A stretch of 64,000 nt of DNA from Candidatus Heimdallarchaeota archaeon. Its GTDB lineage: Archaea; Asgardarchaeota; Heimdallarchaeia; Hodarchaeales; Hodarchaeaceae. Positions within the stretch are counted from its first letter, which is position 1; every line of letters starts with the position of its first letter. The DNA is taken from contig RDOB01000004.1 in NCBI GenBank assembly GCA_011364965.1, positions 116,360 through 180,359 of the forward strand, in the 5' to 3' direction. The notes under the pieces are model-generated. The model was not told the origin of the DNA. It was given only the letters and a program-made list of their open reading frames with translations, and searched no databases. This document shows positions 1 through 64,000 of the stretch, in pieces. The position numbers and the translations under genes were made by a program.

Positions 1-684
1 AACTATAGGAAAACCAAACCGACGAAAGAACAGGATATTTTAATAAAGAATCGATCTCTTGTCGAAAAGCTGTTAAATACTCTCAAGGGGAAAGAATCAA
101 GCCCAGAGGAGATAACCGCTCATATTAAGTGGTTAGAAAAAGTTTCTAAATACATTCCAATTTCTTCAGAAAAAGAGCTCGAAGAAATAATAAGGTATAT
201 GATCCTTTTAAGCAAAGAACGAGCAAAATATAATGAATTGTACGACTATCCAGGGCTAGACCTAATGAAACGCGTTCGGGAGACAATGATTCGCTATATG
301 GTTGTTTTGAGCGAATTACGTGCGCGAAGAAAGGAGTACTTGGAATATTGGTTTACTGACGAATATTGGATAACTGAATTAAGTCGAATATTATTTGATA
401 CGGAACCAACAAAGCCATTGAAGAAATATGGATTTGAAAAAGTCCCAGCAGGGGACTTCCTGCTCTTGTTGCTACTAGAATTGGCCACTGCAGATGATAC
501 CTCAAAATTAGATAAGCCTATGGTTCGATTACAAGCAATAAAAGGTAAAGAAGCAACGTTCATTGTCATTCCGACTGAAGCAGCAGCTTTAGAATATCAA
601 CCTCAGATTGATCAAATCCTTAACAACCAAATTACATTTACTATCTGGGTAAAAGATACCTTAAGAGCATTCAAGTTACCATGA
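1..684 (+). CDS. Hypothetical protein, 5'-partial
   Basis: Frame 1 is open from base 1 (NYRKTKPTKE...) through the listed ATG at 199 to TGA 682-684. No recognisable motif. Confidence 0.75.
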   Translation, partial: NYRKTKPTKEQDILIKNRSLVEKLLNTLKGKESSPEEITAHIKWLEKVSKYIPISSEKELEEIIRYMILLSKERAKYNELYDYPGLDLMKRVRETMIRYMVVLSELRARRKEYLEYWFTDEYWITELSRILFDTEPTKPLKKYGFEKVPAGDFLLLLLLELATADDTSKLDKPMVRLQAIKGKEATFIVIPTEAAALEYQPQIDQILNNQITFTIWVKDTLRAFKLP

Positions 685-708
685 AAACTGATCAAATTAA
701 ACTGGAGT

Positions 709-750
709 GAACTCGAAAATGTAGCTGACAAGCTGCATCAAACCGAGTTC
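709..750 (+). terminator. Stem-loop in the 3' UTR followed by T-rich sequence (possible terminator or stability element)
   Basis: GAACTCG/CGAGTTC outer stem and ATGTAGCT/AGCTGCAT inner stem (one G-U pair), GACA loop, 24 nt after the stop codon. Confidence 0.35.
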
Positions 751-1047
751 CATACTAATTTTTTATGAATTTATTTCCTTGCAAAAACAAGATTTGTATA
801 AAAATAACAGGAGATAATTTTGTCCATTATTTGGCATGTTTTTTTCCTATTCATTAATTCTATATTAGTTAAAAACAATATACCACGAAGTTTAAAATTA
901 TACTTAAAGGTATATTCTTCTAAATGATATTTCCTAGTCAGCATTGGTAATATTCAAAGCTTATATTCAAATACCGCAAGGTTTAATAAGTCATATTAGA
1001 AAATATTATCCTACGTTCGTTCAAAATCGTGATGAGGTCGAGTAGAC

Positions 1048-1659
1048 ATGGCTCGGGGTAACAAGTATGAAACAGATCCAAAGCTACTAGATGTTCTACT
1101 TGAGACCCATAGACCTCTTTCTGTATCTGAGTTAGGACGGATCAGTGGATTAGGACGAGACAAAGCTCGTAGTTTCACAGATCGAATTATTCTAGGCAAA
1201 GCTGGAGTCCCTCCCCCTCCTGGGGTCAGAATTGTTGATATACTCATGTCTCGTGTTAATTCAAACCATCACTTCCGTTTTGTAGGAATAAAAGACGAGT
1301 CTTACTGGAAAGATTGGTTAAATCAAGTCACTAAGGAAGGATATCGAATTGCAAGAGATCATTTTGATATTTTTCCTAATTATGAACTTGATCCTGCCCT
1401 TCTCGATACCATTCGGAAGAATGTATCAGCAATTAAAGAAGCAGCAGGTCGGAATAATCGTTCTCCAGAACGCTTCCTTGATGAAATGCTTGCTTATGTT
1501 TTACATCCTAATTTCGAGAAAGGAAGGTCTTTACTAAATATTATTGCTGCAGCAGCTCAATCTAATGAGGATCAAACAGAGAAATTAGTAGCTTTGAGAT
1601 TTTTATCTCGTTCAGGCTTCATTAGAAGCCAATCTAACCCCAAAAAGGAGGATAGCTAG
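1048..1659 (+). CDS. Hypothetical protein with N-terminal winged-HTH-like segment
   Basis: LLDVLLETHRPLSVSELGRISGLGRDKARS has an HTH pattern. Stop overlaps the next start (TAGTG). Confidence 0.65.
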   Translation: MARGNKYETDPKLLDVLLETHRPLSVSELGRISGLGRDKARSFTDRIILGKAGVPPPPGVRIVDILMSRVNSNHHFRFVGIKDESYWKDWLNQVTKEGYRIARDHFDIFPNYELDPALLDTIRKNVSAIKEAAGRNNRSPERFLDEMLAYVLHPNFEKGRSLLNIIAAAAQSNEDQTEKLVALRFLSRSGFIRSQSNPKKEDS

Positions 1660-2684
1660 TGGTTAAGAAGGTTCAAAAAATAAAACCGATTTCACGAACG
1701 CTCAATCCTCCTAATACCGATTTTGATAACATTCTTGATCGCTTAGCCAGCTTTGATACTCCTGAGGAGGAAATTATTGTAATCACCGATGTTTTCGGCG
1801 TAGCTGATAACATTCTAGATGACTTGGGTCAAATTGAAGCAGATATTTCTCGGATTCAAGAGCAGCGACCTGATTTTCAACCTCCCCGTAGAAAAGCTCT
1901 TATTTTTTCTGATTCCACTGATGTTCTTTCTGAGCTTGGCTCATTATTCCTAAATTGCCGTATATGTAACAATGGGATCCTTAAACACGAACTCATTAAT
2001 GGACTCTGTTTTGAGTGTCATAATAAGTCCGAACTCGTTCAGGAAAAGGAACATCTTATTGTAGAGGATGAATTTAAATTTGAACCTCTCTTAAATCGGA
2101 TTCGAGAATTAGAATCCCAAGTTCGGGAATTACGATCTAAATTAGACGCCAATCTGCAATCAAATACTTTATTTTCATCCCCTACTGTTCATTCTACACC
2201 TCCTCCACCTCCTCCAGCTCCTTCTGCATTTAATGTTACACCTGTTGTGGAATCCCAAGATATCAATTTTTCTGAAATGACCTTAGAGGAATTGAAAGCC
2301 CTCAATCCTATTCTTTTGGGCAGTTTATCACTTCATCAAAAAAACCTCTTCAATACTCGTTTAAAGGAGTTAGAAGAGCTGCAAAATTTGACTCCTTCTC
2401 AGAAAGCTGAATACCTCAAACGAAAGGAACACGAATCTCTTCAGGCTCTTCATCTAAATGAATTTAAAAATGCCTTAAAGAACTTGGAAGAACTAGGTAA
2501 TCCATTATTTGCTAAGATGCGAGAGCAAGCCGAGCAATCGGCCATTACTGGATATGGTACTTTTGGAAGTTTCAGCAAAAAGACACTTTACATTCCCTGT
2601 TACAGTTGTGGAGATACCAATGAGCTGGAAGAAGATGATGAATTTAGGTGTAAATTCTGTCAAGCTCCACTAAGTGAAAGATAA
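1659..2684 (+). CDS. Hypothetical protein: Zn-finger, coiled coil, polyproline tract, C-terminal Zn ribbon
   Basis: CRIC..CFEC, heptad stretch RIRELESQVRELRSKL, TPPPPPPAP, CYSC..CKFC. Confidence 0.75.
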   Translation: MVKKVQKIKPISRTLNPPNTDFDNILDRLASFDTPEEEIIVITDVFGVADNILDDLGQIEADISRIQEQRPDFQPPRRKALIFSDSTDVLSELGSLFLNCRICNNGILKHELINGLCFECHNKSELVQEKEHLIVEDEFKFEPLLNRIRELESQVRELRSKLDANLQSNTLFSSPTVHSTPPPPPPAPSAFNVTPVVESQDINFSEMTLEELKALNPILLGSLSLHQKNLFNTRLKELEELQNLTPSQKAEYLKRKEHESLQALHLNEFKNALKNLEELGNPLFAKMREQAEQSAITGYGTFGSFSKKTLYIPCYSCGDTNELEEDDEFRCKFCQAPLSER

Positions 2685-2714
2685 GATTAGCTTTTAAATG
2701 AAGACTGATTCACC

Positions 2715-4583
2715 TCACCCATTTGGCTCCTCTCTCTTCTTTGTTTCAGTTATTTCTGATTTTTTCGTTTTTAGGCCTCTTAGGTTTGTTGAAGTACGCA
2801 ATTTATCGATTCTATGATAGGCTTGCTTCCACAGTTTTTGGATCTGCTGAAGTTCAGGCATTTTTGAGATAATCTGAGGATCTTTCGTGAGTGCATCCAC
2901 CGTATCTGTTACAAGCAATAATTCAACATCTTTCACTTCCTCAGTCACCTTCTTTTTCTCAGGTTCGTCTGCAAGTAATACTAGTTGTCGCTTTTTCAAA
3001 TTGAGATCAATCAGCTCTTCTGTATACCTATTTTTGGTCCGTTTATAAGCTGCTTCTGATATTTCCCCTTTTTCGCGGGCATTCAAGAGAATGTTCAATG
3101 TTTCTTCGACAAGGGAGATCTGATATTCTATGTATTCCCCTCTTGACTCCTCTTGTGCAAGTAAGGTCTGATATCTTTCCTCTAAGAGGAATAGTTCCTC
3201 TTTTAAGGGATAACTTAAGCGACGAAAATCACTGGATCTTATCATTTTCTCAGTCCGATCTTTCACTAACTTTTCTAGCTCAGCCTCAATAGCAAGTTTT
3301 TGGGCCTTTATTTCCTCTAATTCACTTAGCTCCTCCACGACTTCAGTTTTTCTTGAAACTGGCCTAATAATTAATCCTTGCAGGGTTCCAGTTAGTAACA
3401 CCACAATAAGTGAGGAATAAAGAAGGAGTTCTGCAAGTGGAGGATTTAATGGTTCCAAATTAACATAAGCGTATAATGCCAGAATAGCTGTTGTCAGACC
3501 TTTAAATCCAGCGATTCCTACAAACAAGCGTTCTTTATTTGTGAAAAATCTAGCTGTTTTGATTTGTAATTCTAGTGGTAAGGTCACAGCAAATACCGCA
3601 ATAATCCGACTGCCGATTACAATTAGACTAATAAGGGCAGCGATAAAAATATAATTAGGTAATATCTTAATGCTTAAAAGAACCCCAATGAATATAAAAG
3701 CCACGATTTCAAATAGAAACGTAACATCTTCCCAGAAATCATAAAGGTGAGTACGTGAGAAGAACGCTTCCAAGCCGATATACCGAGGATTACGAATTAT
3801 TACCCCACTAACAATGGCTGCAATCGCAGAGGATATCTGGAGGGGACCAGAAATTACAAATATCAAAAAAACTGCGCTTAAGGAAATAAATGAGATTTCA
3901 CTTTTTTTCTCCACGATGACCATGAATCGAAGTGCTCCCCAGCCAATGATACCCCCAATAATGATTCCTCCAATGATTGCCCATCCACCAAGGATAATGA
4001 GGTTGAAGGAAAATTGAAGTTGTCCCTCCCCCTCAATTAGTTGAGGAACAAAGATAATTACCACTAATAGAATTGCTATTACATCATTAAAAGCGCTCTC
4101 TCCTCCTAAGATTGTCTCAATCTGTTCTTTGACCCGTGTCCCTCCTCCCCGAAGAATGGAAAACGTAGCTGCAGGATCTGTTGGAGCGATAGTTGCTCCT
4201 ACTAATAATGCAGCTAATAAACCAATAGAAGTGAAATGAAATAATTCAATAGATATACCAACTAAAAATGCCGTTAAAAAAGTCCCAAAGAAGGCTAAGA
4301 GGAGGATGGGGAGAAAATATCTCCTTAAGGCTGTGATATTGGTATGCATGCCCTCTTTGAAAAGCACAATAATCAACGCCATTTCTGCAATCAGTAAAGT
4401 AGTATCTCTTATTACATTCAATTCAAGGGTAAAATCGGTATAAGCAACTAAAAAAGTAAGAACTAATCCTGTGAGTATTAAAGGAATTGTTTTAGGGAAT
4501 TTATATATTTCCGCAGCTCTTCCAACTAATACACCGGCAAAAATCACAACAATGAGAGTATATACAGCTGTTAATTCGCTCAA
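2715..4583 (-). CDS. CPA1-family Na+(K+)/H+ antiporter (NhaP-like) with long helical cytoplasmic tail
   Basis: About 12-13 hydrophobic segments; APTDPA and GESAFND motifs of CPA1. Confidence 0.9.
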   Translation of the reverse strand: MSELTAVYTLIVVIFAGVLVGRAAEIYKFPKTIPLILTGLVLTFLVAYTDFTLELNVIRDTTLLIAEMALIIVLFKEGMHTNITALRRYFLPILLLAFFGTFLTAFLVGISIELFHFTSIGLLAALLVGATIAPTDPAATFSILRGGGTRVKEQIETILGGESAFNDVIAILLVVIIFVPQLIEGEGQLQFSFNLIILGGWAIIGGIIIGGIIGWGALRFMVIVEKKSEISFISLSAVFLIFVISGPLQISSAIAAIVSGVIIRNPRYIGLEAFFSRTHLYDFWEDVTFLFEIVAFIFIGVLLSIKILPNYIFIAALISLIVIGSRIIAVFAVTLPLELQIKTARFFTNKERLFVGIAGFKGLTTAILALYAYVNLEPLNPPLAELLLYSSLIVVLLTGTLQGLIIRPVSRKTEVVEELSELEEIKAQKLAIEAELEKLVKDRTEKMIRSSDFRRLSYPLKEELFLLEERYQTLLAQEESRGEYIEYQISLVEETLNILLNAREKGEISEAAYKRTKNRYTEELIDLNLKKRQLVLLADEPEKKKVTEEVKDVELLLVTDTVDALTKDPQIISKMPELQQIQKLWKQAYHRIDKLRTSTNLRGLKTKKSEITETKKREEPNG

Positions 4584-4880
4584 GATATCACACTCACAAC
4601 CTAGGTTTGTGTATTCATTTAATAATAGTAATCTTTGAGGTGATTAAGTAATTTTGAGATGGTTTTAGTTAAAATTCCTCAAATAAGAACCAGTAGTCTT
4701 AATATGAAAATCATTATGACAATAATAAAATCGTCTTAAGGCTTTTTGAAGAAATGAAGGGTTATATAGGTTTGAAATCTTGAAGATATTAATTCTCTTT
4801 AAAGATATCTTTCGACATTTATTGATTCGGGGTTAGAAATGTTCTCCTTATTAGTAATTAAAGTATAACAGTGAGGTTAG

Positions 4881-7406
4881 ATGGCTCAACTTATTAATCC
4901 TTGGGCAAAAGACAGTAGTGATCTGATTGATCTCTTAGAATCAGATTTATATGGTTTAACACAAGAAGAATCCAATAAACGATTAACTCAATATGGTTTG
5001 AATTTATTAAGCCCAAAGAAAAAATTAAATACAGTTTCTGCTCTTTTAAGTCAATTTAAAAGTCCCATTATATTTCTATTGTTATCTGCTGCTTTTCTGG
5101 CCTTTATAACTGGAGACCAAATTGATGGAATAATAATAAGTGCAATAATCCTCTTTAGCAGTCTGTTAGGATTTTGGCAGGAAAGAATGGCGACTAATGC
5201 AATTGAAAAATTAATGTCTAGAATCCACACCCATGCTAAAGTTTTAAGAAAGGGAAATCCAGTCTTAATCCCGCTAGAACAGATTGTTCCAGGAGATATC
5301 ATTCTATTATCTGCTGGGAACATTGTTCCAGCTGATTTACGTTTATTGGAAACAAATCAATTGTTTACCAACGAAGCTACGTTAACTGGGGAAACTTTTC
5401 CAATAGAAAAATCCCCGAGTATTTTGAATGAAGATTCATCTCTTTCTAAAAGAACTAATATGGTATATATGGGAACTTATATAGTAAGTGGCACTGGGAA
5501 GGGATTAGTTATTAAAACAGGTCAAGAAACTGAGTTGGGAATGATTTCAGCAAGATTAGGGACCAAAACTCCCACTCCTGAATTTGAACGAGGAATTAAA
5601 CAATTTGGATTGGTACTGATGGAAATTGTCCTTCTCATTACCATTACAATATTTGGCATTAATGTGTATCTTAATAGGCCTGTTCTTGATTCATTTCTTT
5701 TTGCTCTTGCTTTAGCTGTAGGTCTGACTCCACAGCTATTGCCAGCTATAATCATGGTAAATCTCTCCCGAGGAGCAAAAAAAATGGCTGATAAGAAAGT
5801 GATAGTTAAAAAATTGACCTCAATCGAAAATTTTGGGAGTATGAATGTGCTATGTTCAGATAAAACGGGGACATTAACCCAGGGGATTATGACAATTCAT
5901 TCTACTGTTGATATTGAGATGCACACACAAGTAAAAATTTTGGATTATGCCTATCTAAATGCTTATTATCAAACAGGTTTTCAGAATCCTATAGATGACA
6001 CAATTTGTGCCTCTCATACAGTTAATGCACCAGAATTTCGGAAATTAGATGAACTTCCATATGATTTTATACGCAAAAGAATTAGTGTTCTATTTTCCAC
6101 TCCTGGAATGAATATTATAATCGCAAAGGGAGCTGTCACTAATTTATTAGAGATATGTAATTATATCGAAAAATCTGATGGAGCGGTCCTTGAAATTGAC
6201 ATTTATACAGAAAAAATTCATTCACTCCTTTCCGAATTCAGTACTCAAGGATTAAGATGTATTGGAATTGCTTATAAAAATGTTGATACTTTAACGAAGA
6301 TGAGTAGAGCTGATGAAGCTGAATTTGTATTTTTAGGCTTTCTTCTTTTAATGGATCCGTCTAAACCAGAAGTTCCAGCAGTCATCCAAGAATTAAAATC
6401 TTTGGGTATTACATTACGAATCATTACAGGAGACAATCAACATATTGCAAAAACAGTTGCAGAGAATGTTGGAATCATCCATCCCCAGATCATAACAGGC
6501 AATCAAATACGTAAACTCAGTGATGAGGCATTAATTATTCAAGCAAATCAAACTGATGTTTTTGCAGAAATTGAACCAAATCAGAAGGAGCAAATCATCC
6601 TAGCTTTAAGAAAAAGTGGAAATGTCGTTGGTTACATGGGAGATGGGATTAATGATGCTTCAGCCTTACATGCAGCAGATGTGGGGATCTCTGTTGATTC
6701 AGCTGTAGATGTAGCTAAAGAAGCTTCAGAAATTATTCTTCTCGAGAAAAACCTCGAAGTTCTTTTGAATGGTATCAATGAAGGGAGGAAAACTTTTGCA
6801 AATTCCTTAAAGTATGTTTTAATAACCATTAGTGCTAATTTTGGAAATATGTTTTCTATGGCAATAGCTTCTCTCTTTCTCCCATTCCTTCCCTTGCTAC
6901 CAACACAAATACTTCTAATAAATTTTATGACCGATTTCCCCTCAATGACAATAGCTACTGACGATGTTGATCTGGAAATGATAAAAACTCCCAAAAGATG
7001 GAATATTAGAGATATTACGGAATTCATGATTACGTTTGGATTAATGAGTACAATTTTTGATGTTTTAACTTTTATTGTGTTGATTTCCGTACTCCATGCC
7101 CAAGAAGCAGAATTTCAAACAGGATGGTTCTTAGTCTCGGTTGTATCGGAATTGTTGATACTTTTAGTGATTAGAACACGAAAGATATTCTATAAAAGCA
7201 AACCGAGTAATAATTTATTAATATCGACCATCATTGTGATTTTAGCAACATTAATCGTTCCCTTTACTCCTTTAATTTCCTTGTTTGGATTTTCACCCAT
7301 TCCCCCAATGTTTTTAGTAATCCTTGCAGTTATTATCAGTCTGTATATACTTACAACTGAATTAGGAAAACGAATCATTTATTCTCACATTAAATTCTTT
7401 TCCTAA
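4881..7406 (+). CDS. mgtA: Mg2+-transporting P-type ATPase (type IIIB)
   Basis: TGET, AVGLTPQLLP, CSDKTGTLT, ELPYDFIRKR, GDGINDA and SANFGNMFS motifs. Confidence 0.9.
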   Translation: MAQLINPWAKDSSDLIDLLESDLYGLTQEESNKRLTQYGLNLLSPKKKLNTVSALLSQFKSPIIFLLLSAAFLAFITGDQIDGIIISAIILFSSLLGFWQERMATNAIEKLMSRIHTHAKVLRKGNPVLIPLEQIVPGDIILLSAGNIVPADLRLLETNQLFTNEATLTGETFPIEKSPSILNEDSSLSKRTNMVYMGTYIVSGTGKGLVIKTGQETELGMISARLGTKTPTPEFERGIKQFGLVLMEIVLLITITIFGINVYLNRPVLDSFLFALALAVGLTPQLLPAIIMVNLSRGAKKMADKKVIVKKLTSIENFGSMNVLCSDKTGTLTQGIMTIHSTVDIEMHTQVKILDYAYLNAYYQTGFQNPIDDTICASHTVNAPEFRKLDELPYDFIRKRISVLFSTPGMNIIIAKGAVTNLLEICNYIEKSDGAVLEIDIYTEKIHSLLSEFSTQGLRCIGIAYKNVDTLTKMSRADEAEFVFLGFLLLMDPSKPEVPAVIQELKSLGITLRIITGDNQHIAKTVAENVGIIHPQIITGNQIRKLSDEALIIQANQTDVFAEIEPNQKEQIILALRKSGNVVGYMGDGINDASALHAADVGISVDSAVDVAKEASEIILLEKNLEVLLNGINEGRKTFANSLKYVLITISANFGNMFSMAIASLFLPFLPLLPTQILLINFMTDFPSMTIATDDVDLEMIKTPKRWNIRDITEFMITFGLMSTIFDVLTFIVLISVLHAQEAEFQTGWFLVSVVSELLILLVIRTRKIFYKSKPSNNLLISTIIVILATLIVPFTPLISLFGFSPIPPMFLVILAVIISLYILTTELGKRIIYSHIKFFS

Positions 7407-7465
7407 CCTCCATTCAATGGAAATTCCAATTGAATATTAGTATGAAATTTCATATAGCTTGGAAT

Positions 7466-8146
7466 CTACCATATTTTAGGTATTAAACGATATGGTACCT
7501 TTTTTATATAGTCAATATAGCCTATAAGCTCTTTTTTCAACATTTTTTCTTCATTCTGTATCCGAAATACTAGGAAAAAGGGGATAAATGGAGCTAATAC
7601 AAGTGATACCAAAGAACCAAGCGCAATTGGTGTGCTAAATGCCAGAAGTATAAAACTTACATACATTGGATGACGTACGTGTTTATACGGTCCAGTCATT
7701 ATCACAACCTGATCTTCATGAGTCATTAATCCTTTTGACGCGAATGAATTCATTTTCATTACCCAAAAATTAAGGAGATAGGTAATCACGAGACCTGAAA
7801 AGCCAAATATTTTAATAATATTCGGTAATTGCGTCCATTGAAATTGATAATCAAATCCGGGAAGTATCATCACTAACAAGAAGAAAAATCCAAATATAAT
7901 CAGGGCTGTATTTTCCATTTTACTCGATGAGAGTTTTCTCCGTTTTTTAAGTGTTGCAGGATCTTTGATAATGAAATAAAAAGTCATGAGGATATAGTAC
8001 ACAACTAATATTAAGATATAAATCCATCCCTCCATCCAATTCACTGTTCCTGCTGGAATAAATAGCAGAGCTCCCATAAATAAGATCAAAAATGGAATAG
8101 CAAGACTATATCTAATCATTTGAATTATAATGGTAAATTTTGACAT
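7466..8146 (-). CDS. Isoprenylcysteine carboxyl methyltransferase (ICMT/Ste14/PEMT) family membrane protein
   Basis: TM helices plus TGPYKHVRHPMY, RIQNEEKML and Y..Y...VPYRLIP. Confidence 0.88.
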   Translation of the reverse strand: MSKFTIIIQMIRYSLAIPFLILFMGALLFIPAGTVNWMEGWIYILILVVYYILMTFYFIIKDPATLKKRRKLSSSKMENTALIIFGFFFLLVMILPGFDYQFQWTQLPNIIKIFGFSGLVITYLLNFWVMKMNSFASKGLMTHEDQVVIMTGPYKHVRHPMYVSFILLAFSTPIALGSLVSLVLAPFIPFFLVFRIQNEEKMLKKELIGYIDYIKKVPYRLIPKIW

Positions 8147-8261
8147 TTTTATCCTAATATTTATCTTGCTTATTTTAAGTTATAAGCCCTTACTAGAATT
8201 ATTAAAGGTCAATTAGAATTTTGTGAACACCTCATCTTCCCCGAAAGCCCTTAAGAGTGCT

Positions 8262-10622
8262 TTATCCACACTTTGAATAGCCGCAAACCCGACAGAGACT
8301 ACAACCTTCGCTATACTCTAGAATATTCCCACACTCAGGACATTCGGGTCGTTGGCCGGTTTCTATCCCTTTTGAGATATTGGTGATATGGAGGGAATCA
8401 TCTTCAGTGGAAAGTTCTTTTTTAGTGACTTGGGAGGTTTCAGAGAATTTGAATTCTGATCCATTGTCACTATATTCTTTAAGAAAATGATCAATTGTTT
8501 TGGCTACGGCATCCGCGCACGATAGAATTGGGCCCTCGGAACTGAAGGTTGGAGATGGACACCGAATGGATCTTAATTGAATGATAATTTCTTCAGGATC
8601 GATTCGACTTCGTAACGCGAGTGAGATTAATCGACCGAGTGATTCTACATGAGATGCGACACATCCTCCTGATTTCCCAAGGGAAAGGAAGACTTCGGTT
8701 AAGCCTTCGTCATCTTCATTTATCGTGACAAATAAATTAGTTCCACACCCAACGCGGATTCGTTGAGTAATTCCCCGGGTAACATCAGGACGATAGCGAG
8801 GTTTTTTCGTAACCTGCTTCTCTTCGATTGTCTCGACCTTCGTCCCTTTGGAGTCTTTTGTACCAGTTTTGGACAATACATCATAGGATCGGGAGCCTGA
8901 TCGATAGACCGTAATGCCTTTACACCCTAGTTCATATGCTAATAGATAAGCTTGTTTGATATCTTCCTGAGTAGCAGTTTCTGGAAAATTTATTGTTTTG
9001 GAGACTGCATTGTCGACTCCTGAGGTTTGGAATGCTGCTTGCATTTTTACATGAGCTGCAGGGGTGATATCATGAGCGGTCGCAAATATACGCTTGATTT
9101 CTGCAGGTATTGTGTCAATCTTTTTCAAAGACCCCTGTTTGGCAACTTCCGCCATTAATTCAGATGAATAAAAGCCCTCATGTTTCGCTATCTCAACGAA
9201 ATACGGATTTCCTTCAACAAGGATATCGTCATCTAATACACGTCGCTCATAGGTCAGCATAAATAATGGTTCGATCCCACTCGAACAACTCGCGATAATT
9301 GAGAGACTTCCTGTAGGTGCGATAGTGGTGAGGGTCGCATTTCGCAACATTGAGTATTTTTCGCGAAAGATACTTCGGTTGAAATTTGGAAATGAACCCC
9401 GCTCCTCTGCTAATGTTTGAGACGCCTGTAGCGCAGAAGTATGAATGAATCTCATAACTCGTCTAGCTACCTCCAAACCTTCCTCGGAATCATAGGGAAC
9501 TCTCAGTTTGATCAGCATATCAGCAAATCCCATGACTCCAAGACCAATTTTACGATTCTCACGAGTAGTTTCAGCGATCTCGGGTAACGGAAAGGAAGAA
9601 ACATCAATGACATTATCAAGAAATCTAACGGCTAATTTCACCGTTTTTTCGAGTTTTCCATAATCGATGTGATATTTCAAAGGATTCGTAGAATCTTGAT
9701 TAAGCATTCGGGTTAAATTGATAGACCCAAGATTACACGAGCCATAGGGGAGTAAAGGTTGCTCTCCGCAAGGGTTAGTTGCCTCAATGGCTCCTATTTC
9801 TGGAATAGGGTTTGTAGCATTAATCCGATCGAGAAAGATGATGCCAGGTTCTCCATTTTTATGTGCCATAGCTACAATTTCTTCAAAAACCTCTTTAGCT
9901 TTGAGTTGCCCGACTTCCTCCTGATTTCGAGGATTGATCAAAGGATAATTATGATCATTAATGACAGCTTTCATAAAATCCTCCGTTAAACCCACAGAAA
10001 TATTGAAATTGTTAAGAACGGTCAAATCTTCTTTACAATGGATAAATTTCATGATATCGGGGTGATCAACCTTCAAAATCCCCATATTCGCTCCCCTGCG
10101 CCGTCCTCCTTGCTTAATTATTTCTGTAGCACTATTAAAGACTGTCATGAATGAAATAGGCCCACTTGCTACCCCTCCAGTGGTTTGAACCTTATCATTA
10201 ATAGGACGCAAGCGTGAAAAAGAAAATCCTGTCCCTCCACCAGTTTTGTGAATAATGGCAGCGTTTTTAACTGCTCTGAAGATGGAATCCATATCATCTT
10301 CCACTGGTAAGACAAAGCAAGCTGAAAGCTGGTTGATTGGAGTACCTGCATTCATTAAAGTGGGGGAATTAGGTAGAAATTCGAGATTAGCCATTATATT
10401 ATAGAAGAGAGTCTCATATTTTCTAGGATCTCCGCCATATCGTGATTCATTTTCTGCAATTGAGCGCGCCACACGTTTGAAAAGCTGTATAGATGTTTCA
10501 ATCAACTCCCCTCGTTCATTCCGCAATAAATAACGCTTTTCAAGCACAATTTTGGCATTTGGAGTTAATTGTGGAGTAACGAGTGCTATCGCAGATTCTT
10601 GCTTATCGAGCATAGATTTCAC
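8262..10622 (-). CDS. nrdJ: Adenosylcobalamin-dependent (class II) ribonucleotide reductase with C-terminal TSCPD/Zn-ribbon region
   Basis: PNSPTLMNAG, QLSACFV, TNPCGEQPL, TTIAPTG, C-terminal CPECG..CRVCGYSKCG. No intein is evident. Confidence 0.95.
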   Translation of the reverse strand: MKSMLDKQESAIALVTPQLTPNAKIVLEKRYLLRNERGELIETSIQLFKRVARSIAENESRYGGDPRKYETLFYNIMANLEFLPNSPTLMNAGTPINQLSACFVLPVEDDMDSIFRAVKNAAIIHKTGGGTGFSFSRLRPINDKVQTTGGVASGPISFMTVFNSATEIIKQGGRRRGANMGILKVDHPDIMKFIHCKEDLTVLNNFNISVGLTEDFMKAVINDHNYPLINPRNQEEVGQLKAKEVFEEIVAMAHKNGEPGIIFLDRINATNPIPEIGAIEATNPCGEQPLLPYGSCNLGSINLTRMLNQDSTNPLKYHIDYGKLEKTVKLAVRFLDNVIDVSSFPLPEIAETTRENRKIGLGVMGFADMLIKLRVPYDSEEGLEVARRVMRFIHTSALQASQTLAEERGSFPNFNRSIFREKYSMLRNATLTTIAPTGSLSIIASCSSGIEPLFMLTYERRVLDDDILVEGNPYFVEIAKHEGFYSSELMAEVAKQGSLKKIDTIPAEIKRIFATAHDITPAAHVKMQAAFQTSGVDNAVSKTINFPETATQEDIKQAYLLAYELGCKGITVYRSGSRSYDVLSKTGTKDSKGTKVETIEEKQVTKKPRYRPDVTRGITQRIRVGCGTNLFVTINEDDEGLTEVFLSLGKSGGCVASHVESLGRLISLALRSRIDPEEIIIQLRSIRCPSPTFSSEGPILSCADAVAKTIDHFLKEYSDNGSEFKFSETSQVTKKELSTEDDSLHITNISKGIETGQRPECPECGNILEYSEGCSLCRVCGYSKCG

Positions 10623-11263
10623 TGATTTTCCTTACTGTCAGCTCAATGGGATTGCTGATTCAATTCTATGTAAATGAGTCTGTTTTGTTATTCAATTGGA
10701 GATTTTCATATAAGGACACGAATTAGAAATTGAATCCTGACAATTTTCATCCCGCTTGGCATCACAATATAGATTCAAATGATAATTTATTAAATTAGTT
10801 CTTTCATTCAATTTGTCGGTTCATCATTTTAAATAAAGGATTTTCTGTAGATTTTTCAAGTCATCATCTGAGGAGGAATTCTGGAATTCACTCGAAATTT
10901 AGGGGAAAATCAAAGAATCGTAAGAGGAATGACCGAGTGTTCTTCTAGACATTGATTTTTAGATTATTAGAGAAAGAATCAATCGATGATGATAAATTCT
11001 ATTCGAATATATCAGAGCATTTGTGTTTTCGAGAAGTTTATTAAGGGTACCAAGCACAGAATACCCATCCTCCTAGCTTTGTCTTTTTCATATTAAATGA
11101 ATTAATAAATTGTATAGCCCTTAAATTTTCTATTGGTAGTCTAGTTTTCATCAGATTATTGATCTCATCAGAACACAGATTGAAAAAAAGCTTCTTATAT
11201 CTATTGTAGTAATTCCCAGCAGTGAGGTTGTCCCTTTCCTGTCTTGATTGATGAGATTTTTGT

Positions 11264-11303
11264 ATATTACCGTTGTATCACGAGCGTAATATCCCAGAAT
11301 TAC
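11264..11303. promoter_or_regulatory. Array of four 11-bp-phased GTA(A/T)TAC-like boxes, putative RHH operator
   Basis: ATATTAC (11264), GTATCAC (11275), GTAATAT (11286), GAATTAC (11297); each is one mismatch from GTAWTAC. Lies 64-104 bp upstream of the RHH gene. Confidence 0.55.
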
Positions 11304-11367
11304 TGTAGATTATAACCCCCCATAATATTGAGTATCCTAATCACCTAAAAATTGAGGTTCATTCCCT

Positions 11368-11562
11368 ATGATGAAGTTAATAACCGTGCATCTCCCAAAT
11401 GATCAAGTTTCTGGTTTAGATGAGCTCGTTCGAACTGGTAGATATCCTAACCGAAGTGAAGCTATTCGTTTTGCTATCCGTGACATGCTCAAAGATGAAC
11501 TTTGGAATTTAAGAGGTACCTCCTATCTTCCTCAAGCATCTGCAGCACGAGATAGCTACTAA
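11368..11562 (+). CDS. Ribbon-helix-helix (CopG) regulator, CdrS/aCcr1-like
   Basis: MKLITVHLP...LDELVRTGRYPNRSEAIRFAIRDML matches the conserved archaeal RHH family (PNRSEAIR). A poly-T run follows. Confidence 0.9.
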   Translation: MMKLITVHLPNDQVSGLDELVRTGRYPNRSEAIRFAIRDMLKDELWNLRGTSYLPQASAARDSY

Positions 11563-11724
11563 TCTTTTTTTTTACCTTTTTTTCCTTTCTATTCCTTATT
11601 AAGACCCCAAATTTTTACAGAACACCAGAATTTCTTGTCTTTTGCAGAGGTTTAACAGAATCTTTTTATATTCTTATTCTGTTTAGGGTATTATCGTGAA
11701 CTTCCTTCTCTGTATCCATTTAAT

Positions 11725-12366
11725 TTGATTTTAGTTGATATTATGTATGAAGATAAGCAACCTCGAGCTTGGAGATTTGTTAAAGATAAAACTCCTATTA
11801 TTGGAATTGACGATGGTGGCTTTGATCGGGACCTTATTCCTTCCAACACAAATCAAATACCTGTTTTTGGTGTTGTAATGAAAGGTGCTGCTTATGTTGA
11901 CGGAATAGTTCAATGTCAAATTAAAAAAGACGATTTAAATCCCACTGAAATTCTTGTACAAATGATTCTTGCTTCTACTCATAAGCCTCAGCTTCAAGCG
12001 ATCATGCTTCAGGGAATTACTATTGGTGGATTTGGAGTTATTGATATTCGTGAATTATTTGAAAAAACTGGAATTCCAGTGATAGTTTTGCTAAGAAAAA
12101 TTCCGAATTTTGAAAATATTCAACTTGCCCTTCAAAAGAATTTTCAGGATGCTGAAGAGCGATGGCAGCTTATTCAAAAGGCTGGAACACCGCAAAAAAT
12201 TCAAAATCAACCTGAAATATATCTACAATTAGCTGGAATTAGACAAATTGATGCGGCACGTCTTATCAAAAAGTGTACTAAGGTTGGAGTCATTCCTGAA
12301 GCGCTTAGGATTGCTCATTTTATAGGAGCTAGTCATTATCGCTTCTATAGTAGATTAGTGAGTTAA
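11725..12366 (+). CDS. DUF99 family (endonuclease V-like) protein
   Basis: IIGIDDG, GITIGGFGVID and IPEALRIAH motifs. The start may be the ATG at 11743. Confidence 0.85.
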   Translation: MILVDIMYEDKQPRAWRFVKDKTPIIGIDDGGFDRDLIPSNTNQIPVFGVVMKGAAYVDGIVQCQIKKDDLNPTEILVQMILASTHKPQLQAIMLQGITIGGFGVIDIRELFEKTGIPVIVLLRKIPNFENIQLALQKNFQDAEERWQLIQKAGTPQKIQNQPEIYLQLAGIRQIDAARLIKKCTKVGVIPEALRIAHFIGASHYRFYSRLVS

Positions 12367-13904
12367 ATGGAAGGAGGAAAAAACTCTTCCTTCAATAGAA
12401 CTAGTGGGGCAAGTAACCAGGTAGCAGCTCCCCCTATCACAAACGAGGAAAAATTATTCACAAACGTCCATCCTGACTGACTCCAGCCCCAAATCCCTAT
12501 CAGTATAATATTTATTGAAAAGATTAACGCAATCAGTGAATCACGAATAACATGAAATTCTCTATTCCACACGCTTGTTTCACTGAGAGGAGTGTTTTTT
12601 AATAATAATCCTTCGACCACCCCAGTAATTAAATATAAAAATGCTCCCATAGAAAACAGGATGAACGGAATTAAGTGAAGAATACGACGCCAAACTGGTT
12701 GAGTTCGTTCTTCCCAGTATATTGCAAGGAAAGCGTCGAATAAATAGGCTAGACTCACCAATGATGGCATTAAATAGGCAAGATTGAGTCCAAGAACGTA
12801 GGGACGGAGTATTGGTATATTTAAGATGATCATTGTGCACAAAATTGTAATAAAAGCAACGATACTGATCCCTGAAAAGAAAGCAAACGCGTTCAGAATA
12901 AGTTCTAATTTTTCAGCCCATTTAAGCTTGGAGCTCAAGATAGAACGTGTTCTAATTCTCAGAATGTGGCATGCTCCATGTGCCCATCTCCACAATTGAG
13001 ACACTTGGCTTTTTGCCGTTTCGGGTACCAAACCAGTAGATCCAATATGGTCAATGTATCTTCCTTTGCCCCCATTGCTTAAAATTTTAATTGAGGTATC
13101 AATATCCTCAATAAAGGTCTCCTCTGAGAACCCATCGATCTCGGTTAAAATATTTTTTCGAAAACATCCAGTTGTTCCATTAAATAACACTACTCCACGT
13201 CGATCCTTGGAGGATTCGAACACTTCATAGAACTGGGAGTATAATATTGAGTTAGCTGCTTGATATAAACGATAAGTATTTCTGTATCGCACTTTTGCTT
13301 GCACGTAACCCACATTTTTATCACTCATTACCTTTGAAAACTTCTCTAATATATCTGGGGTAGGTATGTGATCTGAATCCAATATAACAATTAAGTCTCC
13401 CTTTGTGTGGGTTAAAACAGCATTTATATTCCCAGCTTTAAAGCCACGTGTGTCGTGCTTGTGATAAAAGGGGATTTTCTTTTCTATACAGAATTTTTGC
13501 AAGTTTTTAGTTACTTCTGGATCTTTTCCATTATCACTTACGATAATTTCATATTTAGGGTAATTTATTGCTAAAACTCCTTCTATCGTAATTTTCAATG
13601 TTTTGAAGGAGGTTCCATGGGATGGGATTATTATTGTGAAAAAGGGGTTATATTCTGGAGTAAACTCGAAAATTTGCGATTTATACCGAAATTCGAAGGC
13701 ACCTGACGCAGTATAAAGCAAATAATACCCGAATAGAAACCCAATTATTTCAACAAATAATAAGGAAATATTTAGGAAAATCTCAAACAAATTACCTGAA
13801 TTCATCATCACGAAAAAACTCAAGACAATATAAACTGGCAATAAGCCTAGAACTAGGATTGAAAGAGCTTTAAGAACATATGAACTCACACGATATATCC
13901 ACAT
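12363..13904 (-). CDS. Processive GT2 glycosyltransferase (cellulose synthase-like)
   Basis: KAGNIN, DSD, ED and Q-L-W-R-W (D,D,D,QxxRW) motifs with flanking TM helices. Confidence 0.9.
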   Translation of the reverse strand: MWIYRVSSYVLKALSILVLGLLPVYIVLSFFVMMNSGNLFEIFLNISLLFVEIIGFLFGYYLLYTASGAFEFRYKSQIFEFTPEYNPFFTIIIPSHGTSFKTLKITIEGVLAINYPKYEIIVSDNGKDPEVTKNLQKFCIEKKIPFYHKHDTRGFKAGNINAVLTHTKGDLIVILDSDHIPTPDILEKFSKVMSDKNVGYVQAKVRYRNTYRLYQAANSILYSQFYEVFESSKDRRGVVLFNGTTGCFRKNILTEIDGFSEETFIEDIDTSIKILSNGGKGRYIDHIGSTGLVPETAKSQVSQLWRWAHGACHILRIRTRSILSSKLKWAEKLELILNAFAFFSGISIVAFITILCTMIILNIPILRPYVLGLNLAYLMPSLVSLAYLFDAFLAIYWEERTQPVWRRILHLIPFILFSMGAFLYLITGVVEGLLLKNTPLSETSVWNREFHVIRDSLIALIFSINIILIGIWGWSQSGWTFVNNFSSFVIGGAATWLLAPLVLLKEEFFPPSI

Positions 13905-13998
13905 ATTTAGGATTCATCCGTTATCATACGGTAAAAATTAATTATTAAATCTGCTTCTACATGATTCCATTGAAATTATATATTAAGATTTTAGTATT

Positions 13999-14847
13999 TT
14001 AAAATCCCAACTTCCCTGCTAAGTAATCTGCCCATCCTTGAGTAAATTTTTCAGGGCTGTTTATATGATTCCAATAAACAGGTGCTTCAGGAAGATAACC
14101 ATAGATAAGGTTTTCATTTGCTAATTCGGGAAAGATATTTTTTTCCAATGAAGATACTTCTTTTGTAATATATTCAAAAATTTCTGGTTCAAAAATATAA
14201 ATCCCTGCATTGTTATATCCCAATCCCTTTTTTCTGCTGTAATTAAAATGAACAATTCTCTTGTTTTGGATATCAAATTCTACCTGGCCTGTTTCATCTT
14301 CTATTATAAACATCGTAGCAATTCCCCCTTCTTTCACACTTTTTCTATGAAATTCTAACATATCATTAACATTAACATTAGTTATAAGATCTCCATTCAT
14401 GACTAAAAAAGTGGATTTCATATTTTGTTGGGCGTTCAATACTGCTCCTGCTGTATCCAATGGTTTTTCTTCAGCTATAAGGCTGATACTCTTACCTGGA
14501 GTATTAGTTTCTGGAAATTGGTTTTGGATGTGTTCCTTAAGATATCCTACTGAAAGATAAATATCTGTTAAGGCATGTCTGAGTAGAAGATCAATACAAT
14601 ATTGAAGTATTGGTTTATAGCCGATGGGGAGCATAACTGCGGGTATAGCAACATTAACTGGCCTAAATCCAGTTCCTCGTCCTCCTGCGAGAATTAAGGA
14701 TTTAATAGTATGCGCTTCTAGGGCAACTTTTAATGCTTGGATTATAAATTGTTTTACCTTGCCAGTTCCTGCTACTTCAACAAGATTTAACCAAAAATTT
14801 TCTGTAAATTCTATTGTATATTTATGGATATCTTTTTTATTACTCAT
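13999..14847 (-). CDS. Sugar-phosphate nucleotidyltransferase-like protein with degenerate active site and N-terminal RHH-like extension
   Basis: ILAGGRGTGFRP, EEKPLDTAGA, NGDL and NAGIYIF give the fold; canonical Arg, Lys and Asp are replaced. Confidence 0.8.
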   Translation of the reverse strand: MSNKKDIHKYTIEFTENFWLNLVEVAGTGKVKQFIIQALKVALEAHTIKSLILAGGRGTGFRPVNVAIPAVMLPIGYKPILQYCIDLLLRHALTDIYLSVGYLKEHIQNQFPETNTPGKSISLIAEEKPLDTAGAVLNAQQNMKSTFLVMNGDLITNVNVNDMLEFHRKSVKEGGIATMFIIEDETGQVEFDIQNKRIVHFNYSRKKGLGYNNAGIYIFEPEIFEYITKEVSSLEKNIFPELANENLIYGYLPEAPVYWNHINSPEKFTQGWADYLAGKLGF

Positions 14848-15049
14848 ATGAAGTCTTCCGTGTGTTTACCAACTCATCTTTCTTTCCTAGTGGTCATGGA
14901 CTTTAGGTATATTAACCCATACTGATAATACTGGTAGGAAAAACGGGTTATTAAAACGTTTTCTATGGCATATTGAAGGGATTTATGAATTGAGTCAAAT
15001 GAAGAGAGAGGAAGAGATGAGAGGGAGAATCTCACTTCACGAATTATTT

Positions 15050-16054
15050 TTATTTTTCCCTTTCAATAAGGAATCTGACTAAAATTTTGAGAAATTCTAT
15101 TAAATCATCTGCTTCGGTGTCATCAGGTGAGATTTCATTTTGTACTTCATCTAATCCGTTTATTGCAGCATTATAGTACTTATTTCTTACTTCCTTCACC
15201 TGTTCTGTGCATGAATGAAAAACCTGTAAAACATATTTGATGTCTTCTTTGCTTTTTTCTCCCACAGATTTATTATAGATAGCTTTTATTTTCTCCGCGT
15301 GTTCTGTTTGGAGGGCAAAATATAGGAATAAATTCCTTTTTGATTCTTGTATATCCCAATATTGAACTTTCCCAAATTGCTCTGGATCCCCCTGAATGTC
15401 TAAATAATCATCTTGAATTTGAAAGGCGATTCCAGCATCAATTATGGCTTTGTCTAATTTTTTGGTAAATAGATCCATTCGATTGGCTGCAAGACACCCT
15501 AGTCGGACGCATCCTGCAAAGACAATAGCAGTTTTTAATTCCATGATTTTGATCACGTGAGCTAAATCAAAATTAAAGTTCTGATCCAATCTATCTTCTA
15601 ATTCTATAGCGTTTCCTAAACCCACTTGATACGCATAATCTATTACATAAAACAGACTGGGGTTATCTTTGAGGAGCGTTAGGGCATAAGCATGTAAAAC
15701 GTCTCCATCATGGAGGGCACGATCCCGACCATGAACTATATGGAATGAATCTTTTCCACGTCGAATTGGAGCATTGTCTATAAGATCATCATGGATCAAT
15801 GTCATGTTATGCAATAGCTCAATGGCGATTGCTGAATTATAAGACTTCTGCATCGCTTCTTCCTCCCCATTACTTCCTTCAGCTAATAATTTAGTCGTAA
15901 GTGCAATCAATGAGGGTCTTAGCTGCTTACCTTTGGTAGATAGAATAAAATTTCGAATTCGTTCTTTCGTGGGACTCTCCATTGCTTCGATTGCTTGATC
16001 TAGCTCTTTGTTTAAATTTTCCAATATTACTTCATCTAAGAATTGTTCTGCCAC
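15050..16054 (-). CDS. Polyprenyl diphosphate (GGPP) synthase
   Basis: GKQLRP, LIHDDLID..RRG (FARM), KTA, FQIQDDYLD (SARM). Confidence 0.92.
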   Translation of the reverse strand: MAEQFLDEVILENLNKELDQAIEAMESPTKERIRNFILSTKGKQLRPSLIALTTKLLAEGSNGEEEAMQKSYNSAIAIELLHNMTLIHDDLIDNAPIRRGKDSFHIVHGRDRALHDGDVLHAYALTLLKDNPSLFYVIDYAYQVGLGNAIELEDRLDQNFNFDLAHVIKIMELKTAIVFAGCVRLGCLAANRMDLFTKKLDKAIIDAGIAFQIQDDYLDIQGDPEQFGKVQYWDIQESKRNLFLYFALQTEHAEKIKAIYNKSVGEKSKEDIKYVLQVFHSCTEQVKEVRNKYYNAAINGLDEVQNEISPDDTEADDLIEFLKILVRFLIEREK

Positions 16055-16249
16055 TTGTTAAGACCTCATTACTCTGTCATTACCGCAAAATGCTCATTAA
16101 ATTGTTAGGTGGGATATTCAGGTTTCTTTTTTGAAAAAGATTAAGTAGGACTATATTTTTAGCAATTATATAATAGATTTGCTCAAAGATTGGGAGCTAT
16201 TGATAATTTTATATTGATAATTATCTTGGTATAAATTAGGGTATGTAGC

Positions 16250-17530
16250 TTGGAACTATTAATTTGCATTGAGTGTGGACAAGAAACTCCACCAAATCGG
16301 TATTGTGTATTTTGTGGGAATCCTCTGCCTCAAATAAAATTATGTTGGCGCTGTCAATCTAGGATACCCATTCAAATGAATTTCTGTACTAATTGTGGAG
16401 CTAATCTAAACCAAAATTGGAATTATGTATCTAATTTGGCCCCATCAAGATTTGATAAGATTCTATTATATTTTCAAGCGGGGATTTTAGTTATATTCCT
16501 CCTATCTATGTATTTCTTTGTTCAGATTTTGCTGGGATTCATTTTATTCTCAGTATTTGCTGAAAATCCTTCAATGGAAGACGCGAGTTCAATTTCTCTA
16601 ACAGTTATTGTTATGATACTGAGTAATATTATAATGGTGGGATTGATAACTAAAATTTCTCCCTCAACCTTTGGAAAAAGTCCATCAAAAGCTATCACTA
16701 TAAAAATACTCGTTATTTTAATTCTTCTCCTATTTTTTCTGTTATTTTTTCTAGAACTTGTCTTAATGGTTTTGAACCATATATTAGATACCGCTGGATT
16801 AAGTTCTGATCAACTTTCCCCCTATGATTCTTTTTTTGAGGATCCTGTTAATTATATCTTGTTTGCTATTCTAGCAGTATCTATTGGTCCGGTTTTTGAG
16901 GAACTTGTATTTCGTCAAGTCTTAATTAACACAATGCACAAACAAATTAACTCGAGATACACCCTAGTGATAATTAGCGCTATCATCTTTGCTCTCTCAC
17001 ATACTGCAGGAGATCTAATAGATGGATCTCTACGTTACGCGATTCTACATTTGGCAGCTACTTTTATTCTTGGAGTGTTTCTAGGTATGCTTTTCATTTA
17101 TAAAGGATTAAAGACTGCAATAATATTCCATTCTTTGTGGAATTTTTTTTCTATTATAATACAAGTTATGGTCGAACTTGATCAAATTTCACTTCTTGAT
17201 ACAATTGTAATAATTTTGTTTATTATTTCTACTTCAATACTTATTTGGTTAATTCATGCAAATCGAAGAGAAATTAAATCTAGTTTAATAGAGGTGAATT
17301 TTCCGCAATTAAAAGATACAGGAATCATTGTTTTTAATCTCATTTTAATATTAGCTTACGAATTAGCTCTACCATTAACTCTTTATTCAGAACCAGATTT
17401 CATTGCATTAACATTGATCTTAATCTTTCAGTTCCTAGGTGTGATCTTCGGTATTATTTTCATTGAAAATGAAAGACGAATTAACAGATCTAAAGGATTT
17501 AGAGCCCAAAAATCAAAAATAGGAGATTAG
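16250..17530 (+). CDS. Double Zn-ribbon fused to a CPBP/Abi (Rce1-like CaaX protease) intramembrane domain
   Basis: Four CxxC motifs at the N-terminus; GPVFEELVFR, FALSH and HSLWN motifs. Confidence 0.88.
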   Translation: MELLICIECGQETPPNRYCVFCGNPLPQIKLCWRCQSRIPIQMNFCTNCGANLNQNWNYVSNLAPSRFDKILLYFQAGILVIFLLSMYFFVQILLGFILFSVFAENPSMEDASSISLTVIVMILSNIIMVGLITKISPSTFGKSPSKAITIKILVILILLLFFLLFFLELVLMVLNHILDTAGLSSDQLSPYDSFFEDPVNYILFAILAVSIGPVFEELVFRQVLINTMHKQINSRYTLVIISAIIFALSHTAGDLIDGSLRYAILHLAATFILGVFLGMLFIYKGLKTAIIFHSLWNFFSIIIQVMVELDQISLLDTIVIILFIISTSILIWLIHANRREIKSSLIEVNFPQLKDTGIIVFNLILILAYELALPLTLYSEPDFIALTLILIFQFLGVIFGIIFIENERRINRSKGFRAQKSKIGD

Positions 17531-18516
17531 GTCATTTTGAAGTGGGCTCGTGGATCTTCTATAAAAACAGGCACTGCAGCTGCTCCTCTTTTAACTTCCA
17601 CATCATCCATACCGAGGATCCTAACAATTTCCTTAAAACGATTTCTAATCGTTACAGGGGTCGTTCGTGCAGCTTTGGCTATTTGTTGTTGCGTTCTCCG
17701 TTCACCTGTTTTGACACCAGCAATATACAAACATGCTGCTGCAATGGACATGGGATTTTTTCCTACTGTAATTCCACATTCACGCGTTTTCTTAGTAATA
17801 CGGACAGCCTCCATCCTAGTAGGCATACTCAAGCTTAATTCCTCTCCAAGTCTATGAATTAGGGCTTCATGTCTTCCTGAATCAGGCTTTGTTTGTAGGT
17901 GTTGAATTATTGTACGAACACATCGTCCTAGTTCTTTGGATGAAACGTTTGCATTAATTGCAACATCTTTCAATGTTAGAGGAATTTTAGTTTTTCTACA
18001 GGCAAGATAAAGACTTGCAGCAATCATTCCGTCAATGGAACGTCCACGAATGAGGTTTTTCTTTAAACACTGTCTGTAGTAGGAACTAGCCATTTGTGCA
18101 GTTCTCTCAGGTAATTCCATTTGGCTTCGTAAACGTTTCAATTCTCTTAAGGCTATACGGAGGTTGCGTAATTCGCTTTCATGAGCATGATTATCGACAT
18201 TAGTCAAGCGATTAAACACTAAGCGCTTAGTTGACGATAACTTTCTGCCTTTCCCATCTGTTCTAGATTTACTAATCTGAGTTTTGATACCTAAATCAGG
18301 CTGAAGAAGAGACAAGGGAGAACCACTGCGAGAACGATCCTGCTCTTCCTGATAATCATAAGCACGCCATTCAGGTCCTTGATCAAACATTAGAGAGTCT
18401 ACAACCACCCCACAACATGCGCATATCCATTGACCTGACCGAGGATCAGAAACGATATTATCTAATGCCCCGCATTCAGGACATTTTCTATGTCGAACCA
18501 TATCTTTCTGAATCAT
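17527..18516 (-). CDS. tfb: Transcription initiation factor IIB (TFB)
   Basis: Zn ribbon CPECG..CACCG, DQGPEWRAY B-reader, two cyclin repeats (RGRS.., TQQQIAKAA..TIRNRFKE). Confidence 0.95.
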   Translation of the reverse strand: MIQKDMVRHRKCPECGALDNIVSDPRSGQWICACCGVVVDSLMFDQGPEWRAYDYQEEQDRSRSGSPLSLLQPDLGIKTQISKSRTDGKGRKLSSTKRLVFNRLTNVDNHAHESELRNLRIALRELKRLRSQMELPERTAQMASSYYRQCLKKNLIRGRSIDGMIAASLYLACRKTKIPLTLKDVAINANVSSKELGRCVRTIIQHLQTKPDSGRHEALIHRLGEELSLSMPTRMEAVRITKKTRECGITVGKNPMSIAAACLYIAGVKTGERRTQQQIAKAARTTPVTIRNRFKEIVRILGMDDVEVKRGAAAVPVFIEDPRAHFKMT

Positions 18517-18831
18517 AACAATCGACTCTCTTAGATAGGCGTAACATATAGATTTTTCTAGATAAATTTTCCGTATTCTTTATTTTGCTAATTCCTTTTC
18601 CTGATTCAATTAAATCGGAAACCATTACACTAGGTTTATTTTTTGTTCTATAATTGGCATTTTCTTTTCAAAAAGAATTTTTCCTTTGTTGAAGGGAGAT
18701 TTAGAGTGCCTAGCAAAATTCTCCGATATAAGGAAACTCTAACTAGGGATTAAAGATAAAATACAGATATTTACTTTAATTTCTCCAGAATCTAAGAGAT
18801 GATTAGAGATGTTCACATCATCTATTATATT

Positions 18832-19731
18832 TCATTCTCTTAGACAATTTTTAATATAGTATTCTCCAGCCTTATAAGAACTTCTAACAAGTGGACCTGA
18901 AGCTACGTATAAGAATCCGAGTTCAATGGCAATTTTTTCCCAGTATTCAAACACCTCAGGTAGGATATATTCAATAACGTCAAGATTTTTGCGAGAAGGT
19001 TGCAAATATTGGCCAATTGTGACAATATCAACATCAACTAATCTTAACTCTTTAAGAGCAGAGAAAACTTGATCTGAAGTCTCACCTAAACCGAGCATAA
19101 TTGATGATTTAGTCAAAATATTAGAATCCAACCGTTTTATTGTATCTAGGATCTGAAGGGACTGATCGAAGCTAGCTCGTTTATCTCTCACCATTGGGGT
19201 CATTGCACGAGTCGTTTCGATGTTATGTCCCATCACATGCGGTTTGCTTTTGACCAAAGATTTTAAAGCACGTAAATTTCCTTGAAAATCAGGATGAAGG
19301 ATTTCAATAATTACTTCCGAGGTCTCATTCTGAACTGCTTCAACACAGTGAGCTAGATGTAAAGCCCCACCATCTAGTAGATCATCGCGGGTTACTGAGG
19401 TCAGAACTACATATTTTAATTTCATATCTTTGACTGCTTGTGCTAAGTTTTTAGGTTCCAAGGGGTTAAGAATCCCATGAGGATCTTGGGTTGTGACATC
19501 ACAAAATTTACAGTTTCGTGTACAAACAGAACCCATGAGTAAGAAGGTTGCTGTTCCCGATTCCCAGCATTCAGTCCAATTTGGACATAATGCTTCCTCA
19601 CAAACTGTATGAAGCTGATTGTTCTTGAGAATTGATTTAATTTCTTTGAATTTAGCTTTGGTGGGTAATTTAGATCTAATCCAAGTAGGTTTAGGTTGAT
19701 GAGGGGATTTTTTAGTTCTCATTAGGATCAA
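18832..19731 (-). CDS. lipA: Lipoyl synthase
   Basis: CEEALCPNWTEC and CTRNCKFC cluster motifs, GQYLQP, GPLVRSSY. Confidence 0.95.
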   Translation of the reverse strand: MILMRTKKSPHQPKPTWIRSKLPTKAKFKEIKSILKNNQLHTVCEEALCPNWTECWESGTATFLLMGSVCTRNCKFCDVTTQDPHGILNPLEPKNLAQAVKDMKLKYVVLTSVTRDDLLDGGALHLAHCVEAVQNETSEVIIEILHPDFQGNLRALKSLVKSKPHVMGHNIETTRAMTPMVRDKRASFDQSLQILDTIKRLDSNILTKSSIMLGLGETSDQVFSALKELRLVDVDIVTIGQYLQPSRKNLDVIEYILPEVFEYWEKIAIELGFLYVASGPLVRSSYKAGEYYIKNCLRE

Positions 19732-19890
19732 TTCTCATATTACTTGATTATTTTTACCCATTCTCTTGTTATTACCAAAACTTCATGTAGGTTATTATAA
19801 AAATCATAGGGATTATTCATATAATTTCGATATATTTAACTTTAAAATCACCAATAGTACTTCTGAATAACTTTTAGCTTATAATCTAAG

Positions 19891-22296
19891 GTGTTACATT
19901 CATTGATTCGGCAAATTGAGCTTTTGGATACTCTATCAGAGATTCTTGACCTTCAAATTCTAGCAGGCATTTTCACGATCCTGCTAATTTTCGTTTTTTT
20001 CACAGAATTAAGAAAATTTCTCAAATACCGATCCTATCCCGATTTAATGGAATTAAGCGGAGTGGGGTTGATGTTTACTGGATTATTTACTTTAACAGGA
20101 GATATTTTGCTCGCAGGATTGGCTAGTATATTAGCAATGATGCTCATAGGATCTTTTGAGGTAAGAGAAAACCTCATTTGGTTTCGGATGATGCTCACTT
20201 TTACTATATCTTATGGTTTCTTCTTTATCATGGTGATTTTTGGTTTTATAACATCTAAAGCATTTCCAAGCATTGGTGAAAACCTAAAGGGGTTTTTGAT
20301 AACAATCGGATTTGAATCAACTCTTGACATAAACCAATTCTTCGTTGGGATTGGATATAATCTTGTTTTATGGATAATGATCTTAACTGCATTTATTGTC
20401 TTTGGAAAAAGATTCATTATTGTAACAAGGTTCATCAGCCCCCAGATGGTTTATTTAGTGCTCTATCTGATAGCATTAATCTTTGTGTTACAATTAGACT
20501 TACCAGACTTAGCGAAGTATATAGCCATATTCGCTGTCAATATATTGGTTTATCTGGCATCGGGACCGATTTTAACTTTCCTATTTGGAATCAAACCATT
20601 AGAAGATAAGCGAGTGGAAAGAATTATTGAAGAAGTGCAACAAAAAATCCAAACTCCCGTAAGAAAAGTCGGAATAGTGAATGCACCTATTCTTAACGCA
20701 TTTGCATATGGGCCTTGGTTTGATCAAAGGATTGCATATATTACTTCAGAACTTGATAAATTTACTGATAGCGAAATACGGGGAATTACTGCACATGAAC
20801 TTGCTCATGTCAAACGAAGACATACTTTACTTCTACTAGGAATAACTGCTATTGAATTAATTATAAAAGCAATCTTAAATGCTCCAAGTAATTATTGGGA
20901 ATACGTTTTAGGTTCAAATACTACTTGGGATTTCCTAAGCTTTTGGTTATTTAATATTAGCTTATTTGCAGTTTTACTGACGTTTGTCAAAATGTTAGAG
21001 GGACAGGCTGATAAAATAACCCGTGAAGAGGGATTTGGAACTGATCTTGCAGAGTCCTTATACAGATTAGAAGGATTTTATTATGGTATTGCTGGAGAAA
21101 TTGGATTCAATACCCAATTGATGACTGGAAAGACCCGAACGAGAGAGGAAGATATCCGTTTTATGGGTGACGAAGCGTTCTATCTATATAAGAATCTTGC
21201 TCCAAGTAGAATGACCTGTTTTATGAACCTGATAGCATCCCATCCCTTAACATCTATCAGACTATCAATGCAAGTTGATAAATCTATCGGAGCCATTAAA
21301 GCTGGATTCATGATATGGTTCTTACTACTTCCGGGATTGAGAAAACGGACTATTAAGAAACTCCAAAGTAACCACTTAAAAGTTGCAGGAATGTTATCAA
21401 ATAAATATTCGCGCGATTTTGGAACAATTAAAGAATATAATGAAATAACTTTTGAAGAAGCTCCCTTTAAGTATTATATTGGTCATTTTGTTTTAGCAAA
21501 ATCCTGGTTAATTGATGGAGAGGCACATTGGGGAAAAATGGTTGGATACAGAATAACAGAGGATATCGTTTCTCCAATAATTTTTGACTTAGAGTTGATG
21601 AATGGATCAACGATTTCGATCAGAAAAAGTGATTACTCTCTAATTATGGCAGAACCGAAGCATCAATATTTTACTAAGCAAGGGAAGATCGTTACACTTG
21701 AAAATATCGAGTTAAAAGACGGAAAATTTAAGAAATTCGAATTTTCCTCAAACGGAAAGAATTTTCATTCAAATACAATAGGATTTGCGGTAAAAGAGCT
21801 TGAGAACCATCAAAACTGGTTTGTGTACAAACAAGGAGTTATTAACGCTTGGAAATTAGATAATTTAGAGATTAATGAATCATTTCAGAATTCAAAATTC
21901 CTTTTCCTAGAAGAAGATAAAAAATATGAATTCACTGGTAAGGAGCTTGTAGCATTAGTACCACCCCAATTTCAAATGATTTATGCTAAAAACTGGGAAA
22001 AGGAAAAATTCTTCTTTAAAAGACTACAATTACTGAAAGAACCGATAATTCTTTATGATAAAGAAGATATAGATATAGGAGCCCCTTGTCTAATATCTGG
22101 AGTTAACTTTGAAGATAAAACAATCTCAATAATTGAGAATGGAAAGCAAAGAGAATTAAATATTAAAAAAATTGATGCAATAGTATTGGATTATCCTTTC
22201 TATTTTCTTTCTTTCAAAAAGGAAATGGGTTTCACTAATGTCTTATCTCTAAAATTATTTAATCGTGGAGCCAAAGCTAAATATATTGGGGTGTAA
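19891..22296 (+). CDS. Large M48-family (HtpX/Ste24-like) membrane zinc metalloprotease
   Basis: NAFAYG, AHELAH (HExxH), EGQAD and SHP..SIRL; multi-TM N-terminus; soluble C-terminal extension. Confidence 0.85.
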   Translation: MLHSLIRQIELLDTLSEILDLQILAGIFTILLIFVFFTELRKFLKYRSYPDLMELSGVGLMFTGLFTLTGDILLAGLASILAMMLIGSFEVRENLIWFRMMLTFTISYGFFFIMVIFGFITSKAFPSIGENLKGFLITIGFESTLDINQFFVGIGYNLVLWIMILTAFIVFGKRFIIVTRFISPQMVYLVLYLIALIFVLQLDLPDLAKYIAIFAVNILVYLASGPILTFLFGIKPLEDKRVERIIEEVQQKIQTPVRKVGIVNAPILNAFAYGPWFDQRIAYITSELDKFTDSEIRGITAHELAHVKRRHTLLLLGITAIELIIKAILNAPSNYWEYVLGSNTTWDFLSFWLFNISLFAVLLTFVKMLEGQADKITREEGFGTDLAESLYRLEGFYYGIAGEIGFNTQLMTGKTRTREEDIRFMGDEAFYLYKNLAPSRMTCFMNLIASHPLTSIRLSMQVDKSIGAIKAGFMIWFLLLPGLRKRTIKKLQSNHLKVAGMLSNKYSRDFGTIKEYNEITFEEAPFKYYIGHFVLAKSWLIDGEAHWGKMVGYRITEDIVSPIIFDLELMNGSTISIRKSDYSLIMAEPKHQYFTKQGKIVTLENIELKDGKFKKFEFSSNGKNFHSNTIGFAVKELENHQNWFVYKQGVINAWKLDNLEINESFQNSKFLFLEEDKKYEFTGKELVALVPPQFQMIYAKNWEKEKFFFKRLQLLKEPIILYDKEDIDIGAPCLISGVNFEDKTISIIENGKQRELNIKKIDAIVLDYPFYFLSFKKEMGFTNVLSLKLFNRGAKAKYIGV

Positions 22297-22301
22297 AAGG
22301 A

Positions 22302-23555
22302 TCACTCCTTAATTTTAAAAATTTCAGTATAAAGTTCATTAGCTCGCTCTCCTCTCTCAACAAGAGATTCCTTGAATTGAGCTAATTCTTTTTCTTTCAG
22401 CTTTATATCCTCATCGTTTTCTGCGATTTTTACTTTAAGTTCCTCCATTTGAGATTCAAGATCTGTAAGCTTTTTATTTATTTCAATATACTCTGGTGTT
22501 TTCTCATTGCTAATTTGAGCTGCTTCCAAAGTCTTCCATTCCTCCTTCATCTTATTCATTTTTCCACTCTTTATCTGATTCAGCTCTTGTCGTAGATTAT
22601 TGATATCCTTTTGTTTCAATTTTAACTCAGTTTCCCCAATTTTCAGCAATTCCTCAATTAAAGCGGTAATTTCTGGGTTCTCATCGGTTTCAGTTAAAAA
22701 TCTCTGAACAGGGTCTTCTTCATAAGACAGTGCTGCATTTACAAGTCCAAAATCCCCCGAAAATGTTCCACGTTGAATCTCTCTTGCATATTTCTTAAAT
22801 ATTTTTTTGAACGAATTTAAATGCTTACCCAACTCAATTTCAAGCTCTCTCATTCTAATTGTCCGTTGCCTAGATGACTTAATCAAGATATTTTCAAGAT
22901 ACAGAGAAATTTGTTTTTCAATTTCTATCTCTTCTCTCTTTAATGTTTCAAGACGATTTTGAGCTTCCATCAATTCGTTTTTTGTGTCTTGAATATTATC
23001 ATCTAATGTATTGACTTCAGTTATAATGTCCCTTAAGTCCTCAATAGTTTTAATTATTTGATATTCATTTTTCTGGAGTTCACGAAGCGTAGATAACTCT
23101 GATGCCAACTTTCCAATGGGTACATAAACAGAACGCTTTTTTAGCATGAAATCTAAACCCATTATTGAATCAGTTTGTTTTGTTTCCTGATTTACATCAT
23201 TTATCAATCTAGAAAAGGTTCGAATGAATTGATTGAATTCTGAGGAGGTGAATTGATGATTAGGATCAGGTACATCAAAATCATTGAATTTATCAGCAAG
23301 AAGATGTACCAATCGATTTATTGCTTTTAATGAGTTAAAATAAATTTTACCTTTTTTAGTGATTTTTTTTACTCCCTCCTCGGTCAATTGAGGATCCGTT
23401 TCTTCAATGAGACTTTTACATCCTTCTTTGACTTTGTCAGTATTTTTAACAATTGATTCTCTTATTTTTTTGCTGTTATTGTAAGCATTTGAAATTTCTT
23501 TCTTTTTTTGGTCTTCAATTTGCTCAATATACCCTAAAATCTCTTTTTCTAACAT
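22302..23555 (-). CDS. Coiled-coil hypothetical protein
   Basis: E/K-rich heptad stretches flank a central globular segment. No ATPase motif. Confidence 0.8.
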   Translation of the reverse strand: MLEKEILGYIEQIEDQKKKEISNAYNNSKKIRESIVKNTDKVKEGCKSLIEETDPQLTEEGVKKITKKGKIYFNSLKAINRLVHLLADKFNDFDVPDPNHQFTSSEFNQFIRTFSRLINDVNQETKQTDSIMGLDFMLKKRSVYVPIGKLASELSTLRELQKNEYQIIKTIEDLRDIITEVNTLDDNIQDTKNELMEAQNRLETLKREEIEIEKQISLYLENILIKSSRQRTIRMRELEIELGKHLNSFKKIFKKYAREIQRGTFSGDFGLVNAALSYEEDPVQRFLTETDENPEITALIEELLKIGETELKLKQKDINNLRQELNQIKSGKMNKMKEEWKTLEAAQISNEKTPEYIEINKKLTDLESQMEELKVKIAENDEDIKLKEKELAQFKESLVERGERANELYTEIFKIKE

Positions 23556-23562
23556 AGGTTTC

Positions 23563-23958
23563 TCATCTGCCCTTTTTTGCCTCGTAAATTGAAGTTAGAA
23601 ATAGTTCATCGAGTTTTGTAATCATAATCTCTAAGTATGGATCTCCTGTTCCTTTATCTCTGATACCAATTGTGATGTGATTAACTTCCCCATCAACAAT
23701 ATCCGCGAAATTTAAACCCAGAGGCGATGTACTGGCATTTTCCCAAATCTGAGGTAAAATAGCAGATAATTGCTCAAATTCAACTGCTTCCATATCAACA
23801 ATTGATCCCTCTCTTCTTTTTAACCCAGTTAATGGAAACCCATTTTCATCGCTAACAAATGATGAAATAACTTTATGCTTACCTTCTCCTGTTAACATCT
23901 GTTTTGATAAAATGGCACGAAGAGATAAGCGCATTTGGTCTTCCAGATTTTGACCCAT
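23563..23958 (-). CDS. Roadblock/LC7 (MglB/LAMTOR-like) domain protein
   Basis: Helix, then VISSFVSDENGFPL beta-hairpin, helix (FEQLSAILP) and three strands; 131 aa. Confidence 0.6.
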   Translation of the reverse strand: MGQNLEDQMRLSLRAILSKQMLTGEGKHKVISSFVSDENGFPLTGLKRREGSIVDMEAVEFEQLSAILPQIWENASTSPLGLNFADIVDGEVNHITIGIRDKGTGDPYLEIMITKLDELFLTSIYEAKKGR

Positions 23959-24172
23959 TTTTTTATCCTCTCTAGTTTTATTATACTCTTTAATGTTAGC
24001 GTTTCGTCATCTAAAGGATGAAATGAGATTCTTAAGAATTTTTGGCGAACGGCATTCTATGAAGGAAAAAAATCATGGTTCGAAAAGATAATATTTTCAA
24101 AGAAAGTCGATGGCACATGGCTAAGATTCCTCAGCCAAGAGATGTCAATTTAGTAATCGGCGCGTAAAACTC

Positions 24173-27100
24173 ATGGTTACACTTAAGTATTCATTAAGAA
24201 AGTGTTTTCTAGTTATTCAGTGCTTTTTTATATTAAGCTTAGTAGTTCTCCCAGTATCATCTTTTTCAGGGTTTAATATCAATTTAAGTTTGAAAGATAC
24301 ATCTTCTGGTCTCTCCTCAACAGATATGGATCAAAATACTATTCTGAATTCTATTTCAACGAACGAGGATTTAGCTGAAAATCTAACTTTCGATCTTGAG
24401 GAATTACTGAATTATATTGATGGTTTACACAACTCTCAAGTTGGTATATTCAAAGAAGCCGCTAATGGTTACGAAACATCAATTGCAACTTTTGAAGCAC
24501 TTTCCACTTTGAGGTTTTTTGGGTTAGATTATCATTTGTTTGGAAACGATTGGCAACTTCGAGAAGATAAAATCTCAACTAAATTGATAATAGATTTATT
24601 AGATAGTTCTGGCGGATTCTTACTAACAGAAGAATCTTCAAAACCTACATTAGAGGGAACTTATGGTGTTGTTTCAGCTTTGTGGATAATGTATGAAGTT
24701 TCCCCTACTAAACTAAAAGGAAAAGCCTCTGCTTTAATGGATTTTGTTATTAATGACACTTATGACAAGGAAATCGGAGCCTTTGCTGAAACAAATCAAG
24801 AAGCTTCTCTTGAGGCCACATTCAAAGCACTAACTATCCTCGATCTTATACAAAAAACAGCTGTAATTCCAGCCTATATTGATGAAACGATTACTCCAAG
24901 AGTTAATAATACGGTATATGAGTTTATGAAAAACTATACGGAGGATTTATCATTATTCATTAATGGTAATTTTGTAAATGGAACACATTTTGATTCTTAT
25001 AATCCATTAAATACACCTCTAGAGGATACATGGTATGCATTACAATCTATTGCGGTGTTAGAAAGATTTAATGAAGATTTAGGATTATCTATGACAGAAA
25101 ATCTTCAGTATTATAAGGATTCTGTTGTTAATTGGCTTAAAAATTTGCAAAAAACCTCAGGAGAAACACAAGGTGGTTTTGGTATAAAAGAATTTGCCAC
25201 AGTAACAGAAACTGGTTATAGTTTTGCAATTCTAAACCTTCTTAATTCAACAGATATGGTGGATCGTAAAAAAGCAATTTCATTCATTTACGCTTCACAA
25301 TTTCTTAAAAGAGAGAATAGAACGTATTCAACCGTTGAAGAAGAGCAAATTGGGGGATTTGGTCCTAATAATCTGACTTATTCCAGCAAAACAGAGAATC
25401 ATAGAATCAATGTACATGATACATATTTTGCCAGTCTATCCCTGCTTTTATCAGGAGCGATTTTTGAATCCACAGAAACTAGTATAATAACAAGCCGATA
25501 CAAAGAACAGAGTTCTATAAATAAAACTAATCTAATAATTCAAGGAGAACTCGCTACTATTGAATTAAGTTTTAAAGTGTACAATTTTAAAACCCATGGT
25601 TCTCTGGATCTATCCACAACGGTTGATAACTGGAATCTGTCTTATTCTTCATATAGAGAAACAAATCCTACTTTCAGAGGAAAATCAAGCGCCATTTATA
25701 GCATTCAACTAGAGAATGATTCTGAATCGAATTTCAATTGGACATTGGGTGGCCATCTTATAGCAAACAAAATTTCTATCCGTCATCTCCCAGTGATTAA
25801 ATCACCAAGCTATTTGTTAAACGATATACTCTTTGTTTCGTATAAATCTTTGGTGCATTTCAATCAATCAACAATTGCTCCAGGAGATAATATCTCAACA
25901 ACAATTTACTATCAAAATAAATCAATCAATTCTTTCGAGATATTCAATATAACATCTGGATTGGTAAGTGCAACCCTTACCAAAGCTAATGCAGAAGAAG
26001 AAGTACTTTTTATTGATAAAACAATCAATGAGACAATAGGGGCAATTAAAATCTTTATTAACATTTCTAAGCAAGCAGTGCTTGGAACTTGGAGCTTAAA
26101 CCTGACATATCAGCAATCAAGCTTTATATTAATGTCTATTTTCAAAATAGAAGTAACAGATACAATTATGCTATACAATATTGATGGTTTACCAGAATAT
26201 TACCCAGGAGAATTTATGAATCTTAATGTATCGTTGAAATACTCGAGTGGCCAATTTACACCTAAAGCTAATGCTACTATAGCCTTTATTAGTAATTCAA
26301 CGAGTAATGAGGTATTTTACTTGAATTTAAGACATTCTAATGGCAATATATATACTGCTATGGAACAAGAATGTCCTAGAAGATATCTAAAGGGTTTCTA
26401 TAATATTTCAGTCAAATTTACTTGGAATTCTTCCTCCTCTATCCAACCAAAATCAGTTAAGAATGATAGCTTGCGTACAATTCAAATCGGAGGGGAAGCA
26501 GTTTTATCAGAAGTGGAATTGTCTTCAGATCAGAGAGGAAATCTTACTTTTGTTGCTAATAACATAATTTATTTTGGAGAGACAATAAATTTATCATTAA
26601 CAATCGGATTTATTACTGATTCAGGAATAAACTATAGAACAAATGATACTATTAATATTAAGGGAGGTTTGATAAATAACTCTATCCCCAAGGCCTATAT
26701 TCAACTCTTAAATACAATTATTGATAATGACTCAATAGTTTTGAGAGGCATGATCAGTACAAATTTACCCAAAGAGACATTTGGCTCAAGATTTCAGATA
26801 AAATCAGAATGGAATGGCTCCTATATCTATCTATTGGATCCAAATAATATTAATAGATCAATAGGGTATAATTTTACCTTGGATGGACAATTTCTTATCT
26901 CAGATATAAATTACATAGGAGGTACTTTATCAAGAGGGCTATTTACCTATGCTTTGGATACTACAACCACAGTTATAATATCTTTTCGAGTAGTTAATGG
27001 AAAATTAGATAATATCAGCATTGCAAATTTAAATCTCTATGCAATATTAGATATACTAGACGATGAATCAGATTTAATCAATCAAACCCTCCCCAGTATT

Positions 27101-27361
27101 ACTGAAGGACGAGATGCCAATGATACATCCATATACTTCCTTTCTGTTCCGATAACAAATTTAAAACCTAAAGATTACCAGATATCGCTTTATACTAAAA
27201 CTGCTTTTTCCAAGAATCTATTGATAGGGCAGCTACTTCCTGGTATGAAAATAGTAACGAAACTCTCCCCTCAACCACTTTTTCAAGTTCATGAAGTCTT
27301 AATTCTTATAGGAGTCGGTTTTCTTGCTATTCTTCTATATTTGAATCTAAAACGGGGGTAA
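24173..27361 (+). CDS. Large membrane-anchored surface glycoprotein with prenyltransferase/squalene-cyclase-type alpha/alpha repeats and Ig-like domains
   Basis: Signal peptide; repeats such as GGF...TLEGTYGVVSAL, GAF...SLEATFKALTIL and GGFG..TVTETGYSFAIL; many N-x-S/T sequons; C-terminal TM followed by KRG. Confidence 0.75.
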   Translation: MVTLKYSLRKCFLVIQCFFILSLVVLPVSSFSGFNINLSLKDTSSGLSSTDMDQNTILNSISTNEDLAENLTFDLEELLNYIDGLHNSQVGIFKEAANGYETSIATFEALSTLRFFGLDYHLFGNDWQLREDKISTKLIIDLLDSSGGFLLTEESSKPTLEGTYGVVSALWIMYEVSPTKLKGKASALMDFVINDTYDKEIGAFAETNQEASLEATFKALTILDLIQKTAVIPAYIDETITPRVNNTVYEFMKNYTEDLSLFINGNFVNGTHFDSYNPLNTPLEDTWYALQSIAVLERFNEDLGLSMTENLQYYKDSVVNWLKNLQKTSGETQGGFGIKEFATVTETGYSFAILNLLNSTDMVDRKKAISFIYASQFLKRENRTYSTVEEEQIGGFGPNNLTYSSKTENHRINVHDTYFASLSLLLSGAIFESTETSIITSRYKEQSSINKTNLIIQGELATIELSFKVYNFKTHGSLDLSTTVDNWNLSYSSYRETNPTFRGKSSAIYSIQLENDSESNFNWTLGGHLIANKISIRHLPVIKSPSYLLNDILFVSYKSLVHFNQSTIAPGDNISTTIYYQNKSINSFEIFNITSGLVSATLTKANAEEEVLFIDKTINETIGAIKIFINISKQAVLGTWSLNLTYQQSSFILMSIFKIEVTDTIMLYNIDGLPEYYPGEFMNLNVSLKYSSGQFTPKANATIAFISNSTSNEVFYLNLRHSNGNIYTAMEQECPRRYLKGFYNISVKFTWNSSSSIQPKSVKNDSLRTIQIGGEAVLSEVELSSDQRGNLTFVANNIIYFGETINLSLTIGFITDSGINYRTNDTINIKGGLINNSIPKAYIQLLNTIIDNDSIVLRGMISTNLPKETFGSRFQIKSEWNGSYIYLLDPNNINRSIGYNFTLDGQFLISDINYIGGTLSRGLFTYALDTTTTVIISFRVVNGKLDNISIANLNLYAILDILDDESDLINQTLPSITEGRDANDTSIYFLSVPITNLKPKDYQISLYTKTAFSKNLLIGQLLPGMKIVTKLSPQPLFQVHEVLILIGVGFLAILLYLNLKRG

Positions 27362-27731
27362 TTTGCCTGCTAATATTCGAGATCCAATCTTCAATAAACT
27401 TAATGAAATCATTAATGGCAGACCTAGAAATATGAGGAAAATGAATTCCTAACAGTACAATAGTGTTTTTACGAGTATTTTTAGCAATAAGACGGGCAAT
27501 CAGACCAGCTAGCTCACCATCTCGATGTGAGGGAACTGAAAAACTGTTGCAATTGGCTGAATTATCTCCATTTCTACGAGTATAGGGAAAACCAACTCCT
27601 ATTCCTCCTAGATGGTCATTAGGGCCAATTATTTCAACAACAAGTCCATCACCTTTTAGATAGAAAATCCCCTTTATTTTAAATCTGAGATATTCCGATT
27701 CAAAAGTAGCAATCTTTTTCAAAGATTTCAA
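27327..27731 (-). CDS. LpdD-like (prenylated-flavin chaperone / PAC4-like) small protein
   Basis: HLGGIG, PSHRDGELA and LGIH motifs. Confidence 0.65.
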   Translation of the reverse strand: MKSLKKIATFESEYLRFKIKGIFYLKGDGLVVEIIGPNDHLGGIGVGFPYTRRNGDNSANCNSFSVPSHRDGELAGLIARLIAKNTRKNTIVLLGIHFPHISRSAINDFIKFIEDWISNISRQITPVLDSNIEE

Positions 27732-27771
27732 CTCATTGAAATCAATTTTTGAATTTTAATTCCGAATTTTA

Positions 27772-28254
27772 TTAATCAGCTTCTTCAGATGCATTTTCCT
27801 GCATATTATGCTTTTTTTCTTGCAATGATTTGATTTCAGAGTTAAGAAATCCCAGTTTAGTCTCTAGAGTTCGCAGATTGGTGGTTAATGTCGATTTGTT
27901 TGCATTTAATTCTTTTATTGTCTGATTCAGAGATTGTATTTCTGTTTTCGAATACTCAAGTTCACGGTTCAAGTCCGAAATTTTTTCAGAGTTTGATGTT
28001 CTTCTCAATTCGAATGAAGGGATATCATCATCGATCGTCTGTAAGTGAGAATTCAATTCCTCTATCTTGGACTTAAAAGATTCTTCTTTTTCTGTAAACA
28101 TTTTTTGCAGATCCTGCAGATCTTTTTGAAGCTCTTCTATTGATTTTCCTTTCCGTTGGGGAGAATCTTCAACTAGCTGCTCAACTCCTGGTGGTGAACA
28201 GACTGGACATGGTGGTCTAATAAAGTAAGATCCACATCTTGGACATTTTGGCAT
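27772..28254 (-). CDS. Zn-ribbon + coiled-coil protein
   Basis: CPRCGSY..PCPVC followed by ~120 aa of heptads. Confidence 0.8.
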   Translation of the reverse strand: MPKCPRCGSYFIRPPCPVCSPPGVEQLVEDSPQRKGKSIEELQKDLQDLQKMFTEKEESFKSKIEELNSHLQTIDDDIPSFELRRTSNSEKISDLNRELEYSKTEIQSLNQTIKELNANKSTLTTNLRTLETKLGFLNSEIKSLQEKKHNMQENASEEAD

Positions 28255-28255
28255 C

Positions 28256-28732
28256 TTATGTCACTCCTACCTCACTTTTAAGATTGGATAATTCTCTTTC
28301 TTTATCTGTTATGATCTGTTCCAAAGAATTAATTTTTTGGTTCAATACTTTTATTTCTTGTTCTATTTTATGTTTTTCAACAGTAGCTCCTTGCTTTTCT
28401 TCCTGTTGGGTCTGAAGAGCTATTGTCAACTCACTTATTTTAGAATCAGAGAGAGATAATTCCTTTTTTGTCTGTTTTCTTACTTCTTCCCGTTCTGTTA
28501 CATGTTCTGTTATATTTTTAATCTCAGCTTCCGATACTTCTGTTAAAGTTTGAATTTTCTCCTTCAAATCATCTAATGCTTCAATTAACTCAATAGGATC
28601 AACCATTCTGACAGTTTTCTTTTCTTTGACCTCAATTGTCCTCACAGGAGAATCAGGTGAATCATCTGGTGTACAAAATGGACAAGAAATTTCACTATAA
28701 TAGGATCCACATTTTTCACAAATTGGAGACAT
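28256..28732 (-). CDS. Zn-ribbon + coiled-coil protein (paralog of its neighbour)
   Basis: CEKCGSY..SCPFC followed by heptads. Start placed at ATG 28732 by comparison with the paralog. Confidence 0.8.
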   Translation of the reverse strand: MSPICEKCGSYYSEISCPFCTPDDSPDSPVRTIEVKEKKTVRMVDPIELIEALDDLKEKIQTLTEVSEAEIKNITEHVTEREEVRKQTKKELSLSDSKISELTIALQTQQEEKQGATVEKHKIEQEIKVLNQKINSLEQIITDKERELSNLKSEVGVT

Positions 28733-28958
28733 CTTTATCAGCTCAAATAATTGTTTGTTTGCTACCAAATCTGAAATAGTCTAAAATAACCTTCTAGATA
28801 GGTAATTTTCAGTCTTGTATGGAATATAACTTCAATAGATAGCTTTTAACCCTTTTCATTTAATAGGTTCTATAAAAAATATTTATTCAATTAAATTCTT
28901 TTGAGCTATATTAACAAGAAGAATGAGATAACAAAAATTGGCTTGGAGAAAATAATTT

Positions 28959-31580
28959 ATGGACGATCCACGGGCATTAAGTCATATAAAAACGGTTATG
29001 ATCTTGCCATTGGGGCAGGACCATACAATACAGCTGTATGGTTTTTCCCGTGGAAAAATTTCGCAAAGAAAACCTACTATTCGAGGTAAAATCGAATATT
29101 TCCTAAAACATGAGAATCTGTGGAGACCCCGCAGACTTTTTTGGGAAGAAAAAGGAAAATGGATCGCATTTCCCCCTAAAAATACACTCCAAGAATTATT
29201 TCAGAAAGCATCCAATATAATTCTAGCAATGGAACTCCCAGAAGAAGAGAAAAAGGGGATACAGGGATTTTGTCAAGATTTTAACATTTCTATCCCAATT
29301 TATGAGAGAAATCTTTGCCCATTTTGTTTATATCACGAGAAAGTAACAGATTTACATCGAAAAAGGAAATTTATGTTCTATGAAAGAGAGATATGTGATG
29401 TTTGTGCAATACAAGAATTAGAAAAAGAATTAAAAGTAAAGAAAATCGATTTGTTAAACAGTTTACCTATTAGAAAGTATGCTTTGTCAATGCTAAGGCG
29501 CTTAGGAGATGTTCATCAAGTTTTAGAGATTTTTACGAGTGGTAACACGAATATAAGCGATTTAACTCTTGTAAAAAAGGTTGAGAAAGTAGCTGACACA
29601 AAATTAGCTCCATATATCAAAGAAATCACTAGTTACAATTTACCAGAAGAGATTACGAGGTATCTTAAAATCCGAGAAATTTCAACTTTCCTCCCTATAC
29701 AAGTAATTGCAATTAAGAAAGGACTCCTAAAGAATCAAAATATGCTAATTATTGCTGACACTAGCGCTGGTAAAACTCTAATAGGAGAACTAGCTGGATT
29801 ACAACATCTTTTAAAGAAGAAAAAATTTATTTTCACTGTTCCGCTTGTTGCTCTTGCAAATACCAAGTATGAGGAATTCAGGCAAATTTATGGAAAGGAT
29901 TTTAAGGTAGGCCTTCGAACAGGACGCTCCCGCATTTTTAACTCTATAAAAGAAAGAGAGACATTTTACAGAGACCGCTTTTCTATTAAAGAAGCTGATA
30001 TCGTTGTTGCTACCTATGAGGGGCTAGATTTACTCCTTCGAGCAAACCACATTAACTTTAAGGAGATTGGATGTATTGTTATTGATGAAGTTCAATCACT
30101 AACTGATGAGGAAAGAGGAGCTACCCTAGATTGCCTAATAGCTAAAATTAGAGTTCAATCTAGAGAAACTCAAGTAATTGCTCTATCTGCAACAGTTGGA
30201 AATCCAAGTGCATTTGCACGAGATCTCAATTTAGTGCTAGCAACATTTAATCAACGCCCTATTCCTTTAGAAGAACATATTTTGATATCACGTGGTGAAA
30301 CTGAAAAAAGACGTCAAATATATAGATTGGTAAAGAAAGAAAGACAAATTAACTCGTCAAAAGGGTTTATGGGGCAAACAATTGTATTTACAAACTCAAG
30401 AAGGAAAACTGTTGAAATTTCGGAATATTTACGTTCATCAGGGATAATAAAAGCTCATGCTTATCATTCTGGTTTAGCTTTTAATCAAAGAAAACGAATC
30501 GAAATGGATTTCTCATCAGGAATATCTCCAGTTGTAGTAAGTACATATGCCCTTGGTGCTGGGGTGGATTTTCCTGCCTCTCAAGTAATCTTTGAATCTT
30601 TGATGATGGGTAATCAGATTTTAGAATCGAACAGCTTCACCCAAATGACTGGGAGAGCTGGAAGATTAGGCAAACATGATCGCGGACAGGTTGTTTTACT
30701 TTGTAGTGGAGAATCTATTTCTTCTCTTGATAACAGGAGTGAAATTGAGATTGCATTTGAACTCCTCAAAGCAAATTTGATTCCCATTGAACCAAATCAT
30801 TCCGAGGATTCCTGTGGGTCTCAAATTTTATCAATTTGTTCAATGAGGAAAAGCCTTTCTCCAGCTAAAGCAAAATCAATATATGAAACCATGATTGGAA
30901 CTAGTTCATTTAGTTTTATGCGAATCACAAATTATTTAATCCAAAATGGACTCATTCAACTAAAAAATAGAGAGAAACAGCGCTTTCTGCAACTAACACC
31001 ATTAGGAAGAGCAGGAGTACTTTCATTTTACTCCCCTGTGAAGATCAAATCAATAACATCTCAGCTTGGGAAAAAAAGAGAATTCCTAAGTATAGCTTTA
31101 GAAGCGAGTTCTCCTAAAAACGTCTATCTTTCAAAAAAATTGCATTCATATCTGGAGAAAACATATCACATGCGTTTTTCAACACGATTAATAAATAGTC
31201 CTGTTTTAGATGTGATGAGCGCCTCTCTAAAAGGGAAAGAACCTACGGAACTAAGCAAATGGTGTTTAACAATTTTTGCTAAATGGACTCAGAATTTCTT
31301 TAATTGCGAATGTAAAGAAAATCCATTTTGTGAGCATGGAAGTGAGCAAATAGGAAGATACTTGATAAGAGAACGCTTAAAGGGAAAAGATATTGATCAA
31401 ATCTCAAGAAAGATTGGACAATTTGAATTCTTGATATATCCAGGAGATATTCTATCATTCTTGAATACATTAATTCATGAGCTTGAGGGGATTCAACGGA
31501 TTTGTATTGCGCTTAATTATGAACAAATATCTTCTGAAATTGAAAAGATGATCAAAAATCTAGAAATACCTTCATCCTAG
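28959..31580 (+). CDS. Archaea-specific superfamily II (Ski2-like, COG1202/DUF5814-type) helicase
   Basis: ADTSAGKTLIGE, PLVALAN, IDEVQ, LSAT, QMTGRAGR; C-terminal CECKENPFCEH. Confidence 0.9.
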   Translation: MDDPRALSHIKTVMILPLGQDHTIQLYGFSRGKISQRKPTIRGKIEYFLKHENLWRPRRLFWEEKGKWIAFPPKNTLQELFQKASNIILAMELPEEEKKGIQGFCQDFNISIPIYERNLCPFCLYHEKVTDLHRKRKFMFYEREICDVCAIQELEKELKVKKIDLLNSLPIRKYALSMLRRLGDVHQVLEIFTSGNTNISDLTLVKKVEKVADTKLAPYIKEITSYNLPEEITRYLKIREISTFLPIQVIAIKKGLLKNQNMLIIADTSAGKTLIGELAGLQHLLKKKKFIFTVPLVALANTKYEEFRQIYGKDFKVGLRTGRSRIFNSIKERETFYRDRFSIKEADIVVATYEGLDLLLRANHINFKEIGCIVIDEVQSLTDEERGATLDCLIAKIRVQSRETQVIALSATVGNPSAFARDLNLVLATFNQRPIPLEEHILISRGETEKRRQIYRLVKKERQINSSKGFMGQTIVFTNSRRKTVEISEYLRSSGIIKAHAYHSGLAFNQRKRIEMDFSSGISPVVVSTYALGAGVDFPASQVIFESLMMGNQILESNSFTQMTGRAGRLGKHDRGQVVLLCSGESISSLDNRSEIEIAFELLKANLIPIEPNHSEDSCGSQILSICSMRKSLSPAKAKSIYETMIGTSSFSFMRITNYLIQNGLIQLKNREKQRFLQLTPLGRAGVLSFYSPVKIKSITSQLGKKREFLSIALEASSPKNVYLSKKLHSYLEKTYHMRFSTRLINSPVLDVMSASLKGKEPTELSKWCLTIFAKWTQNFFNCECKENPFCEHGSEQIGRYLIRERLKGKDIDQISRKIGQFEFLIYPGDILSFLNTLIHELEGIQRICIALNYEQISSEIEKMIKNLEIPSS

Positions 31581-31606
31581 AAATAATTATTGCTTAATTG
31601 ATTTTC

Positions 31607-31786
31607 CTAGAGCTCTCCTTTTCGGGATCTATAATCTTTAAGCAGTAATCCTAATCCAGCAAATGCAATTAAAAAGCCAATAATGTAAAATAGGGCAACC
31701 TGCCATGTACTCATGGTGCCACCGAAACCTGCAATAATTAATCCCCCCATAATTAATATTGATCCGATTAAGCGATTATCAACCAT
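31607..31786 (-). CDS. Small two-TM membrane protein
   Basis: Two hydrophobic helices and a basic tail; last gene of a minus-strand run. Confidence 0.6.
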   Translation of the reverse strand: MVDNRLIGSILIMGGLIIAGFGGTMSTWQVALFYIIGFLIAFAGLGLLLKDYRSRKGEL

Positions 31787-31850
31787 ATTATTAATTCCCT
31801 TCAATATCAATGTGCTTTCATTAAGGAGAAGAATGGAGTAATTGAGAGAT

Positions 31851-33254
31851 TTAGGCTGAAATCTTATATTTTTTCATAAGCTTGGATATCTCGTTATTAA
31901 CGATTTCTTCTGCGAATTTAGTATAATATGATAAATGTCCGTCAGAATATGCCTCAGCTCGAAAAGAAATCGCAGGTTCTGTCCCACTTTTACGGATGAG
32001 TATCCATCCATCTTCGAATTCTGCTCTTATCCCATCTAATGTTATTATTTTCTCGGTTTCCTTCATAAGCGTTTGCTTAAGATTGGTAACTACTTCAGAT
32101 TTAATTGAATCATTGCAAGGCACTCTTACCTCGTCAGATGTATAATAAGAAGGTAATGAAGCAATTTTAGTCGAAATACCTCCTTCATATTCAGGTAATA
32201 ACTCCAATAAACGAAGAGCAGAATATATGGCATCATCAAAGCCATAGTAATCATACCCAAAGTAGTAATGTCCACTTAACTCACCTGCAAAAGCAGCTTT
32301 AGATCTTATTAATTCTTCATGAATCCAAGAGTGTCCTACTTTTGTATACTTAATATGAGCTCCCTTTCCTGATAGATAATCATATGTAGCGCGGGAAGTC
32401 TTTATATCAACTAATATCTTTGCATTCGATTGGTATTTTAACATTAATTCCCCAAAAAGCATTATTATATGATCGGGCTTGATAATTACTCCTTTGTCAT
32501 CCACAAATCCCACACGATCTCCATCAGTATCAAAACCTATCCCTAGCTGATAACTATCTTTTTTCATTTCTTCTTGGATGAATCTTAGTGATGAAGCTTT
32601 AGCCGGATCTGGAATCATTATAGGAAAGTGACCATCTGGTTCAGGATGAAGGGGATTAACTAGGACGCTGAAAGATTGGAGTAAAGGAATAAATGGAAAG
32701 CAGGAACCGTTTCCGACTTCGATGATAATTTTCAAATCTTTTTGGAGATTAGATTTCATTTTCTGGAAATCCCAATATTGATTTGCAGAAATTTTTGTTG
32801 AAGACAATTGTTGACCATATTCTAAATGATCAACATTAGCAATTTGGCTACTATCTATCATCTTTTTTATCTTAATAAAGAGATTATCAAAATAGAACGA
32901 TATTCCGTTGTTATCGCATACCTTGATTCCATTATACTCAATCGGATTATGGCTAGCAGTTACCATTAGTCCAAAATCTATATTCTCGTTATGAGCAGCT
33001 AAAAAATAAATTGTGGGGGTAGTACATATTCCAATATCTAAAACGTTGCATCCAACTTCCATTAAACCTGCTTTAAGAGCTGAAACAATTATCGGAGAGG
33101 AAAGACGAACGTCTGAGCCAATCACAACATTTTTTCTGATTCCAAAAAAAGTACCGAACGCTTTACCCAAGTCTAAGACATCTTTAGTTGAAAATTGAGA
33201 CGGAAATTTACCTCTTATATCATAGGTTTTAAATATGTGTTTATCTATTCCCAT
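31851..33254 (-). CDS. Phosphomannomutase/phosphoglucomutase
   Basis: FKTYDIRG, TASHNP, FDTDGDR, GELSGH and RKSGTEP. Confidence 0.95.
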   Translation of the reverse strand: MGIDKHIFKTYDIRGKFPSQFSTKDVLDLGKAFGTFFGIRKNVVIGSDVRLSSPIIVSALKAGLMEVGCNVLDIGICTTPTIYFLAAHNENIDFGLMVTASHNPIEYNGIKVCDNNGISFYFDNLFIKIKKMIDSSQIANVDHLEYGQQLSSTKISANQYWDFQKMKSNLQKDLKIIIEVGNGSCFPFIPLLQSFSVLVNPLHPEPDGHFPIMIPDPAKASSLRFIQEEMKKDSYQLGIGFDTDGDRVGFVDDKGVIIKPDHIIMLFGELMLKYQSNAKILVDIKTSRATYDYLSGKGAHIKYTKVGHSWIHEELIRSKAAFAGELSGHYYFGYDYYGFDDAIYSALRLLELLPEYEGGISTKIASLPSYYTSDEVRVPCNDSIKSEVVTNLKQTLMKETEKIITLDGIRAEFEDGWILIRKSGTEPAISFRAEAYSDGHLSYYTKFAEEIVNNEISKLMKKYKISA

Positions 33255-33299
33255 TGAAACATCAAAATCCTTTGGTGTTTTTTTAATTTTAAATGATCT

Positions 33300-34088
33300 T
33301 TATTTATTTTTAAAAAAATTATCCAATTTTGGTTTTTTCCTTTGAAGAATTAATTGTAAAGGAGGCCAATTCCACTTATATCGAATGAAGGGGTATTTTC
33401 GGTTGTAAATTTTGTCAGAATATTCCTGCAAAAACTCTATAATGTTTGTATCCGCTGGGTTTGGGTAACCACGACCTAATTGGTAATTTGGAAGATTCCA
33501 CTTTGCTTCAATTTCTCTTAACTTGCTATCTCGGTGAGTTTTAGCCACACAAGATGCAGCAGATACTATAGGAAAATCTCTATCAGCTTTTTTTGAGATT
33601 TTAATAATTCGTTCTTGAATTTCATTCTTAATAGAAAACCGTATACATTTAGAGTCAGTGAAGAGAATTTTAGACCTAAAATCGGGTGATTTTTCTTGAA
33701 AATACCTCATCAAAACCTCATATGAATACTTCGGAGTAGATAAATTATCAATTATGATTTCAGAAGAATCTAATCTAAAAATGATATCAGCAAAATGCCT
33801 AAGTTCCAGCAAATTTAAATTATCGTGTGGTCGATTATCTAAAGTCACATCAATATCCTGAGCTTGAATTTCTATAATTTCTAACTCTGTGGCTTTCTCC
33901 TCAATAATTGAGGATAATTTTGCTCGTTTTCTCTCTCCTTTTACTCCATTGAATAACTTAGAATCTTTTAATCCTAATTTTGAAATCTGTTTTAGGTTTT
34001 CCTGATCTAATGATATACCAGCTATGATTAGAGGGCCAACAAGACTTCCACGACCAGCTTCATCTATTCCAGATATTAGCAATCCCAT
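33300..34088 (-). CDS. rnhB: Ribonuclease HII
   Basis: GIDEAGRG..VGP, LKDSK, KAD..FPIVSAASCVAK..RD, GRGYP. Confidence 0.93.
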   Translation of the reverse strand: MGLLISGIDEAGRGSLVGPLIIAGISLDQENLKQISKLGLKDSKLFNGVKGERKRAKLSSIIEEKATELEIIEIQAQDIDVTLDNRPHDNLNLLELRHFADIIFRLDSSEIIIDNLSTPKYSYEVLMRYFQEKSPDFRSKILFTDSKCIRFSIKNEIQERIIKISKKADRDFPIVSAASCVAKTHRDSKLREIEAKWNLPNYQLGRGYPNPADTNIIEFLQEYSDKIYNRKYPFIRYKWNWPPLQLILQRKKPKLDNFFKNK

Positions 34089-35183
34089 TTAATCGATTCC
34101 AGTCATCTCGATTGCATTTTCTGCAGCTGATTTTGTCAAACCTTCTGATAAGATAGTATACCGAGAAGGACGGATTTTTTGTGCCTCATTAAGAGCATTA
34201 AGCATTAAATCGCGATCAATCCCTAATTCTCCCAGTGTTACGGGTGCATTTACCTCTTTTAGTAAATCTCGAGTTCTCTTCCAATCTTCGCCATGTAAAT
34301 ACATCATTAATATTGAAGCAAAGCCAGTTTGATGTCCGTGAGCAATATTTAAGTTTAAATTATTTATTTTTGTTAATTTGTCTAGTGCATGACTTACGAG
34401 ATGTTCTGATCCACTTGCAGGACGTGATGATCCAGCAATACACATTGCAACTCCACTACTCCCTAATGCTTTTATCAATACTCTTGCGCCTTGTTCACTG
34501 AAGAAAAGCTTCTTTAAGGATCGAACTTCATCTTCAACCATATTAGCAGTCATTTCAGCAAAAGTTGCGGCATAGATATCAAATTTTGAACCTTTAAGTC
34601 TATGGGCGAGTCTCCAATCAAGTACTGCCACTCTTTTTGCTAGAATGTCTCCTACTCCTGCGCTTAATGATATTGGAGGAGCCTTACTTATTAAAGTAGT
34701 ATCCCCTATAATCGCAAGGGGTGACGTAGGAGTATAAGCTTTACCTCCCTTTTTTTGGGATTGAGCGAGAAGTTGCTCTCGTAATGTAAAATTAATATAT
34801 GGACTGGAGAAACCATCATGACTGGCATTTGTTGGTATAGCTATATAATCTGACTTAGAAAAACTTGATATAACCTTCACATAATCAATTATTGTTCCCC
34901 CTCCAACTGCCATTAAAGATGATTTTTCATCCTCAATCTCGATTGCTTCATCAATTAGATATTCCAGATTAGTGGATTTCGGAAGTATTTCGTGAGTATA
35001 ATCGATTGGGCTATCGATATTAGGTAAAATGGAATTAATAGTAATATTTTTTGTCAAGGAAGATCCACTATAAATCTTTAGCTTGTCAATTCCAATATCA
35101 TTGCAAACACTTGAAATCCGTTCGATAGCATTTGGCCCAAAAGCAACTCTTCGCGGGACTGTGATTTCTTGTATAGAGGAGAC
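34089..35183 (-). CDS. egsA: sn-Glycerol-1-phosphate dehydrogenase (start extended beyond the ORF track; probable non-canonical start)
   Basis: VGGGTIID, PTNASHDG, SSRPASGSEHLVSHALD, HGHQ. The in-frame upstream segment QEITVPRRVAFG matches the EgsA N-terminus. AGGAGG lies 8 nt before GTC at 35183. Confidence 0.88.
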   Translation of the reverse strand, partial: VSSIQEITVPRRVAFGPNAIERISSVCNDIGIDKLKIYSGSSLTKNITINSILPNIDSPIDYTHEILPKSTNLEYLIDEAIEIEDEKSSLMAVGGGTIIDYVKVISSFSKSDYIAIPTNASHDGFSSPYINFTLREQLLAQSQKKGGKAYTPTSPLAIIGDTTLISKAPPISLSAGVGDILAKRVAVLDWRLAHRLKGSKFDIYAATFAEMTANMVEDEVRSLKKLFFSEQGARVLIKALGSSGVAMCIAGSSRPASGSEHLVSHALDKLTKINNLNLNIAHGHQTGFASILMMYLHGEDWKRTRDLLKEVNAPVTLGELGIDRDLMLNALNEAQKIRPSRYTILSEGLTKSAAENAIEMTGID

Positions 35184-35358
35184 TGTTTTTTCCTCCTAAA
35201 TAAGGGGATTTTTTGAAAAGGGACATTCAAAACGAAAATACTCTGATTTTTAGGATTTATGGATTTACTTTTTTCGCTTCCAAAAATCCATTGTATTCCC
35301 TTTTTAATAAGTAGGTGAGAGAGATCAGATTAATTAATATTTCAGTTGTGAAATAATT

Positions 35359-36393
35359 TTATTGTTTCGAATCTATGAATGAGACCTTCTCCTTTCGATA
35401 TCTTAATACTTCTGTACCTCCTAATCTTAAAGTGGAATATCCTCCAAAGATCATTAGAAGTATTGATTTTAAAATACGATCAATTAATGGCACAATTGTT
35501 GCATAAGCTTGCTGATAATTTGGAGATCTCGATAAAATTAGAGCTACAACGACTTCATATTCCCCCATTGCACCAGGAAGTATAGGAATGATGAATGTCA
35601 AGTTTCCTAAAGAAGAAGCCAAGAAAATCAATCCTAATTCGCTCAAACTGTAATTTAATACTGAGTTAGTGATGATATAGAGCATTATTCCCTCAAAACA
35701 CCATATGCTTGTAGAGAGTAAGATAACAACTAATAGAACTAGAGGTTTTGTCCTAAAATCGTTTACTCCCTTTTGAAAAGCAGTAAAAATGGACAATAAT
35801 GGTTTCGCAAGCGCTTGAGGGAAAAGATTAATAATGCGTTTCACATATTGCGGAAAAAATAAACTTAAAGATATAATGATTAATATGAAAAGGATTATAA
35901 GAAATCCGAGAATTATCAAGCTAGTTTCAATGGTAGAGGGGCTAGTACTAAGAAAAAAACCGCCAACTAATATTAAGCTACCTATTATGACTGTAATTAA
36001 ACCAATCACACTCAAAATTTGCTCTAGTATTATTGTTGATAAAGTATCTGATAATTTAACATTATGACTTCGTTTCAAAGAATAAATTCGAATAGTTTCC
36101 CCTGCGCGAGCAATTGTAAAAATATTTATTGCTAATGCTGAAGTTAAGGGGATTAGCAATTGCGCTACAGGAATCTCAACTCCTTGGGATCGTAGAAGTA
36201 GCTTCCATCTTACTGCTCGTACTAATAAGTCAAGAAGATAAATCATTACAAGAAGGAAGATACTAATGATTCCTAGATTGTAAATATTTGATATAATGTA
36301 CTGCGGTTGAGCAAAAAGTATCAAAAAAATTAGTACTATTATTGTTAAAGAATAAATAATATAGTTCTGCCATCGCTGATTAAGTATATTCAA
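35359..36393 (-). CDS. Lysylphosphatidylglycerol synthase TM / flippase-like (UPF0104) membrane protein
   Basis: RAVRWKLLL, ARAGETIR and PGAMGEYE motifs; multi-TM. Confidence 0.85.
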   Translation of the reverse strand: MNILNQRWQNYIIYSLTIIVLIFLILFAQPQYIISNIYNLGIISIFLLVMIYLLDLLVRAVRWKLLLRSQGVEIPVAQLLIPLTSALAINIFTIARAGETIRIYSLKRSHNVKLSDTLSTIILEQILSVIGLITVIIGSLILVGGFFLSTSPSTIETSLIILGFLIILFILIIISLSLFFPQYVKRIINLFPQALAKPLLSIFTAFQKGVNDFRTKPLVLLVVILLSTSIWCFEGIMLYIITNSVLNYSLSELGLIFLASSLGNLTFIIPILPGAMGEYEVVVALILSRSPNYQQAYATIVPLIDRILKSILLMIFGGYSTLRLGGTEVLRYRKEKVSFIDSKQ

Positions 36394-36398
36394 TCAAA

Positions 36399-38321
36399 TC
36401 ACATCTCATCTACTAAAGGAATACCTAGAATTTGTAATACATTTTGCATTATAATATGGAAATCTTTTACTAATTTAATTCTAAATGATTTTAGAGGTTC
36501 AGATTCAGCATTAATCACTCTAGAGGTTTCATAGAAGCGATTAAAAGAGCTAGATAATTCAAAAGCGTATTTTGTGACCTGAATGGGTTGAAACGAATCT
36601 GCAGCTGATTTAATCACTTCTGGAAGACGATATAAGTCAAGAATAAGCTGTTTCTCGTTTAGGGAAATATCGGAATCAACAATTGCAAGTTTTGATTGAA
36701 ATTTCATCTGTTTTGATTTCTCAAGTATTTTTTTAGCTCGAACGTATGAATAAAGAAGAAAAGGACCAGTATCACCTTCCAGAGATGTTGCATCTTCAAT
36801 CCTAAATTTTATTTCAGTTTCTGTAGAGAATTTTGCCAACCAATACCTTAATGCAGCAATAGAAACATTTGTAGTGATTATTCTCTTGTTCTCGGGATGT
36901 TCATCAAGATCCGGCCTTTTAGAGGTAAGTACCTTCATTGCTTCGTCGAATGTATCTTCTAAGACAGCATCAGCCCAGGCTCTTTCCTCATACCAATTAC
37001 CTGATCGACCTGAAAATCGTGCTTGGGGAGCATTCACATGTTTATATGAGAGGTGATATGAATTTCGATATTTATCTTCTAAATCAAGCAACTTAAGAGA
37101 ATAACGGACAATTTCCTGTAAATATTCTTGTTCAACTCCTATCACGTTGCAAACTCTGTCCGCATTACCAAACTTTCTCGTATAAGGAAAATCAATTTCA
37201 TAATCAGTACTAGTCCATAATTCTTTTGTCTTTCCATGCTCATTTTCCTGTTTTAAAAGACTTCTAATTCGTAATTTTGGTGTAACAAGCCCATATTTCC
37301 AAAGTTGTAATCCAACATCGTGTGCAACATACGTTGGGACACCATTTGAGCGAATGAATATTTTTATGGGATTTTTCTTATCTTCAAACTCAGGAAGATG
37401 ACCAAGATATGCAACAAAGCAACCCTCATTCTCCCCTTCCTTTTCCCAGTAAAAATATTCATTTCTTTCTAATAAAGATTGGGCCTCTTCCCAAATGCCT
37501 GATCTGGAGATATCAGATTCCCAAACTAAAAAATCATACGTGATCCCATGTTTCCATGCTGTTTCTAGATTAGAATCCACACATTCTTGGCATATACTTC
37601 GCATAAATCGATAGATGGCGGGATTATTACGCATATCGATCATTACTTGATCGACTTCCTTCCATCTCTGGCTAGCTTCTAAAACAGAATTGCAATGTGA
37701 ATATACCCTCCCTAGCCAGACGTCAAAATTCTCCTTGTAATTCCGACTTATATCAAGGTGAACATTATTTAATAATCCCCAGATCAAGGTGGCCACTTGC
37801 CGACCATAATCATCTATTAAATTTTGAACCTCAACCTCCCATCCGTTCCATTCATATAATCTACTCATAATGTCTCCTAAAATAGCATTTCTAAGGTTCC
37901 CGATATGTAAAGGTTTTACAGGATTTATTGAGGTATGCTCTACTATAATTTTTTTGCCTCTTCCAGAGCTATTTCTTCCGAACTTGTGCTTCTCACGATC
38001 TATTCTCTTATCAAGTATATTAAAAAGATGACGAAAGTCAAAATAGAAGTTTATGTAACCCTTTACAGCTTCAGCATATCTGATTTCTTTTATTTTTTCT
38101 CTGATGGCATTTATTTCGGAGGAGAGTGTTTCAGCGATCTCAAATGGTGATTTTCTTAATGATTTAGCTAGTTTGAACGCGATATTTGACGATCTTTCGC
38201 CAAGTTCTAAGGTGGGAGGAATCTCAATAGACATCTTCAACATTCTTAGAAGTTCTTCATCCATCTCTGTTTGTTTTGAGATAGCTTGAGTTAATGCTTC
38301 AAATAAGAATTCATCTATCAT
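36399..38321 (-). CDS. argS: Arginine--tRNA ligase
   Basis: VEHTSINPVKPLHIGNLRN (HIGH), DDYGRQ, FSGRSG, GDTGPFLLYSYVR and DALR domain. Start moved to ATG 38321. Confidence 0.95.
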   Translation of the reverse strand: MIDEFLFEALTQAISKQTEMDEELLRMLKMSIEIPPTLELGERSSNIAFKLAKSLRKSPFEIAETLSSEINAIREKIKEIRYAEAVKGYINFYFDFRHLFNILDKRIDREKHKFGRNSSGRGKKIIVEHTSINPVKPLHIGNLRNAILGDIMSRLYEWNGWEVEVQNLIDDYGRQVATLIWGLLNNVHLDISRNYKENFDVWLGRVYSHCNSVLEASQRWKEVDQVMIDMRNNPAIYRFMRSICQECVDSNLETAWKHGITYDFLVWESDISRSGIWEEAQSLLERNEYFYWEKEGENEGCFVAYLGHLPEFEDKKNPIKIFIRSNGVPTYVAHDVGLQLWKYGLVTPKLRIRSLLKQENEHGKTKELWTSTDYEIDFPYTRKFGNADRVCNVIGVEQEYLQEIVRYSLKLLDLEDKYRNSYHLSYKHVNAPQARFSGRSGNWYEERAWADAVLEDTFDEAMKVLTSKRPDLDEHPENKRIITTNVSIAALRYWLAKFSTETEIKFRIEDATSLEGDTGPFLLYSYVRAKKILEKSKQMKFQSKLAIVDSDISLNEKQLILDLYRLPEVIKSAADSFQPIQVTKYAFELSSSFNRFYETSRVINAESEPLKSFRIKLVKDFHIIMQNVLQILGIPLVDEM

Positions 38322-38654
38322 TAATATGGTCCACCAGATGCTTATGTGTTTCTCTTCTACCTCAGATTCAATTTTTGGTAGAAATATAATTCTATCCTTC
38401 AACCTGATTATATTTTATTTAGTAGGAATTACTATTTGTCAAAAATTGGCTTTAGTTTATTAGTTATTTTAAAATATCACTAGGTATAATCCGCACTAAT
38501 TTCTCTCGGGATTAGAATCTGTATTTCCTTGAGTTTGTGAAATTTCAAAATTAATCATATCTTGCTATGTAAAGTATATAAATTCCTTGAGTAGCTGAAT
38601 CGTTGGATTACTTTTTTGCCATTTTATTGACATTTTGAATTGGAAGAAATATTT

Positions 38655-39911
38655 ATGGTACCACCTTACTATGATAATTTAGCAGAATGGACTAACTTTG
38701 TACCCGAAAGTGAAATTCGTCGTTTATTATTGACGCAAGTTAAATATTATTTTGGTGGAGGTAAACCAGGAAGCCTGCCTATTGAAACCTTCAAAAAAAT
38801 TATGTATCAACTTGCTGACGAACTTGATGAAGATGGTATTAATATCTTGAACTATGGACCCACTAGCGGGATTTCTTCTCTGAAAAAGGTACTTTTTGAC
38901 CGAATGAAAAGAGTAGATGGTATTAATATTCCTAATGGACTTGATGATATTTTAATATCAACAGGTTCTCAACAAATGCTTTATGGACTTCTCGATATAT
39001 TACTCCGCCCTCATGATATTGTAATAATGGCTCGACCCTCATATTTAGGTTTTGTAGTACCCGTTACCAAGCTAGGAGGTGATGTTCTTACTGTTCCATC
39101 CGATATGGATGGTTTAATTCCCGAACATGTTGAAAGTGCTGTCACTCTGAGTGAAAAAAAATTTAATCGTACTCCAAAAGCTATTTATGTAGTTCCAGAT
39201 TCAGACAATCCCAAAGGAACGACTTTACCTGAAAAACGACGCAAACAATTATATGAAATTGCTGTTCAACACGAAATTTTACTAATTGAAGATGCAGCTT
39301 ATCGTGAGATTCAATTTTCCAAAATTCCACCTCCCATTAAGCAGTACGATAAGGAGAACGAGTGGGTAGCGTATTTAAGAACGAGTAGTAAGGAAGCTGC
39401 TGTTCTAAGATTAGGATATTCAGTTCTTCCACCACAAATGATGGATCCTATGATCAAAGATAAAGGGTACCTTGATCTTTGTACACCGACATTGAATCAA
39501 AAAATCCTAGAAATTTACTATTCAAGATTTATTGATGAGGTTTTAGGCTATAATCTGAAGGTTTATGAAGAAAGATGCGATATTATGAGGAAAGTTATAG
39601 ATGAATATTTCCCGACAAACGGAATGCGAACCAATCCTACCGGGGGCTTTTTCTTTTGGTATCAGATGAAGAGTGAAGCGTTTGACTCAGCTAAATTCAT
39701 GGAAGAAGTTGCTATTCCAAATGATGTGCTTTATGTTCCAGGACAAGCGTTTTATCCAATAAAAGGCTATTCAGTTAGTTCAGATGGATCAAAAATGCAG
39801 GGAAATAGAATAAAAACGAATGGAATGCGATTAAGCTTCTCATTCACAACTCCAGATATCATAACTGAGGGTATGGAAAGATTAGGAAAGCTACTTCAGA
39901 AAACTGTGTGA
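38655..39911 (+). CDS. PLP-dependent aminotransferase class I/II (LysN/ARO8-like)
   Basis: SEIRRLL, GGGKP, STGSQQ, DNPKG, EDAAY, TSSK..LRLGY, MRLSFS. Confidence 0.9.
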   Translation: MVPPYYDNLAEWTNFVPESEIRRLLLTQVKYYFGGGKPGSLPIETFKKIMYQLADELDEDGINILNYGPTSGISSLKKVLFDRMKRVDGINIPNGLDDILISTGSQQMLYGLLDILLRPHDIVIMARPSYLGFVVPVTKLGGDVLTVPSDMDGLIPEHVESAVTLSEKKFNRTPKAIYVVPDSDNPKGTTLPEKRRKQLYEIAVQHEILLIEDAAYREIQFSKIPPPIKQYDKENEWVAYLRTSSKEAAVLRLGYSVLPPQMMDPMIKDKGYLDLCTPTLNQKILEIYYSRFIDEVLGYNLKVYEERCDIMRKVIDEYFPTNGMRTNPTGGFFFWYQMKSEAFDSAKFMEEVAIPNDVLYVPGQAFYPIKGYSVSSDGSKMQGNRIKTNGMRLSFSFTTPDIITEGMERLGKLLQKTV

Positions 39912-39926
39912 AAAACTAAACTTGCC

Positions 39927-41603
39927 TTATGTAAACTTGCCAGGAGTAATATACCAAGTAAAGCCAGGATAAGCTTCTTGCTTTAACTGTCTTTGGAAAA
40001 TATTGCTGATACCGTTTATTCCAGTAAATAACGCAAGATCTAGCCAATTCCAAGATACTTCTTGAGCTTTCTTCCTTGGAGCGAATCGTCCATAATTGTG
40101 AGAAAGCATTAACTCAAGATTTAAGATTTCTTTGCGTAATTTTCGATTTTGAGGCATAGATTTCAGTGTTTCTTGTTTTTCAGTTAAGAACGCTAGGATC
40201 TTCTTATGTTGGTTCTCTAGATTTATTCTCATGCTTTCTAGGGCAGATCTTACAATACTTGGCTCTGAAGCTTGATTATAATCTCTAAAAACATTGTACA
40301 CTTCAGGAGTAAGCATTGGAGTGTTGATATCTGACGCGCTTTTCTCTCCCCAAGGGGTACTATAATAAAACCGATTAGATCTTAATAACACAGGGGGATT
40401 AATTCCAAGACGTCTCATAGTGGGAATAACAGCAGAATAATAGCTTGTTTCTCCTGGTCCGCCCACATGAGCCAAGAGAGGGAATGAATAATTGTTTACT
40501 ATTGCACGAGAATCCGAACGAGGTGTCAGAGAATGTTTTACCTCACTCAAATCTGGTTTTTTTTCGTTATAAGAAAATGAGTAGTCCTCGGTGCATACCC
40601 TACATTTTCCAGAGAGTACGCCAGGAGATATAATATTCAATTGGACTCTTGTTTTAGTAGGACATTTTAAGCACTCCAAGAAAAATGGAACATAACTATC
40701 TTCACGATGAGTTAAACCTGGGATAAGCTTCAGTGATGTGATCCTTGTATGATAGGTATTTAGTGTTTCAATGTACAGTTCGCGGTTTTTTTCTGTAATT
40801 AAAAATTCAAATGCAGGTAAAACAATTTCTCTGTACTCTAAATCACTGGAAGGAGTTAGAAACACACTTAGATTATTTCGGAGGTTAAATAATTGAGTCC
40901 AAATTAGTTGTGTCCAATATGAGAAATTATTTGACCGCAATGCAGTTTCGTAAACCAAGTCATACCAGTTGAGAAATCTTTCGAGTAGTAATTGCCTTAA
41001 ATCCAGACGTACCTTAGATTCCTTCATTAATGCACGAATATTCTCCTGAATTTTGGCTTTGATGTCATGCAACCAATCTTCACTTGGTACTGGAACTTGA
41101 TGCATTGGGGTACCTTCAGGAACATTCCAATCAGGATGAGATACAGTCAATCCAGTTGGAGAATTGGCTTGAGGAAAACGCGTGATAGTCAGTTCGTTTT
41201 GTATTGAATCATGATCCCCGATATAGAAAAGCGTTCCAATATTAAGTATTTTCCCAAGCCAATCTGAATATGCGACTTTACTGATTAGGAATAAAGACCC
41301 TCCAAGTAAGAGAGGTTGATGCCCAACATCAAGAAATCCATGGTTTACCAGATCAAGGCTATTTTGCACGCTTCTAGTGAAAGTTCCGTATTTTCGATGA
41401 TTTTTTTTGACAATTTTCCGGAATTTTTCTACATTATGATCGTAAGAAGCAAAATCTATCTGTTTTTGCCTTTGCTCCATTGTTTTTATGAGATTTTGAA
41501 AATTTGATGGTATATCTCCCCAGAAATCCATACTATATTCAGTTGGATTTCCTAGAGCTGCTCCCCGATAAATATCCAATAAAGAAGAGAACTGATTTTG
41601 CAA
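39927..41603 (-). CDS. BshC-like protein (bacillithiol cysteine-adding enzyme family)
   Basis: VGHQPLLLGGSLFLISK, GDHD and AHVGGPGETSYY resemble the BshC motifs GQQ..LF.GP.Y..K, EDHD and YIGGPGEIAY. Confidence 0.75.
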   Translation of the reverse strand: MQNQFSSLLDIYRGAALGNPTEYSMDFWGDIPSNFQNLIKTMEQRQKQIDFASYDHNVEKFRKIVKKNHRKYGTFTRSVQNSLDLVNHGFLDVGHQPLLLGGSLFLISKVAYSDWLGKILNIGTLFYIGDHDSIQNELTITRFPQANSPTGLTVSHPDWNVPEGTPMHQVPVPSEDWLHDIKAKIQENIRALMKESKVRLDLRQLLLERFLNWYDLVYETALRSNNFSYWTQLIWTQLFNLRNNLSVFLTPSSDLEYREIVLPAFEFLITEKNRELYIETLNTYHTRITSLKLIPGLTHREDSYVPFFLECLKCPTKTRVQLNIISPGVLSGKCRVCTEDYSFSYNEKKPDLSEVKHSLTPRSDSRAIVNNYSFPLLAHVGGPGETSYYSAVIPTMRRLGINPPVLLRSNRFYYSTPWGEKSASDINTPMLTPEVYNVFRDYNQASEPSIVRSALESMRINLENQHKKILAFLTEKQETLKSMPQNRKLRKEILNLELMLSHNYGRFAPRKKAQEVSWNWLDLALFTGINGISNIFQRQLKQEAYPGFTWYITPGKFT

Positions 41604-41892
41604 TTCAGCAGACCTCAGAAGTTTAACTCATATGAGAATTCAAAATGATATATTTTGTGCAAACTTCATAATGATTCTGCCTAAAATAATACACATACTT
41701 AACCACCATGGTTATTATTATACACTCACTGATTCCTAAACGATTTCAAGAAAGAATGGGGTTTGAAAATTCTTTTATACTCTAAACCTAGAAATTAATT
41801 AAATAGTAAGTTATCCTAGGCTTCTACCCAGTAGAATTCTTTAGGACACAATTACTTGTTTATTAACCCAATTTATTTGGAGAGATTGTTAT

Positions 41893-44800
41893 TTGATTCG
41901 AATCGCACGGTTAGCAAAGAATAAAAAGCGAGCTATTTCTCCTGTCATTGCAGTAATTTTATTAATCGGATTAGCGGTTGCGGCGAGCGCGGCAATATTT
42001 CTTGTTGTCCTTCCCTTACTTCAACCCACAAGTAATCTTGAAATGAATGATGCATACATCATTTATGATACAGATTATACGGTTGCTGCTGATGAAGGAG
42101 AGGGCTATGGAAAAGGTACTGTAAGTTTATCTAATGCAGGAACTGGCTCAATAAAGATAAAGGATATTCAAATTTATTATGCGACAAGTTTTGTAGTAGC
42201 AGATTGGACAGAAATTACCGAAGCGGTAAGTATTCAAGATATTTCAGTGAATAATCCATATGTACTAGATCCACTAACTACCACCGAGGAATTGACAATT
42301 CGTTTTCCGCTCCCTGAAAGAAATGATAATAATACAGTAGCATATAAAATCATTGTTACTCCCACTCAAGGTTCTAGTTTGGATACAACTAAAGTAACGA
42401 GCGTTTCTGAAACAGATATGGAATTATTGGCTGATCGACCCCAGATTTCTTTTACAGGATCATTAGGAACTATTCGTCGAACACGACAGATAGCTCCCAC
42501 AAGTGTTACAGACAATTCACAGATCAAAAATGTAGTATATGAGGTTTATAACGCTGTTGAAACACTAGTTAGAACCAAAACGATTACTCAATCCCTTTGG
42601 CGTTGGCAATGGAATACATTCAATTTTTCTTCTGAAGGATTGGATAATGGATCATATACTATGAAAATAACAGTAAATGATTATGCAGGATTGTCAAACT
42701 TTGTTAACGTCCCACTATTTACAATTGATAATGATTACGAGGAACCTAAAATCACAAATGTACAAGGATTAAGTACTAAAAATGGAATTGGAATTGCAGA
42801 AGTAGGCGAGTTTTATGCGGTAAGTGCAACGATCACAGATTCAGGTTCAGCTGTTTCCAGTGTTTCTGAAGCCTATATCTACTATAAATTGGATGATGGA
42901 GGTACAACCTATTCCATTGCTTCTATGACTCAGGGTACTGGTGATACGTGGACTGGTAATATTCCTGGTGCATTTATTGGGACAGCCGCATTAGCAAATA
43001 ATCTTACATTTTATCTCAAAGCCATAGATGATGATAGTAACGAAAAAAGTACAGGTTCAAATTTTGCAGAGGTCAAGGATACAACTTCTCCAAATTTCAT
43101 CACTCATATATTCCAAGGAGAAACTATTGAAAGCCAAACAACCTTAGTAGGAGACGAAGGTACGACTTTGAGCCTTTCAGTCGAAGTATCTGATAAAGAC
43201 AGTGTGAATCAAGTAAATTTGGTCTGGCGAGAGCGAAATGATATCGGAATTCAATCGGTTGGACCTTGGATTGTATCAAATAATATCTCCGTGTCAGGTA
43301 ATGTTTACAATTTTCGACTTCCTGCTCTCAATGTCACTCTAGATGGTCTAGAATATTATTTCAATGCATCTGATCCCTCCAATAATATTGCATATGAAGG
43401 TAATGGTGCCTCTCCTTACAGAATCAGAGTATATGATGAAGCAAGTCCAATTATCACTATTCAGAGTACCGTGCCAGCTACTATTACTGAAGGAACTGAT
43501 CTAACAGTAAGTGCAAGTATTATTGATAATGATCCCTCCTTTAGCTGGACTGGATTTGAAACAGGAACTGTTCTTTTAGGAATTAAAAGACCTGGTGAAT
43601 CCGTTTATACGAACTTCGATATGACTCATACGAGTGGAGATTCTAGTATTGGGGAAACTCCCATTTGGGAAATCGTGATTGATGGCGCTAATTTCTCTTA
43701 TAATATCTTACCAGTACTAATCAGAATACAAGCCATAGATGATAGTGGAGAAAGTGATCTACAAGATGAGAGTATTGCGGTTTCTGACGCGGGAGAACCA
43801 AATCTTAGCCTAAGTAATGATGCAGTAAGTGGTGCAGACAATCATTTGTTAAACTTTGACATTATAAATGGACAAAATGCTGCTGCGGCTACAATTACAG
43901 ATATAAAAGTCAGGTTATTATCAAATGGAAAAACAATTGTGTCTGGGGATCCTTTAATAGTTCAAATTGACACTGGAGTCACTGTATGGCAAAATGATAC
44001 AAATACTGAAGGAGCAAATAATACCATTATTGCCCTAGATTCAACTGTGAGTATTTCGGGTGGAACTTCAAAGACATTCACGCTGACCTATGCGAACAGT
44101 ACGACTGGAAATTACGATTTGTATGATTTAACGGTATCTGTGACTCTTTATTTCGAGTATGGTGTTGAACCATATACAGGATCTAAACAACTTGCAGAGT
44201 TTGACACGCCAATTACCCAAACTGTTCCAGTAGTACAAACTAGGTATATGCGTAGCAATACCCAAATCATTAACGGGAAAACGGGCTATGAACTAGGCAC
44301 ATCTCTAACTGGATCCATTCATTTATCTGATGGTACTTCAACTTACTCTAGTGATCTAGCTGTTACTTGGGGAATCCAGGTTTACATCCGTCATTCAGAT
44401 TTTAGTCAAAATCTAATTTCTGGTGGCATTGTCGCAACTGTACAGAGACCTGCTGGTGGGGATGCTGCAGGTATACAAAATAATTATTGGAACTGCCCTG
44501 AAACATCATTAACCACTTCTGACGCGATTCTAGTACAGGTTTGGTGTCAAGTTGGTGGTAACAGTCCAGAATTACAAGCTGAATTTATCACAAACCAACT
44601 AGGCGCAGCTAAGCTAGATTCAGCTACATGGAATGTTTATTATTATACAGAAAGAGACAGAGGTGGTGGTTTCTTTAGCAGAACAACTACAGCATACTTC
44701 CATTGGGGTGAAAGCATTTACAATAGCCGGATTGAGGGTTTCCAGTATAGTACTTACGGTGGTGGCGGTGCAGGGGAAATCAGTTATCTGCTTAAATCTG

Positions 44801-44943
44801 ATACTCCACAATCACCTATTCTAGAAACTAGCATATTTCTCGAGAGTATTATAGAGAAGAATCGAAGCTCTCTAATAATATTTTTTGACAAACTGATAGC
44901 AAATACCCTTCAAGATCTCCCCTCTAAACCCCTCTTTTTTTAA
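41893..44943 (+). CDS. Large (1016 aa) archaeal type IV pilin-like protein / adhesin with Ig-like repeats
   Basis: Class III signal peptide KKRA|ISPVIAVILLIGLAVAA; repeated beta-rich modules ending in 'A.D...N' and 'D...P'. Confidence 0.85.
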   Translation: MIRIARLAKNKKRAISPVIAVILLIGLAVAASAAIFLVVLPLLQPTSNLEMNDAYIIYDTDYTVAADEGEGYGKGTVSLSNAGTGSIKIKDIQIYYATSFVVADWTEITEAVSIQDISVNNPYVLDPLTTTEELTIRFPLPERNDNNTVAYKIIVTPTQGSSLDTTKVTSVSETDMELLADRPQISFTGSLGTIRRTRQIAPTSVTDNSQIKNVVYEVYNAVETLVRTKTITQSLWRWQWNTFNFSSEGLDNGSYTMKITVNDYAGLSNFVNVPLFTIDNDYEEPKITNVQGLSTKNGIGIAEVGEFYAVSATITDSGSAVSSVSEAYIYYKLDDGGTTYSIASMTQGTGDTWTGNIPGAFIGTAALANNLTFYLKAIDDDSNEKSTGSNFAEVKDTTSPNFITHIFQGETIESQTTLVGDEGTTLSLSVEVSDKDSVNQVNLVWRERNDIGIQSVGPWIVSNNISVSGNVYNFRLPALNVTLDGLEYYFNASDPSNNIAYEGNGASPYRIRVYDEASPIITIQSTVPATITEGTDLTVSASIIDNDPSFSWTGFETGTVLLGIKRPGESVYTNFDMTHTSGDSSIGETPIWEIVIDGANFSYNILPVLIRIQAIDDSGESDLQDESIAVSDAGEPNLSLSNDAVSGADNHLLNFDIINGQNAAAATITDIKVRLLSNGKTIVSGDPLIVQIDTGVTVWQNDTNTEGANNTIIALDSTVSISGGTSKTFTLTYANSTTGNYDLYDLTVSVTLYFEYGVEPYTGSKQLAEFDTPITQTVPVVQTRYMRSNTQIINGKTGYELGTSLTGSIHLSDGTSTYSSDLAVTWGIQVYIRHSDFSQNLISGGIVATVQRPAGGDAAGIQNNYWNCPETSLTTSDAILVQVWCQVGGNSPELQAEFITNQLGAAKLDSATWNVYYYTERDRGGGFFSRTTTAYFHWGESIYNSRIEGFQYSTYGGGGAGEISYLLKSDTPQSPILETSIFLESIIEKNRSSLIIFFDKLIANTLQDLPSKPLFF

Positions 44944-45069
44944 TTCCAACGATTTGAATAAGAGAAGTAATTAACCTTCTCTCCTCTCTTTCTTTTTTAT
45001 AAATAATTATAAAGTTGATTGTCTATTTTATCTTTACACGGATAACGGGGATTAATTGAGTAGAGAAAT

Positions 45070-46311
45070 ATGAATTACTGTGACTTAGCTATCATTGGAG
45101 CAGGGCCCGTTGGTAGTTTAGCTGCTTGGGCCAGTAATAAGTCCTCAGGGGATCTTTCTGTTAAAATATTTGAAAAGCGTCCCAAAATAGGGACTCCTGT
45201 TCATTGCTCTGGCCTAATGTCGATTAAGGGGTTACAGCGACTCAGTTTAACCTCTGAAACTTTAAAAAATAACTTAGGATTTAACGAGATAAGACGAGCT
45301 AAATTTGTTGCTCCTGATCATACTTGCTTGGAAATAAACAGGGGGAAAAATGCAATGGTGGTTCTGAATAGAGAAGTTTTTGATAGATATCTTGCCAATC
45401 GCGCCAATCAAGTAGGTTGCGAAATTAATTTAAATCATCTAGTTGATAATTTAACATACAACCAAGATCATTGGAAAATTTCAGTTAAAGAGGGAAAGGA
45501 AAAAATTCTAATTAAAACTAAAATAGTAATTCTCTCTGAAGGGATAAATGGAACATTAACGAGATCTCTTGGTTTAAAACCACCAAAAAAACAATGGACA
45601 ATTCCTGCCATTCAATATGAATTTGAAAAGGCAAAGAACATTGAACCTGATTGCGTGGAGCTATATTTTGGAGAAAAATATGCCCCGGGATTTTTTGCAT
45701 GGGCTATACCAATTAGTGAATCGTCTATACGTCTTGGAGTGGGCGTTAAACGCGCATATTCAGGTTTTACGCGGAGATTTCTTCAGAATTTTCTTCAACA
45801 TCCATTAATTCAGCCAAGAATTAAAAATGCAAACCTCATCAAAACTTACGGGGGAGTAATAAGTGCATCAGGGCCTATCCCCAGAACTTACAAGAAGAAT
45901 TTGATGATTGTAGGAGATGCAGCTGGACAAACAAAAGCCACAACTGGAGGAGGAGTAAACGTTGGAGGATTTTGTGGTATAATTGCTGGTTCAGTTGCAC
46001 GAAAAATCCTTGATGGTTCACCTATAACCTGTAAAGAGTATGAAAAGAACTGGAAATCTTATTTTGAGCCTGATTTAACACTTATGAAAATTTTTAGGCG
46101 AATAATGACTCCCCTCTCTGATAATTCTTGGAATGATATTATAAAGATCGCTAAAGAAACGGATATTGGAGAAAAACTGAATAATAGCGAAATAGATCTG
46201 CATGGAGTGGGATTAGCAAAGTATTCACTACAACCTAATATTCTAGCTAAGGGGTTTAGATTAATTCCTCAAATGTGTTTAAGTGCTTTAAAAGGTTTCT
46301 TTGGCAAATAA
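45070..46311 (+). CDS. Geranylgeranyl reductase family FAD oxidoreductase (DGGGPL reductase-like)
   Basis: IIGAGPVG, PVHCSG, FDRYLA, WAIP and VGDAAGQTKATTGGG. Confidence 0.9.
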   Translation: MNYCDLAIIGAGPVGSLAAWASNKSSGDLSVKIFEKRPKIGTPVHCSGLMSIKGLQRLSLTSETLKNNLGFNEIRRAKFVAPDHTCLEINRGKNAMVVLNREVFDRYLANRANQVGCEINLNHLVDNLTYNQDHWKISVKEGKEKILIKTKIVILSEGINGTLTRSLGLKPPKKQWTIPAIQYEFEKAKNIEPDCVELYFGEKYAPGFFAWAIPISESSIRLGVGVKRAYSGFTRRFLQNFLQHPLIQPRIKNANLIKTYGGVISASGPIPRTYKKNLMIVGDAAGQTKATTGGGVNVGGFCGIIAGSVARKILDGSPITCKEYEKNWKSYFEPDLTLMKIFRRIMTPLSDNSWNDIIKIAKETDIGEKLNNSEIDLHGVGLAKYSLQPNILAKGFRLIPQMCLSALKGFFGK

Positions 46312-46363
46312 AACTCTTATTAAATAGAAAACCAGAAAAAGAAAATAAAAAAGATGATAAAAC

Positions 46364-47710
46364 TCAATTAAGTTGTTCATGTACCTTTTTCATGGTTTCA
46401 AGCAATTTTTTAGTACTTTCATTTAGATTAAGCGCAGTTTCAAGCCTTTTTTGAGAAGAGCTATCATAGCTTTGGAGAAATGCTGCGAATGGATCAATAA
46501 AACTATGCATCTGTTCCAACTGTTCGATAAGGTCTTTACTAACTAGAAATTTACCATCATCAATACTCTTTTCGCTATTCTGCGTCATTTTCGTAAGCAT
46601 TTGAGTAAAACTAGATGTCACAGAGATAATTTCAGGAGCTGAAAATGCTTCTAGGGCTTGAATTTTTTTGTTCAGAATGTTTCTAACTTCATTTAGTTGC
46701 GTATAGAGCTTCTCTGCCTGTTTCTCTGATCGAACGGGAATATTGGCCGATCCTAATGATAACGAGTTCTTATTATTTAAAATATCTTCATAAACTATAG
46801 TAATAGGAATTTTAACTAAAAGTTCTTCTTTTCCCTCCCCAGAAGGACACATTAACTTAAATTCAACAGTTTCGGAGGAATTTGCATTTAAAAAGTCTAT
46901 AGATATCGAAGATGATCCAGAGAGAATTTGTACTGTTGAAGGAATTGCAATAGTTGCTGTTGCATTTATAGCTATACCTTCACCATGATTTTCTAATTTA
47001 ACGTTAAAATTAAATTGCTCTCCAAATATTATGTCATGGTCAAATGTGTAAGCTGCACGAATATTAGGAAATTTTACAGAGTCCATTAATTTAGCCCGAG
47101 CGAGTTCCAATGCTGCTTTAATTCCATCAATAAACATTGCAGCAGGTTTGGTATTTAATAAATACGTTTCAGTGTAATTTGAAGCTCGTTGCATTAAAGT
47201 TGGGTCTGGTTTCTCTGATTTTACAGCGGTAGCTAGATCATATGGAATGTAGAGGCAGGCGGTGGCTGCTTGATGAGCAGAAAAATCATGAGATTTGATA
47301 AAGGTGTCCAAATGTTCATTTACATTCCAATCACCAGTTTGTATTTTCAAAAGTGAAGAAATAGCCATACATGCTGCTCCTCCTACTATATCGTCCCATG
47401 ATATATGCTCTTGGGACGCATGGGCAAGAGCATTAGCTGAAGACTTCAACCATTGTTTCTCTACCTCAGGATCGGGATTGAATTTATGAATTACCTGAAA
47501 ACCTGAATAAAATTGATATGCTGCATTTTTGTATTGCCCTCGTTCCATTAATTCTTTAGCAAAAACATTAATAAGATTTGCGGTCTCTCTGGCTGCTTTA
47601 GCGCGTTCTACGGAGTCTTGGATATTACTTAATGATGCTAATGCTTCACGAACATCGCTTGCAGTGGTTGATTTCCTTAAACGCTCAAATAATTCATTTA
47701 CAAAACTCAA
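46364..47710 (-). CDS. Hypothetical protein: helical-repeat N-terminus, Ig-like beta-sandwich, C-terminal helical bundle
   Basis: Ala-rich helical pairs, then GEQFNFNVKLENHGEGIA..IVYED (CARDB-like pattern). No signal peptide. Confidence 0.7.
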   Translation of the reverse strand: MSFVNELFERLRKSTTASDVREALASLSNIQDSVERAKAARETANLINVFAKELMERGQYKNAAYQFYSGFQVIHKFNPDPEVEKQWLKSSANALAHASQEHISWDDIVGGAACMAISSLLKIQTGDWNVNEHLDTFIKSHDFSAHQAATACLYIPYDLATAVKSEKPDPTLMQRASNYTETYLLNTKPAAMFIDGIKAALELARAKLMDSVKFPNIRAAYTFDHDIIFGEQFNFNVKLENHGEGIAINATATIAIPSTVQILSGSSSISIDFLNANSSETVEFKLMCPSGEGKEELLVKIPITIVYEDILNNKNSLSLGSANIPVRSEKQAEKLYTQLNEVRNILNKKIQALEAFSAPEIISVTSSFTQMLTKMTQNSEKSIDDGKFLVSKDLIEQLEQMHSFIDPFAAFLQSYDSSSQKRLETALNLNESTKKLLETMKKVHEQLN

Positions 47711-48120
47711 AATATATTATCTCCTTCTAATCCTTCATTTGTAGATGTAATTTTCATTTCCAATTCTGACTCGTTAATATTCCTCAAAATAACTTATCGT
47801 AATTTAAAATCCTCACTTTTTTAATTATTCGTTTTCTTTTAAATTTTCAACACTTCATTTTCAGATTGGATTTTTAAGCAGCTTAGGAGACTGAATATGC
47901 TACCCTTGAAATTTAAACCATTTTTACAGGTATTTATATTTGGTTTAGTCTTTATTTGAATAATCATTGCTTAATTTTCTTTCATATCATTTTTTTTCCT
48001 ATTTTAAGCAAATCTTTTCACGAAATAATTTGCACAAATTTATATGTTTACCTTGATTTCAATTTTATTGGAATCTAATTAATTCTCAGATAATAAAAAA
48101 GTAGAAGGAGTAATCTAGCA

Positions 48121-48828
48121 ATGGTTTTCTTCCTAAGTCAGAAGGAAAGCGAAATTCCTGAAATTCTAAGAAAAGACCCCTCTGCAAAAAAAGCTTACAA
48201 TGAAATTTTGTCAGGATTAGAGAATGCTTTGATGCTCTATATATATGATTCAGGCCCCTATCCTCCAGATGAGGGTACTCAAATCCTACCTTTTTCAGAT
48301 CTATCTTATTGGGCGGAAAATGACTGGAAACAGCTTTATCCGAAATTTGAAAAAAAGAGATGGATTGTTGTGTTTGTTGCTCGAGGTGGATTTCAGCTAA
48401 TTGATCTTATTGAAAATAAAATAGATGATTTTTCGTGGACTTATTATAAACCAAAAACTGAAGTAAAAGATTTCGAGGATGAAAGTCTTTATACTGAATA
48501 CGTTGATCCTGCATTCGAGGATAAATTTGCAGATTATATGGAAGAAAACGTATCAATCTTATTCGTTGAAGACATTATTTCGACGGGTGAGAACTTAGAG
48601 GCAGCTTTTGACTATACTATGGAAATTGCAGAAGAGTATAACGTTGAAGTCGGAGATATAGCAACGATAGCTTTAGTTACTAGAATAAAAAATTTGGGTA
48701 CAATCCCCATTTATGGTGTACAAACTGATATTCAAATTGATCTGCGCTGTTCTTGGGGTAATGACCTTCCTGACAGAATAGACGCGCGAGATTTCTCTGA
48801 GAGTAAAGATTATGTCGATGATCACTAA
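48121..48828 (+). CDS. Type I phosphoribosyltransferase-fold protein, acidic
   Basis: VFVARGG and the PRPP-binding loop ILFVEDIISTGENL. Confidence 0.8.
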   Translation: MVFFLSQKESEIPEILRKDPSAKKAYNEILSGLENALMLYIYDSGPYPPDEGTQILPFSDLSYWAENDWKQLYPKFEKKRWIVVFVARGGFQLIDLIENKIDDFSWTYYKPKTEVKDFEDESLYTEYVDPAFEDKFADYMEENVSILFVEDIISTGENLEAAFDYTMEIAEEYNVEVGDIATIALVTRIKNLGTIPIYGVQTDIQIDLRCSWGNDLPDRIDARDFSESKDYVDDH

Positions 48829-48870
48829 ATTTAATAACTGAAAGTATAATATGCGTAGAAAAAAAATTTA

Positions 48871-48918
48871 AGTCATTTTCCAGTGGTCTGGACTCTTAGA
48901 CTATTGGAAATAATGATT
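48871..48918 (+). other. Long intergenic stem-loop
   Basis: AGTCATT-TTCCAGTGGTCT / AGACTATTGGAA-AT-AATGATT, 8-nt loop; the G-U pairs favour folding on the + strand. Confidence 0.45.
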
Positions 48919-49000
48919 TCGTTAAATGGCCATAATTATAAAAAAAGATGATTCATATAAGAAATGACGAATTGTAAAGGTTCTCCAGAACAGAGAAAGG

Positions 49001-49846
49001 ATGAATTATCAAATGAGCATTGATCCAACTTATATAAAATCAGCAGTTGAAACCCTAGAACTGATTCAACAACTGTATAATCACCTAAAAAAAACAGGAA
49101 AAATTTCTTCTAAACTAGCAGAGTATTTAACTCAAATTGAATCGAAAGCAGTAGCTAGAATAGGATCCCCATTAGGTCGCAACCTTGGAATGGATATACC
49201 CGTTGAAGATCAAGAGGGAAAATCACCTAAGTACTGGGAAGGAGTTCGAGATATGGCAAAACTCGCTAAAAAGCAGTATTTAGTCCTTAAAGAAGAACAG
49301 AAATTTATATCGTTTCTTAATTCAACAAACATGAAACTCTCAAGCCAAATCGCCCCCAAAGACACTTCTTCACCATTAGAAGATTTATTACAGGGTGAAA
49401 CTGAACCAATAGAACCAGTGGAGGTCTCACCTCTTGAAGAGATGTTATCACCTAAAGCTACTACCCCCAAACCGACTTTTGAGCCCATTTCTACTCCAAA
49501 GATTGAACCATTCCCCGAACCAGAACCCATTCCAGTCCCCAGACCAACACCTCCACCAATTAAGACACCTAAACCTGAAATAAAACCTGAACCAGTTATC
49601 CCTGTCCTTGATTTTCCAGTTTCTACTCCTTCACTAGAACCACCTACCGATAAGCTAGAAGCATTAAATGAAGCGTTGAAATCGAGCGGAATAGAAGAAC
49701 CGGTTTCCGAACCAGTTGAACCTGCACCTTCCTTAACTAAAATGCTTTTAGAGAAAGATGACACCTCCGAAAAAGAGGAAGATGATATGCTATCTCTCTC
49801 CCTTAGAGAAGCATTGAAAATCCTTCGAGATGAAGACGAAGATTAA
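49001..49846 (+). CDS. Hypothetical protein: helical domain, Pro/Glu-rich linker, C-terminal amphipathic helix
   Basis: N-terminal helical region (YWEGVRD), PEPEPIPVPRPTPPP linker, SLREALKILRDEDED tail. Confidence 0.8.
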   Translation: MNYQMSIDPTYIKSAVETLELIQQLYNHLKKTGKISSKLAEYLTQIESKAVARIGSPLGRNLGMDIPVEDQEGKSPKYWEGVRDMAKLAKKQYLVLKEEQKFISFLNSTNMKLSSQIAPKDTSSPLEDLLQGETEPIEPVEVSPLEEMLSPKATTPKPTFEPISTPKIEPFPEPEPIPVPRPTPPPIKTPKPEIKPEPVIPVLDFPVSTPSLEPPTDKLEALNEALKSSGIEEPVSEPVEPAPSLTKMLLEKDDTSEKEEDDMLSLSLREALKILRDEDED

Positions 49847-49865
49847 ATGATATGATGGGGTTTCT

Positions 49866-50666
49866 ATGAGTAAAAACCTTGTATTAAATTTGATCTGGAG
49901 AAACGATGAATTTGTGATAACTGATTCGAAAGCAGATACTTTAGGTGACGAGGCTGTTCTCACAATCGATGAGAACAAAGAATCAATTTCACTTAGAATT
50001 CCCAGCCATTTTTCATTAATTTCAAAGAAAATCATTGAACGTAGAGTAGCCTCTATCGCCAAAAGTGGTTTTACAATCCCAAAGTCCCAAATAAGGGTTG
50101 GATTAGGTTTTGAAATTTCTGTTTCCACTGAAGAAGTCATACCTGATGTTCTCCTTCAAGAAGGTCATAAATATTCCTACGATGAAGGATTTACCGCGGT
50201 GAAAAGAGTAACTGATACTTCTAGTGTTCCTGAACCAGAAAAATATATCGTTTCAGATGAGGAATACGTCCCTTCATTTTTAAAATATGAATCTGAAGGT
50301 TCTTCGGAGATTAGAAAAGTTGCTAGTCATGAACCAAAAGTAGAGAGAACACAAGTTCAAATTGAACCAGAGAAGGAACCCGAGACAGTTCCAGAGGCAC
50401 CACCACAACCTGACCAGATTATTGATACAGGAGAAAAGCTGACCGAAAATGGTGAAACCGTTGCTGGAAGATTTATTTTAGCACTCTCTAAAACGGGAGA
50501 TGTTTACCTCTCTAGGAAAGAAAATTATTTCATTGCTGAGTATTCAGTTGGCCGAGTAGAATTCGAGGTAGTAAATCAGAAAATAAATATTCTTGCAACT
50601 AAACGAATTCCTGAAAATGATCAAACTCTTAATCAAGCGAAGGAATTTGCGGAAGAAAAAATATAA
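49866..50666 (+). CDS. Hypothetical two-domain protein; N-terminal domain possibly a divergent gelsolin-like fold
   Basis: EAVLTIDENKESISLRIP..SLISKKIIERRVASI parallels the gelsolin core of 56327..57292. Confidence 0.6.
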   Translation: MSKNLVLNLIWRNDEFVITDSKADTLGDEAVLTIDENKESISLRIPSHFSLISKKIIERRVASIAKSGFTIPKSQIRVGLGFEISVSTEEVIPDVLLQEGHKYSYDEGFTAVKRVTDTSSVPEPEKYIVSDEEYVPSFLKYESEGSSEIRKVASHEPKVERTQVQIEPEKEPETVPEAPPQPDQIIDTGEKLTENGETVAGRFILALSKTGDVYLSRKENYFIAEYSVGRVEFEVVNQKINILATKRIPENDQTLNQAKEFAEEKI

Positions 50667-50682
50667 AATTCCGCTAGCCGTG

Positions 50683-52962
50683 CTATATAATAATTTCTCT
50701 ACTTCTTGTGGTATATGTCATTAGCTCTTGTGAAAAAAGATCTACTAAATTCTGATTTGTAGTTATTACTCCCAAGAGCGCTTCTTTTAAGGGATCTTTT
50801 GGTTCAGGGCAAACTAAGAGTTCCTCTGCATCCCTTATACACCCCCAGAAATCAATACCATCCAATTGTTTTAGTCTTAGATTTCCAGCTTGAAGAATTC
50901 TTTTCAGAGTTGTTTCTGGTACCTTTCCAAAATCACCAATTATTGTTACACGGGTCCGCATTGGTAATTTGGATGCAGCGTTGAGAGTTTGGAGCTCGGG
51001 TCTTGGCATCAAAATCGTAAGAGAAGACTTTGACCTAAGTGTTAGATCCCTTAACATCATTATAATTGAGGGTTCTCCAACAACCAAATCACTACTAAAA
51101 AGCGTACCCTCAGTTTCAGGAATATCAAGATCTCGAGAAATAGTAAATATTTTTTCTAATTTCTGTCTCATTTGCTTTACTGAAAAGGTCAATGCGGAAA
51201 CTTCTTGATCAATTTGAGTTTCAATTGCATCAATTTGCTGATTCAATTCTTCATTAACTTCCTTTAAAGCTAAAATAAAGGTATTGAGCTGAGATTCGCG
51301 AAAACTATCAGAAAAAGCATTTAGACCTTCGAAGTAGCTATTTGCTGAATTTTCTAATTCTTGTACTTTGTTAAATAACTCTTTAATCTCATAGGTTACT
51401 TTTTGGTTAATTTCAGATGTTTTACTAACAAACTCATAAAATCCACTCGATTCAAAAGATTTTTCTTTTTCTTTTTCGAAAAATGACTTCAAAGAACCTT
51501 CAAAAATGGTTACAGCATCTTTTGTAAATGTAGAAACGGAATTATGATAATTATGATTTGTCTCCTCGATCTTTTGTTGGAATTGTTTTACTAAACTTGA
51601 AAAATTGCCATTCAATTCTTCAAGCAGCATTATTGCTTCCCGTTTGTACATATCGTGCTTCTTATGAATTAAAGCTCTAAACTCAGAACTAACATTAAAA
51701 TTTATCTCTCTTAAATCATTTTTAAGAGAAGGAAGCTGTTCGGTGAGTAAAGAAGCAATATTTTTAGCCTCAGTTTCAGCTGTATTGATAATTTCTTCTT
51801 CTGATAATTTAAATGCCGCATTTGAATCTTCTATTTTTTCCATAACGACATTTTTTCGAGTTATTAGACTAAATATTTCCTCATTGTTCTTTAGGATTCT
51901 CTGAAGATTTTCTAGAAAGATATCTTTTCCTTTGAATAACTTTCTACCTTGAATATCTTCAATTATTTCTTTTAGGATGGGTTCATTGGAATCCAGAAGT
52001 TCCTCTAATTCAGTAAAGATGGAACTCAGAGAGTGATTTATTTCTTCATAATTATTTCTTACCTCTATAAAAGAACCTTTCCTATTCGCAGCATTTTTTT
52101 GCGCATTTTCTAGCTTTAAGCTTATCTCACTAACTTTCTCCTCATACGCTTGTTGATCTTTATTTCGATTGAGCTCGAATTGATCTAGAATCTGATCTAG
52201 TTCTTCTTTTAAGTTTGAGTAGCTCTTCGTAATAGATTCTTTTGAAATATTAAATTCAGTATCATAATGATTTTGAAAATGACTCATAGGTGAAATTATG
52301 TCTTGAAGTAAAGTATCTAAATCCTTTTTCAGATTTGGTAAACTTGATGTATAAATCGTTGGAATTATATTTACATTTTTCAAGTTTAACGCGAGAATTC
52401 TGTTATTTAGCTCAATAACTTGTTGAGATATTTCATCAACACTTGTTTGAAGCAATATAATGTTCTCGTGAACCCCATTCTCAAAAGAATTGATGATTGT
52501 TTTAATTTCATTAGAAAAAGTATTGAATTTATCCTTCATTGGCTTAGTGCTTTGATAAAAATTATGCAGTAAAGCAAGACCGTCTTCTTGAAAATTCTTT
52601 GTTGATTTACTAAATACTTCTGATATTTCTTCTCGTTTATCTTTAATCGTATTTGAAGATTCTTTTCGAATATTTATCAATGTTATCGGATCGTATGCAA
52701 GTGAAAATGATTTAAGGTAGGGTTCTAAAGCAATATACCTACCAACTTTCCCAGGGATACGCAGAGCGAGCTTACTTCCCACCAACATCTGTAATGTTTC
52801 TTGAGTAGTGATATAATCTAATCCTGATAAGATACTTATCTGTCCAAGTGTTGCCATTCCTAAAGAAAGTAGGGCTACATACGTTTTGCTTTGTTCTTCA
52901 GTTAATCCTAATATTTGGCTTATTTCTGCTAAATGTTCTGAAGATGTTTTAAATCCTACCAT
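50683..52962 (-). CDS. TrmB-like wHTH + ~500 aa helical/coiled-coil region + TrmB/PLD-like C-terminal domain
   Basis: LGLTEEQSKTYVALLSLG..TLGQIS (TrmB HTH), GRYIALEP, and a C-terminal RSKSSLTILMP..CIRDAEELLVCP. Confidence 0.8.
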   Translation of the reverse strand: MVGFKTSSEHLAEISQILGLTEEQSKTYVALLSLGMATLGQISILSGLDYITTQETLQMLVGSKLALRIPGKVGRYIALEPYLKSFSLAYDPITLINIRKESSNTIKDKREEISEVFSKSTKNFQEDGLALLHNFYQSTKPMKDKFNTFSNEIKTIINSFENGVHENIILLQTSVDEISQQVIELNNRILALNLKNVNIIPTIYTSSLPNLKKDLDTLLQDIISPMSHFQNHYDTEFNISKESITKSYSNLKEELDQILDQFELNRNKDQQAYEEKVSEISLKLENAQKNAANRKGSFIEVRNNYEEINHSLSSIFTELEELLDSNEPILKEIIEDIQGRKLFKGKDIFLENLQRILKNNEEIFSLITRKNVVMEKIEDSNAAFKLSEEEIINTAETEAKNIASLLTEQLPSLKNDLREINFNVSSEFRALIHKKHDMYKREAIMLLEELNGNFSSLVKQFQQKIEETNHNYHNSVSTFTKDAVTIFEGSLKSFFEKEKEKSFESSGFYEFVSKTSEINQKVTYEIKELFNKVQELENSANSYFEGLNAFSDSFRESQLNTFILALKEVNEELNQQIDAIETQIDQEVSALTFSVKQMRQKLEKIFTISRDLDIPETEGTLFSSDLVVGEPSIIMMLRDLTLRSKSSLTILMPRPELQTLNAASKLPMRTRVTIIGDFGKVPETTLKRILQAGNLRLKQLDGIDFWGCIRDAEELLVCPEPKDPLKEALLGVITTNQNLVDLFSQELMTYTTRSREIII

Positions 52963-53410
52963 AGTAAAAACGTTCCTGCTATAATTGACTTCTAACTCCT
53001 AATTTGGTATTCAAAAATATAGAGGTTTTCAAATCATCCAGATATGTGAAATGCTAGATTCGAGATAAAAGCCTTATTTTTTATTTTTCTGGGACAGTAT
53101 TTTATCATTAAAGACTGTAACCAATTAATTCATGAAATTTAGAGTCGTTTTTTCGATTTAAATAAGAAAATCACGAAAGAAGATCATTGATCTCGAGAGG
53201 TCAGAAAAAATTCTAATTAATATTCAATATTTGAAATGAAATCTTTAGTAGCCAAGGAAACAGTTTGGAAGTGTTTAAAAAAAAACCGGATAGTTAAAAT
53301 ATCAAACCATTTAAGAGCAATTATAAAGTAATTTCTATTATTTAAAGTTTAAAGAGGTCTAGAACTAATATAAATAATTATTTTTGGAGCTGTGAATTCA
53401 TCTGTTACTA

Positions 53411-53965
53411 ATGAAAGTATGTTTGCTTGGTGATGGAGCTGTTGGTAAGACTGCTTTACGAGAGAGATATTTAGGCAAACAATTTTCCAGTGGTTATGTG
53501 ATGACAATTGGAGCGGATTTCGCGGTAAAGAGATCACAAATCATGACCGAAGAAGGAGTAAAAGATGTGAAGTTCCAAATTTGGGACTTAGCGGGACAAC
53601 CCCGTTTTAATAGTGTAAGAGAGTTGTATTATAAGGGAAGTCATGGAGGTCTTCTTGTTTTTGATATAACTAGAAGAGATTCATTTACAAATTTAGGAAA
53701 CTGGATTGATGAATTATATAAAAATTCAGGTAGAGGTCCCATGCCCATAACTGTATTAGGTAACAAAGTAGATCTCCAAGATGAAGTAGAGAACCCAGTT
53801 ACAAGAGAGGAAGCTATAAAGTTTATAGAAGAATTAAAAAAGAAAAAAAGCATCCCTTACGATGTTATCTACTTAGAAACTTCCGCAAAAACTGGTATAA
53901 ACGTTGATGAATCTTTTAATATACTTGCAATGACAATCAAGAAATATCTTACACGAACGAAATAA
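53411..53965 (+). CDS. Rab-like small GTPase
   Basis: GDGAVGKT, TIGADF, WDLAGQ, NKVD, ETSAK. No C-terminal Cys. Confidence 0.95.
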   Translation: MKVCLLGDGAVGKTALRERYLGKQFSSGYVMTIGADFAVKRSQIMTEEGVKDVKFQIWDLAGQPRFNSVRELYYKGSHGGLLVFDITRRDSFTNLGNWIDELYKNSGRGPMPITVLGNKVDLQDEVENPVTREEAIKFIEELKKKKSIPYDVIYLETSAKTGINVDESFNILAMTIKKYLTRTK

Positions 53966-53983
53966 GAACTTGAGACCCCCCGA

Positions 53984-54550
53984 TTGGTAACTATTTTAAG
54001 AATTGGCCACCGTAAAAAACGAGATAAACGTATAACCACCCATTTAGCTTTATCTGCACGCGCTTTTCAAGCAAGTAACATCATAATAGCTGGAGAAGAA
54101 GATCTTCAACTTCAAGAATCAATAAATAAAGTTACCGCAGAATGGGGAGGAGACTTCCAAATTTCAATGATCCCCTATGACGATTGGAAACCATTTGTAA
54201 TCCAATGGAAGTCCGAAAAAGAGGAAATTATTCATTTATCTATGTATGGGGAAACGCTTAGTGTTTTCGAGAATTCAAACGATTTCAAAATGCTAATAAA
54301 TGATAATAATAAACTTAATAACCTACTCATTATTGTTGGGGGAAAGAAAGTTCCTAGAAAAGTATTTGAATTAGCAAAGTGGAACATTGCGATAGGAAAC
54401 CAGCCTCATTCAGAAGTAAGTGCACTAGCTGTATTTTTAGATCATTTGAATCCAAAAGCATTGGATACCTGTTTCATGGGAGCAAAGCGTGAAGTAAAAC
54501 CTTCAATATTTGGGAAAAAAGAGTATAAAGATGAAAATTATGAGGAATAG
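53984..54550 (+). CDS. trm56: tRNA (cytidine(56)-2'-O)-methyltransferase (aTrm56)
   Basis: LRIGHR..RDKRITTH..L.ARAF, HLSMYG and NQPHSEVSALAVFLD. Confidence 0.93.
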   Translation: MVTILRIGHRKKRDKRITTHLALSARAFQASNIIIAGEEDLQLQESINKVTAEWGGDFQISMIPYDDWKPFVIQWKSEKEEIIHLSMYGETLSVFENSNDFKMLINDNNKLNNLLIIVGGKKVPRKVFELAKWNIAIGNQPHSEVSALAVFLDHLNPKALDTCFMGAKREVKPSIFGKKEYKDENYEE

Positions 54551-55064
54551 GAAAATACAGATTGGAGTAATCGGAGATTCGCAGATTCAATCTCAAAAAC
54601 AATATGATATTGCTTACAATATTGGAGTAGAAATATCAAGAGTAGGTGCTATTCTAATATGTGGAGGACGAGGGGGGGTTATGGAGGCTGCGTGTAAGGG
54701 AGTCTTTGATGAGGGTGGAATTTCAGTAGGAATTTTACCATTTGATAATCTTGATCCAGAGATAAACAAGTACTTAACTATTCGAATTCCCACAAACTTG
54801 GGATGGACAAGGAACTCTCTTGTTCCACTCGCTTCTGATGGTGTTATTGCTTGTGGAGGAGGAGTTGGAACCCTATCAGAACTTGCATTCACAGCTTTAA
54901 CTCATAAACCGCTCATATGTATAGTTGAAATCCCTGGATGGAGTGATAAAATAGGCCAAGCTGGCTATATAGATTTAAAAGAAAAATATGAAAAACTCTT
55001 CGCCACTACCTCAGGGAAAGAAGCAGTAACCTACTTGGTAGAACAAATACTAGCCACCCAATAA
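54531..55064 (+). CDS. TIGR00725 / LOG-like Rossmann-fold nucleotide-binding protein
   Basis: CGGRGGVMEAACKG, VGILP, RN and GGGVGTLSE. Confidence 0.9.
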   Translation: MKIMRNRKIQIGVIGDSQIQSQKQYDIAYNIGVEISRVGAILICGGRGGVMEAACKGVFDEGGISVGILPFDNLDPEINKYLTIRIPTNLGWTRNSLVPLASDGVIACGGGVGTLSELAFTALTHKPLICIVEIPGWSDKIGQAGYIDLKEKYEKLFATTSGKEAVTYLVEQILATQ

Positions 55065-55886
55065 TGAGAATAATCCTCCTGCTCCTGATTGGCTTGAAAA
55101 TATGTCTTTTATTCCATCACATAGAACTTTCAATAAAATATCCTCGTGCACATTGATTAAATCTGAATAAAGATCAAGAATCTCAAGGAATGCTTCCTCA
55201 TCTTCATTTTCGACTGCTCTGAAAATAGAGTTTGTGATTTCTAGGTATCTTGCCTCTATTGGGTTTTCTTCTTGAACGTTTTTACCATTTGACATTAATA
55301 AGTATTTGCCACAGCTTCCAATTTCATAAGCGTTTATTTCTGCTAAAGTGAGATAAGTCCGTATTCTTGCAGATAAATTTGTTGTTTCCTCACTATATGT
55401 TGAAAGGGCCTCAAAACACTCTACGTATTTCTTTTTTTGACATAAAATGCCAGCATAAGTATAATAAAGGTCAAATATTACATCATCGACAACTTCAGCT
55501 TCCAAAATAATATTATAATAGTGAAGGAGGAACTGATCATCTTGAAACGCACGTTCAGTAATAATTTGGGAATAAATATTTTGTAACCGAGAAAATTGAG
55601 ATTCTTCTCTCACTAGTTTGAATATCGCTTTAATCACCTCTACCCATTCTCTCTTATTTCTTACGGACCTAATCCCCAAAATGTAATTACTTATTAAATT
55701 AAAGGCTAATTTATCATGGTTAGCTTCTAAGAAAAGGGGGATAGCATCATTTAATATATTACTAACTATTTCAGGATCATTGGATTTCAAAGCTCGTTGG
55801 TAAGCTCCGAGGAGCATTTGATATCCGTCAAACCAGTGGCCAGAGGAAAGTTCCTGTAAACCTCTATCTACCCATGGATTTTTCAC
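55050..55886 (-). CDS. Alpha-solenoid protein, Get4/TRC35-like candidate
   Basis: N-terminal GHWFDGYQML....R and C-terminal AV......F......Y...DGIKDIF..GGLFSLLGG resemble Get4. Start placed at GTG 55886 after GTAGTGAT. Confidence 0.55.
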   Translation of the reverse strand: MKNPWVDRGLQELSSGHWFDGYQMLLGAYQRALKSNDPEIVSNILNDAIPLFLEANHDKLAFNLISNYILGIRSVRNKREWVEVIKAIFKLVREESQFSRLQNIYSQIITERAFQDDQFLLHYYNIILEAEVVDDVIFDLYYTYAGILCQKKKYVECFEALSTYSEETTNLSARIRTYLTLAEINAYEIGSCGKYLLMSNGKNVQEENPIEARYLEITNSIFRAVENEDEEAFLEILDLYSDLINVHEDILLKVLCDGIKDIFSSQSGAGGLFSLLGG

Positions 55887-56326
55887 AATAATCACTACGA
55901 TTTCATATTTTTGGACTAAAAGAGATACATTAAGGACAAGAGTCTTAATTTTGAGATCTAAGTACAAATGAAAAATTAAAACGCTTATAAAGTTATAGTG
56001 ATGGAGAGGTTTAGATCAACCATTTCATTTGAAATAAGATTATACTAATCTTTTCCATGCTAATTATCATTTACTATTGGGATAATTTGTTATAAATATG
56101 ACAAGAGCCCTTAGACAGACTAAATCTTAAATATGGGTTCAAAAAACAATTTTATTAATGATGATAGATATTATTTTTAAAGGAAAAACTCAAGAAACGG
56201 GTGTTTGAATAGCGAATAACGCGCGGATTTAAATTCGTGTATTTAATATTCTTCCTAACCAGATAGATTGATATTACTATCTGTCAAGCTTTATAAATTT
56301 TCGTTGTTTACAGAAGTTGATAAAAA

Positions 56327-57292
56327 TTGAGCAATTCTGAATTTATAAAACAATATACTGTTAATGATGACGGCACTCTTAATCCCATCTCTATTTCTTC
56401 CTTCTCTGAACTGACTCAGGATAATGTTTTCATAATTGTTGAAGAAAACGCAAGAAAAATTTTCATATGGAAGGGAGAAAAGGCTCCTGTACGAAGAAAA
56501 TTTATATCTGCAAAAGCAGCTCAACAAATGAGAGCTGAAGAGTATGGGATGGTTTATCGGATTGAAAGCCTTGATCCTGGCCTGGAGGGGTCAGACTTTC
56601 TCTCAATCTTTGGTATTACTGCAACAGAAGCCCCAGAAATCGATTATGAATCTGATTTGGCGACAGTTATGGATTCAGTGCCCGCACCAGCTCCAACAAT
56701 GAGACCTACTCCAGCACCGGCTGTAACACCTCAACCAGCACCAAAAATAGAGACAGTTCCAAAAAGCGTGCCAATATCAGCCGAAACAATGCAATCAGCT
56801 GTAAAATCTACTCCAAAACCAGTTCCTGCGACAATAACTCCGACTGAAAGTAGACCAGCTCCTGCAGCAAGAGTTAGTGCTCCAGTAACACCAAGCCCAA
56901 AACCCACTAGAGTTGTTAAAGAAACAGAAGTGGTTGTAACCGAACCAGTTAGGACTAGTGCAATTGCATCATTAGATGAAATTAAAGTCAAATTGAAGGA
57001 GTTAGAAATTCCTCAGAATATGGAACGTGAGATTATTATAGTTGGAAATGTAGTATTTTCAGTAATAAAAGAACATCTTGCCTTATTCTCGAAGGATGTC
57101 GTAAAGTTAGAACCTATGAATGACTTACCAGCTGGAATTTTCCCTGCTTCCGATTATCAAGTAAGATTATTTATAGAAAAAGAGAAAGTAATGTTTGTTG
57201 AGCTATTAAGAAGAAAAACCAGATCAGAAAGAGAAGAATTTGTTGATGATATGAGAAAATCGCTCCAAGATTTGTCAAAGTTAGGATTATAA
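56327..57292 (+). CDS. Single-domain gelsolin/villin-like protein with Pro/Thr/Ala-rich linker and C-terminal domain
   Basis: LTQDNVFIIV..KIFIWKGEKAPVRRKFISAKAAQQM..PGLEGSDFLSIF is a gelsolin repeat signature. Confidence 0.85.
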   Translation: MSNSEFIKQYTVNDDGTLNPISISSFSELTQDNVFIIVEENARKIFIWKGEKAPVRRKFISAKAAQQMRAEEYGMVYRIESLDPGLEGSDFLSIFGITATEAPEIDYESDLATVMDSVPAPAPTMRPTPAPAVTPQPAPKIETVPKSVPISAETMQSAVKSTPKPVPATITPTESRPAPAARVSAPVTPSPKPTRVVKETEVVVTEPVRTSAIASLDEIKVKLKELEIPQNMEREIIIVGNVVFSVIKEHLALFSKDVVKLEPMNDLPAGIFPASDYQVRLFIEKEKVMFVELLRRKTRSEREEFVDDMRKSLQDLSKLGL

Positions 57293-57308
57293 TTGCAGGA
57301 GATTCAAA

Positions 57309-57845
57309 ATGAGTGAAAACGAGTATTTGCTAAAGATTTGTGCTATTGGCTCTGGGAGTGTCGGAAAGACTTCACTAATTCGTCGTTATGCTGAAGGTAA
57401 ATTTACAACCAATTACTTACCCACGTTAGGGGTGGATATCACAACTAAGAAAATTCAAATTGCTAATAATCAGGTGAAACTCATCCTTGTGGACACAGCG
57501 GGACAAGAATTCTTTGGAAAACTTAGACCCAGTTATTATAGAGGAGCATCTGCCTGTCTAATCATGTTTGCTTTGAATGAAAAGAAAACGTTTGATGCTG
57601 TTCCAAATTGGTTAGCTGAATTCAGAAAGCATATTCCTGAATCTACCATTCCTATTGCTTTAGCTGGAAATAAAAAAGATCTAGAAAAAGACAGACAAGT
57701 ATCCACCGAAGAAGCTAAAAAATTTGCCACAGAGAGAAATATGTCGTATTTTGAGACTTCAGCTAAATTAGGTGGGGATGAAATTGAACAAATTTTTCAT
57801 AATTTAGCTCAGGACGCCTTAAACACACGAAATAGCTATAAATAA
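57309..57845 (+). CDS. Rab-like small GTPase
   Basis: GSGSVGKT, YLPTLGVD, DTAGQE, YYRGA, NKKD, ETSAK. No C-terminal Cys. Confidence 0.95.
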   Translation: MSENEYLLKICAIGSGSVGKTSLIRRYAEGKFTTNYLPTLGVDITTKKIQIANNQVKLILVDTAGQEFFGKLRPSYYRGASACLIMFALNEKKTFDAVPNWLAEFRKHIPESTIPIALAGNKKDLEKDRQVSTEEAKKFATERNMSYFETSAKLGGDEIEQIFHNLAQDALNTRNSYK

Positions 57846-57869
57846 TCATAAATTCAATGGGATGTACAA

Positions 57870-58622
57870 ATGACAGCAAACGCGGATTTTGAAGTTATAA
57901 AAAGAGACCATCAAGGAGTTCCTGTTGTCAAAATTGTCTTCTGGGGGCCAACTCTTGCTGGGAAAACTACTGCTCTTACTATTACAAAGGTTCTAAAGAG
58001 CCTAGAAGACCCAGAAAATGTCTATAAATTCCTCAAACTTGAAGATCCAACCGGGCGAACATTATTTTTCGACCAAGCGATTTTTGGGATTGGAAAGACA
58101 ACTGCAGGCTTACCAATATTAAAATATCACTTATTCACAGTTCCTGGTCAAGAACGTCATTCTGGGCAGCGCAAGGTAGTGCTTAGAGGAGCTCACGGTC
58201 TGATAATCGTTATTGACTCTGAAAAATCTCGCTGGGAAGAGAATAAGTTTGCATTAGAAGAAATAAATCAATTAGCTGGAGACAAATTAGCTAATGGTAC
58301 ATTACCATATCATATTATGTTAAATAAGATGGATCTTCCCAAAGAACAGCGAATATCGGCATTAGAGGTAGGAAAATTATTAAGTGAATCAAGGGTAGTG
58401 GCAAGTCTTCGAGATGCTGCGGTTAGAATTGTAGAAGTATCCTGTTTGGAAGCACGTGACGATTTAAAGGCCTTACTTTCATCAGGGGATCGAAGTAAAA
58501 TTGTCGACCAAACTGGAAAATTAAAAAAGGAATATCGCCCCCCAAGTGTAACACGTGTTATTAAATCTGTGGAAACTCTTATACGAGAAATAATAATTCA
58601 AATGATGAAACAACAGCAATAG
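57870..58622 (+). CDS. MglA-type small GTPase
   Basis: KIVFWGPTLAGKTT, RTLFFD (intrinsic Arg), FTVPGQ, RKVVLRGAHG, NKMDLP. Confidence 0.9.
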   Translation: MTANADFEVIKRDHQGVPVVKIVFWGPTLAGKTTALTITKVLKSLEDPENVYKFLKLEDPTGRTLFFDQAIFGIGKTTAGLPILKYHLFTVPGQERHSGQRKVVLRGAHGLIIVIDSEKSRWEENKFALEEINQLAGDKLANGTLPYHIMLNKMDLPKEQRISALEVGKLLSESRVVASLRDAAVRIVEVSCLEARDDLKALLSSGDRSKIVDQTGKLKKEYRPPSVTRVIKSVETLIREIIIQMMKQQQ

Positions 58623-58662
58623 TGAATTTTTCAAATTTCCCTAATAGCAAAGGAGATTTTAA

Positions 58663-59301
58663 GTGAGAATCTCGATACTAGATGAAAATTCGCTTGAAAA
58701 TATTGCGTCACATCTCAGAAAAGGGGGAATAGGTGTATACCCAACGGATACTGTTTATGGGCTAGGTACTCTTGCCTTGAAATCAAATGACCTGCAAATA
58801 ATGAAAATTTATCAAATTAAAAGAAGGTCATTTGAGAAACCACTGAGTCTACTAATCACAAATGAAATGATAAATAAATATATTGAAGCAAGATCGGATA
58901 TTCTGGCATTTCTTAATAAGAATTGGCCAGGAAAGTTAACAGTAATTTTAAGACGCAAAAAAAATGAAATATATCCCCTTTCTGATTTATTAAACTATAA
59001 AAATCCAGATAAAATTGCTTTTCGTGTGCCTGATAATGAGAATCTATTAAAAATCATTGATTTGATTGGATATCCCATCATTGGTACGTCTGCTAACCTA
59101 TCTGGAACAAAATCGAAATTAGATCTGGATTCTGTATTAAAAGAGCTTGATTCAAAGGATATTACTCTTTGGGTAGATGGTGGAAGATTGCCACCAACTC
59201 CTCCGTCCACTATTTTAGATTTTACGAATCCAAACGAACCAAGAGTGGTAAGAACTGGTAGTGGTAATATTAAGGGTTTTAAAAATCATTTTACTCCATA
59301 A
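58663..59301 (+). CDS. tsaC: L-threonylcarbamoyladenylate synthase (YrdC/TsaC domain only)
   Basis: YPTDTVYGL, KRR..KPL, WPGKLT, RVPD, TSANLSG, PSTI. Confidence 0.93.
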   Translation: MRISILDENSLENIASHLRKGGIGVYPTDTVYGLGTLALKSNDLQIMKIYQIKRRSFEKPLSLLITNEMINKYIEARSDILAFLNKNWPGKLTVILRRKKNEIYPLSDLLNYKNPDKIAFRVPDNENLLKIIDLIGYPIIGTSANLSGTKSKLDLDSVLKELDSKDITLWVDGGRLPPTPPSTILDFTNPNEPRVVRTGSGNIKGFKNHFTP

Positions 59302-59425
59302 ATTTTAAATCAATTCGAATTAGTGCCTAGATAATACTTAATTCTTAATACTTTGATTATTTTGATACAACTTTCAATATAAGAATATAAATAAGGAACT
59401 CTCATAGAAGAAAGAATGAACAAAC

Positions 59426-61270
59426 ATGAGTTCTTTATCGGCTTCAAATGACATTCTTGTTATTCATCAAAACAGAATCATCTTTAGCTCTGGTAGTGGG
59501 GCGTTAACACAACATAGCAAAATTAGTGCAACAGTAACCCAAGTTTTAAATCTTTTTTCCCAGAAAATCATGAAAGGAGAACAAATACACTTTATAAGGT
59601 TTGAAAATCATCGCATGATATTCTTATTCTCCCCTGCAAGGAAAGAAGAATTAGTAGCAATTGTTTTAATCCCAATAGATCGAAGCGCAAGGCAAATTTT
59701 ACCTACAATGAGCATGATTTTAGGATTATTAGAAGAATTTCTCCAGGGTAATATTCTAGACGCACAAAATCGTCATTTAGATTGCTTTCACCAAATCTTG
59801 TCAACTCATGAAGATTCTTTATACATCATCCCTCGAACAGCAGATGGAATATTAGCAGCGTTAGTACTACTAACGGCTTTCGCTCATGATATGCAGCTTG
59901 GAATCCAAAAAGTTGTTTCTAATATAAGATTTATAAACCCACAGAAACCTCAAGAAATCAGTAATATACTGCATCAAGCAGAAAATAAAAGGATTCTATC
60001 TTTTATCGATATTCCAGAAGCAGAGACGAGAGAGAATATTCTTGTATTCGGTATTGAATCTCCACTAAGGCAATATTTCTCTGCATTGCCAGGCGAACGT
60101 ATTTATGATGCATTAGGTAGGATATTTGGTGAGAAATCTAATGCTGCTAAGATGAGATCATTTATTGCTAATGAAGATGCCCAAGAAATAGCACAATCAA
60201 TATCATTATTTCCTGAATCAGAAGATGGGTTTATTAGAAAAGAGATTCTACTGAATACTGTATTACAACCAGGGAAAGATATAATTGTCTCGATATCTAC
60301 TCCTGTTATGCAAAAGTTACGAGAATTGTCGTCAACAACACGAGAAACATCACGCGTTAAACATAAATTTCCAAAAGATGTTCCTGTTGATGACCTTGAT
60401 GCTCTCACGGAACACCTTATAGAGGAGGAAATAGCTGAAGTAAAACCAATTGTTCAGGACCTAGGAGTAAAAAATGCTCAAGCATTATCAGCAGAGCCCG
60501 ATGCAATTCCTTCTGCTATACAAATAGAACCAATTACCACTATTCCATCTCGAAAAGTTACCAAAGAAACAATGGTTCAATTGGAGAAAGCGAAAAAGGG
60601 AGGACATGAATATAGATTCAATTCTATCCCCATATTATTAGATACATCTCCATTTGCTTTAAATATAACAGAAACGGATAGCTTACCTTATGATCCCTCA
60701 AAAATGACAATTCGTGTTTTTAATAATCAGAATAGACAATTTTGTATCCATATCTTGACTTCTTCAGATAGACTTCCACCTTTGAAAGAATCAATGGAGG
60801 ATTTGTCTATGAGATTAGGGGGAGAAACTCAGTTGCACAAAGATCATATCTCGATTCAAGGTCCTGTTGAAAAGCAATCTAATGCGATTAAAGCCCTTCT
60901 TTGGCTTTTAATTGTAGAATATTTAACACAAGTAGAATTAAATAAATTTCCATTATCGAAACGTTTCGAGATTCCTAGAGAGGGTTCTATTTTAATAATT
61001 CCACCTAAACGTGACTTTGTTCGTGAAAAAATACCATCTAAATTTAAAACCTTTGTAGTAGAGGAAGAAGTAAGGAGGAAGATTGAACAAGAAGCATTAT
61101 GGACATTAGGACAATCTCAAGATACCTTAATCTCCAAATTAATGGAACCATTAAAACATGGTGAAGGAGTTGTTTTCATTGCGTCAGATAGGAACCAAGA
61201 AATGGAAGAAATTGCTCTATTCCTTCTTTTAGTCTCTGAAACTTGTGGTATTGGATTTTCTAGATGGTAG
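59426..61270 (+). CDS. N-terminal longin-like domain protein with DENN-like alpha/beta segments
   Basis: beta-beta-alpha-beta-beta-beta-alpha pattern (ILVIH/RIIF, VTQVLNLFSQKIM, IHFIRFENHRMIF, LVAIVLIP), followed by helix-strand-helix units. Confidence 0.55.
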   Translation: MSSLSASNDILVIHQNRIIFSSGSGALTQHSKISATVTQVLNLFSQKIMKGEQIHFIRFENHRMIFLFSPARKEELVAIVLIPIDRSARQILPTMSMILGLLEEFLQGNILDAQNRHLDCFHQILSTHEDSLYIIPRTADGILAALVLLTAFAHDMQLGIQKVVSNIRFINPQKPQEISNILHQAENKRILSFIDIPEAETRENILVFGIESPLRQYFSALPGERIYDALGRIFGEKSNAAKMRSFIANEDAQEIAQSISLFPESEDGFIRKEILLNTVLQPGKDIIVSISTPVMQKLRELSSTTRETSRVKHKFPKDVPVDDLDALTEHLIEEEIAEVKPIVQDLGVKNAQALSAEPDAIPSAIQIEPITTIPSRKVTKETMVQLEKAKKGGHEYRFNSIPILLDTSPFALNITETDSLPYDPSKMTIRVFNNQNRQFCIHILTSSDRLPPLKESMEDLSMRLGGETQLHKDHISIQGPVEKQSNAIKALLWLLIVEYLTQVELNKFPLSKRFEIPREGSILIIPPKRDFVREKIPSKFKTFVVEEEVRRKIEQEALWTLGQSQDTLISKLMEPLKHGEGVVFIASDRNQEMEEIALFLLLVSETCGIGFSRW

Positions 61271-61301
61271 AGACAAGGCTAAAAGAATTTCTTACTAAAG
61301 A

Positions 61302-61372
61302 CTGCTATTGTATCGATCGGCTGAGGCCTCCCGTTGCGATGATGCATGTATCGTCCGGAATAGCAGATAAGC
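61302..61372 (+). ncRNA. Putative single-hairpin box H/ACA pseudouridylation guide RNA (SSU rRNA 790-loop target)
   Basis: 8-bp lower stem, GUAUC/GUCCGG pocket, upper stem, K-turn/K-loop (CUGA + GAU-GAUG), and an AUA box 14 nt from the pocket apex. About 54% GC in AT-rich intergenic DNA. Confidence 0.7.
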
Positions 61373-61704
61373 TTTCAGCTGGGATCTTTTTGGAAATTCT
61401 AGTCAAATTGTCTTGCCAACTAGAAAAATTAAATGATAATACCTATACAAGCATATTTGAGTAAATCCAAGGATGATTCTAGTTTTATTAATTAAAAACA
61501 AAAATTTATGAACCATTTAGAATGGAAAGAGTTTGGGAAACGTAAAAAAGTGATCAATTAGAACTAATATTTATAACTTAGATTAGGTTGAATTGGTTAA
61601 AATAATATTAACTGAGTCCATAAAACAAAGATAGTGTATACTTCAAACTAAAAAATTAAATAAATTTCATTGAAATCAAATCTACACTCATAGGGTTTAT
61701 TCAA

Positions 61705-62571
61705 ATGATAAGGACAATTCGCAAATTTTCTAAAAAAACACGAGGAATTTCTCCCGTGATAGCCACAGTTCTTTTAATAGGATTAGCTGTCGTAGCAGGT
61801 ATTGCAGTCGCCTTAGTGGTTTTTGGTACATTGAATACTCCCACACCATTAAGAATTGAGATAATATCCATATCTGATTTTAAAACAACTGATGATGACA
61901 CCTTAATCGATCAATTTTCTGTAACATTACATAATACAGAACGTACAAATGGTCTGATTTTAACAGATTCTTTCAAACTATTTTTCCAGAATCTAACTGA
62001 GCAATTAGGTTGGGAAATGAATCTTTCAAATACACAAATAATTCTTCCTGCCTTGGAAATTCAAACTATTCCATTGTATTGTAATCCTAATGAAGATCAA
62101 AACGAATTAACACCTAAAAATGATACCCTTTATATTGAAGTAACCGTCTATCCGGAGAGCAGTACGAATCCAAGAAACGCTAAGAAATTCCGATCAGATT
62201 TACTAATAATGGGAGACACTTATGGACCCGTGTCCATTCAAGCTACCGCCCAAAATGCATTATTTGATGATTTGGGGAATAATATTTCTATAACAGCCAC
62301 AAATCTAGGCAGTATGGAACTAGATCTGTATTTAGAGTTTTCTACTACAGATTCTCAGGATATTTTCTTTGCAATAGGGGGAGAAAATAAAACACGATTC
62401 GATTTCTCAATTGGTAGTTATGGGGAAGTTATTATGCCAAATTTAACCTCATTATATCCTACAGAACACGCTGTAGCTGACCAGAGTTTCATAATATTAA
62501 TTACATTATGGGATCAGAATAATTTTCGCCTTTTAGCTTCTAGAAGCTTACTATTAACCTATACAGGTTAA
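61705..62571 (+). CDS. Archaeal type IV pilin-like protein
   Basis: Class III signal peptide KKTRG|ISPVIATVLLIGLAVVAG; beta-rich body. Confidence 0.88.
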   Translation: MIRTIRKFSKKTRGISPVIATVLLIGLAVVAGIAVALVVFGTLNTPTPLRIEIISISDFKTTDDDTLIDQFSVTLHNTERTNGLILTDSFKLFFQNLTEQLGWEMNLSNTQIILPALEIQTIPLYCNPNEDQNELTPKNDTLYIEVTVYPESSTNPRNAKKFRSDLLIMGDTYGPVSIQATAQNALFDDLGNNISITATNLGSMELDLYLEFSTTDSQDIFFAIGGENKTRFDFSIGSYGEVIMPNLTSLYPTEHAVADQSFIILITLWDQNNFRLLASRSLLLTYTG

Positions 62572-63254
62572 TTGCTCTTCTTGGAAATAAGCTTTACCCT
62601 GAAAATTTCGTAATAACCTATTTCCCTACTCTCATCCCAATGTACCTCTGCTTCCTCAATTTCAATTCGAGAAGGAAAAAAAGGAGCATCCAAGACAAAT
62701 GATTCATATTCACCGCCTTCTCCTGTGACACTTATTTGTTCGTCCACTGCTTGTTGCCTTATCCTGCTTATCAAAGATTGCGTAATTCTTTTACCAAGCA
62801 AATTCCTTTCAAAACCCATAGCAGCGACTGAGACAAAAATAATGTAAAAATTATTTTCTAGGAGTTCATTCATCAATTGTAATGGTGCTAGTCGCCATAA
62901 TGGATTGAAACATCGAACTCCCGCGAGCGCCGCAGCCCGATTGAATTTATAACGCTGAAATTCGGAACGAATTCCCCCTGTAATAATCGCATCGACCTGA
63001 AGATCATTGAATGCTCTTTTAAGAGTTATAATCTCATTGGAAAGATCACAGGACTCAATTAGAATCTCTTTATAAGGAATATTTAGCATTTCAGCCATAA
63101 ATCTAACATATTTACTATTTGGAAGGTGAAATAGAAGGCTTTCATTACAATTTGAACGTACAGTGATTATGGCGATTACATTGTATTGATGGAGTGCTAC
63201 CCATAAAGCCAATATAGAGTCTTTTCCTCCAGAGACGAGGCATGCTACTTTAAT
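62568..63254 (-). CDS. dph6: Diphthine--ammonia ligase (probable ATT start)
   Basis: In-frame upstream extension IKVACLVSGGKDS (PP-loop), plus GGIRSEFQ, PLW and GEGGEYESFVLDAP. Confidence 0.9.
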   Translation of the reverse strand: MKVACLVSGGKDSILALWVALHQYNVIAIITVRSNCNESLLFHLPNSKYVRFMAEMLNIPYKEILIESCDLSNEIITLKRAFNDLQVDAIITGGIRSEFQRYKFNRAAALAGVRCFNPLWRLAPLQLMNELLENNFYIIFVSVAAMGFERNLLGKRITQSLISRIRQQAVDEQISVTGEGGEYESFVLDAPFFPSRIEIEEAEVHWDESREIGYYEIFRVKLISKKSN

Positions 63255-63377
63255 TTTTCATTTCCTCCAATCTTATTTGAAAATGCACTACGAATACGAA
63301 GAAATTTATATCTTATCATTTTAATTACAGTAATTTGCAAATAAAACAGACAAATTAACCACTTATGAGACTGGAAA

Positions 63378-64000
63378 ATGTCATCAGAACTTATAAAAGA
63401 AATAAAAAGACTGAAAACCGATCGTAATGCTCTTTTATTAGTACATAATTATCAGGAACCAATGATTCAACAATTAGGCGATTTTATCGGGGATAGCTTA
63501 GAATTAGCTCGTAAAGCAACAGAGATTAACTGTGAAATTATTGTTTTTGCAGGTGCAAATTTCATGGCTGAAACAGCTGCGGTTCTTAATCCAGATAAAA
63601 CAGTTCTAATTCCCTCACCCTCAGCAAAATGCCCTATGGCACATATGCTTTCAGTGGAAAACATAGAAGAATACAAGAAACGATATCCAGAGGCATTAAT
63701 CGCTGTATATGTAAATACGACTGCTGAAGTAAAAGCAAGAGCAGACATTTGTATCACATCTGGGAATGCACCCCAAATTGTCTCCAAATTACCAAAAAAA
63801 CAGATACTTGTCGGTCCAGATAGAAATTTAGCTTATTTTATTCAACAAAAAGTCCCTGATAAAGAAATAATTCCGTTTCCTGAAACAGGGCATTGTTATG
63901 TTCACCAGAAATTCCAAACTGATGATATTATCAACCTTAAAAGAGAATATCCAAGCGCGGAAATTTTGATACATCCTGAAGCTAAACCTGAAGTACAAAA
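63378..64000 (+). CDS. nadA: Quinolinate synthase, 3'-partial (missing from the ORF track)
   Basis: Translates as MSSELIKEIKRLK..LLVHNYQ..GDSLELAR..FMAETA..CPMA..YVNT..GPDRNLA..GHCYVH..IHPE. Confidence 0.93.
   Translation, partial: MSSELIKEIKRLKTDRNALLLVHNYQEPMIQQLGDFIGDSLELARKATEINCEIIVFAGANFMAETAAVLNPDKTVLIPSPSAKCPMAHMLSVENIEEYKKRYPEALIAVYVNTTAEVKARADICITSGNAPQIVSKLPKKQILVGPDRNLAYFIQQKVPDKEIIPFPETGHCYVHQKFQTDDIINLKREYPSAEILIHPEAKPEVQ

Follow-up and report, generated by a model that had tools for sequence, protein, structure and literature searches.

Every domain of life has the ATPase Get3. It is primed to receive tail-anchored membrane proteins by the adaptor Get4 (TRC35), the C-terminal domain of which is bound by the N-domain of Get5 in fungi or by Bag6/Ubl4A in metazoa. 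To our knowledge, the machinery that loads Get3 (Get4/Get5/Sgt2/Bag6) has been treated as a eukaryotic invention. Pathway reviews treat Get4 in eukaryotes only (e.g., PMC6593721). While Get4 has thus been described as exclusively eukaryotic, the protein analyzed here is archaeal. It is encoded in a 64,000-nucleotide stretch of DNA (the window) from a Heimdallarchaeota archaeon of the order Hodarchaeales, and we consider it likely to be a highly diverged homolog of Get4/TRC35, a TPR-like α-solenoid of 14 helices with a putative function. A literature search found no paper describing this family or linking Get4 with Asgard archaea.

At 278 amino acids, the protein is similar in length to Get4/TRC35 (GET4; PF04190, formerly DUF410), which has 290 to 330. 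The two share a colinear, full-length profile alignment and an N-terminal signature, G-x-[YW]-[YF]-[ED]-x-x-Q ... R, followed downstream by D-L. The modeled fourteen-helix α-solenoid is compatible with that of Get4; helices 10 and 11 are connected by a long loop at the place of the Get4 β-hairpin region, and a K-[QS] linker leads into a short hydrophobic tail that resembles the Get4 C terminus by eye. They differ in an invariant block of the C-terminal domain, YLTLAEINAYE..CGKYL, which is the archaeal family's own and is not seen in Get4.

The gene, its protein model, and its distribution

The coding sequence lies on the minus strand at positions 55050-55886 of the window, with a GTG start at 55886 and the stop codon at 55050-55052, inside an ORF that spans 55050..55967 on the same strand. 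Translation from this GTG is identical to the 278–amino acid protein of the initial annotation. Because the orthologs measure 273 to 285 amino acids and begin at the same position, the 278–amino acid form is taken as the correct one. A GTG at 55895 (281 amino acids) may instead be the start, since this is the length annotated for two entries of the database cluster to which the protein belongs. Entries in this cluster have lengths of 281 and 305 amino acids; the TTG start at 55967, which would yield the longer form, was rejected as a probable over-extension because the additional segment is missing from the orthologs.

The AlphaFold2 model of the 278–amino acid protein (mean pLDDT 88.4, pTM 0.87) is all-helical, as had been proposed from the sequence, and contains 14 helices. 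Seven of them form the N-terminal domain (55491..55886, minus strand; residues 1-132), the separate model of which has a pLDDT of 93.4. The chain ends in a flexible C-terminal tail (55053..55085, minus strand; residues 268-278) with the hydrophobic motif G-L-F-S-L-(F/L) at its end, and the pLDDT falls below 50 at residues 267-278.

A single, intact copy of the gene was found in all 22 genomes of the source's Heimdallarchaeia family. The sister family has one divergent copy, in one of its two genomes, and a further member was found in one genome of another Asgard class. In the other ~370 Asgard genomes searched, including those of the remaining Heimdallarchaeia families, no member was detected. 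Weak matches from the phylum search (E 0.001-0.008), comprising a 225–amino acid ORF in G144/G146 and others in G138 and G186, were not accepted as members after inspection. The family is deeply diverged, with 17-61% identity among its members.

The gene is flanked by genes for Rab-like GTPases and gelsolin, and this synteny is kept in 12 genomes. It provides no argument for an operon, because these genomes all belong to one family and the gene lies opposite in strand to both of its neighbors. Contamination with eukaryotic DNA was rejected, since the neighbors are archaeal, the synteny is conserved, and the gene is intact, single-copy, and syntenic across the 22 genomes, some of which are single-contig.

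Probable sequence kinship with Get4

Single-sequence searches of the 278–amino acid protein against Pfam, NCBIfam, and the PDB (phmmer) returned nothing useful. The Pfam GET4 model (PF04190) gave nothing at the locus when run against the source genome, and a Pfam search with the protein and 32 of its relatives gave no PF04190 match at all. The two most divergent members of the family, P0237 and P0238, produced sub-threshold GET4 matches of 18.6 and 15.5 bits, located in their C-terminal halves (E 0.0016 and 0.015), and no family member reached the gathering threshold of 30 bits. In the reverse direction, an HMM of fungal Get4 retrieved noise only from the family's 22 genomes and did not recover the locus. 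Because membership in PF04190 fails with the curated model, our claim is one of remote homology and not of HMM membership.

We found that Get4/TRC35 ranked first when the family profile was searched against 177,635 PDB sequences. The best Get4 E value improved as the profile was widened, from 0.025 through 0.0047 to 2.2e-4. With the widest profile, places 1-8 all went to Get4 from yeast or human, followed by a designed repeat protein (E 0.12). Designed helical repeats appeared in the profile searches at E 0.017-0.12, and Get4 was the sole natural family matched. Human TRC35 was also the best PDB match of one divergent member, via its GDWYD motif. In an ESM Atlas feature search, GET4 clusters accounted for 14 of the 30 matches listed, including the top three (0.92, with 208 of 256 features shared).

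Profile-profile comparison with hhalign used 23 fungal Get4 proteins, all carrying PF04190, which made up the eukaryotic Get4 sample of our comparisons. The family profile matched them with P 1.7e-4 before the divergent members were added and, with two divergent Asgard members included, with P 2e-6 (Prob 89.5%, score 51.3). The latter alignment comprises 259 colinear columns, pairing family positions 2-269 with Get4 8-296 at ~16% identity. As controls, the reversed profile scored 14.0, and 100 block permutations gave a mean of 19.3 (SD 3.8) and a maximum of 32.8. Both halves of the protein matched Get4 independently and in order: the N-terminal half alone aligned over columns 2-88 with Get4 8-101 (P 4.9e-6), and the C-terminal half alone with Get4 167-274 (P 0.0093). 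The match singles out one family and extends colinearly over the full length, and its growth with profile diversity is the behavior of true remote homology.

The proposal in the initial annotation that the gene encodes an archaeal Get4/TRC35 homolog is thus supported by the PDB profile searches, hhalign, the ESM features, and the sub-threshold GET4 matches of the divergent members. The ungapped N-terminal alignment on which it had leaned (GHWFDGYQ... against Get4 GDYYEAHQ...) was recovered in the same register by both HMMER and hhalign, beyond the permutations. The parallel it had drawn at the C terminus held in part: the alignment is colinear up to residue 269, which faces Get4 296, and the C-terminal half matches with a P of 0.009, but this signal is weaker and the likeness of the tails was judged by eye.

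The conserved residues follow the same pattern as Get4. The signature helix (55794..55841, minus strand; residues 16-31, G-H-W-F-D-G-Y-Q-M-L-L-G-A-Y-Q-R) aligns with Get4 G27-D-Y-Y-E-A-H-Q...R42; among 28-33 family members, F19, Q23, G27, and R31 are invariant in this helix, and W18, D20, G21, and A28 are nearly so. The invariant residues of fungal Get4 (G27, Y30, E31, Q34, R42, Q68, D74, and L75) fall on conserved columns of the archaeal family, matching in the same order G16, F19, D20, Q23, R31, Q57, D63, and L64. Although the chemistry of the motif is kept (aromatic-aromatic-acidic, Gln, Arg), individual residues differ: Tyr-Tyr-Glu-Ala-His of Get4 becomes Trp-Phe-Asp-Gly-x in the archaeal family. 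Downstream, the family consensus LACDL is aligned to Get4 D74/L75, the conserved Asp-Leu of helix 4, and the 278–amino acid protein itself carries Asn63 at the family Asp position (D63). On the basis of sequence and model, residues 1-132 are the predicted equivalent of the Get3-binding N-domain of Get4.

Within the C-terminal domain, conservation is highest in a block (55299..55355, minus strand; residues 178-196, YLTLAEINAYEIgsCGKYL) that sits in helix 173-186 and the following loop of the AlphaFold2 model. Y178, L179, L181, E183, N185, A186, and E188 are invariant in the family, and the block is a candidate partner-binding surface. In the tail, G271, L272, S274, L275, and F276 vary little or not at all; the terminal GLFSLF/GGLFSLL is nearly invariant across the family, and the divergent member P0238 terminates in GGLFPLF. 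This hydrophobic tail, which follows a disordered linker, lies outside the hhalign alignment; its resemblance to the tail of fungal Get4 (consensus ...NFLQDMMSGFLGG) was judged by eye. Yeast Get4 contributes residues 299-308 to a composite lid with helix 8 of Get3 (PMC12506534), and the GLFSLF tail is a candidate counterpart of this C-terminal amphipathic helix of Get4.

Fold comparisons and alternative origins

Fold searches did not discriminate among helical-repeat families, because Sec17, PCI proteins, and designed repeats scored equal to or above Get4. With the whole chain, Foldseek gave E 1e-4 for Sec17/α-SNAP (TM 0.44-0.46) versus 4e-3 for Get4. VIA, all Z values of which lie in the range attainable by helical repeats through arrangement alone, aligned the whole chain with Sec17/α-SNAP from Sec17 residue 35 onward (Z 12.8, rmsd 6.7, 229 residues aligned) and with Get4 from end to end (Z 10.9/10.6, rmsd 9.3). 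Of the two rankings by which the initial annotation could be refuted, the sequence profile placed Get4 first and the structure searches placed Sec17/α-SNAP above it; the latter formally counts against the Get4 reading, although these searches do not separate TPR-like solenoids from one another.

In VIA, the N-terminal domain alone (residues 1-132) superposed on residues 11-164 of yeast Get4 (Z 10.1, rmsd 4.3, 127 residues aligned), which ties the best natural matches, and SNAP was missing from the top 50 structural matches of this domain. Foldseek with the N-terminal domain gave no match at E <0.2. PCI proteins (eIF3a, Rpn, and CSN subunits) superpose on the N-terminal domain as well as Get4 does (eIF3a, Z 10.5, rmsd 3.3), and the whole chain reaches Z ~10-11 with Rpn subunits; however, PCI proteins are much longer, and the Get4-like protein shows neither a winged-helix PCI module nor a sequence signal toward them. 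Searching the ESM Atlas by shape yielded bacterial TPR proteins of a generic kind (TM <0.5).

The comparable fold-search scores of generic TPR proteins, PCI proteins, and designed repeats would also suit a lineage-specific TPR-like scaffold without Get4 ancestry, such as a Rab/gelsolin adaptor, in which the repeat patterns arose by convergence. Such a reading is in line with the E values of 0.017-0.12 reached by designed helical repeats in the PDB profile search, with the position of all matches under the curated family thresholds, and with the Rab-like GTPase/gelsolin synteny kept in 12 genomes. However, the synteny comes from one family, in which the gene is opposite-stranded to both neighbors. 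Moreover, the Get4 match is full-length and colinear, concerns one family among 177,635 PDB sequences, and becomes stronger with diversity; permutations of helix-sized blocks never came near the observed hhalign score; the conserved positions coincide with the invariant motif of Get4 itself; and neither the canonical TPR models nor the SNAP model matches the protein. We regard a convergent scaffold as unlikely.

Less probable still, in our judgment, is that the protein is a true Get4 homolog that did not descend from the common ancestor but entered Hodarchaeales through an ancient transfer, with a (proto-)eukaryote as the donor, and was perhaps repurposed. The patchy, narrow distribution (22 of 22 genomes of one family, one of two in the sister family, and one genome of another class) would fit this scenario, as would the negative searches for Get5, Sgt2, and Get1 in the source genome. 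Against it stands the ~16% identity to eukaryotic Get4, in a family that itself spans 17-61%. A recent transfer is excluded by this low identity together with the deep divergence within the family.

The last alternative is an archaeal α-SNAP/Sec17-like adaptor that would bridge SNARE-like proteins to an NSF/Cdc48-type AAA ATPase; SNARE-like proteins have been reported from Heimdallarchaeota. α-SNAP/Sec17 (PF14938) is of the same size and general architecture, a twisted TPR-like solenoid whose C-terminal bundle is more globular, and it provided the top whole-chain structural matches in both Foldseek and VIA. The ESM feature search also listed SNAP clusters, at ranks 8 and 22-23, and the placement of the gene among Rab-like GTPases and gelsolin would be compatible with such a role. 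However, the SNAP N-terminal helices are missing from the Get4-like protein, as the structural alignment begins at Sec17 residue 35, and SNAP is out of the top 50 of the N-terminal domain. Even at E values up to 10, the PDB profile searches retrieved none of the many SNAP/Sec17 chains in the PDB, and the Pfam SNAP model matched several other TPR proteins of the genome but not this ORF.

In hhalign, comparison with 14 SNAP proteins gave P 0.066 and 0.037 over 32-33 columns, within the permutation null, in a test less sensitive than that for Get4 because the SNAP profile was vertebrate-only and shallow (Neff 1.4). The SNAP set was seeded with a 75-residue α-SNAP fragment and is genuine, since the proteins retrieved are 100% identical to the seed, are named α-SNAP, and carry PF14938. 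The C-terminal half, which the initial annotation had likened to α-SNAP, gave P 0.17 against this vertebrate-only profile, so that the likeness is not supported at the sequence level. Because the SNAP resemblance comes without sequence-profile support (P 0.04-0.07), we read it as a fold look-alike and consider a SNAP-type adaptor very improbable.

The Get3-type ATPase and a possible targeting route

The source genome encodes a Get3-type ATPase of 313 amino acids that carries a P-loop, the zinc motif CPYC, and an insert rich in Met and has Get3/ArsA1 as its best PDB matches; the anticipated archaeal Get3/ArsA-like ATPase is therefore present. Get3-type ATPases were found in 20 of the 22 genomes of the source family. 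Across the class, Get3 occurs in 77 of 83 genomes, and the Get4-like protein is confined to one family there. Thus, Get3 works without a Get4-like protein in most relatives.

Modeling of the Get4-like protein with the Get3 dimer of the same genome, two ATP, and Zn, a check suggested along with the initial annotation, gave a score of 0.52, graded as weak support (0.47-0.52 over three runs; best of three controls, 0.00). The runs agreed in at least 71% of contacts, with a partner pLDDT of at least 83. Among 80 solved complexes, 58 reached the mark, as did 2 of 110 mismatched pairs, and scores of ≤0.60 among those reaching it belonged to only 7 of the 80 solved complexes and to both mismatches. 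Because solved Get3-Get4 complexes exist, the score may reflect likeness and not binding. Gristick and colleagues reportedly identified, in 2014, Lys69 of Get3 as the salt-bridge partner of Get4 Asp74; in an alignment by eye, this Lys69 position is Gln in the Get3 of the source genome.

While Get4/TRC35 works with Get5/Ubl4A/Bag6 and Sgt2 as partners, none of these was detected here at Pfam sensitivity. In the source genome, which is 87% complete, Get5_N (PF12754) had no match at E up to 1, and a Pfam search found no SGTA_dimer (Sgt2); CHD5/Get1 was likewise not found in this genome. The only insertase-type match of the partner search was an EMC3/TMCO1/DUF106-type insertase. The proposed search for Get5/Ubl4A- and Sgt2-like partners thus came back empty for the source genome, and the idea of an Asgard precursor of the GET pre-targeting complex was sustained as far as a Get4-like protein stands alongside Get3 in the genome, but not for Get5, Sgt2, or Get1.

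By analogy with Get4, the archaeal protein may bind Get3, influence its ATPase, and take part in membrane-protein targeting. The N-terminal domain, through the W-F-D-G-x-Q...R helix and the downstream D-L, would dock on the ATP-bound, closed Get3 dimer and would keep Get3 competent to accept tail-anchored proteins by their hydrophobic anchor at the C terminus. The conserved hydrophobic GLFSLF tail could help to cover the client chamber of Get3, and the conserved C-terminal domain would bind an upstream partner. A more far-reaching proposal, which we put forward tentatively and hold to be somewhat short of probable, is that Hodarchaeales and a few other Asgard lineages use a minimal, two-part form of pre-targeting. 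The Get4-like adaptor would lock Get3 in its ATP state without Get5 or Sgt2, with the GLFSLF tail as a lid and YLTLAEINAYE..CGKYL as the docking site for an upstream archaeal chaperone; regulated hand-off of tail-anchored proteins, which is central to the GET pathway of eukaryotes, would then have arisen in their archaeal ancestors, before the ER existed.

One study proposes Hodarchaeales as the sister group of eukaryotes (PMC10307638), a placement that is debated (PMC12222021). If the homology holds, the Get4 step, held to be restricted to eukaryotes, may predate them, and a membrane-protein-targeting adaptor would join the list of eukaryotic signature proteins. It would also suggest that the regulated hand-off of clients to Get3 is older than the endomembrane system. 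The 278–amino acid adaptor and the 313–amino acid ATPase would then provide a simple, soluble two-protein system for the origin of Get3 regulation.

Gene model and sequence evidence for Get4 homology

The minus-strand open reading frame (ORF) at window 55050..55967 contains a GTG at 55886, from which we reproduced the 278-aa protein P0001 proposed at 55050-55886. An alternative GTG at 55895, three codons upstream, would give 281 aa and is the annotated start of two database entries from this cluster. The gene at 55050-55886 is real, and because the orthologues are 273 to 285 aa long and start at the aligned position, its short 278-aa form is the likely one. The AlphaFold2 model, based on the family alignment, was indeed all-helical as predicted (14 helices, pLDDT 88.4, pTM 0.87), with disorder at loop 199-205 and tail 267-278.

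As single sequences, P0001 and its close relatives matched no Pfam model, NCBIfam model, or PDB sequence. From the full set of 177,635 distinct PDB sequences, a family profile built on 33 members retrieved only Get4/TRC35 chains (E 0.025). The best E value was 0.0047 with more divergent members and 2.2e-4 with P0237 and P0238, the most divergent Asgard members of the family (17-19% identity to P0001); the top eight matches were then all yeast or human Get4, and the first non-Get4 match of this widest profile was a designed repeat protein (E 0.12). For profile-profile comparison, we used 23 fungal Get4 sequences, retrieved with a Get4 fragment from a HMMER alignment and all carrying PF04190. 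An initial comparison reached P 1.7e-4 across 260 columns; hhalign with the widened family yielded Prob 89.5%, P 2e-6, and a score of 51.3 over 259 colinear columns (2-269 versus 8-296). As controls for this score, the reversed profile reached 14.0, and 100 permutations of 18-column blocks reached a mean of 19.3 (sd 3.8) and a maximum of 32.8. Taken alone, the N half of the family matched fungal Get4 with P 4.9e-6 and the C half with P 0.0093, landing on the correct Get4 region (167-274).

The programs found exactly the ungapped N-terminal register that the initial annotation had proposed. The fungal Get4 invariants G27, Y30, E31, Q34, R42, Q68, D74, and L75 correspond to the conserved family columns G16, F19, D20, Q23, R31, Q57, D63, and L64. 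Short of the 30-bit cut-off, Pfam GET4 matched the C-terminal halves of both P0237 and P0238 (E 0.0016 and 0.015). The best PDB match of P0237 was human TRC35, through its motif GDWYD, which is nearer to the eukaryotic GDYYE. In an ESM Atlas feature search, GET4 clusters ranked first (14 of 30 matches, 0.92, 208/256 features shared). Together, the PDB profile and hhalign results support the proposed archaeal Get4 homologue, and P0001 is very probably a true, highly diverged member of this family.

Structural resemblance to alpha-SNAP

On the whole chain, Get4 was not the top structure match. Sec17/alpha-SNAP was slightly ahead in both Foldseek (E 1e-4, TM ~0.45, versus E 4e-3, TM 0.38 for Get4) and VIA (Z 12.8, rmsd 6.7, versus Z 10.9, rmsd 9.3), all values within the range that, by the tool's own caveat, helical repeats reach through arrangement alone. 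However, a relationship to alpha-SNAP found no support at the sequence level. Comparison with a SNAP set by hhalign gave P 0.066 and 0.037 over ~33 columns, and the C half, for which a resemblance to alpha-SNAP had been claimed, gave P 0.17; the set was vertebrate-only and shallow, making this test less sensitive than the Get4 one. PDB profile searches with the family returned no SNAP chain among the matches, and the Pfam SNAP model matched other TPR proteins of the source genome but not the Get4-like ORF. When the N-domain was modelled alone (pLDDT 93.4), Get4 of three species (Z 10.1, 10.0, and 9.7) was level with eIF3a and designed repeats, while SNAP was absent from the top 50 structure matches. 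We read the alpha-SNAP resemblance as that of a fold look-alike.

Outside the window, a 528-aa ORF of the source genome (G000:C12:419567-420163) exceeds the Pfam SNAP cut-off (50.2 bits, model 27-226). Because this model also matches in 11 of 14 control prokaryotes, the ORF probably encodes a generic TPR_12-type protein.

Distribution and gene neighbourhood

Searching 5.8 billion proteins by word index returned 34 relatives, all of them unnamed proteins from metagenome-assembled genomes of Heimdallarchaeota, Hodarchaeales, or 'Promethearchaeota'. Among 1.84 billion cluster representatives, scanned exhaustively with phmmer, just 17 matched. Whole-genome searches found the gene as a single copy in 22/22 genomes of the window's own family and detected none in the 61 other genomes of the class. 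Widening the profile and searching 400 genomes of the phylum brought to light two more copies, a divergent one in the sister family (P0238; L043:843-1712 = G070:C604, minus strand; 290 aa, ending GGLFPLF) and one in another Asgard class (P0237; L042:1101-1952 = G397:C27:37600-38451, minus strand; 284 aa, beginning ...ERGDWYDSLESFQGALFR). The latter, from a genome named Heimdallarchaeota by NCBI, is the sole family copy found among the three genomes of its class and carries a Gly/Pro/Phe-rich tail (GFPGFPGMPFGGGV) in place of GLFSLF.

Gene order is kept in 12 related genomes, some of them single-contig: Rab-like GTPase, aTrm56, SLOG/LOG-like, Get4-like (opposite strand), gelsolin, and a second Rab-like GTPase. 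Thus, the Get4-like gene is archaeal and under selection. It converges with the gene on one side and diverges from that on the other, an arrangement that does not point to an operon partner. The convergent SLOG/LOG-like gene (54510-55064, plus strand) overlaps its 3' end by 15 bases (55050-55064).

Small GTPases flank the gene at 53411-53965, 57309-57845, and 57870-58622 (plus strand); two are of the Ras/Rab family (Pfam Ras E 5e-43 and 8e-51), and the third is divergent and Arf/MglA-like. The 321-aa gelsolin-like protein (56327-57292, plus strand) has no Pfam match; its first 100 residues resemble solved Asgard gelsolins (2DGel3, Heimdallarchaeota 2DGel; E 8e-7 to 2e-4) and also matched villin/adseverin. 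Its N- and C-terminal parts are ~75-80% identical among relatives, and the Pro/Ala/Thr-rich middle is variable or missing. At 50683-52962 (minus strand), a 759-aa protein joins an N-terminal TrmB-type winged helix to ~600 residues with only weak coiled-coil-type matches, an architecture unusual for a TrmB regulator. Downstream of Sua5, a 614-aa ORF (59426-61270, plus strand) matched nothing in Pfam at E 0.01.

Get3 and the predicted mode of action

The source genome encodes a Get3-type ATPase, P0036 (313 aa), with a P-loop, CPYC zinc motif, Met-rich insert, and ELYSDF motif; its PDB matches are Get3/ArsA1 (E 1e-48 to 1e-101), and orthologues occur in 20/22 genomes of the own family. A convergent gene (L001:855-1472, plus strand), its 3' end 26 bases from that of the Get3 gene, encodes a 205-aa protein whose long low-complexity centre is rich in Pro, Ser, and Thr. 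Searches of the source genome for the Get5- and Sgt2-like partners suggested by the initial annotation, through Get5_N and the SGTA dimerisation domain, and for Get1/CHD5 were negative, and only a DUF106/EMC3-type insertase turned up.

Complex prediction with a Get3 dimer, P0001, two ATP, and Zn, with alignments, scored 0.52 (best of three controls, 0.00), graded as weak support by a mark that 58/80 solved complexes and 2/110 mismatched pairs reach, 7/80 and both mismatches at ≤0.60. The runs agreed in at least 71% of contacts, with a partner pLDDT of at least 83. Because Get3-Get4 complexes have already been solved, the prediction is evidence of likeness rather more than of binding.

Eukaryotic Get4 uses its N-domain to bind the Get3 dimer, in the closed, ATP-bound state, at the ATPase domains. 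At the C-terminus of Get4, an amphipathic helix (residues 299-308 in yeast) combines with Get3 helix 8 into a composite lid that covers the client chamber (PMC12506534). The hydrophobic tail GLFSLF, nearly invariant in the archaeal family, follows a disordered linker and, by analogy, would be a plausible counterpart of this lid helix. The strongly conserved C-domain block YLTLAEINAYE..CGKYL has no equivalent in Get4; an archaeal partner may bind there. That P0001 binds and regulates Get3 is a prediction to which we give slightly better than even chances.

Our literature search found no paper treating Get4 together with Asgard, or Hodarchaeales together with tail-anchored; a 2019 survey of Get3 in all domains names Get4 solely as a eukaryotic partner (PMC6593721), and Get4, unlike Get3/ArsA, is missing from the list given by a 2026 preprint on Asgard-eukaryote structural clusters. 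With P0001, a family whose described members are all eukaryotic very probably gains a new variant, in archaea. Since Get3 is present in 77/83 genomes of the class, the Get4-like adaptor would be an addition in one lineage and not a general requirement.

Follow-up and report, generated by a model that had tools for sequence, protein, structure and literature searches.

In a 64,000-nt window from a Hodarchaeales genome (the whole stretch of DNA analysed here), gene order and predicted folds suggest that a gelsolin, a Rab-like GTPase and an MglA-family GTPase, with a TsaC gene behind them, form one Hodarchaeales transcription unit, Gel-Rab-MglA(-TsaC), whose gelsolin and two GTPases would be expressed together and work together. 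We favour this reading tentatively, at a little less than an even chance. Hodarchaeales are the Asgard order closest to eukaryotes, and Asgard genomes encode dozens of small GTPases together with a regulated actin system; to our knowledge, almost no Asgard small GTPase has an assignable partner. Operons rarely help in assigning such partners (PMC10933270). Here, gene order ties a gelsolin of the actin-severing type to a pair of GTPases in Hodarchaeales; in other Asgard archaea, the tie is to a Roadblock gene. The cluster thus offers a small set of proteins with which to ask if actin came under GTPase control before eukaryotes arose, and a concrete lead on archaeal actin control, built on synteny and modelled structures. 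Hodarchaeales cells crawl with actin-dependent protrusions and a crawling strain exists in culture (bioRxiv 10.1101/2025.11.30.690169), which opens the question to work in living cells. We found no paper describing a gelsolin/two-GTPase cluster.

Six genes follow each other on one strand (Table 1), with successive gaps of 16, 24, 40, 124 and 434 nt. This is the order and spacing given in a preliminary description of the locus, and the divergent gene that it mentioned is also present, upstream. The product of that divergent gene has no family match in Pfam and no PDB sequence match at E<=10. The TATA-like box is probably the operon promoter, judging from its sequence and position, and GGAG-like sites precede the starts of both the Rab-like and the TsaC genes, the first being a Shine-Dalgarno-like site 8 nt 5' of the start. 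A candidate second, cryptic gelsolin at 49866-50666 was rejected, its BLASTP similarity to the GelX-type gelsolin being confined to the Pro-rich linker. The genome studied encodes one actin gene.

Table 1. Features in and around the gelsolin-GTPase cluster, in window coordinates
Feature	Coordinates	Strand	Remarks
Second Ras/Rab-like GTPase	53411..53965	+	Upstream of cluster; heads conserved block with aTrm56 and LOG-like gene
Divergent helical protein	55050..55967	-	Called 'Get4-like' in the preliminary description; position kept within genus only
TATA-like box TTTATAAAT	56289..56297	+	~30 nt 5' of gelsolin start codon; read from sequence
GelX-type gelsolin, 321 aa	56327..57292	+	Gelsolin domain 1-105; linker ~106-212; X domain ~213-321
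Rab-like small GTPase, 178 aa	57309..57845	+	Pfam Ras E 8e-51
MglA-family GTPase, 250 aa	57870..58622	+	R63 in RTLFFD; TVPGQ; C-terminal extension
TsaC/Sua5-type threonylcarbamoyl-AMP synthase	58663..59301	+	TIGR00057 148.3 bits, cut-off 123.2
614-aa protein, Hodarchaeales-restricted	59426..61270	+	Predicted roadblock/longin-fold domain 6-110 and DHH-like part
G+C-rich small-RNA-like element	61298..61374	+	Just 3' of 614-aa gene, between it and pilin
Archaeal type IV pilin-like protein	61705..62571	+	Class III signal peptide; variably present

Synteny had been named beforehand as a test that could refute the proposed module, and we find it conserved. Of 21 same-genus genomes, 19 have the gelsolin and MglA genes together, and the full order recurs in 10 fetched loci and in one metagenome contig, where identity to the 614-aa protein falls to 48%. 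In a sister-family genome (G022) the order Roadblock-Gel-Rab-MglA is found between unrelated flanks; in a second one (G023) Gel-Rab is kept, MglA lies on another contig and convergent genes follow Rab. One genome (G015) keeps the 614-aa gene and has neither the gelsolin nor the MglA orthologue; its TsaC gene is truncated, so an assembly artefact is possible. Genus-wide, MglA is 84-91% identical, compared with 43-67% for NadA, Dph6 and TsaC. Elsewhere in the class, unrelated genes surround the MglA-like orthologues, and outside Hodarchaeales GelX does not adjoin Rab or MglA. There, all 14 GelX loci examined, drawn from five other GTDB families, have a Roadblock ORF 2-202 nt behind the gene, and these Roadblocks form one orthologous group. 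With GTPase neighbours in Hodarchaeales and Roadblock neighbours elsewhere, GelX is therefore linked to genes of GTPase systems in two ways, and the pairing seen in other Asgard lineages strengthens, at the level of gene order, the gelsolin-GTPase link.

These data have to be weighed against an operon of convenience, in which the genes are transcribed and inherited as a set within one taxonomic order while their products have separate jobs: actin for GelX, and unrelated roles at membranes or in signalling for the two GTPases. We regard this as the less probable outcome, although it deserves real weight: the trio is confined to Hodarchaeales, one GTDB genus supplies most of the conservation, and GTPase genes of Asgard archaea do not, as a rule, share operons with the genes of their regulators (PMC10933270). 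Also, a tRNA-modification enzyme unrelated to the rest is embedded in the run. The identification of TsaC held, the TIGR00057 score being above its cut-off, and it is a probable passenger gene in the operon; in the sister family its slot is occupied by Mrr-like and S8 protease genes. With a housekeeping gene inside the run, co-transcription here is no guarantee of shared function. However, the trio survives in G022 with other genes on either side and in the TsaC slot, and the linkage of GelX to Roadblock in all 14 loci from other families is hard to explain if GelX is unrelated to GTPases.

The first gene had been described as encoding a gelsolin-domain protein, and its fold and its sequence matches in the PDB agree with this. 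The Pfam Gelsolin score is sub-threshold (E 0.002-0.013, 15.7-18.2 bits for a cut-off of 21), and phmmer against PDB sequences matches the protein to Asgard gelsolins (E 8e-7 for 7c2g, to 2e-4). The AF2 model of the domain (pLDDT ~90 across residues 1-100) fits Thor ProGel (7c2f_D) with Z 16.5 and an rmsd of 1.2 Å over 88 residues, with a Foldseek TM of 0.81; gelsolin, adseverin and villin domains score Z 12-14. The Pro/Thr/Ala linker is disordered, and the X domain is conserved and modelled by AF2 as a compact alpha-beta5-alpha unit. A search of 400 Asgard genomes detected X in 354, within ORFs of ~270-320 aa, and the architecture of one GH domain, linker and C-terminal X is common across Asgard, with full-length alignments to other families. 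X as a second gelsolin domain was discarded, its best PDB matches being Cache/PAS-like sensor domains (Z 3.8-4.9). It has no clear fold match in the PDB (best Z 4.9), and a protein-language-model Atlas search returned only unnamed Asgard clusters (score 0.80).

The gelsolin-like domain of Sec23 contacts Sar1 and helps GTP hydrolysis, and GelX could likewise act on the GTPases and not on actin, taking part in membrane remodelling as their partner or as a GAP element. The gelsolin-like domain of Sec23a (2nup_A) does match the fold (Z 9.8, rmsd 3.1 Å over 90 residues), an invariant basic stretch, APVRRKF, opens the long helix of GelX in the alignment, and Asgard Sec23-like proteins are devoid of the gelsolin-like domain while free gelsolin-domain proteins are common (PMC11914678). 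Yet the domain is much closer to the actin-binding gelsolins, ProGel above all, and proteins of the same architecture sever actin, as Thor 1DGelX does (PMC7444086), or co-precipitate with Lokiactin, as found by co-IP for L. ossiferum B35_GelX (bioRxiv 10.1101/2025.11.30.690169). We thus consider a Sec23-like role unlikely.

Both GTPases proved to be what had been proposed. The best PDB matches of the first are all Rabs (Rab21, Rab4, Rab22 and Rab23, ~1e-35), in line with its Pfam Ras match; because it lacks a C-terminal Cys prenylation motif (it ends in NTRNSYK, and its orthologues are likewise devoid of the Cys), we call it Rab-like and not Rab. The second matches MglA in the PDB (6hjh, E 4e-20, versus at least 3e-3 for Arf and Rab chains). 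It carries the intrinsic Arg announced for it, R63 in the switch I motif RTLFFD, as well as a Thr for Asp in the G3 motif TVPGQ (T-x-P/A-G-Q) and a conserved C-terminal extension of ~55 aa. Among 27 sequences R63, T64 and G93 are invariant, and Q94 nearly so. A separate, short MglA paralogue is flanked by two Roadblock genes on another contig (C13). No Robl_LC7 ORF was found in the cluster, either with Pfam or with an HMM built from the genome's own Roadblocks, so the statement that no MglB is encoded there stands at the level of sequence only: the best match to the predicted fold of the N-terminal domain of the 614-aa protein, encoded two genes downstream of the MglA-like GTPase, is MglB.

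This 614-aa protein had been presented as longin-DENN-like, of which the first half is supported. In a predicted model with pLDDT ~80-90, residues 6-110 form a five-stranded sheet with flanking helices that superposes on MglB (6izw_C, Z 10.4, rmsd 2.3 Å over 97 residues), 1j3w_C (Z 10.2), 5ldd_D (Z 10.1, rmsd 3.3 Å over 98), 5y3a_G (Z 9.9) and 3cue_C (Z 9.5), so that a single roadblock/longin fold is supported by predicted structure. Sequence searches are silent on it: the protein has no Pfam match at E<=10, the family profile against PDB sequences yields only adenosine kinase (E 0.07), and hhalign of the N-domain against the genome's own eight Roadblocks gives a probability of 0.8%. No DENN match appears in Pfam (E<=10) or among the best-listed Foldseek PDB, VIA-align and Atlas matches (with the domain folded as part of a longer chain), and the rest of the chain is DHH-like: an alpha/beta and helical part (112-305), a disordered segment (306-369) and a C-terminal body (375-614) that ends in an invariant SRW. 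The N-module also occurs in an ABC-ATPase fusion, and distant homologues (26-31% identity) are not near the cluster's GTPase genes; the link of this protein to the GTPases is weak. A prediction of the complex between the MglA-like GTPase, the Rab-like GTPase and residues 1-305 (score 0.01, mark 0.32) speaks neither for nor against binding. A 2976-aa protein that matches residues 439-538 was set aside as a coiled-coil compositional match.

From its modelled shape, the remainder of the protein resembles an inactivated DHH/DHHA1 scaffold. That it could instead be an active DHH/DHHA1 phosphoesterase acting on nanoRNA, pAp or cyclic dinucleotides, with the cluster as a nucleotide-signalling unit, is suggested by DHH-family proteins topping the Foldseek and Atlas shape searches (5ght, E 2.4e-6; Atlas DHH/DHHA1/CID clusters) and by the superposition on GAN (5ghr_C, Z 8.8, rmsd 4.7 Å over 180 residues). 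However, no His is conserved in the family alignment, the DHH and GGGH motifs are missing from it, and its sole invariant residues are L43, F59, G141, D155 and W614; there is no Pfam DHH/DHHA1 match at E<=10, and TM-scores are <0.3. An active enzyme is therefore extremely improbable.

Between the 614-aa gene and the pilin lies the small-RNA-like element, for which blastn finds 89-92% identity over 36-48 nt, or two-end matches, at the corresponding place in 10 of the 15 related loci compared. Its predicted fold is no better than that of shuffled sequences, and Rfam reports no family at E<0.5 in the 55-64 kb region. We do not treat an ORF at 61264-61464 as a gene, since it overlaps the element and the related loci contain no homologue of it. 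The pilin itself, correctly recognised beforehand, scores 28.1 bits with TIGR02537 (cut-off 20) and bears the motif KTRG/ISPVIATVLLI.

The full model of the preliminary description had a longin-DENN GEF switching a Rab/MglA pair and so coupling actin remodelling to polarity or adhesion based on type IV pili, on the model of MglA in Myxococcus. MglA-family and pilin genes do lie within 3 kb of each other, and a pilin comes after the 614-aa gene in L079, G022 and eight loci of the genus, and also in G023, where it is on the opposite strand. It is missing from this position in 5 of 13 same-genus loci (L021, L022, L024-L026), though, and a 434-nt spacer with the conserved element separates it from the cluster. 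Adding the lack of a DENN match and a link between the 614-aa protein and GTPases that distant homologues do not keep, we judge the full model very unlikely. The pilin looks like a passenger that appears to lie outside the transcription unit.

If the gelsolin and the two GTPases do work together, as we favour, the GTP-bound form of the MglA-like GTPase, of the Rab-like GTPase or of both may recruit or gate GelX, which would direct the severing or capping of actin filaments to particular places on the membrane, for instance protrusions that are growing or retracting. Elsewhere among Asgard archaea, GelX could be wired to a GTPase through the neighbouring Roadblock (MglB-type) regulator. The 614-aa protein would be a lineage-specific scaffold that may offer GTPases a GAP/GEF-like platform in its roadblock/longin-fold N-domain, weak as this link is. 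A more specific proposal, in which one of the two GTPases, MglA-like or Rab-like, has GelX as a direct, nucleotide-dependent effector or is bound by it through a Roadblock adaptor, is possible but doubtful. Were it true, this would be the first prokaryotic pathway from a small GTPase to an actin regulator; it would operate in Hodarchaeales protrusions as an archaeal precursor of the Rho/Rac-type control of actin in eukaryotes.

Several known systems invite comparison. With the MglA/MglB switch of Myxococcus xanthus and Thermus thermophilus (PMC3199381, PMC4316618) the cluster shares the intrinsic switch I Arg, the Thr for Asp in G3 and the catalytic Gln. A predicted roadblock-fold domain is also encoded within four genes of the MglA-like GTPase. 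The cluster differs in having no canonical Roadblock gene, in the C-terminal extension of the GTPase and in its neighbours, a gelsolin and a Rab-like GTPase in place of motility or Frz genes. The 614-aa protein resembles the longin/roadblock GTPase platforms (Mon1-Ccz1, Fuzzy-Inturned, TRAPP Bet5/Trs23, Ragulator) in its residues 6-110, which superpose on them; unlike these, the protein has one clear domain, no obvious dimer partner and no profile similarity, and its remainder is DHH-like instead of tri-longin or DENN. Residues 112-505 share the overall shape of RecJ/GAN/Cdc45 and NrnA-type DHH/DHHA1 proteins, but the catalytic motifs are absent, the N-terminal roadblock/longin domain is fused and the domains are arranged differently (whole-chain rmsd ~18-21 Å).

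As in Sec23/Sar1, a gelsolin-fold domain is found with a small GTPase, although fold similarity is lower (Z 9.8 versus 16.5 for ProGel) and GelX is a free protein and no coat subunit. The closest counterparts are the Asgard GelX/1DGelX proteins (Thorarchaeota 1DGelX, PMC7444086; B35_GelX, bioRxiv 10.1101/2025.11.30.690169), which have, in a comparison by architecture, the same single gelsolin-homology domain, long disordered linker and C-terminal domain, a similar size (~270-320 aa) and a pan-Asgard spread. The published domain X is a predicted coiled coil, whereas AF2 gives a compact domain here. Unlike in the other Asgard GelX loci, the orthologue of the Roadblock neighbour sits elsewhere in the genome studied (contig C16), and the gelsolin gene shares a probable operon with the genes of the Rab-like and MglA-like GTPases.

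The genes occupy the places that the preliminary description had assigned to them: all six co-oriented ORFs are present, with intergenic gaps of 16, 24, 40, 124 and 434 nt, and so is the divergent ORF (see the table). Most of its protein identifications held as well. The Rab-like GTPase matches Pfam Ras at E 8e-51, has Rabs as its best PDB matches and carries no C-terminal Cys, while the MglA-family GTPase matches MglA at E 4e-20 and combines the expected arginine of RTLFFD, an invariant R63, with a TVPGQ G3 motif and a conserved C-terminal extension. TsaC and the pilin each score above their NCBIfam cut-offs. The 321-aa gelsolin falls below the Pfam Gelsolin cut-off; its identity was upheld by a sequence match to crystallised Asgard gelsolins (7c2g, E 8e-7) and by the superposition of its AF2 model on Thor ProGel (Z 16.5, rmsd 1.2 Å over 88 residues). 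A candidate cryptic second gelsolin in the window was rejected as a relative, as BLASTP against the cluster gelsolin returned nothing beyond a low-complexity, Pro-rich match (E 0.38).

A TATA-like TTTATAAAT lies ~30 nt upstream of the TTG start of the gelsolin gene, and the Rab and TsaC starts are each preceded by a GGAG-like site. Given these signals, the first four genes (gelsolin, Rab, MglA, TsaC) look like one transcription unit, and the 614-aa gene might be transcribed from a separate promoter in the AT-rich 124-nt spacer ahead of it. Co-transcription of this kind is also what an operon of convenience would display, an explanation that we regard as rather unlikely.

The conservation of gene order in other genomes had been proposed as a test, and it came out in favour of the cluster. 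Gelsolin and MglA share contig and strand in 19 of the 21 same-genus genomes, the order from gelsolin to the 614-aa gene is intact in ten fetched same-genus loci, and it recurs on a metagenome contig that carries a 614-aa homologue of 48% identity. MglA is 84-91% identical, as against 43-67% for housekeeping neighbours. In the sister family, one genome (G022) has Roadblock, gelsolin, Rab and MglA contiguous, followed by the 614-aa gene and the pilin, with different flanks and with Mrr-like and S8 protease genes in the TsaC slot; the other (G023) keeps gelsolin and Rab together and has MglA on another contig. By the names given to almost identical proteins, the source genome belongs to Hodarchaeales; outside this order, MglA-like orthologues (39-48% identical) lie among unrelated genes. 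The exception within the genus is the single-contig genome G015, which has neither a gelsolin nor an MglA orthologue: at its locus TsaC is reduced to its C-terminal third, gelsolin, Rab and MglA are missing, and the break, which is bordered by an ABC transporter gene, is a deletion or an assembly join and may be an artefact of assembly.

The gelsolin domain is followed by a variable Pro/Thr/Ala linker and a strongly conserved C-terminal alpha-beta5-alpha domain, for which no clear PDB fold match was found (best Z 4.9). Of 400 genomes of the phylum, 354 have this domain, carried by ORFs of ~270-320 aa, and full-length alignments show the two-domain layout to be common to other GelX ORFs; the architecture fits the published GelX/1DGelX (PMC7444086; bioRxiv 10.1101/2025.11.30.690169). 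An HMM built from the source genome's own eight Roadblock ORFs was run against 14 GelX loci drawn from five further GTDB families. All 14 have a Roadblock ORF 2-202 nt downstream of GelX (same strand in 13), and these Roadblocks form one orthologous group, whose counterpart in the source genome lies at G000:C16:23259-23693, on contig C16 among unrelated genes. GelX is therefore tied to GTPase-system genes in two distinct ways, and no other observation argues as strongly that the link is functional. A GelX-GTPase module is the best-supported reading, which we hold tentatively: one or both GTPases would position or gate a gelsolin of actin-severing type, and the 614-aa protein may be an optional platform. 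The actin gene of the source genome is at G000:C11:401338-402444, and a Hodarchaeales strain with actin-filled protrusions, M. peptidophilum HC1, is in culture. A Sec23-like role, in which the gelsolin fold would instead be directed at the GTPase, appears improbable.

Other GTPase genes were met along the way. A second Ras/Rab-like GTPase, aTrm56 and a LOG-like gene (SLOG cluster 4) form a block upstream of the cluster genus-wide, and this GTPase is also near the cluster in G022. Elsewhere in the source genome, a short MglA paralogue (193 aa) with a Roadblock ORF on either side looks like a canonical MglA/MglB-type unit; a 234-aa MglA-like paralogue (51-55% identical), ~6 kb before the window start, adjoins a urocanase gene, and none of its neighbours is related to GTPases.

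The 614-aa gene occurs in 21/21 same-genus and 2/2 sister-family genomes and in none of 17 genomes from other families of the class, and its family is very small, with 30 cluster representatives in a set of 1.84 billion proteins. The confident AF2 model (pLDDT 82) is bipartite, with a disordered linker between the two bodies. The protein had been called longin-DENN-like, and this stood only in part: in the predicted model, residues 6-110 match the roadblock/longin fold of MglB (6izw_C, Z 10.4, rmsd 2.3 Å over 97 residues), as well as Mon1, TRAPP and Ragulator subunits and Asgard Roadblocks, with no profile similarity to the source genome's Roadblocks, but residues 112-505 resemble DHH/DHHA1 proteins of the RecJ/GAN/NrnA type. 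The DHH/DHHA1 catalytic motifs are absent, and an active DHH enzyme is scarcely credible. The N-module (residues 1-305) has a counterpart in same-genus genomes, where the N-half of an ABC-ATPase fusion matches it at 42% identity. This fusion, not found in the source genome, belongs to a conserved operon that also encodes a permease of the MacB/FtsX type, another ABC ATPase and a ~670-aa protein without assigned role; judging from this recurrence, the N-module is a reusable cytoplasmic module. None of the distant homologues (26-31% identity) adjoins gelsolin, Rab or MglA; two of them (26-29%) each lie one or two genes downstream of a Band_7/SPFH gene (~391 aa).

The pilin fared less well as a member of the module. 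It is missing after the 614-aa gene in five same-genus loci, and a conserved element separates the two genes; for these reasons it is probably a separate unit. The element keeps 89-92% nucleotide identity, or is matched at its two ends, in 10/15 related loci, pilin-less ones included, where neighbouring proteins are only ~55% identical; Rfam gave no match for it, and it folds no better than shuffled sequences. The full model proposed earlier, a longin-DENN GEF with a Rab/MglA pair coupling actin to type IV pilus polarity, is very improbable. Downstream, the Dph6 ORF, when called from TTG, aligns to the Pfam Diphthami_syn_2 profile from position 15 onward; the N-terminal nucleotide-binding loop would therefore seem to be encoded ahead of the first canonical start.

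Coordinates of the features discussed (G000, source genome; G015, same-genus genome; L, fetched loci)
Feature	Location	Strand	Remark
Candidate second gelsolin	window 49866-50666	+	rejected
Second Ras/Rab-like GTPase block	window 53411-55064	+	
Divergent ORF	window 55050-55967		
Gelsolin	window 56327-57292	+	
Rab-like GTPase	window 57309-57845	+	
MglA-like GTPase	window 57870-58622	+	
TsaC	window 58663-59301	+	
614-aa gene	window 59426-61270	+	
G+C-rich element, ~75 nt	window 61298-61374	+	directly 3' of 614-aa gene, in AT-rich spacer
Pilin	window 61705-62571	+	
Dph6	window 62568-63212	-	
N-module/ABC-ATPase fusion	L064:8034-9731	+	roadblock/longin plus DHH-like part fused to ABC ATPase domain; same gene in L063, L065-L068
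614-aa homologues near Band_7/SPFH	L075:5651-6826; L077:5658-6836		
Short MglA paralogue with Roadblocks	G000:C13:49163-51347		L070
234-aa MglA-like paralogue	G000:C12:109358-110020	-	L044:7950-8654
Locus with the break at TsaC	G015:C1:697000-716000		L021

Genes for Asgard GTPases do not, as a rule, share operons with those for Roadblock or longin proteins (PMC10933270), and full-text searches brought up no paper on this cluster. All parts of the cluster come from known families; its novelty lies in the wiring between these known parts, and not in the parts themselves.

Follow-up and report, generated by a model that had tools for sequence, protein, structure and literature searches.

What is encoded by the GC-rich stretch that lies just beyond the stop codon of a 614-codon gene in this Heimdallarchaeota genome? 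The window, the whole stretch of DNA that was analyzed, comprises 64,000 nt of contig RDOB01000004.1 from Candidatus Heimdallarchaeota archaeon, a member of the Hodarchaeales, and a first-pass annotation based on its letters had read positions 61302 to 61372 as an unannotated box H/ACA guide RNA aimed at the 790 loop of the small-subunit rRNA. Comparison with related genomes supports this interpretation. We consider it likely that positions 61277-61404 of the plus strand encode a small noncoding RNA, the core of which, 61302-61369, would be a single-hairpin H/ACA-type guide for pseudouridylation of the 16S 790 loop.

At the level of the DNA, the motifs on which that reading was built are located, base for base, where it had placed them. 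These include GTATC at 61310-14, GTCCGG at 61353-58, GAT at 61315-17 facing ATC at 61350-52, CTGA at 61321-24, GATGATG at 61338-44, and ATA at 61367-69, exactly 14 nt (61353-61366) below the upper stem, with CTGCTATT (61302-09) base-paired to AATAGCAG (61359-66). The tally of 35 G or C among 65 bases is likewise reproduced when 61302-61366 is recounted, in a genome of 34.8% GC, and a local GC peak of 0.50, compared to about 0.3 on either side, makes the hairpin a GC island that starts 31 nt 3' of the TAG stop of the 614-codon gene. A permissive Rfam scan of 60800-62000 on both strands returned no relevant match, and no better fold was found on the minus strand. In single-sequence folding, the energy does not stand out from that of shuffles (z = -0.17 for 61295-61380 and -0.95 for the whole element), so the case for a structured RNA rests on comparison between species. 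Two other readings of the sequence were rejected on comparison. The minimum free energy fold of the window sequence, with its 7-bp GAUGAUG/UAUCGUC stem, is not kept in relatives, and an open reading frame of 66 codons at 61264-61464 has its frame broken by one- and two-base indels between species. Table 1 lists the features of the element.

Table 1. Conserved element downstream of the 614-codon gene, in window positions; 16S positions follow E. coli numbering.
Feature	Position	Strand	Basis
Whole conserved structured element, ~128 nt	61277-61404	+	RNAalifold consensus (21 sequences), pair counts, synteny
Outer helix, 5' strand: GGCU 61277-80, 3-nt bulge AAA 61281-83, AGA 61284-86, internal loop, 61293-61300	61277-61300	+	
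Lower stem (H1), 5' strand CUGCUAUU	61302-61309	+	8 pairs; A-U for U-A in 5 species; G-U variants
5' guide strand GUAUC, candidate pairing with 16S G791-C795	61310-61314	+	Target scan
Upper stem (H2), 5' strand: GAU + CGGC (relatives GGU + CAGC)	61315-61321	+	Compensatory A-U/G-C and G-C/A-U changes
Candidate kink-turn and apical part	61322-61343	+	Alignment; C-stem from RNAalifold
Kink-turn pieces, 5' side and loop: N 61322, GA 61323-24, G, C-stem GC 61326-27/GC 61336-37, loop with invariant CCCG			
Kink-turn pieces, 3' side: 3-nt bulge GAU 61338-40, GA 61341-42, N 61343			
Upper stem (H2), 3' strand with internal bulge: GCAU-GU-AUC (most relatives GCUG-AUU-ACC)	61344-61352	+	Alignment
3' guide strand GUCCGG, candidate pairing with 16S C783-U788	61353-61358	+	Invariant 21/21; target match
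Lower stem (H1), 3' strand AAUAGCAG	61359-61366	+	Sequence and pair counts
ANA box, AUA in window sequence	61367-61369	+	14 nt from upper-stem base
Mini-hairpin AGCU-UUC-AGCU directly 3' of box	61370-61380	+	3 conserved pairs
Outer helix, 3' strand: 61386-61393, UCU 61398-61400, AGUC 61401-61404	61386-61404	+	

Of the genus's 21 other species genomes, 17 gave a BLAST match to the stretch, at 76 to 84% identity. A covariance-model search, which the first-pass annotation had proposed as a check, found the locus conserved and recovered a single copy from each of 20 of these 21 genomes, giving 21 sequences with the window's own. In the sole member of the genus that has no hairpin, the end of a contig falls at this very point, immediately past the upstream gene. 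Models of the whole element (R1) and of the hairpin only (R2) had no match in 62 other genomes of the class, found nothing beyond the genus in a phylum-wide set of 150 genomes (including 6 from the genus itself), and had no match in 5 hand-picked genomes at E values up to 5. The apical motif has a single occurrence in the genome, so paralogues are absent, and a scan of the 208 noncoding GC islands of the genome, using a descriptor that may be too narrow, did not yield another H/ACA hairpin that was convincing.

Under the proposed structure, pairing extends to 97.1% of the cells of the 21-sequence alignment (A2), against 23 to 54% in slid controls. Compensatory changes on both sides occur in 15 of the 35 pairs, a result equaled by none of 500 column shuffles. 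Covariation in both stems of the hairpin upholds the hairpin-pocket-hairpin fold: a U-A pair of the lower stem is swapped to A-U in five species, G-U variants also occur in that stem, and each of the two upper-stem segments has G-C pairs replaced by A-U. The most constant part is the unpaired pocket. The 3' guide, GUCCGG, is invariant in all 21 sequences, and the 5' guide reads GUAUC in 16, AUAUC in 4, and AAAUC in 1, with changes confined to its outer one or two bases; bulge and loop vary while these guide strands stay near-constant. The box is A-N-A throughout (AAA in 18, AUA in 2, AGA in 1; ACA was never seen), and the 14-nt spacing that separates it from the pocket still sums to 14 in those species whose lower stem has its top pair open. 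Both GA dinucleotides of the candidate kink-turn are invariant throughout the 21 sequences, whereas the N positions beside them are free to vary, and a 3-nt bulge, G/A-A-U, directly precedes the 3' GA across the alignment.

A longer conserved structure, 61277-61404, which the first-pass annotation overlooked, surrounds the hairpin. This conserved unit of about 128 nt is a three-way junction with the H/ACA-like hairpin as its main arm. Between the box and the outer helix stands a mini-hairpin of 3 to 4 bp (61370-80), the fourth pair of which is A-U, C-G, G-C, or U-A in 5 sequences and unpaired in 10. RNAalifold placed the outer helix in both alignments, with pairings of 61277-80 to 61401-04, 61284-86 to 61398-61400, and 61293-61300 to 61386-93 (A2 columns 33-36/162-165, 40-42/159-161, and 49-56/147-154, respectively). 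Changes on both sides are found in 10 of its 15 pairs, and AGA/UCU in the window, in place of the GGA/UCC of relatives, is itself a compensatory change. A bulge-helix-bulge splicing motif was considered for this helix and rejected, as there is one 3-nt bulge and no second bulge 4 bp away.

The element begins 6 nt past the TAG stop (61268-70) of the upstream gene (59426-61270), and a start a few bases 3' of the stop of this same gene is constant across relatives. The 614-aa product has no Pfam match and a conserved C-terminal end, GIGFSRW. The gene is confined to the order, where it occurs in the genus and in a sister family, and was not found in the rest of the class; the RNA element is always present after it. 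We speculate that the outer helix probably serves to define or protect the termini of an RNA that would be produced either out of the upstream mRNA or immediately after it.

Homologues of the upstream gene are present in two genomes of the neighboring family (G022 and G023), and right after their stop codons lie GC-rich hairpins (L102:2098-2165 and L103:2216-2278, respectively). Like the window RNA, these hairpins occupy the same place after the homologous gene and have an 8-bp lower stem and a candidate kink-turn, here of the form GA-GC...GC-NAU-GA. Unlike it, they have a 6-bp upper stem, a canonical ACA box 14 to 15 nt from the pocket, and a different pocket, with UAUCCA as the 3' guide in both. 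The ACA hairpins of the sister family thus support the assignment of the window RNA to the H/ACA class. For their own guides, no target site with at least 9 contiguous pairs in the canonical UN register was found, the rRNAs of these two genomes being absent from their assemblies, and for G023 the leading candidate is a match of the UNN type within the peptidyl-transferase region of 23S rRNA. The comparison suggests that one locus kept its scaffold while the guide changed.

Relatives of a neighboring protein belong to MAGs with the labels Hodarchaeota, Heimdallarchaeota, or Promethearchaeota, which places the window in a Hodarchaeales-type Asgard archaeon. The assembly that contains it (2.97 Mb in 16 contigs, 87% complete) has no 16S gene of its own, so the target was checked in congeners; the 16S genes of three of them (G001, G002, and G016) carry GAGCCGGAUUAGAUACCCGGG. 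The 16S of one congener and one 23S (G001:C57) were scanned for sites in which U-N is flanked by a stretch pairing with the 3' guide on its 5' side and a stretch pairing with the 5' guide on its 3' side. The best rRNA site was the one put forward in the first-pass annotation, the 790 loop, where CCGGAU-UA-GAUAC offers 11 of 11 pairs (6 + 5, one of them G-U) to GUCCGG and GUAUC and leaves UA free. The second-best site had 8 pairs, and shuffled pockets reached the observed score in 3 of 2,000 cases. The 23S used in the shuffle test is the sole full-length one in the genus set. It shares about 64% identity with the 23S pieces typical of the genus and probably represents contamination of the G001 MAG; it is still usable as null sequence. 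In the genus-typical 5' half of 23S, matches of 9 to 10 pairs occur in single species and are not conserved. The scans covered the genus's own 23S short of domains V-VI, where a better 23S target could lie.

The 790 loop, which we take to be numbered A790, G791, A794, and C795 as in E. coli, offers two candidate uridines. In the canonical register U789 and A790 are unpaired, which predicts pseudouridine at U789, and the sum of the lower stem (8) and the 3' duplex (6) is 14, within the 14- to 15-nt rule for the distance to the box (PMC2377435). U788 as the target would need the UNN register and a distance of 13, which was inactive in Pyrococcus. For this reason we favor U789, which is probably the modified base, and hold U788 to be a serious but lesser candidate.

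Several side observations concern the rRNA genes themselves. One species (L025, G008:C9) has an intron of ~750 nt inside the 790 loop of 16S (about 16S position 733-1484), with the junction GGAUUAGAU / intron / ACCCGGG, that encodes a LAGLIDADG-type protein (36 bits). The intron splits the sequence that pairs with the 5' strand of the guide, so full guide pairing would be possible only after splicing, and the G008 genome still has the guide. In two genomes from another family of the class (L021 and L022, from G028 and G038), 16S at about 722-740 reads GGAUUAGAGACCC, with G replacing the near-universal U at E. coli position 793. Stand-alone stretches of ~310 nt that match the 3' end of archaeal 23S only (model positions 2721-2973) were seen at G000:C12:515019-515329 and in G001, G002, and G008, one or two per genome and apart from the rest of the 23S, and genus-typical 23S scores in several separate pieces. 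The 23S of the genus may be fragmented or intron-rich.

One alternative to a guide RNA is that the structure acts in cis, as a kink-turn element in the 3' untranslated region of the upstream gene, e.g., an L7Ae-bound stability or termination structure, and that the complementarity to 16S is incidental. Archaea do have regulatory kink-turns bound by L7Ae, and such a role would fit an element that always lies a few bases past the stop of the same gene, with no evident room for a separate promoter and with a long outer helix enclosing the hairpin. We nonetheless regard this explanation as unlikely. It does not account for the invariant single-stranded bases of the pocket, for an A-N-A box at exactly 14 nt, for a bipartite match of 11 of 11 with a free U-N, or for a hairpin with an ACA box at the same place in the sister family.

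Seen as an H/ACA guide, the RNA can be measured against the rules of its class. The fold of lower stem, pocket, and upper stem, the ANA box, the 14-nt distance, and the bipartite U-N target match all agree with those rules, as do pocket strands of 5 and 6 nt, given the class range of 5 to 11 nt per strand. The orientation of the GA/GA pairs is what we take to be usual in archaeal H/ACA RNAs, and the 3-nt R-A-U bulge is on the strand where, presumably, that of Pf9 also lies. AUA, AAA, and AGA are known variants of the ACA box (PMC7991803). In the conserved fold the ANA box is not close to a free 3' end, as it lies in the three-way junction and is followed by the mini-hairpin and outer helix. 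In published archaeal guides, the upper stem measures 5 to 6 bp and contains no more than one bulged base; versions with 7 bp were inactive in Pyrococcus (PMC2377435, PMC7991803). The upper stem of the window RNA consists of 3 bp, a bulge of 1 to 3 nt, 4 bp, and N.N, followed by the G.A pairs (7 bp in total), and its kink-turn is accordingly outside the class limits for the distance from the pocket, 5 to 6 bp and no more than one bulged base. The C-stem is irregular as well, with either 2 bp and an extra unpaired G in the nonbulged strand or a single G-C pair. Because the upper stem breaks the 5- to 6-bp rule and the C-stem is irregular, we class this RNA as a variant rather than a textbook example, one that most likely functions in the manner of an H/ACA guide.

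Eukaryotes have nonmodifying H/ACA RNPs, such as snR30/U17, and with these precedents an H/ACA-type RNP might pair with the 790 loop of pre-16S without modifying it, either as a folding or processing chaperone or as a guide disabled by its over-long upper stem. An upper stem outside the active range of 5 to 6 bp (PMC2377435) would be in keeping with this. The pocket geometry, however, is that of a modifying guide, with U-N free and 14 nt to the box, and no extra rRNA-complementary motifs of the snR30 kind were seen. The conserved bulge in the upper stem could also compensate for the extra length, and we think a nonmodifying particle quite improbable. That the element is a conserved structured RNA of some other class, with a coincidental resemblance to H/ACA RNAs, is very unlikely indeed, for although it has no Rfam match and an invariant C-rich apical loop, CCCG, that falls outside the H/ACA model, the box, the kink-turn bases, the correct spacing, and a statistically unusual target match are all present. 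The apical loop (61328-61335) reads CCCG(U) in all 21 species, an invariance that the H/ACA model leaves unexplained, and the sister-family hairpins have CCGG there.

Among the protein partners of H/ACA guides, searches of the window's genome detected Cbf5 (420 bits), Nop10 (43 bits), and two proteins of the L7Ae family (91 and 54 bits), with Cbf5, Nop10, and L7Ae above cutoff. The genome thus encodes Cbf5, Nop10, Gar1, and L7Ae, with Gar1 represented only by a weak Gar1-like match (20.7 bits, below cutoff). What was observed is a conserved fold with its box and kink-turn bases, a matching target sequence in the 16S of congeners, and these protein genes; from them we infer transcription, RNP assembly, catalysis, and the choice of the modified uridine along the following lines. 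Cbf5, Nop10, and Gar1 would take hold of the ANA box and of the lower stem with its 8 bp, whereas L7Ae would dock on the kink-turn in the upper stem. GUCCGG would pair with 5'-CCGGAU-3' of 16S (E. coli 783-788) and GUAUC with 5'-GAUAC-3' (791-795). U789 and A790 would be left unpaired at the top of the pocket, and U789, in the 790 loop of helix 24, would be isomerized to pseudouridine. In the alternative UNN register, the active site would instead hold U788, the position corresponding to yeast Psi999, human Psi1056, and Sulfolobus islandicus Psi747.

Pyrococcus Pab91 and Pab160/Pf9, along with sR115 and sR435 of S. islandicus, belong to the classic archaeal box H/ACA sRNAs with a single hairpin. 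The window RNA shares with them a lower stem, a bipartite pocket, an upper stem in which tandem sheared G.A pairs are predicted, a 3-nt bulge, an ANA box at a distance of 14 nt from the pocket, and a target in rRNA, for the window RNA a predicted one, that leaves U-N unpaired (PMC2377435, PMC11077068). It departs from them in an upper stem of 7 bp plus a bulge of 1 to 3 nt, where the classic guides have 5 to 6 bp; in the box, which in its genus is AAA, AUA, or AGA and never ACA; and in the long outer helix that encloses the hairpin and the mini-hairpin that follows the box. Sequence similarity to the classic guides is undetectable, in that there is no Rfam match.

The target loop, a universally conserved part of the small-subunit rRNA, is already known as a modified one, and the archaeal counterpart of yeast Psi999 is already published. 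It is Psi747 of S. islandicus 16S, guided by the atypical sR563, and deletion of sR563 slows growth (PMC11077068). Both sR563 and the window RNA are directed, the latter by prediction, at the same helix 24 loop of 16S, but sR563 is without a lower stem and ACA box, whereas the window RNA has a lower stem and an ANA box. The canonical prediction for the window RNA is also E. coli position 789, whereas the site of sR563 is the neighboring 788 equivalent. In yeast, Psi999 (snR31) lies in helix 24, 3 nt from the IF3 site, and is conserved as human Psi1056 and Arabidopsis Psi1000 (PMC2794176), an account that fits the equation of Psi999 with E. coli U788 in the first-pass annotation. Yeast snR31 and the guide for human Psi1056 each direct a pseudouridine to this loop, which is close to the E/P site (PMC2794176), and the window RNA is predicted to do likewise. 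Unlike the window RNA, the eukaryotic helix 24 guides have two hairpins and no kink-turn. In eukaryotic rRNA, as in the yeast 18S sequence, the residue corresponding to 789 is C, which leaves the 788 equivalent as the one modifiable position. No description of Asgard archaeal H/ACA guide RNAs was found in the literature searched.

A bolder proposal concerns the origin of eukaryotic guides. According to this proposal, which we hold to be doubtful, an H/ACA guide in the archaeal order nearest eukaryotes rides in the tail of a protein-gene transcript and is freed via a long flanking helix, a host-gene arrangement like that of eukaryotic snoRNAs. The stretched and bulged upper stem would then be a loosened L7Ae ruler, en route to the kink-turn-free guides of eukaryotes, and the pseudouridine would fall at or next to the helix 24 site that eukaryotes conserve.

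As an H/ACA-type guide, the RNA is an incremental addition to a well-understood class, and its upper stem and outer helix make it a modestly interesting variant. For a Hodarchaeales-type lineage it supplies a specific guide-target pair that is open to testing; yeast, human, Arabidopsis, and Sulfolobus all have pseudouridine in the P/E-site ribosomal loop that is its predicted target. The RNA also probes how strict the rule of 5 to 6 bp to the kink-turn may be, and the comparison with the sister family suggests that one locus can retain its scaffold yet change its pocket.
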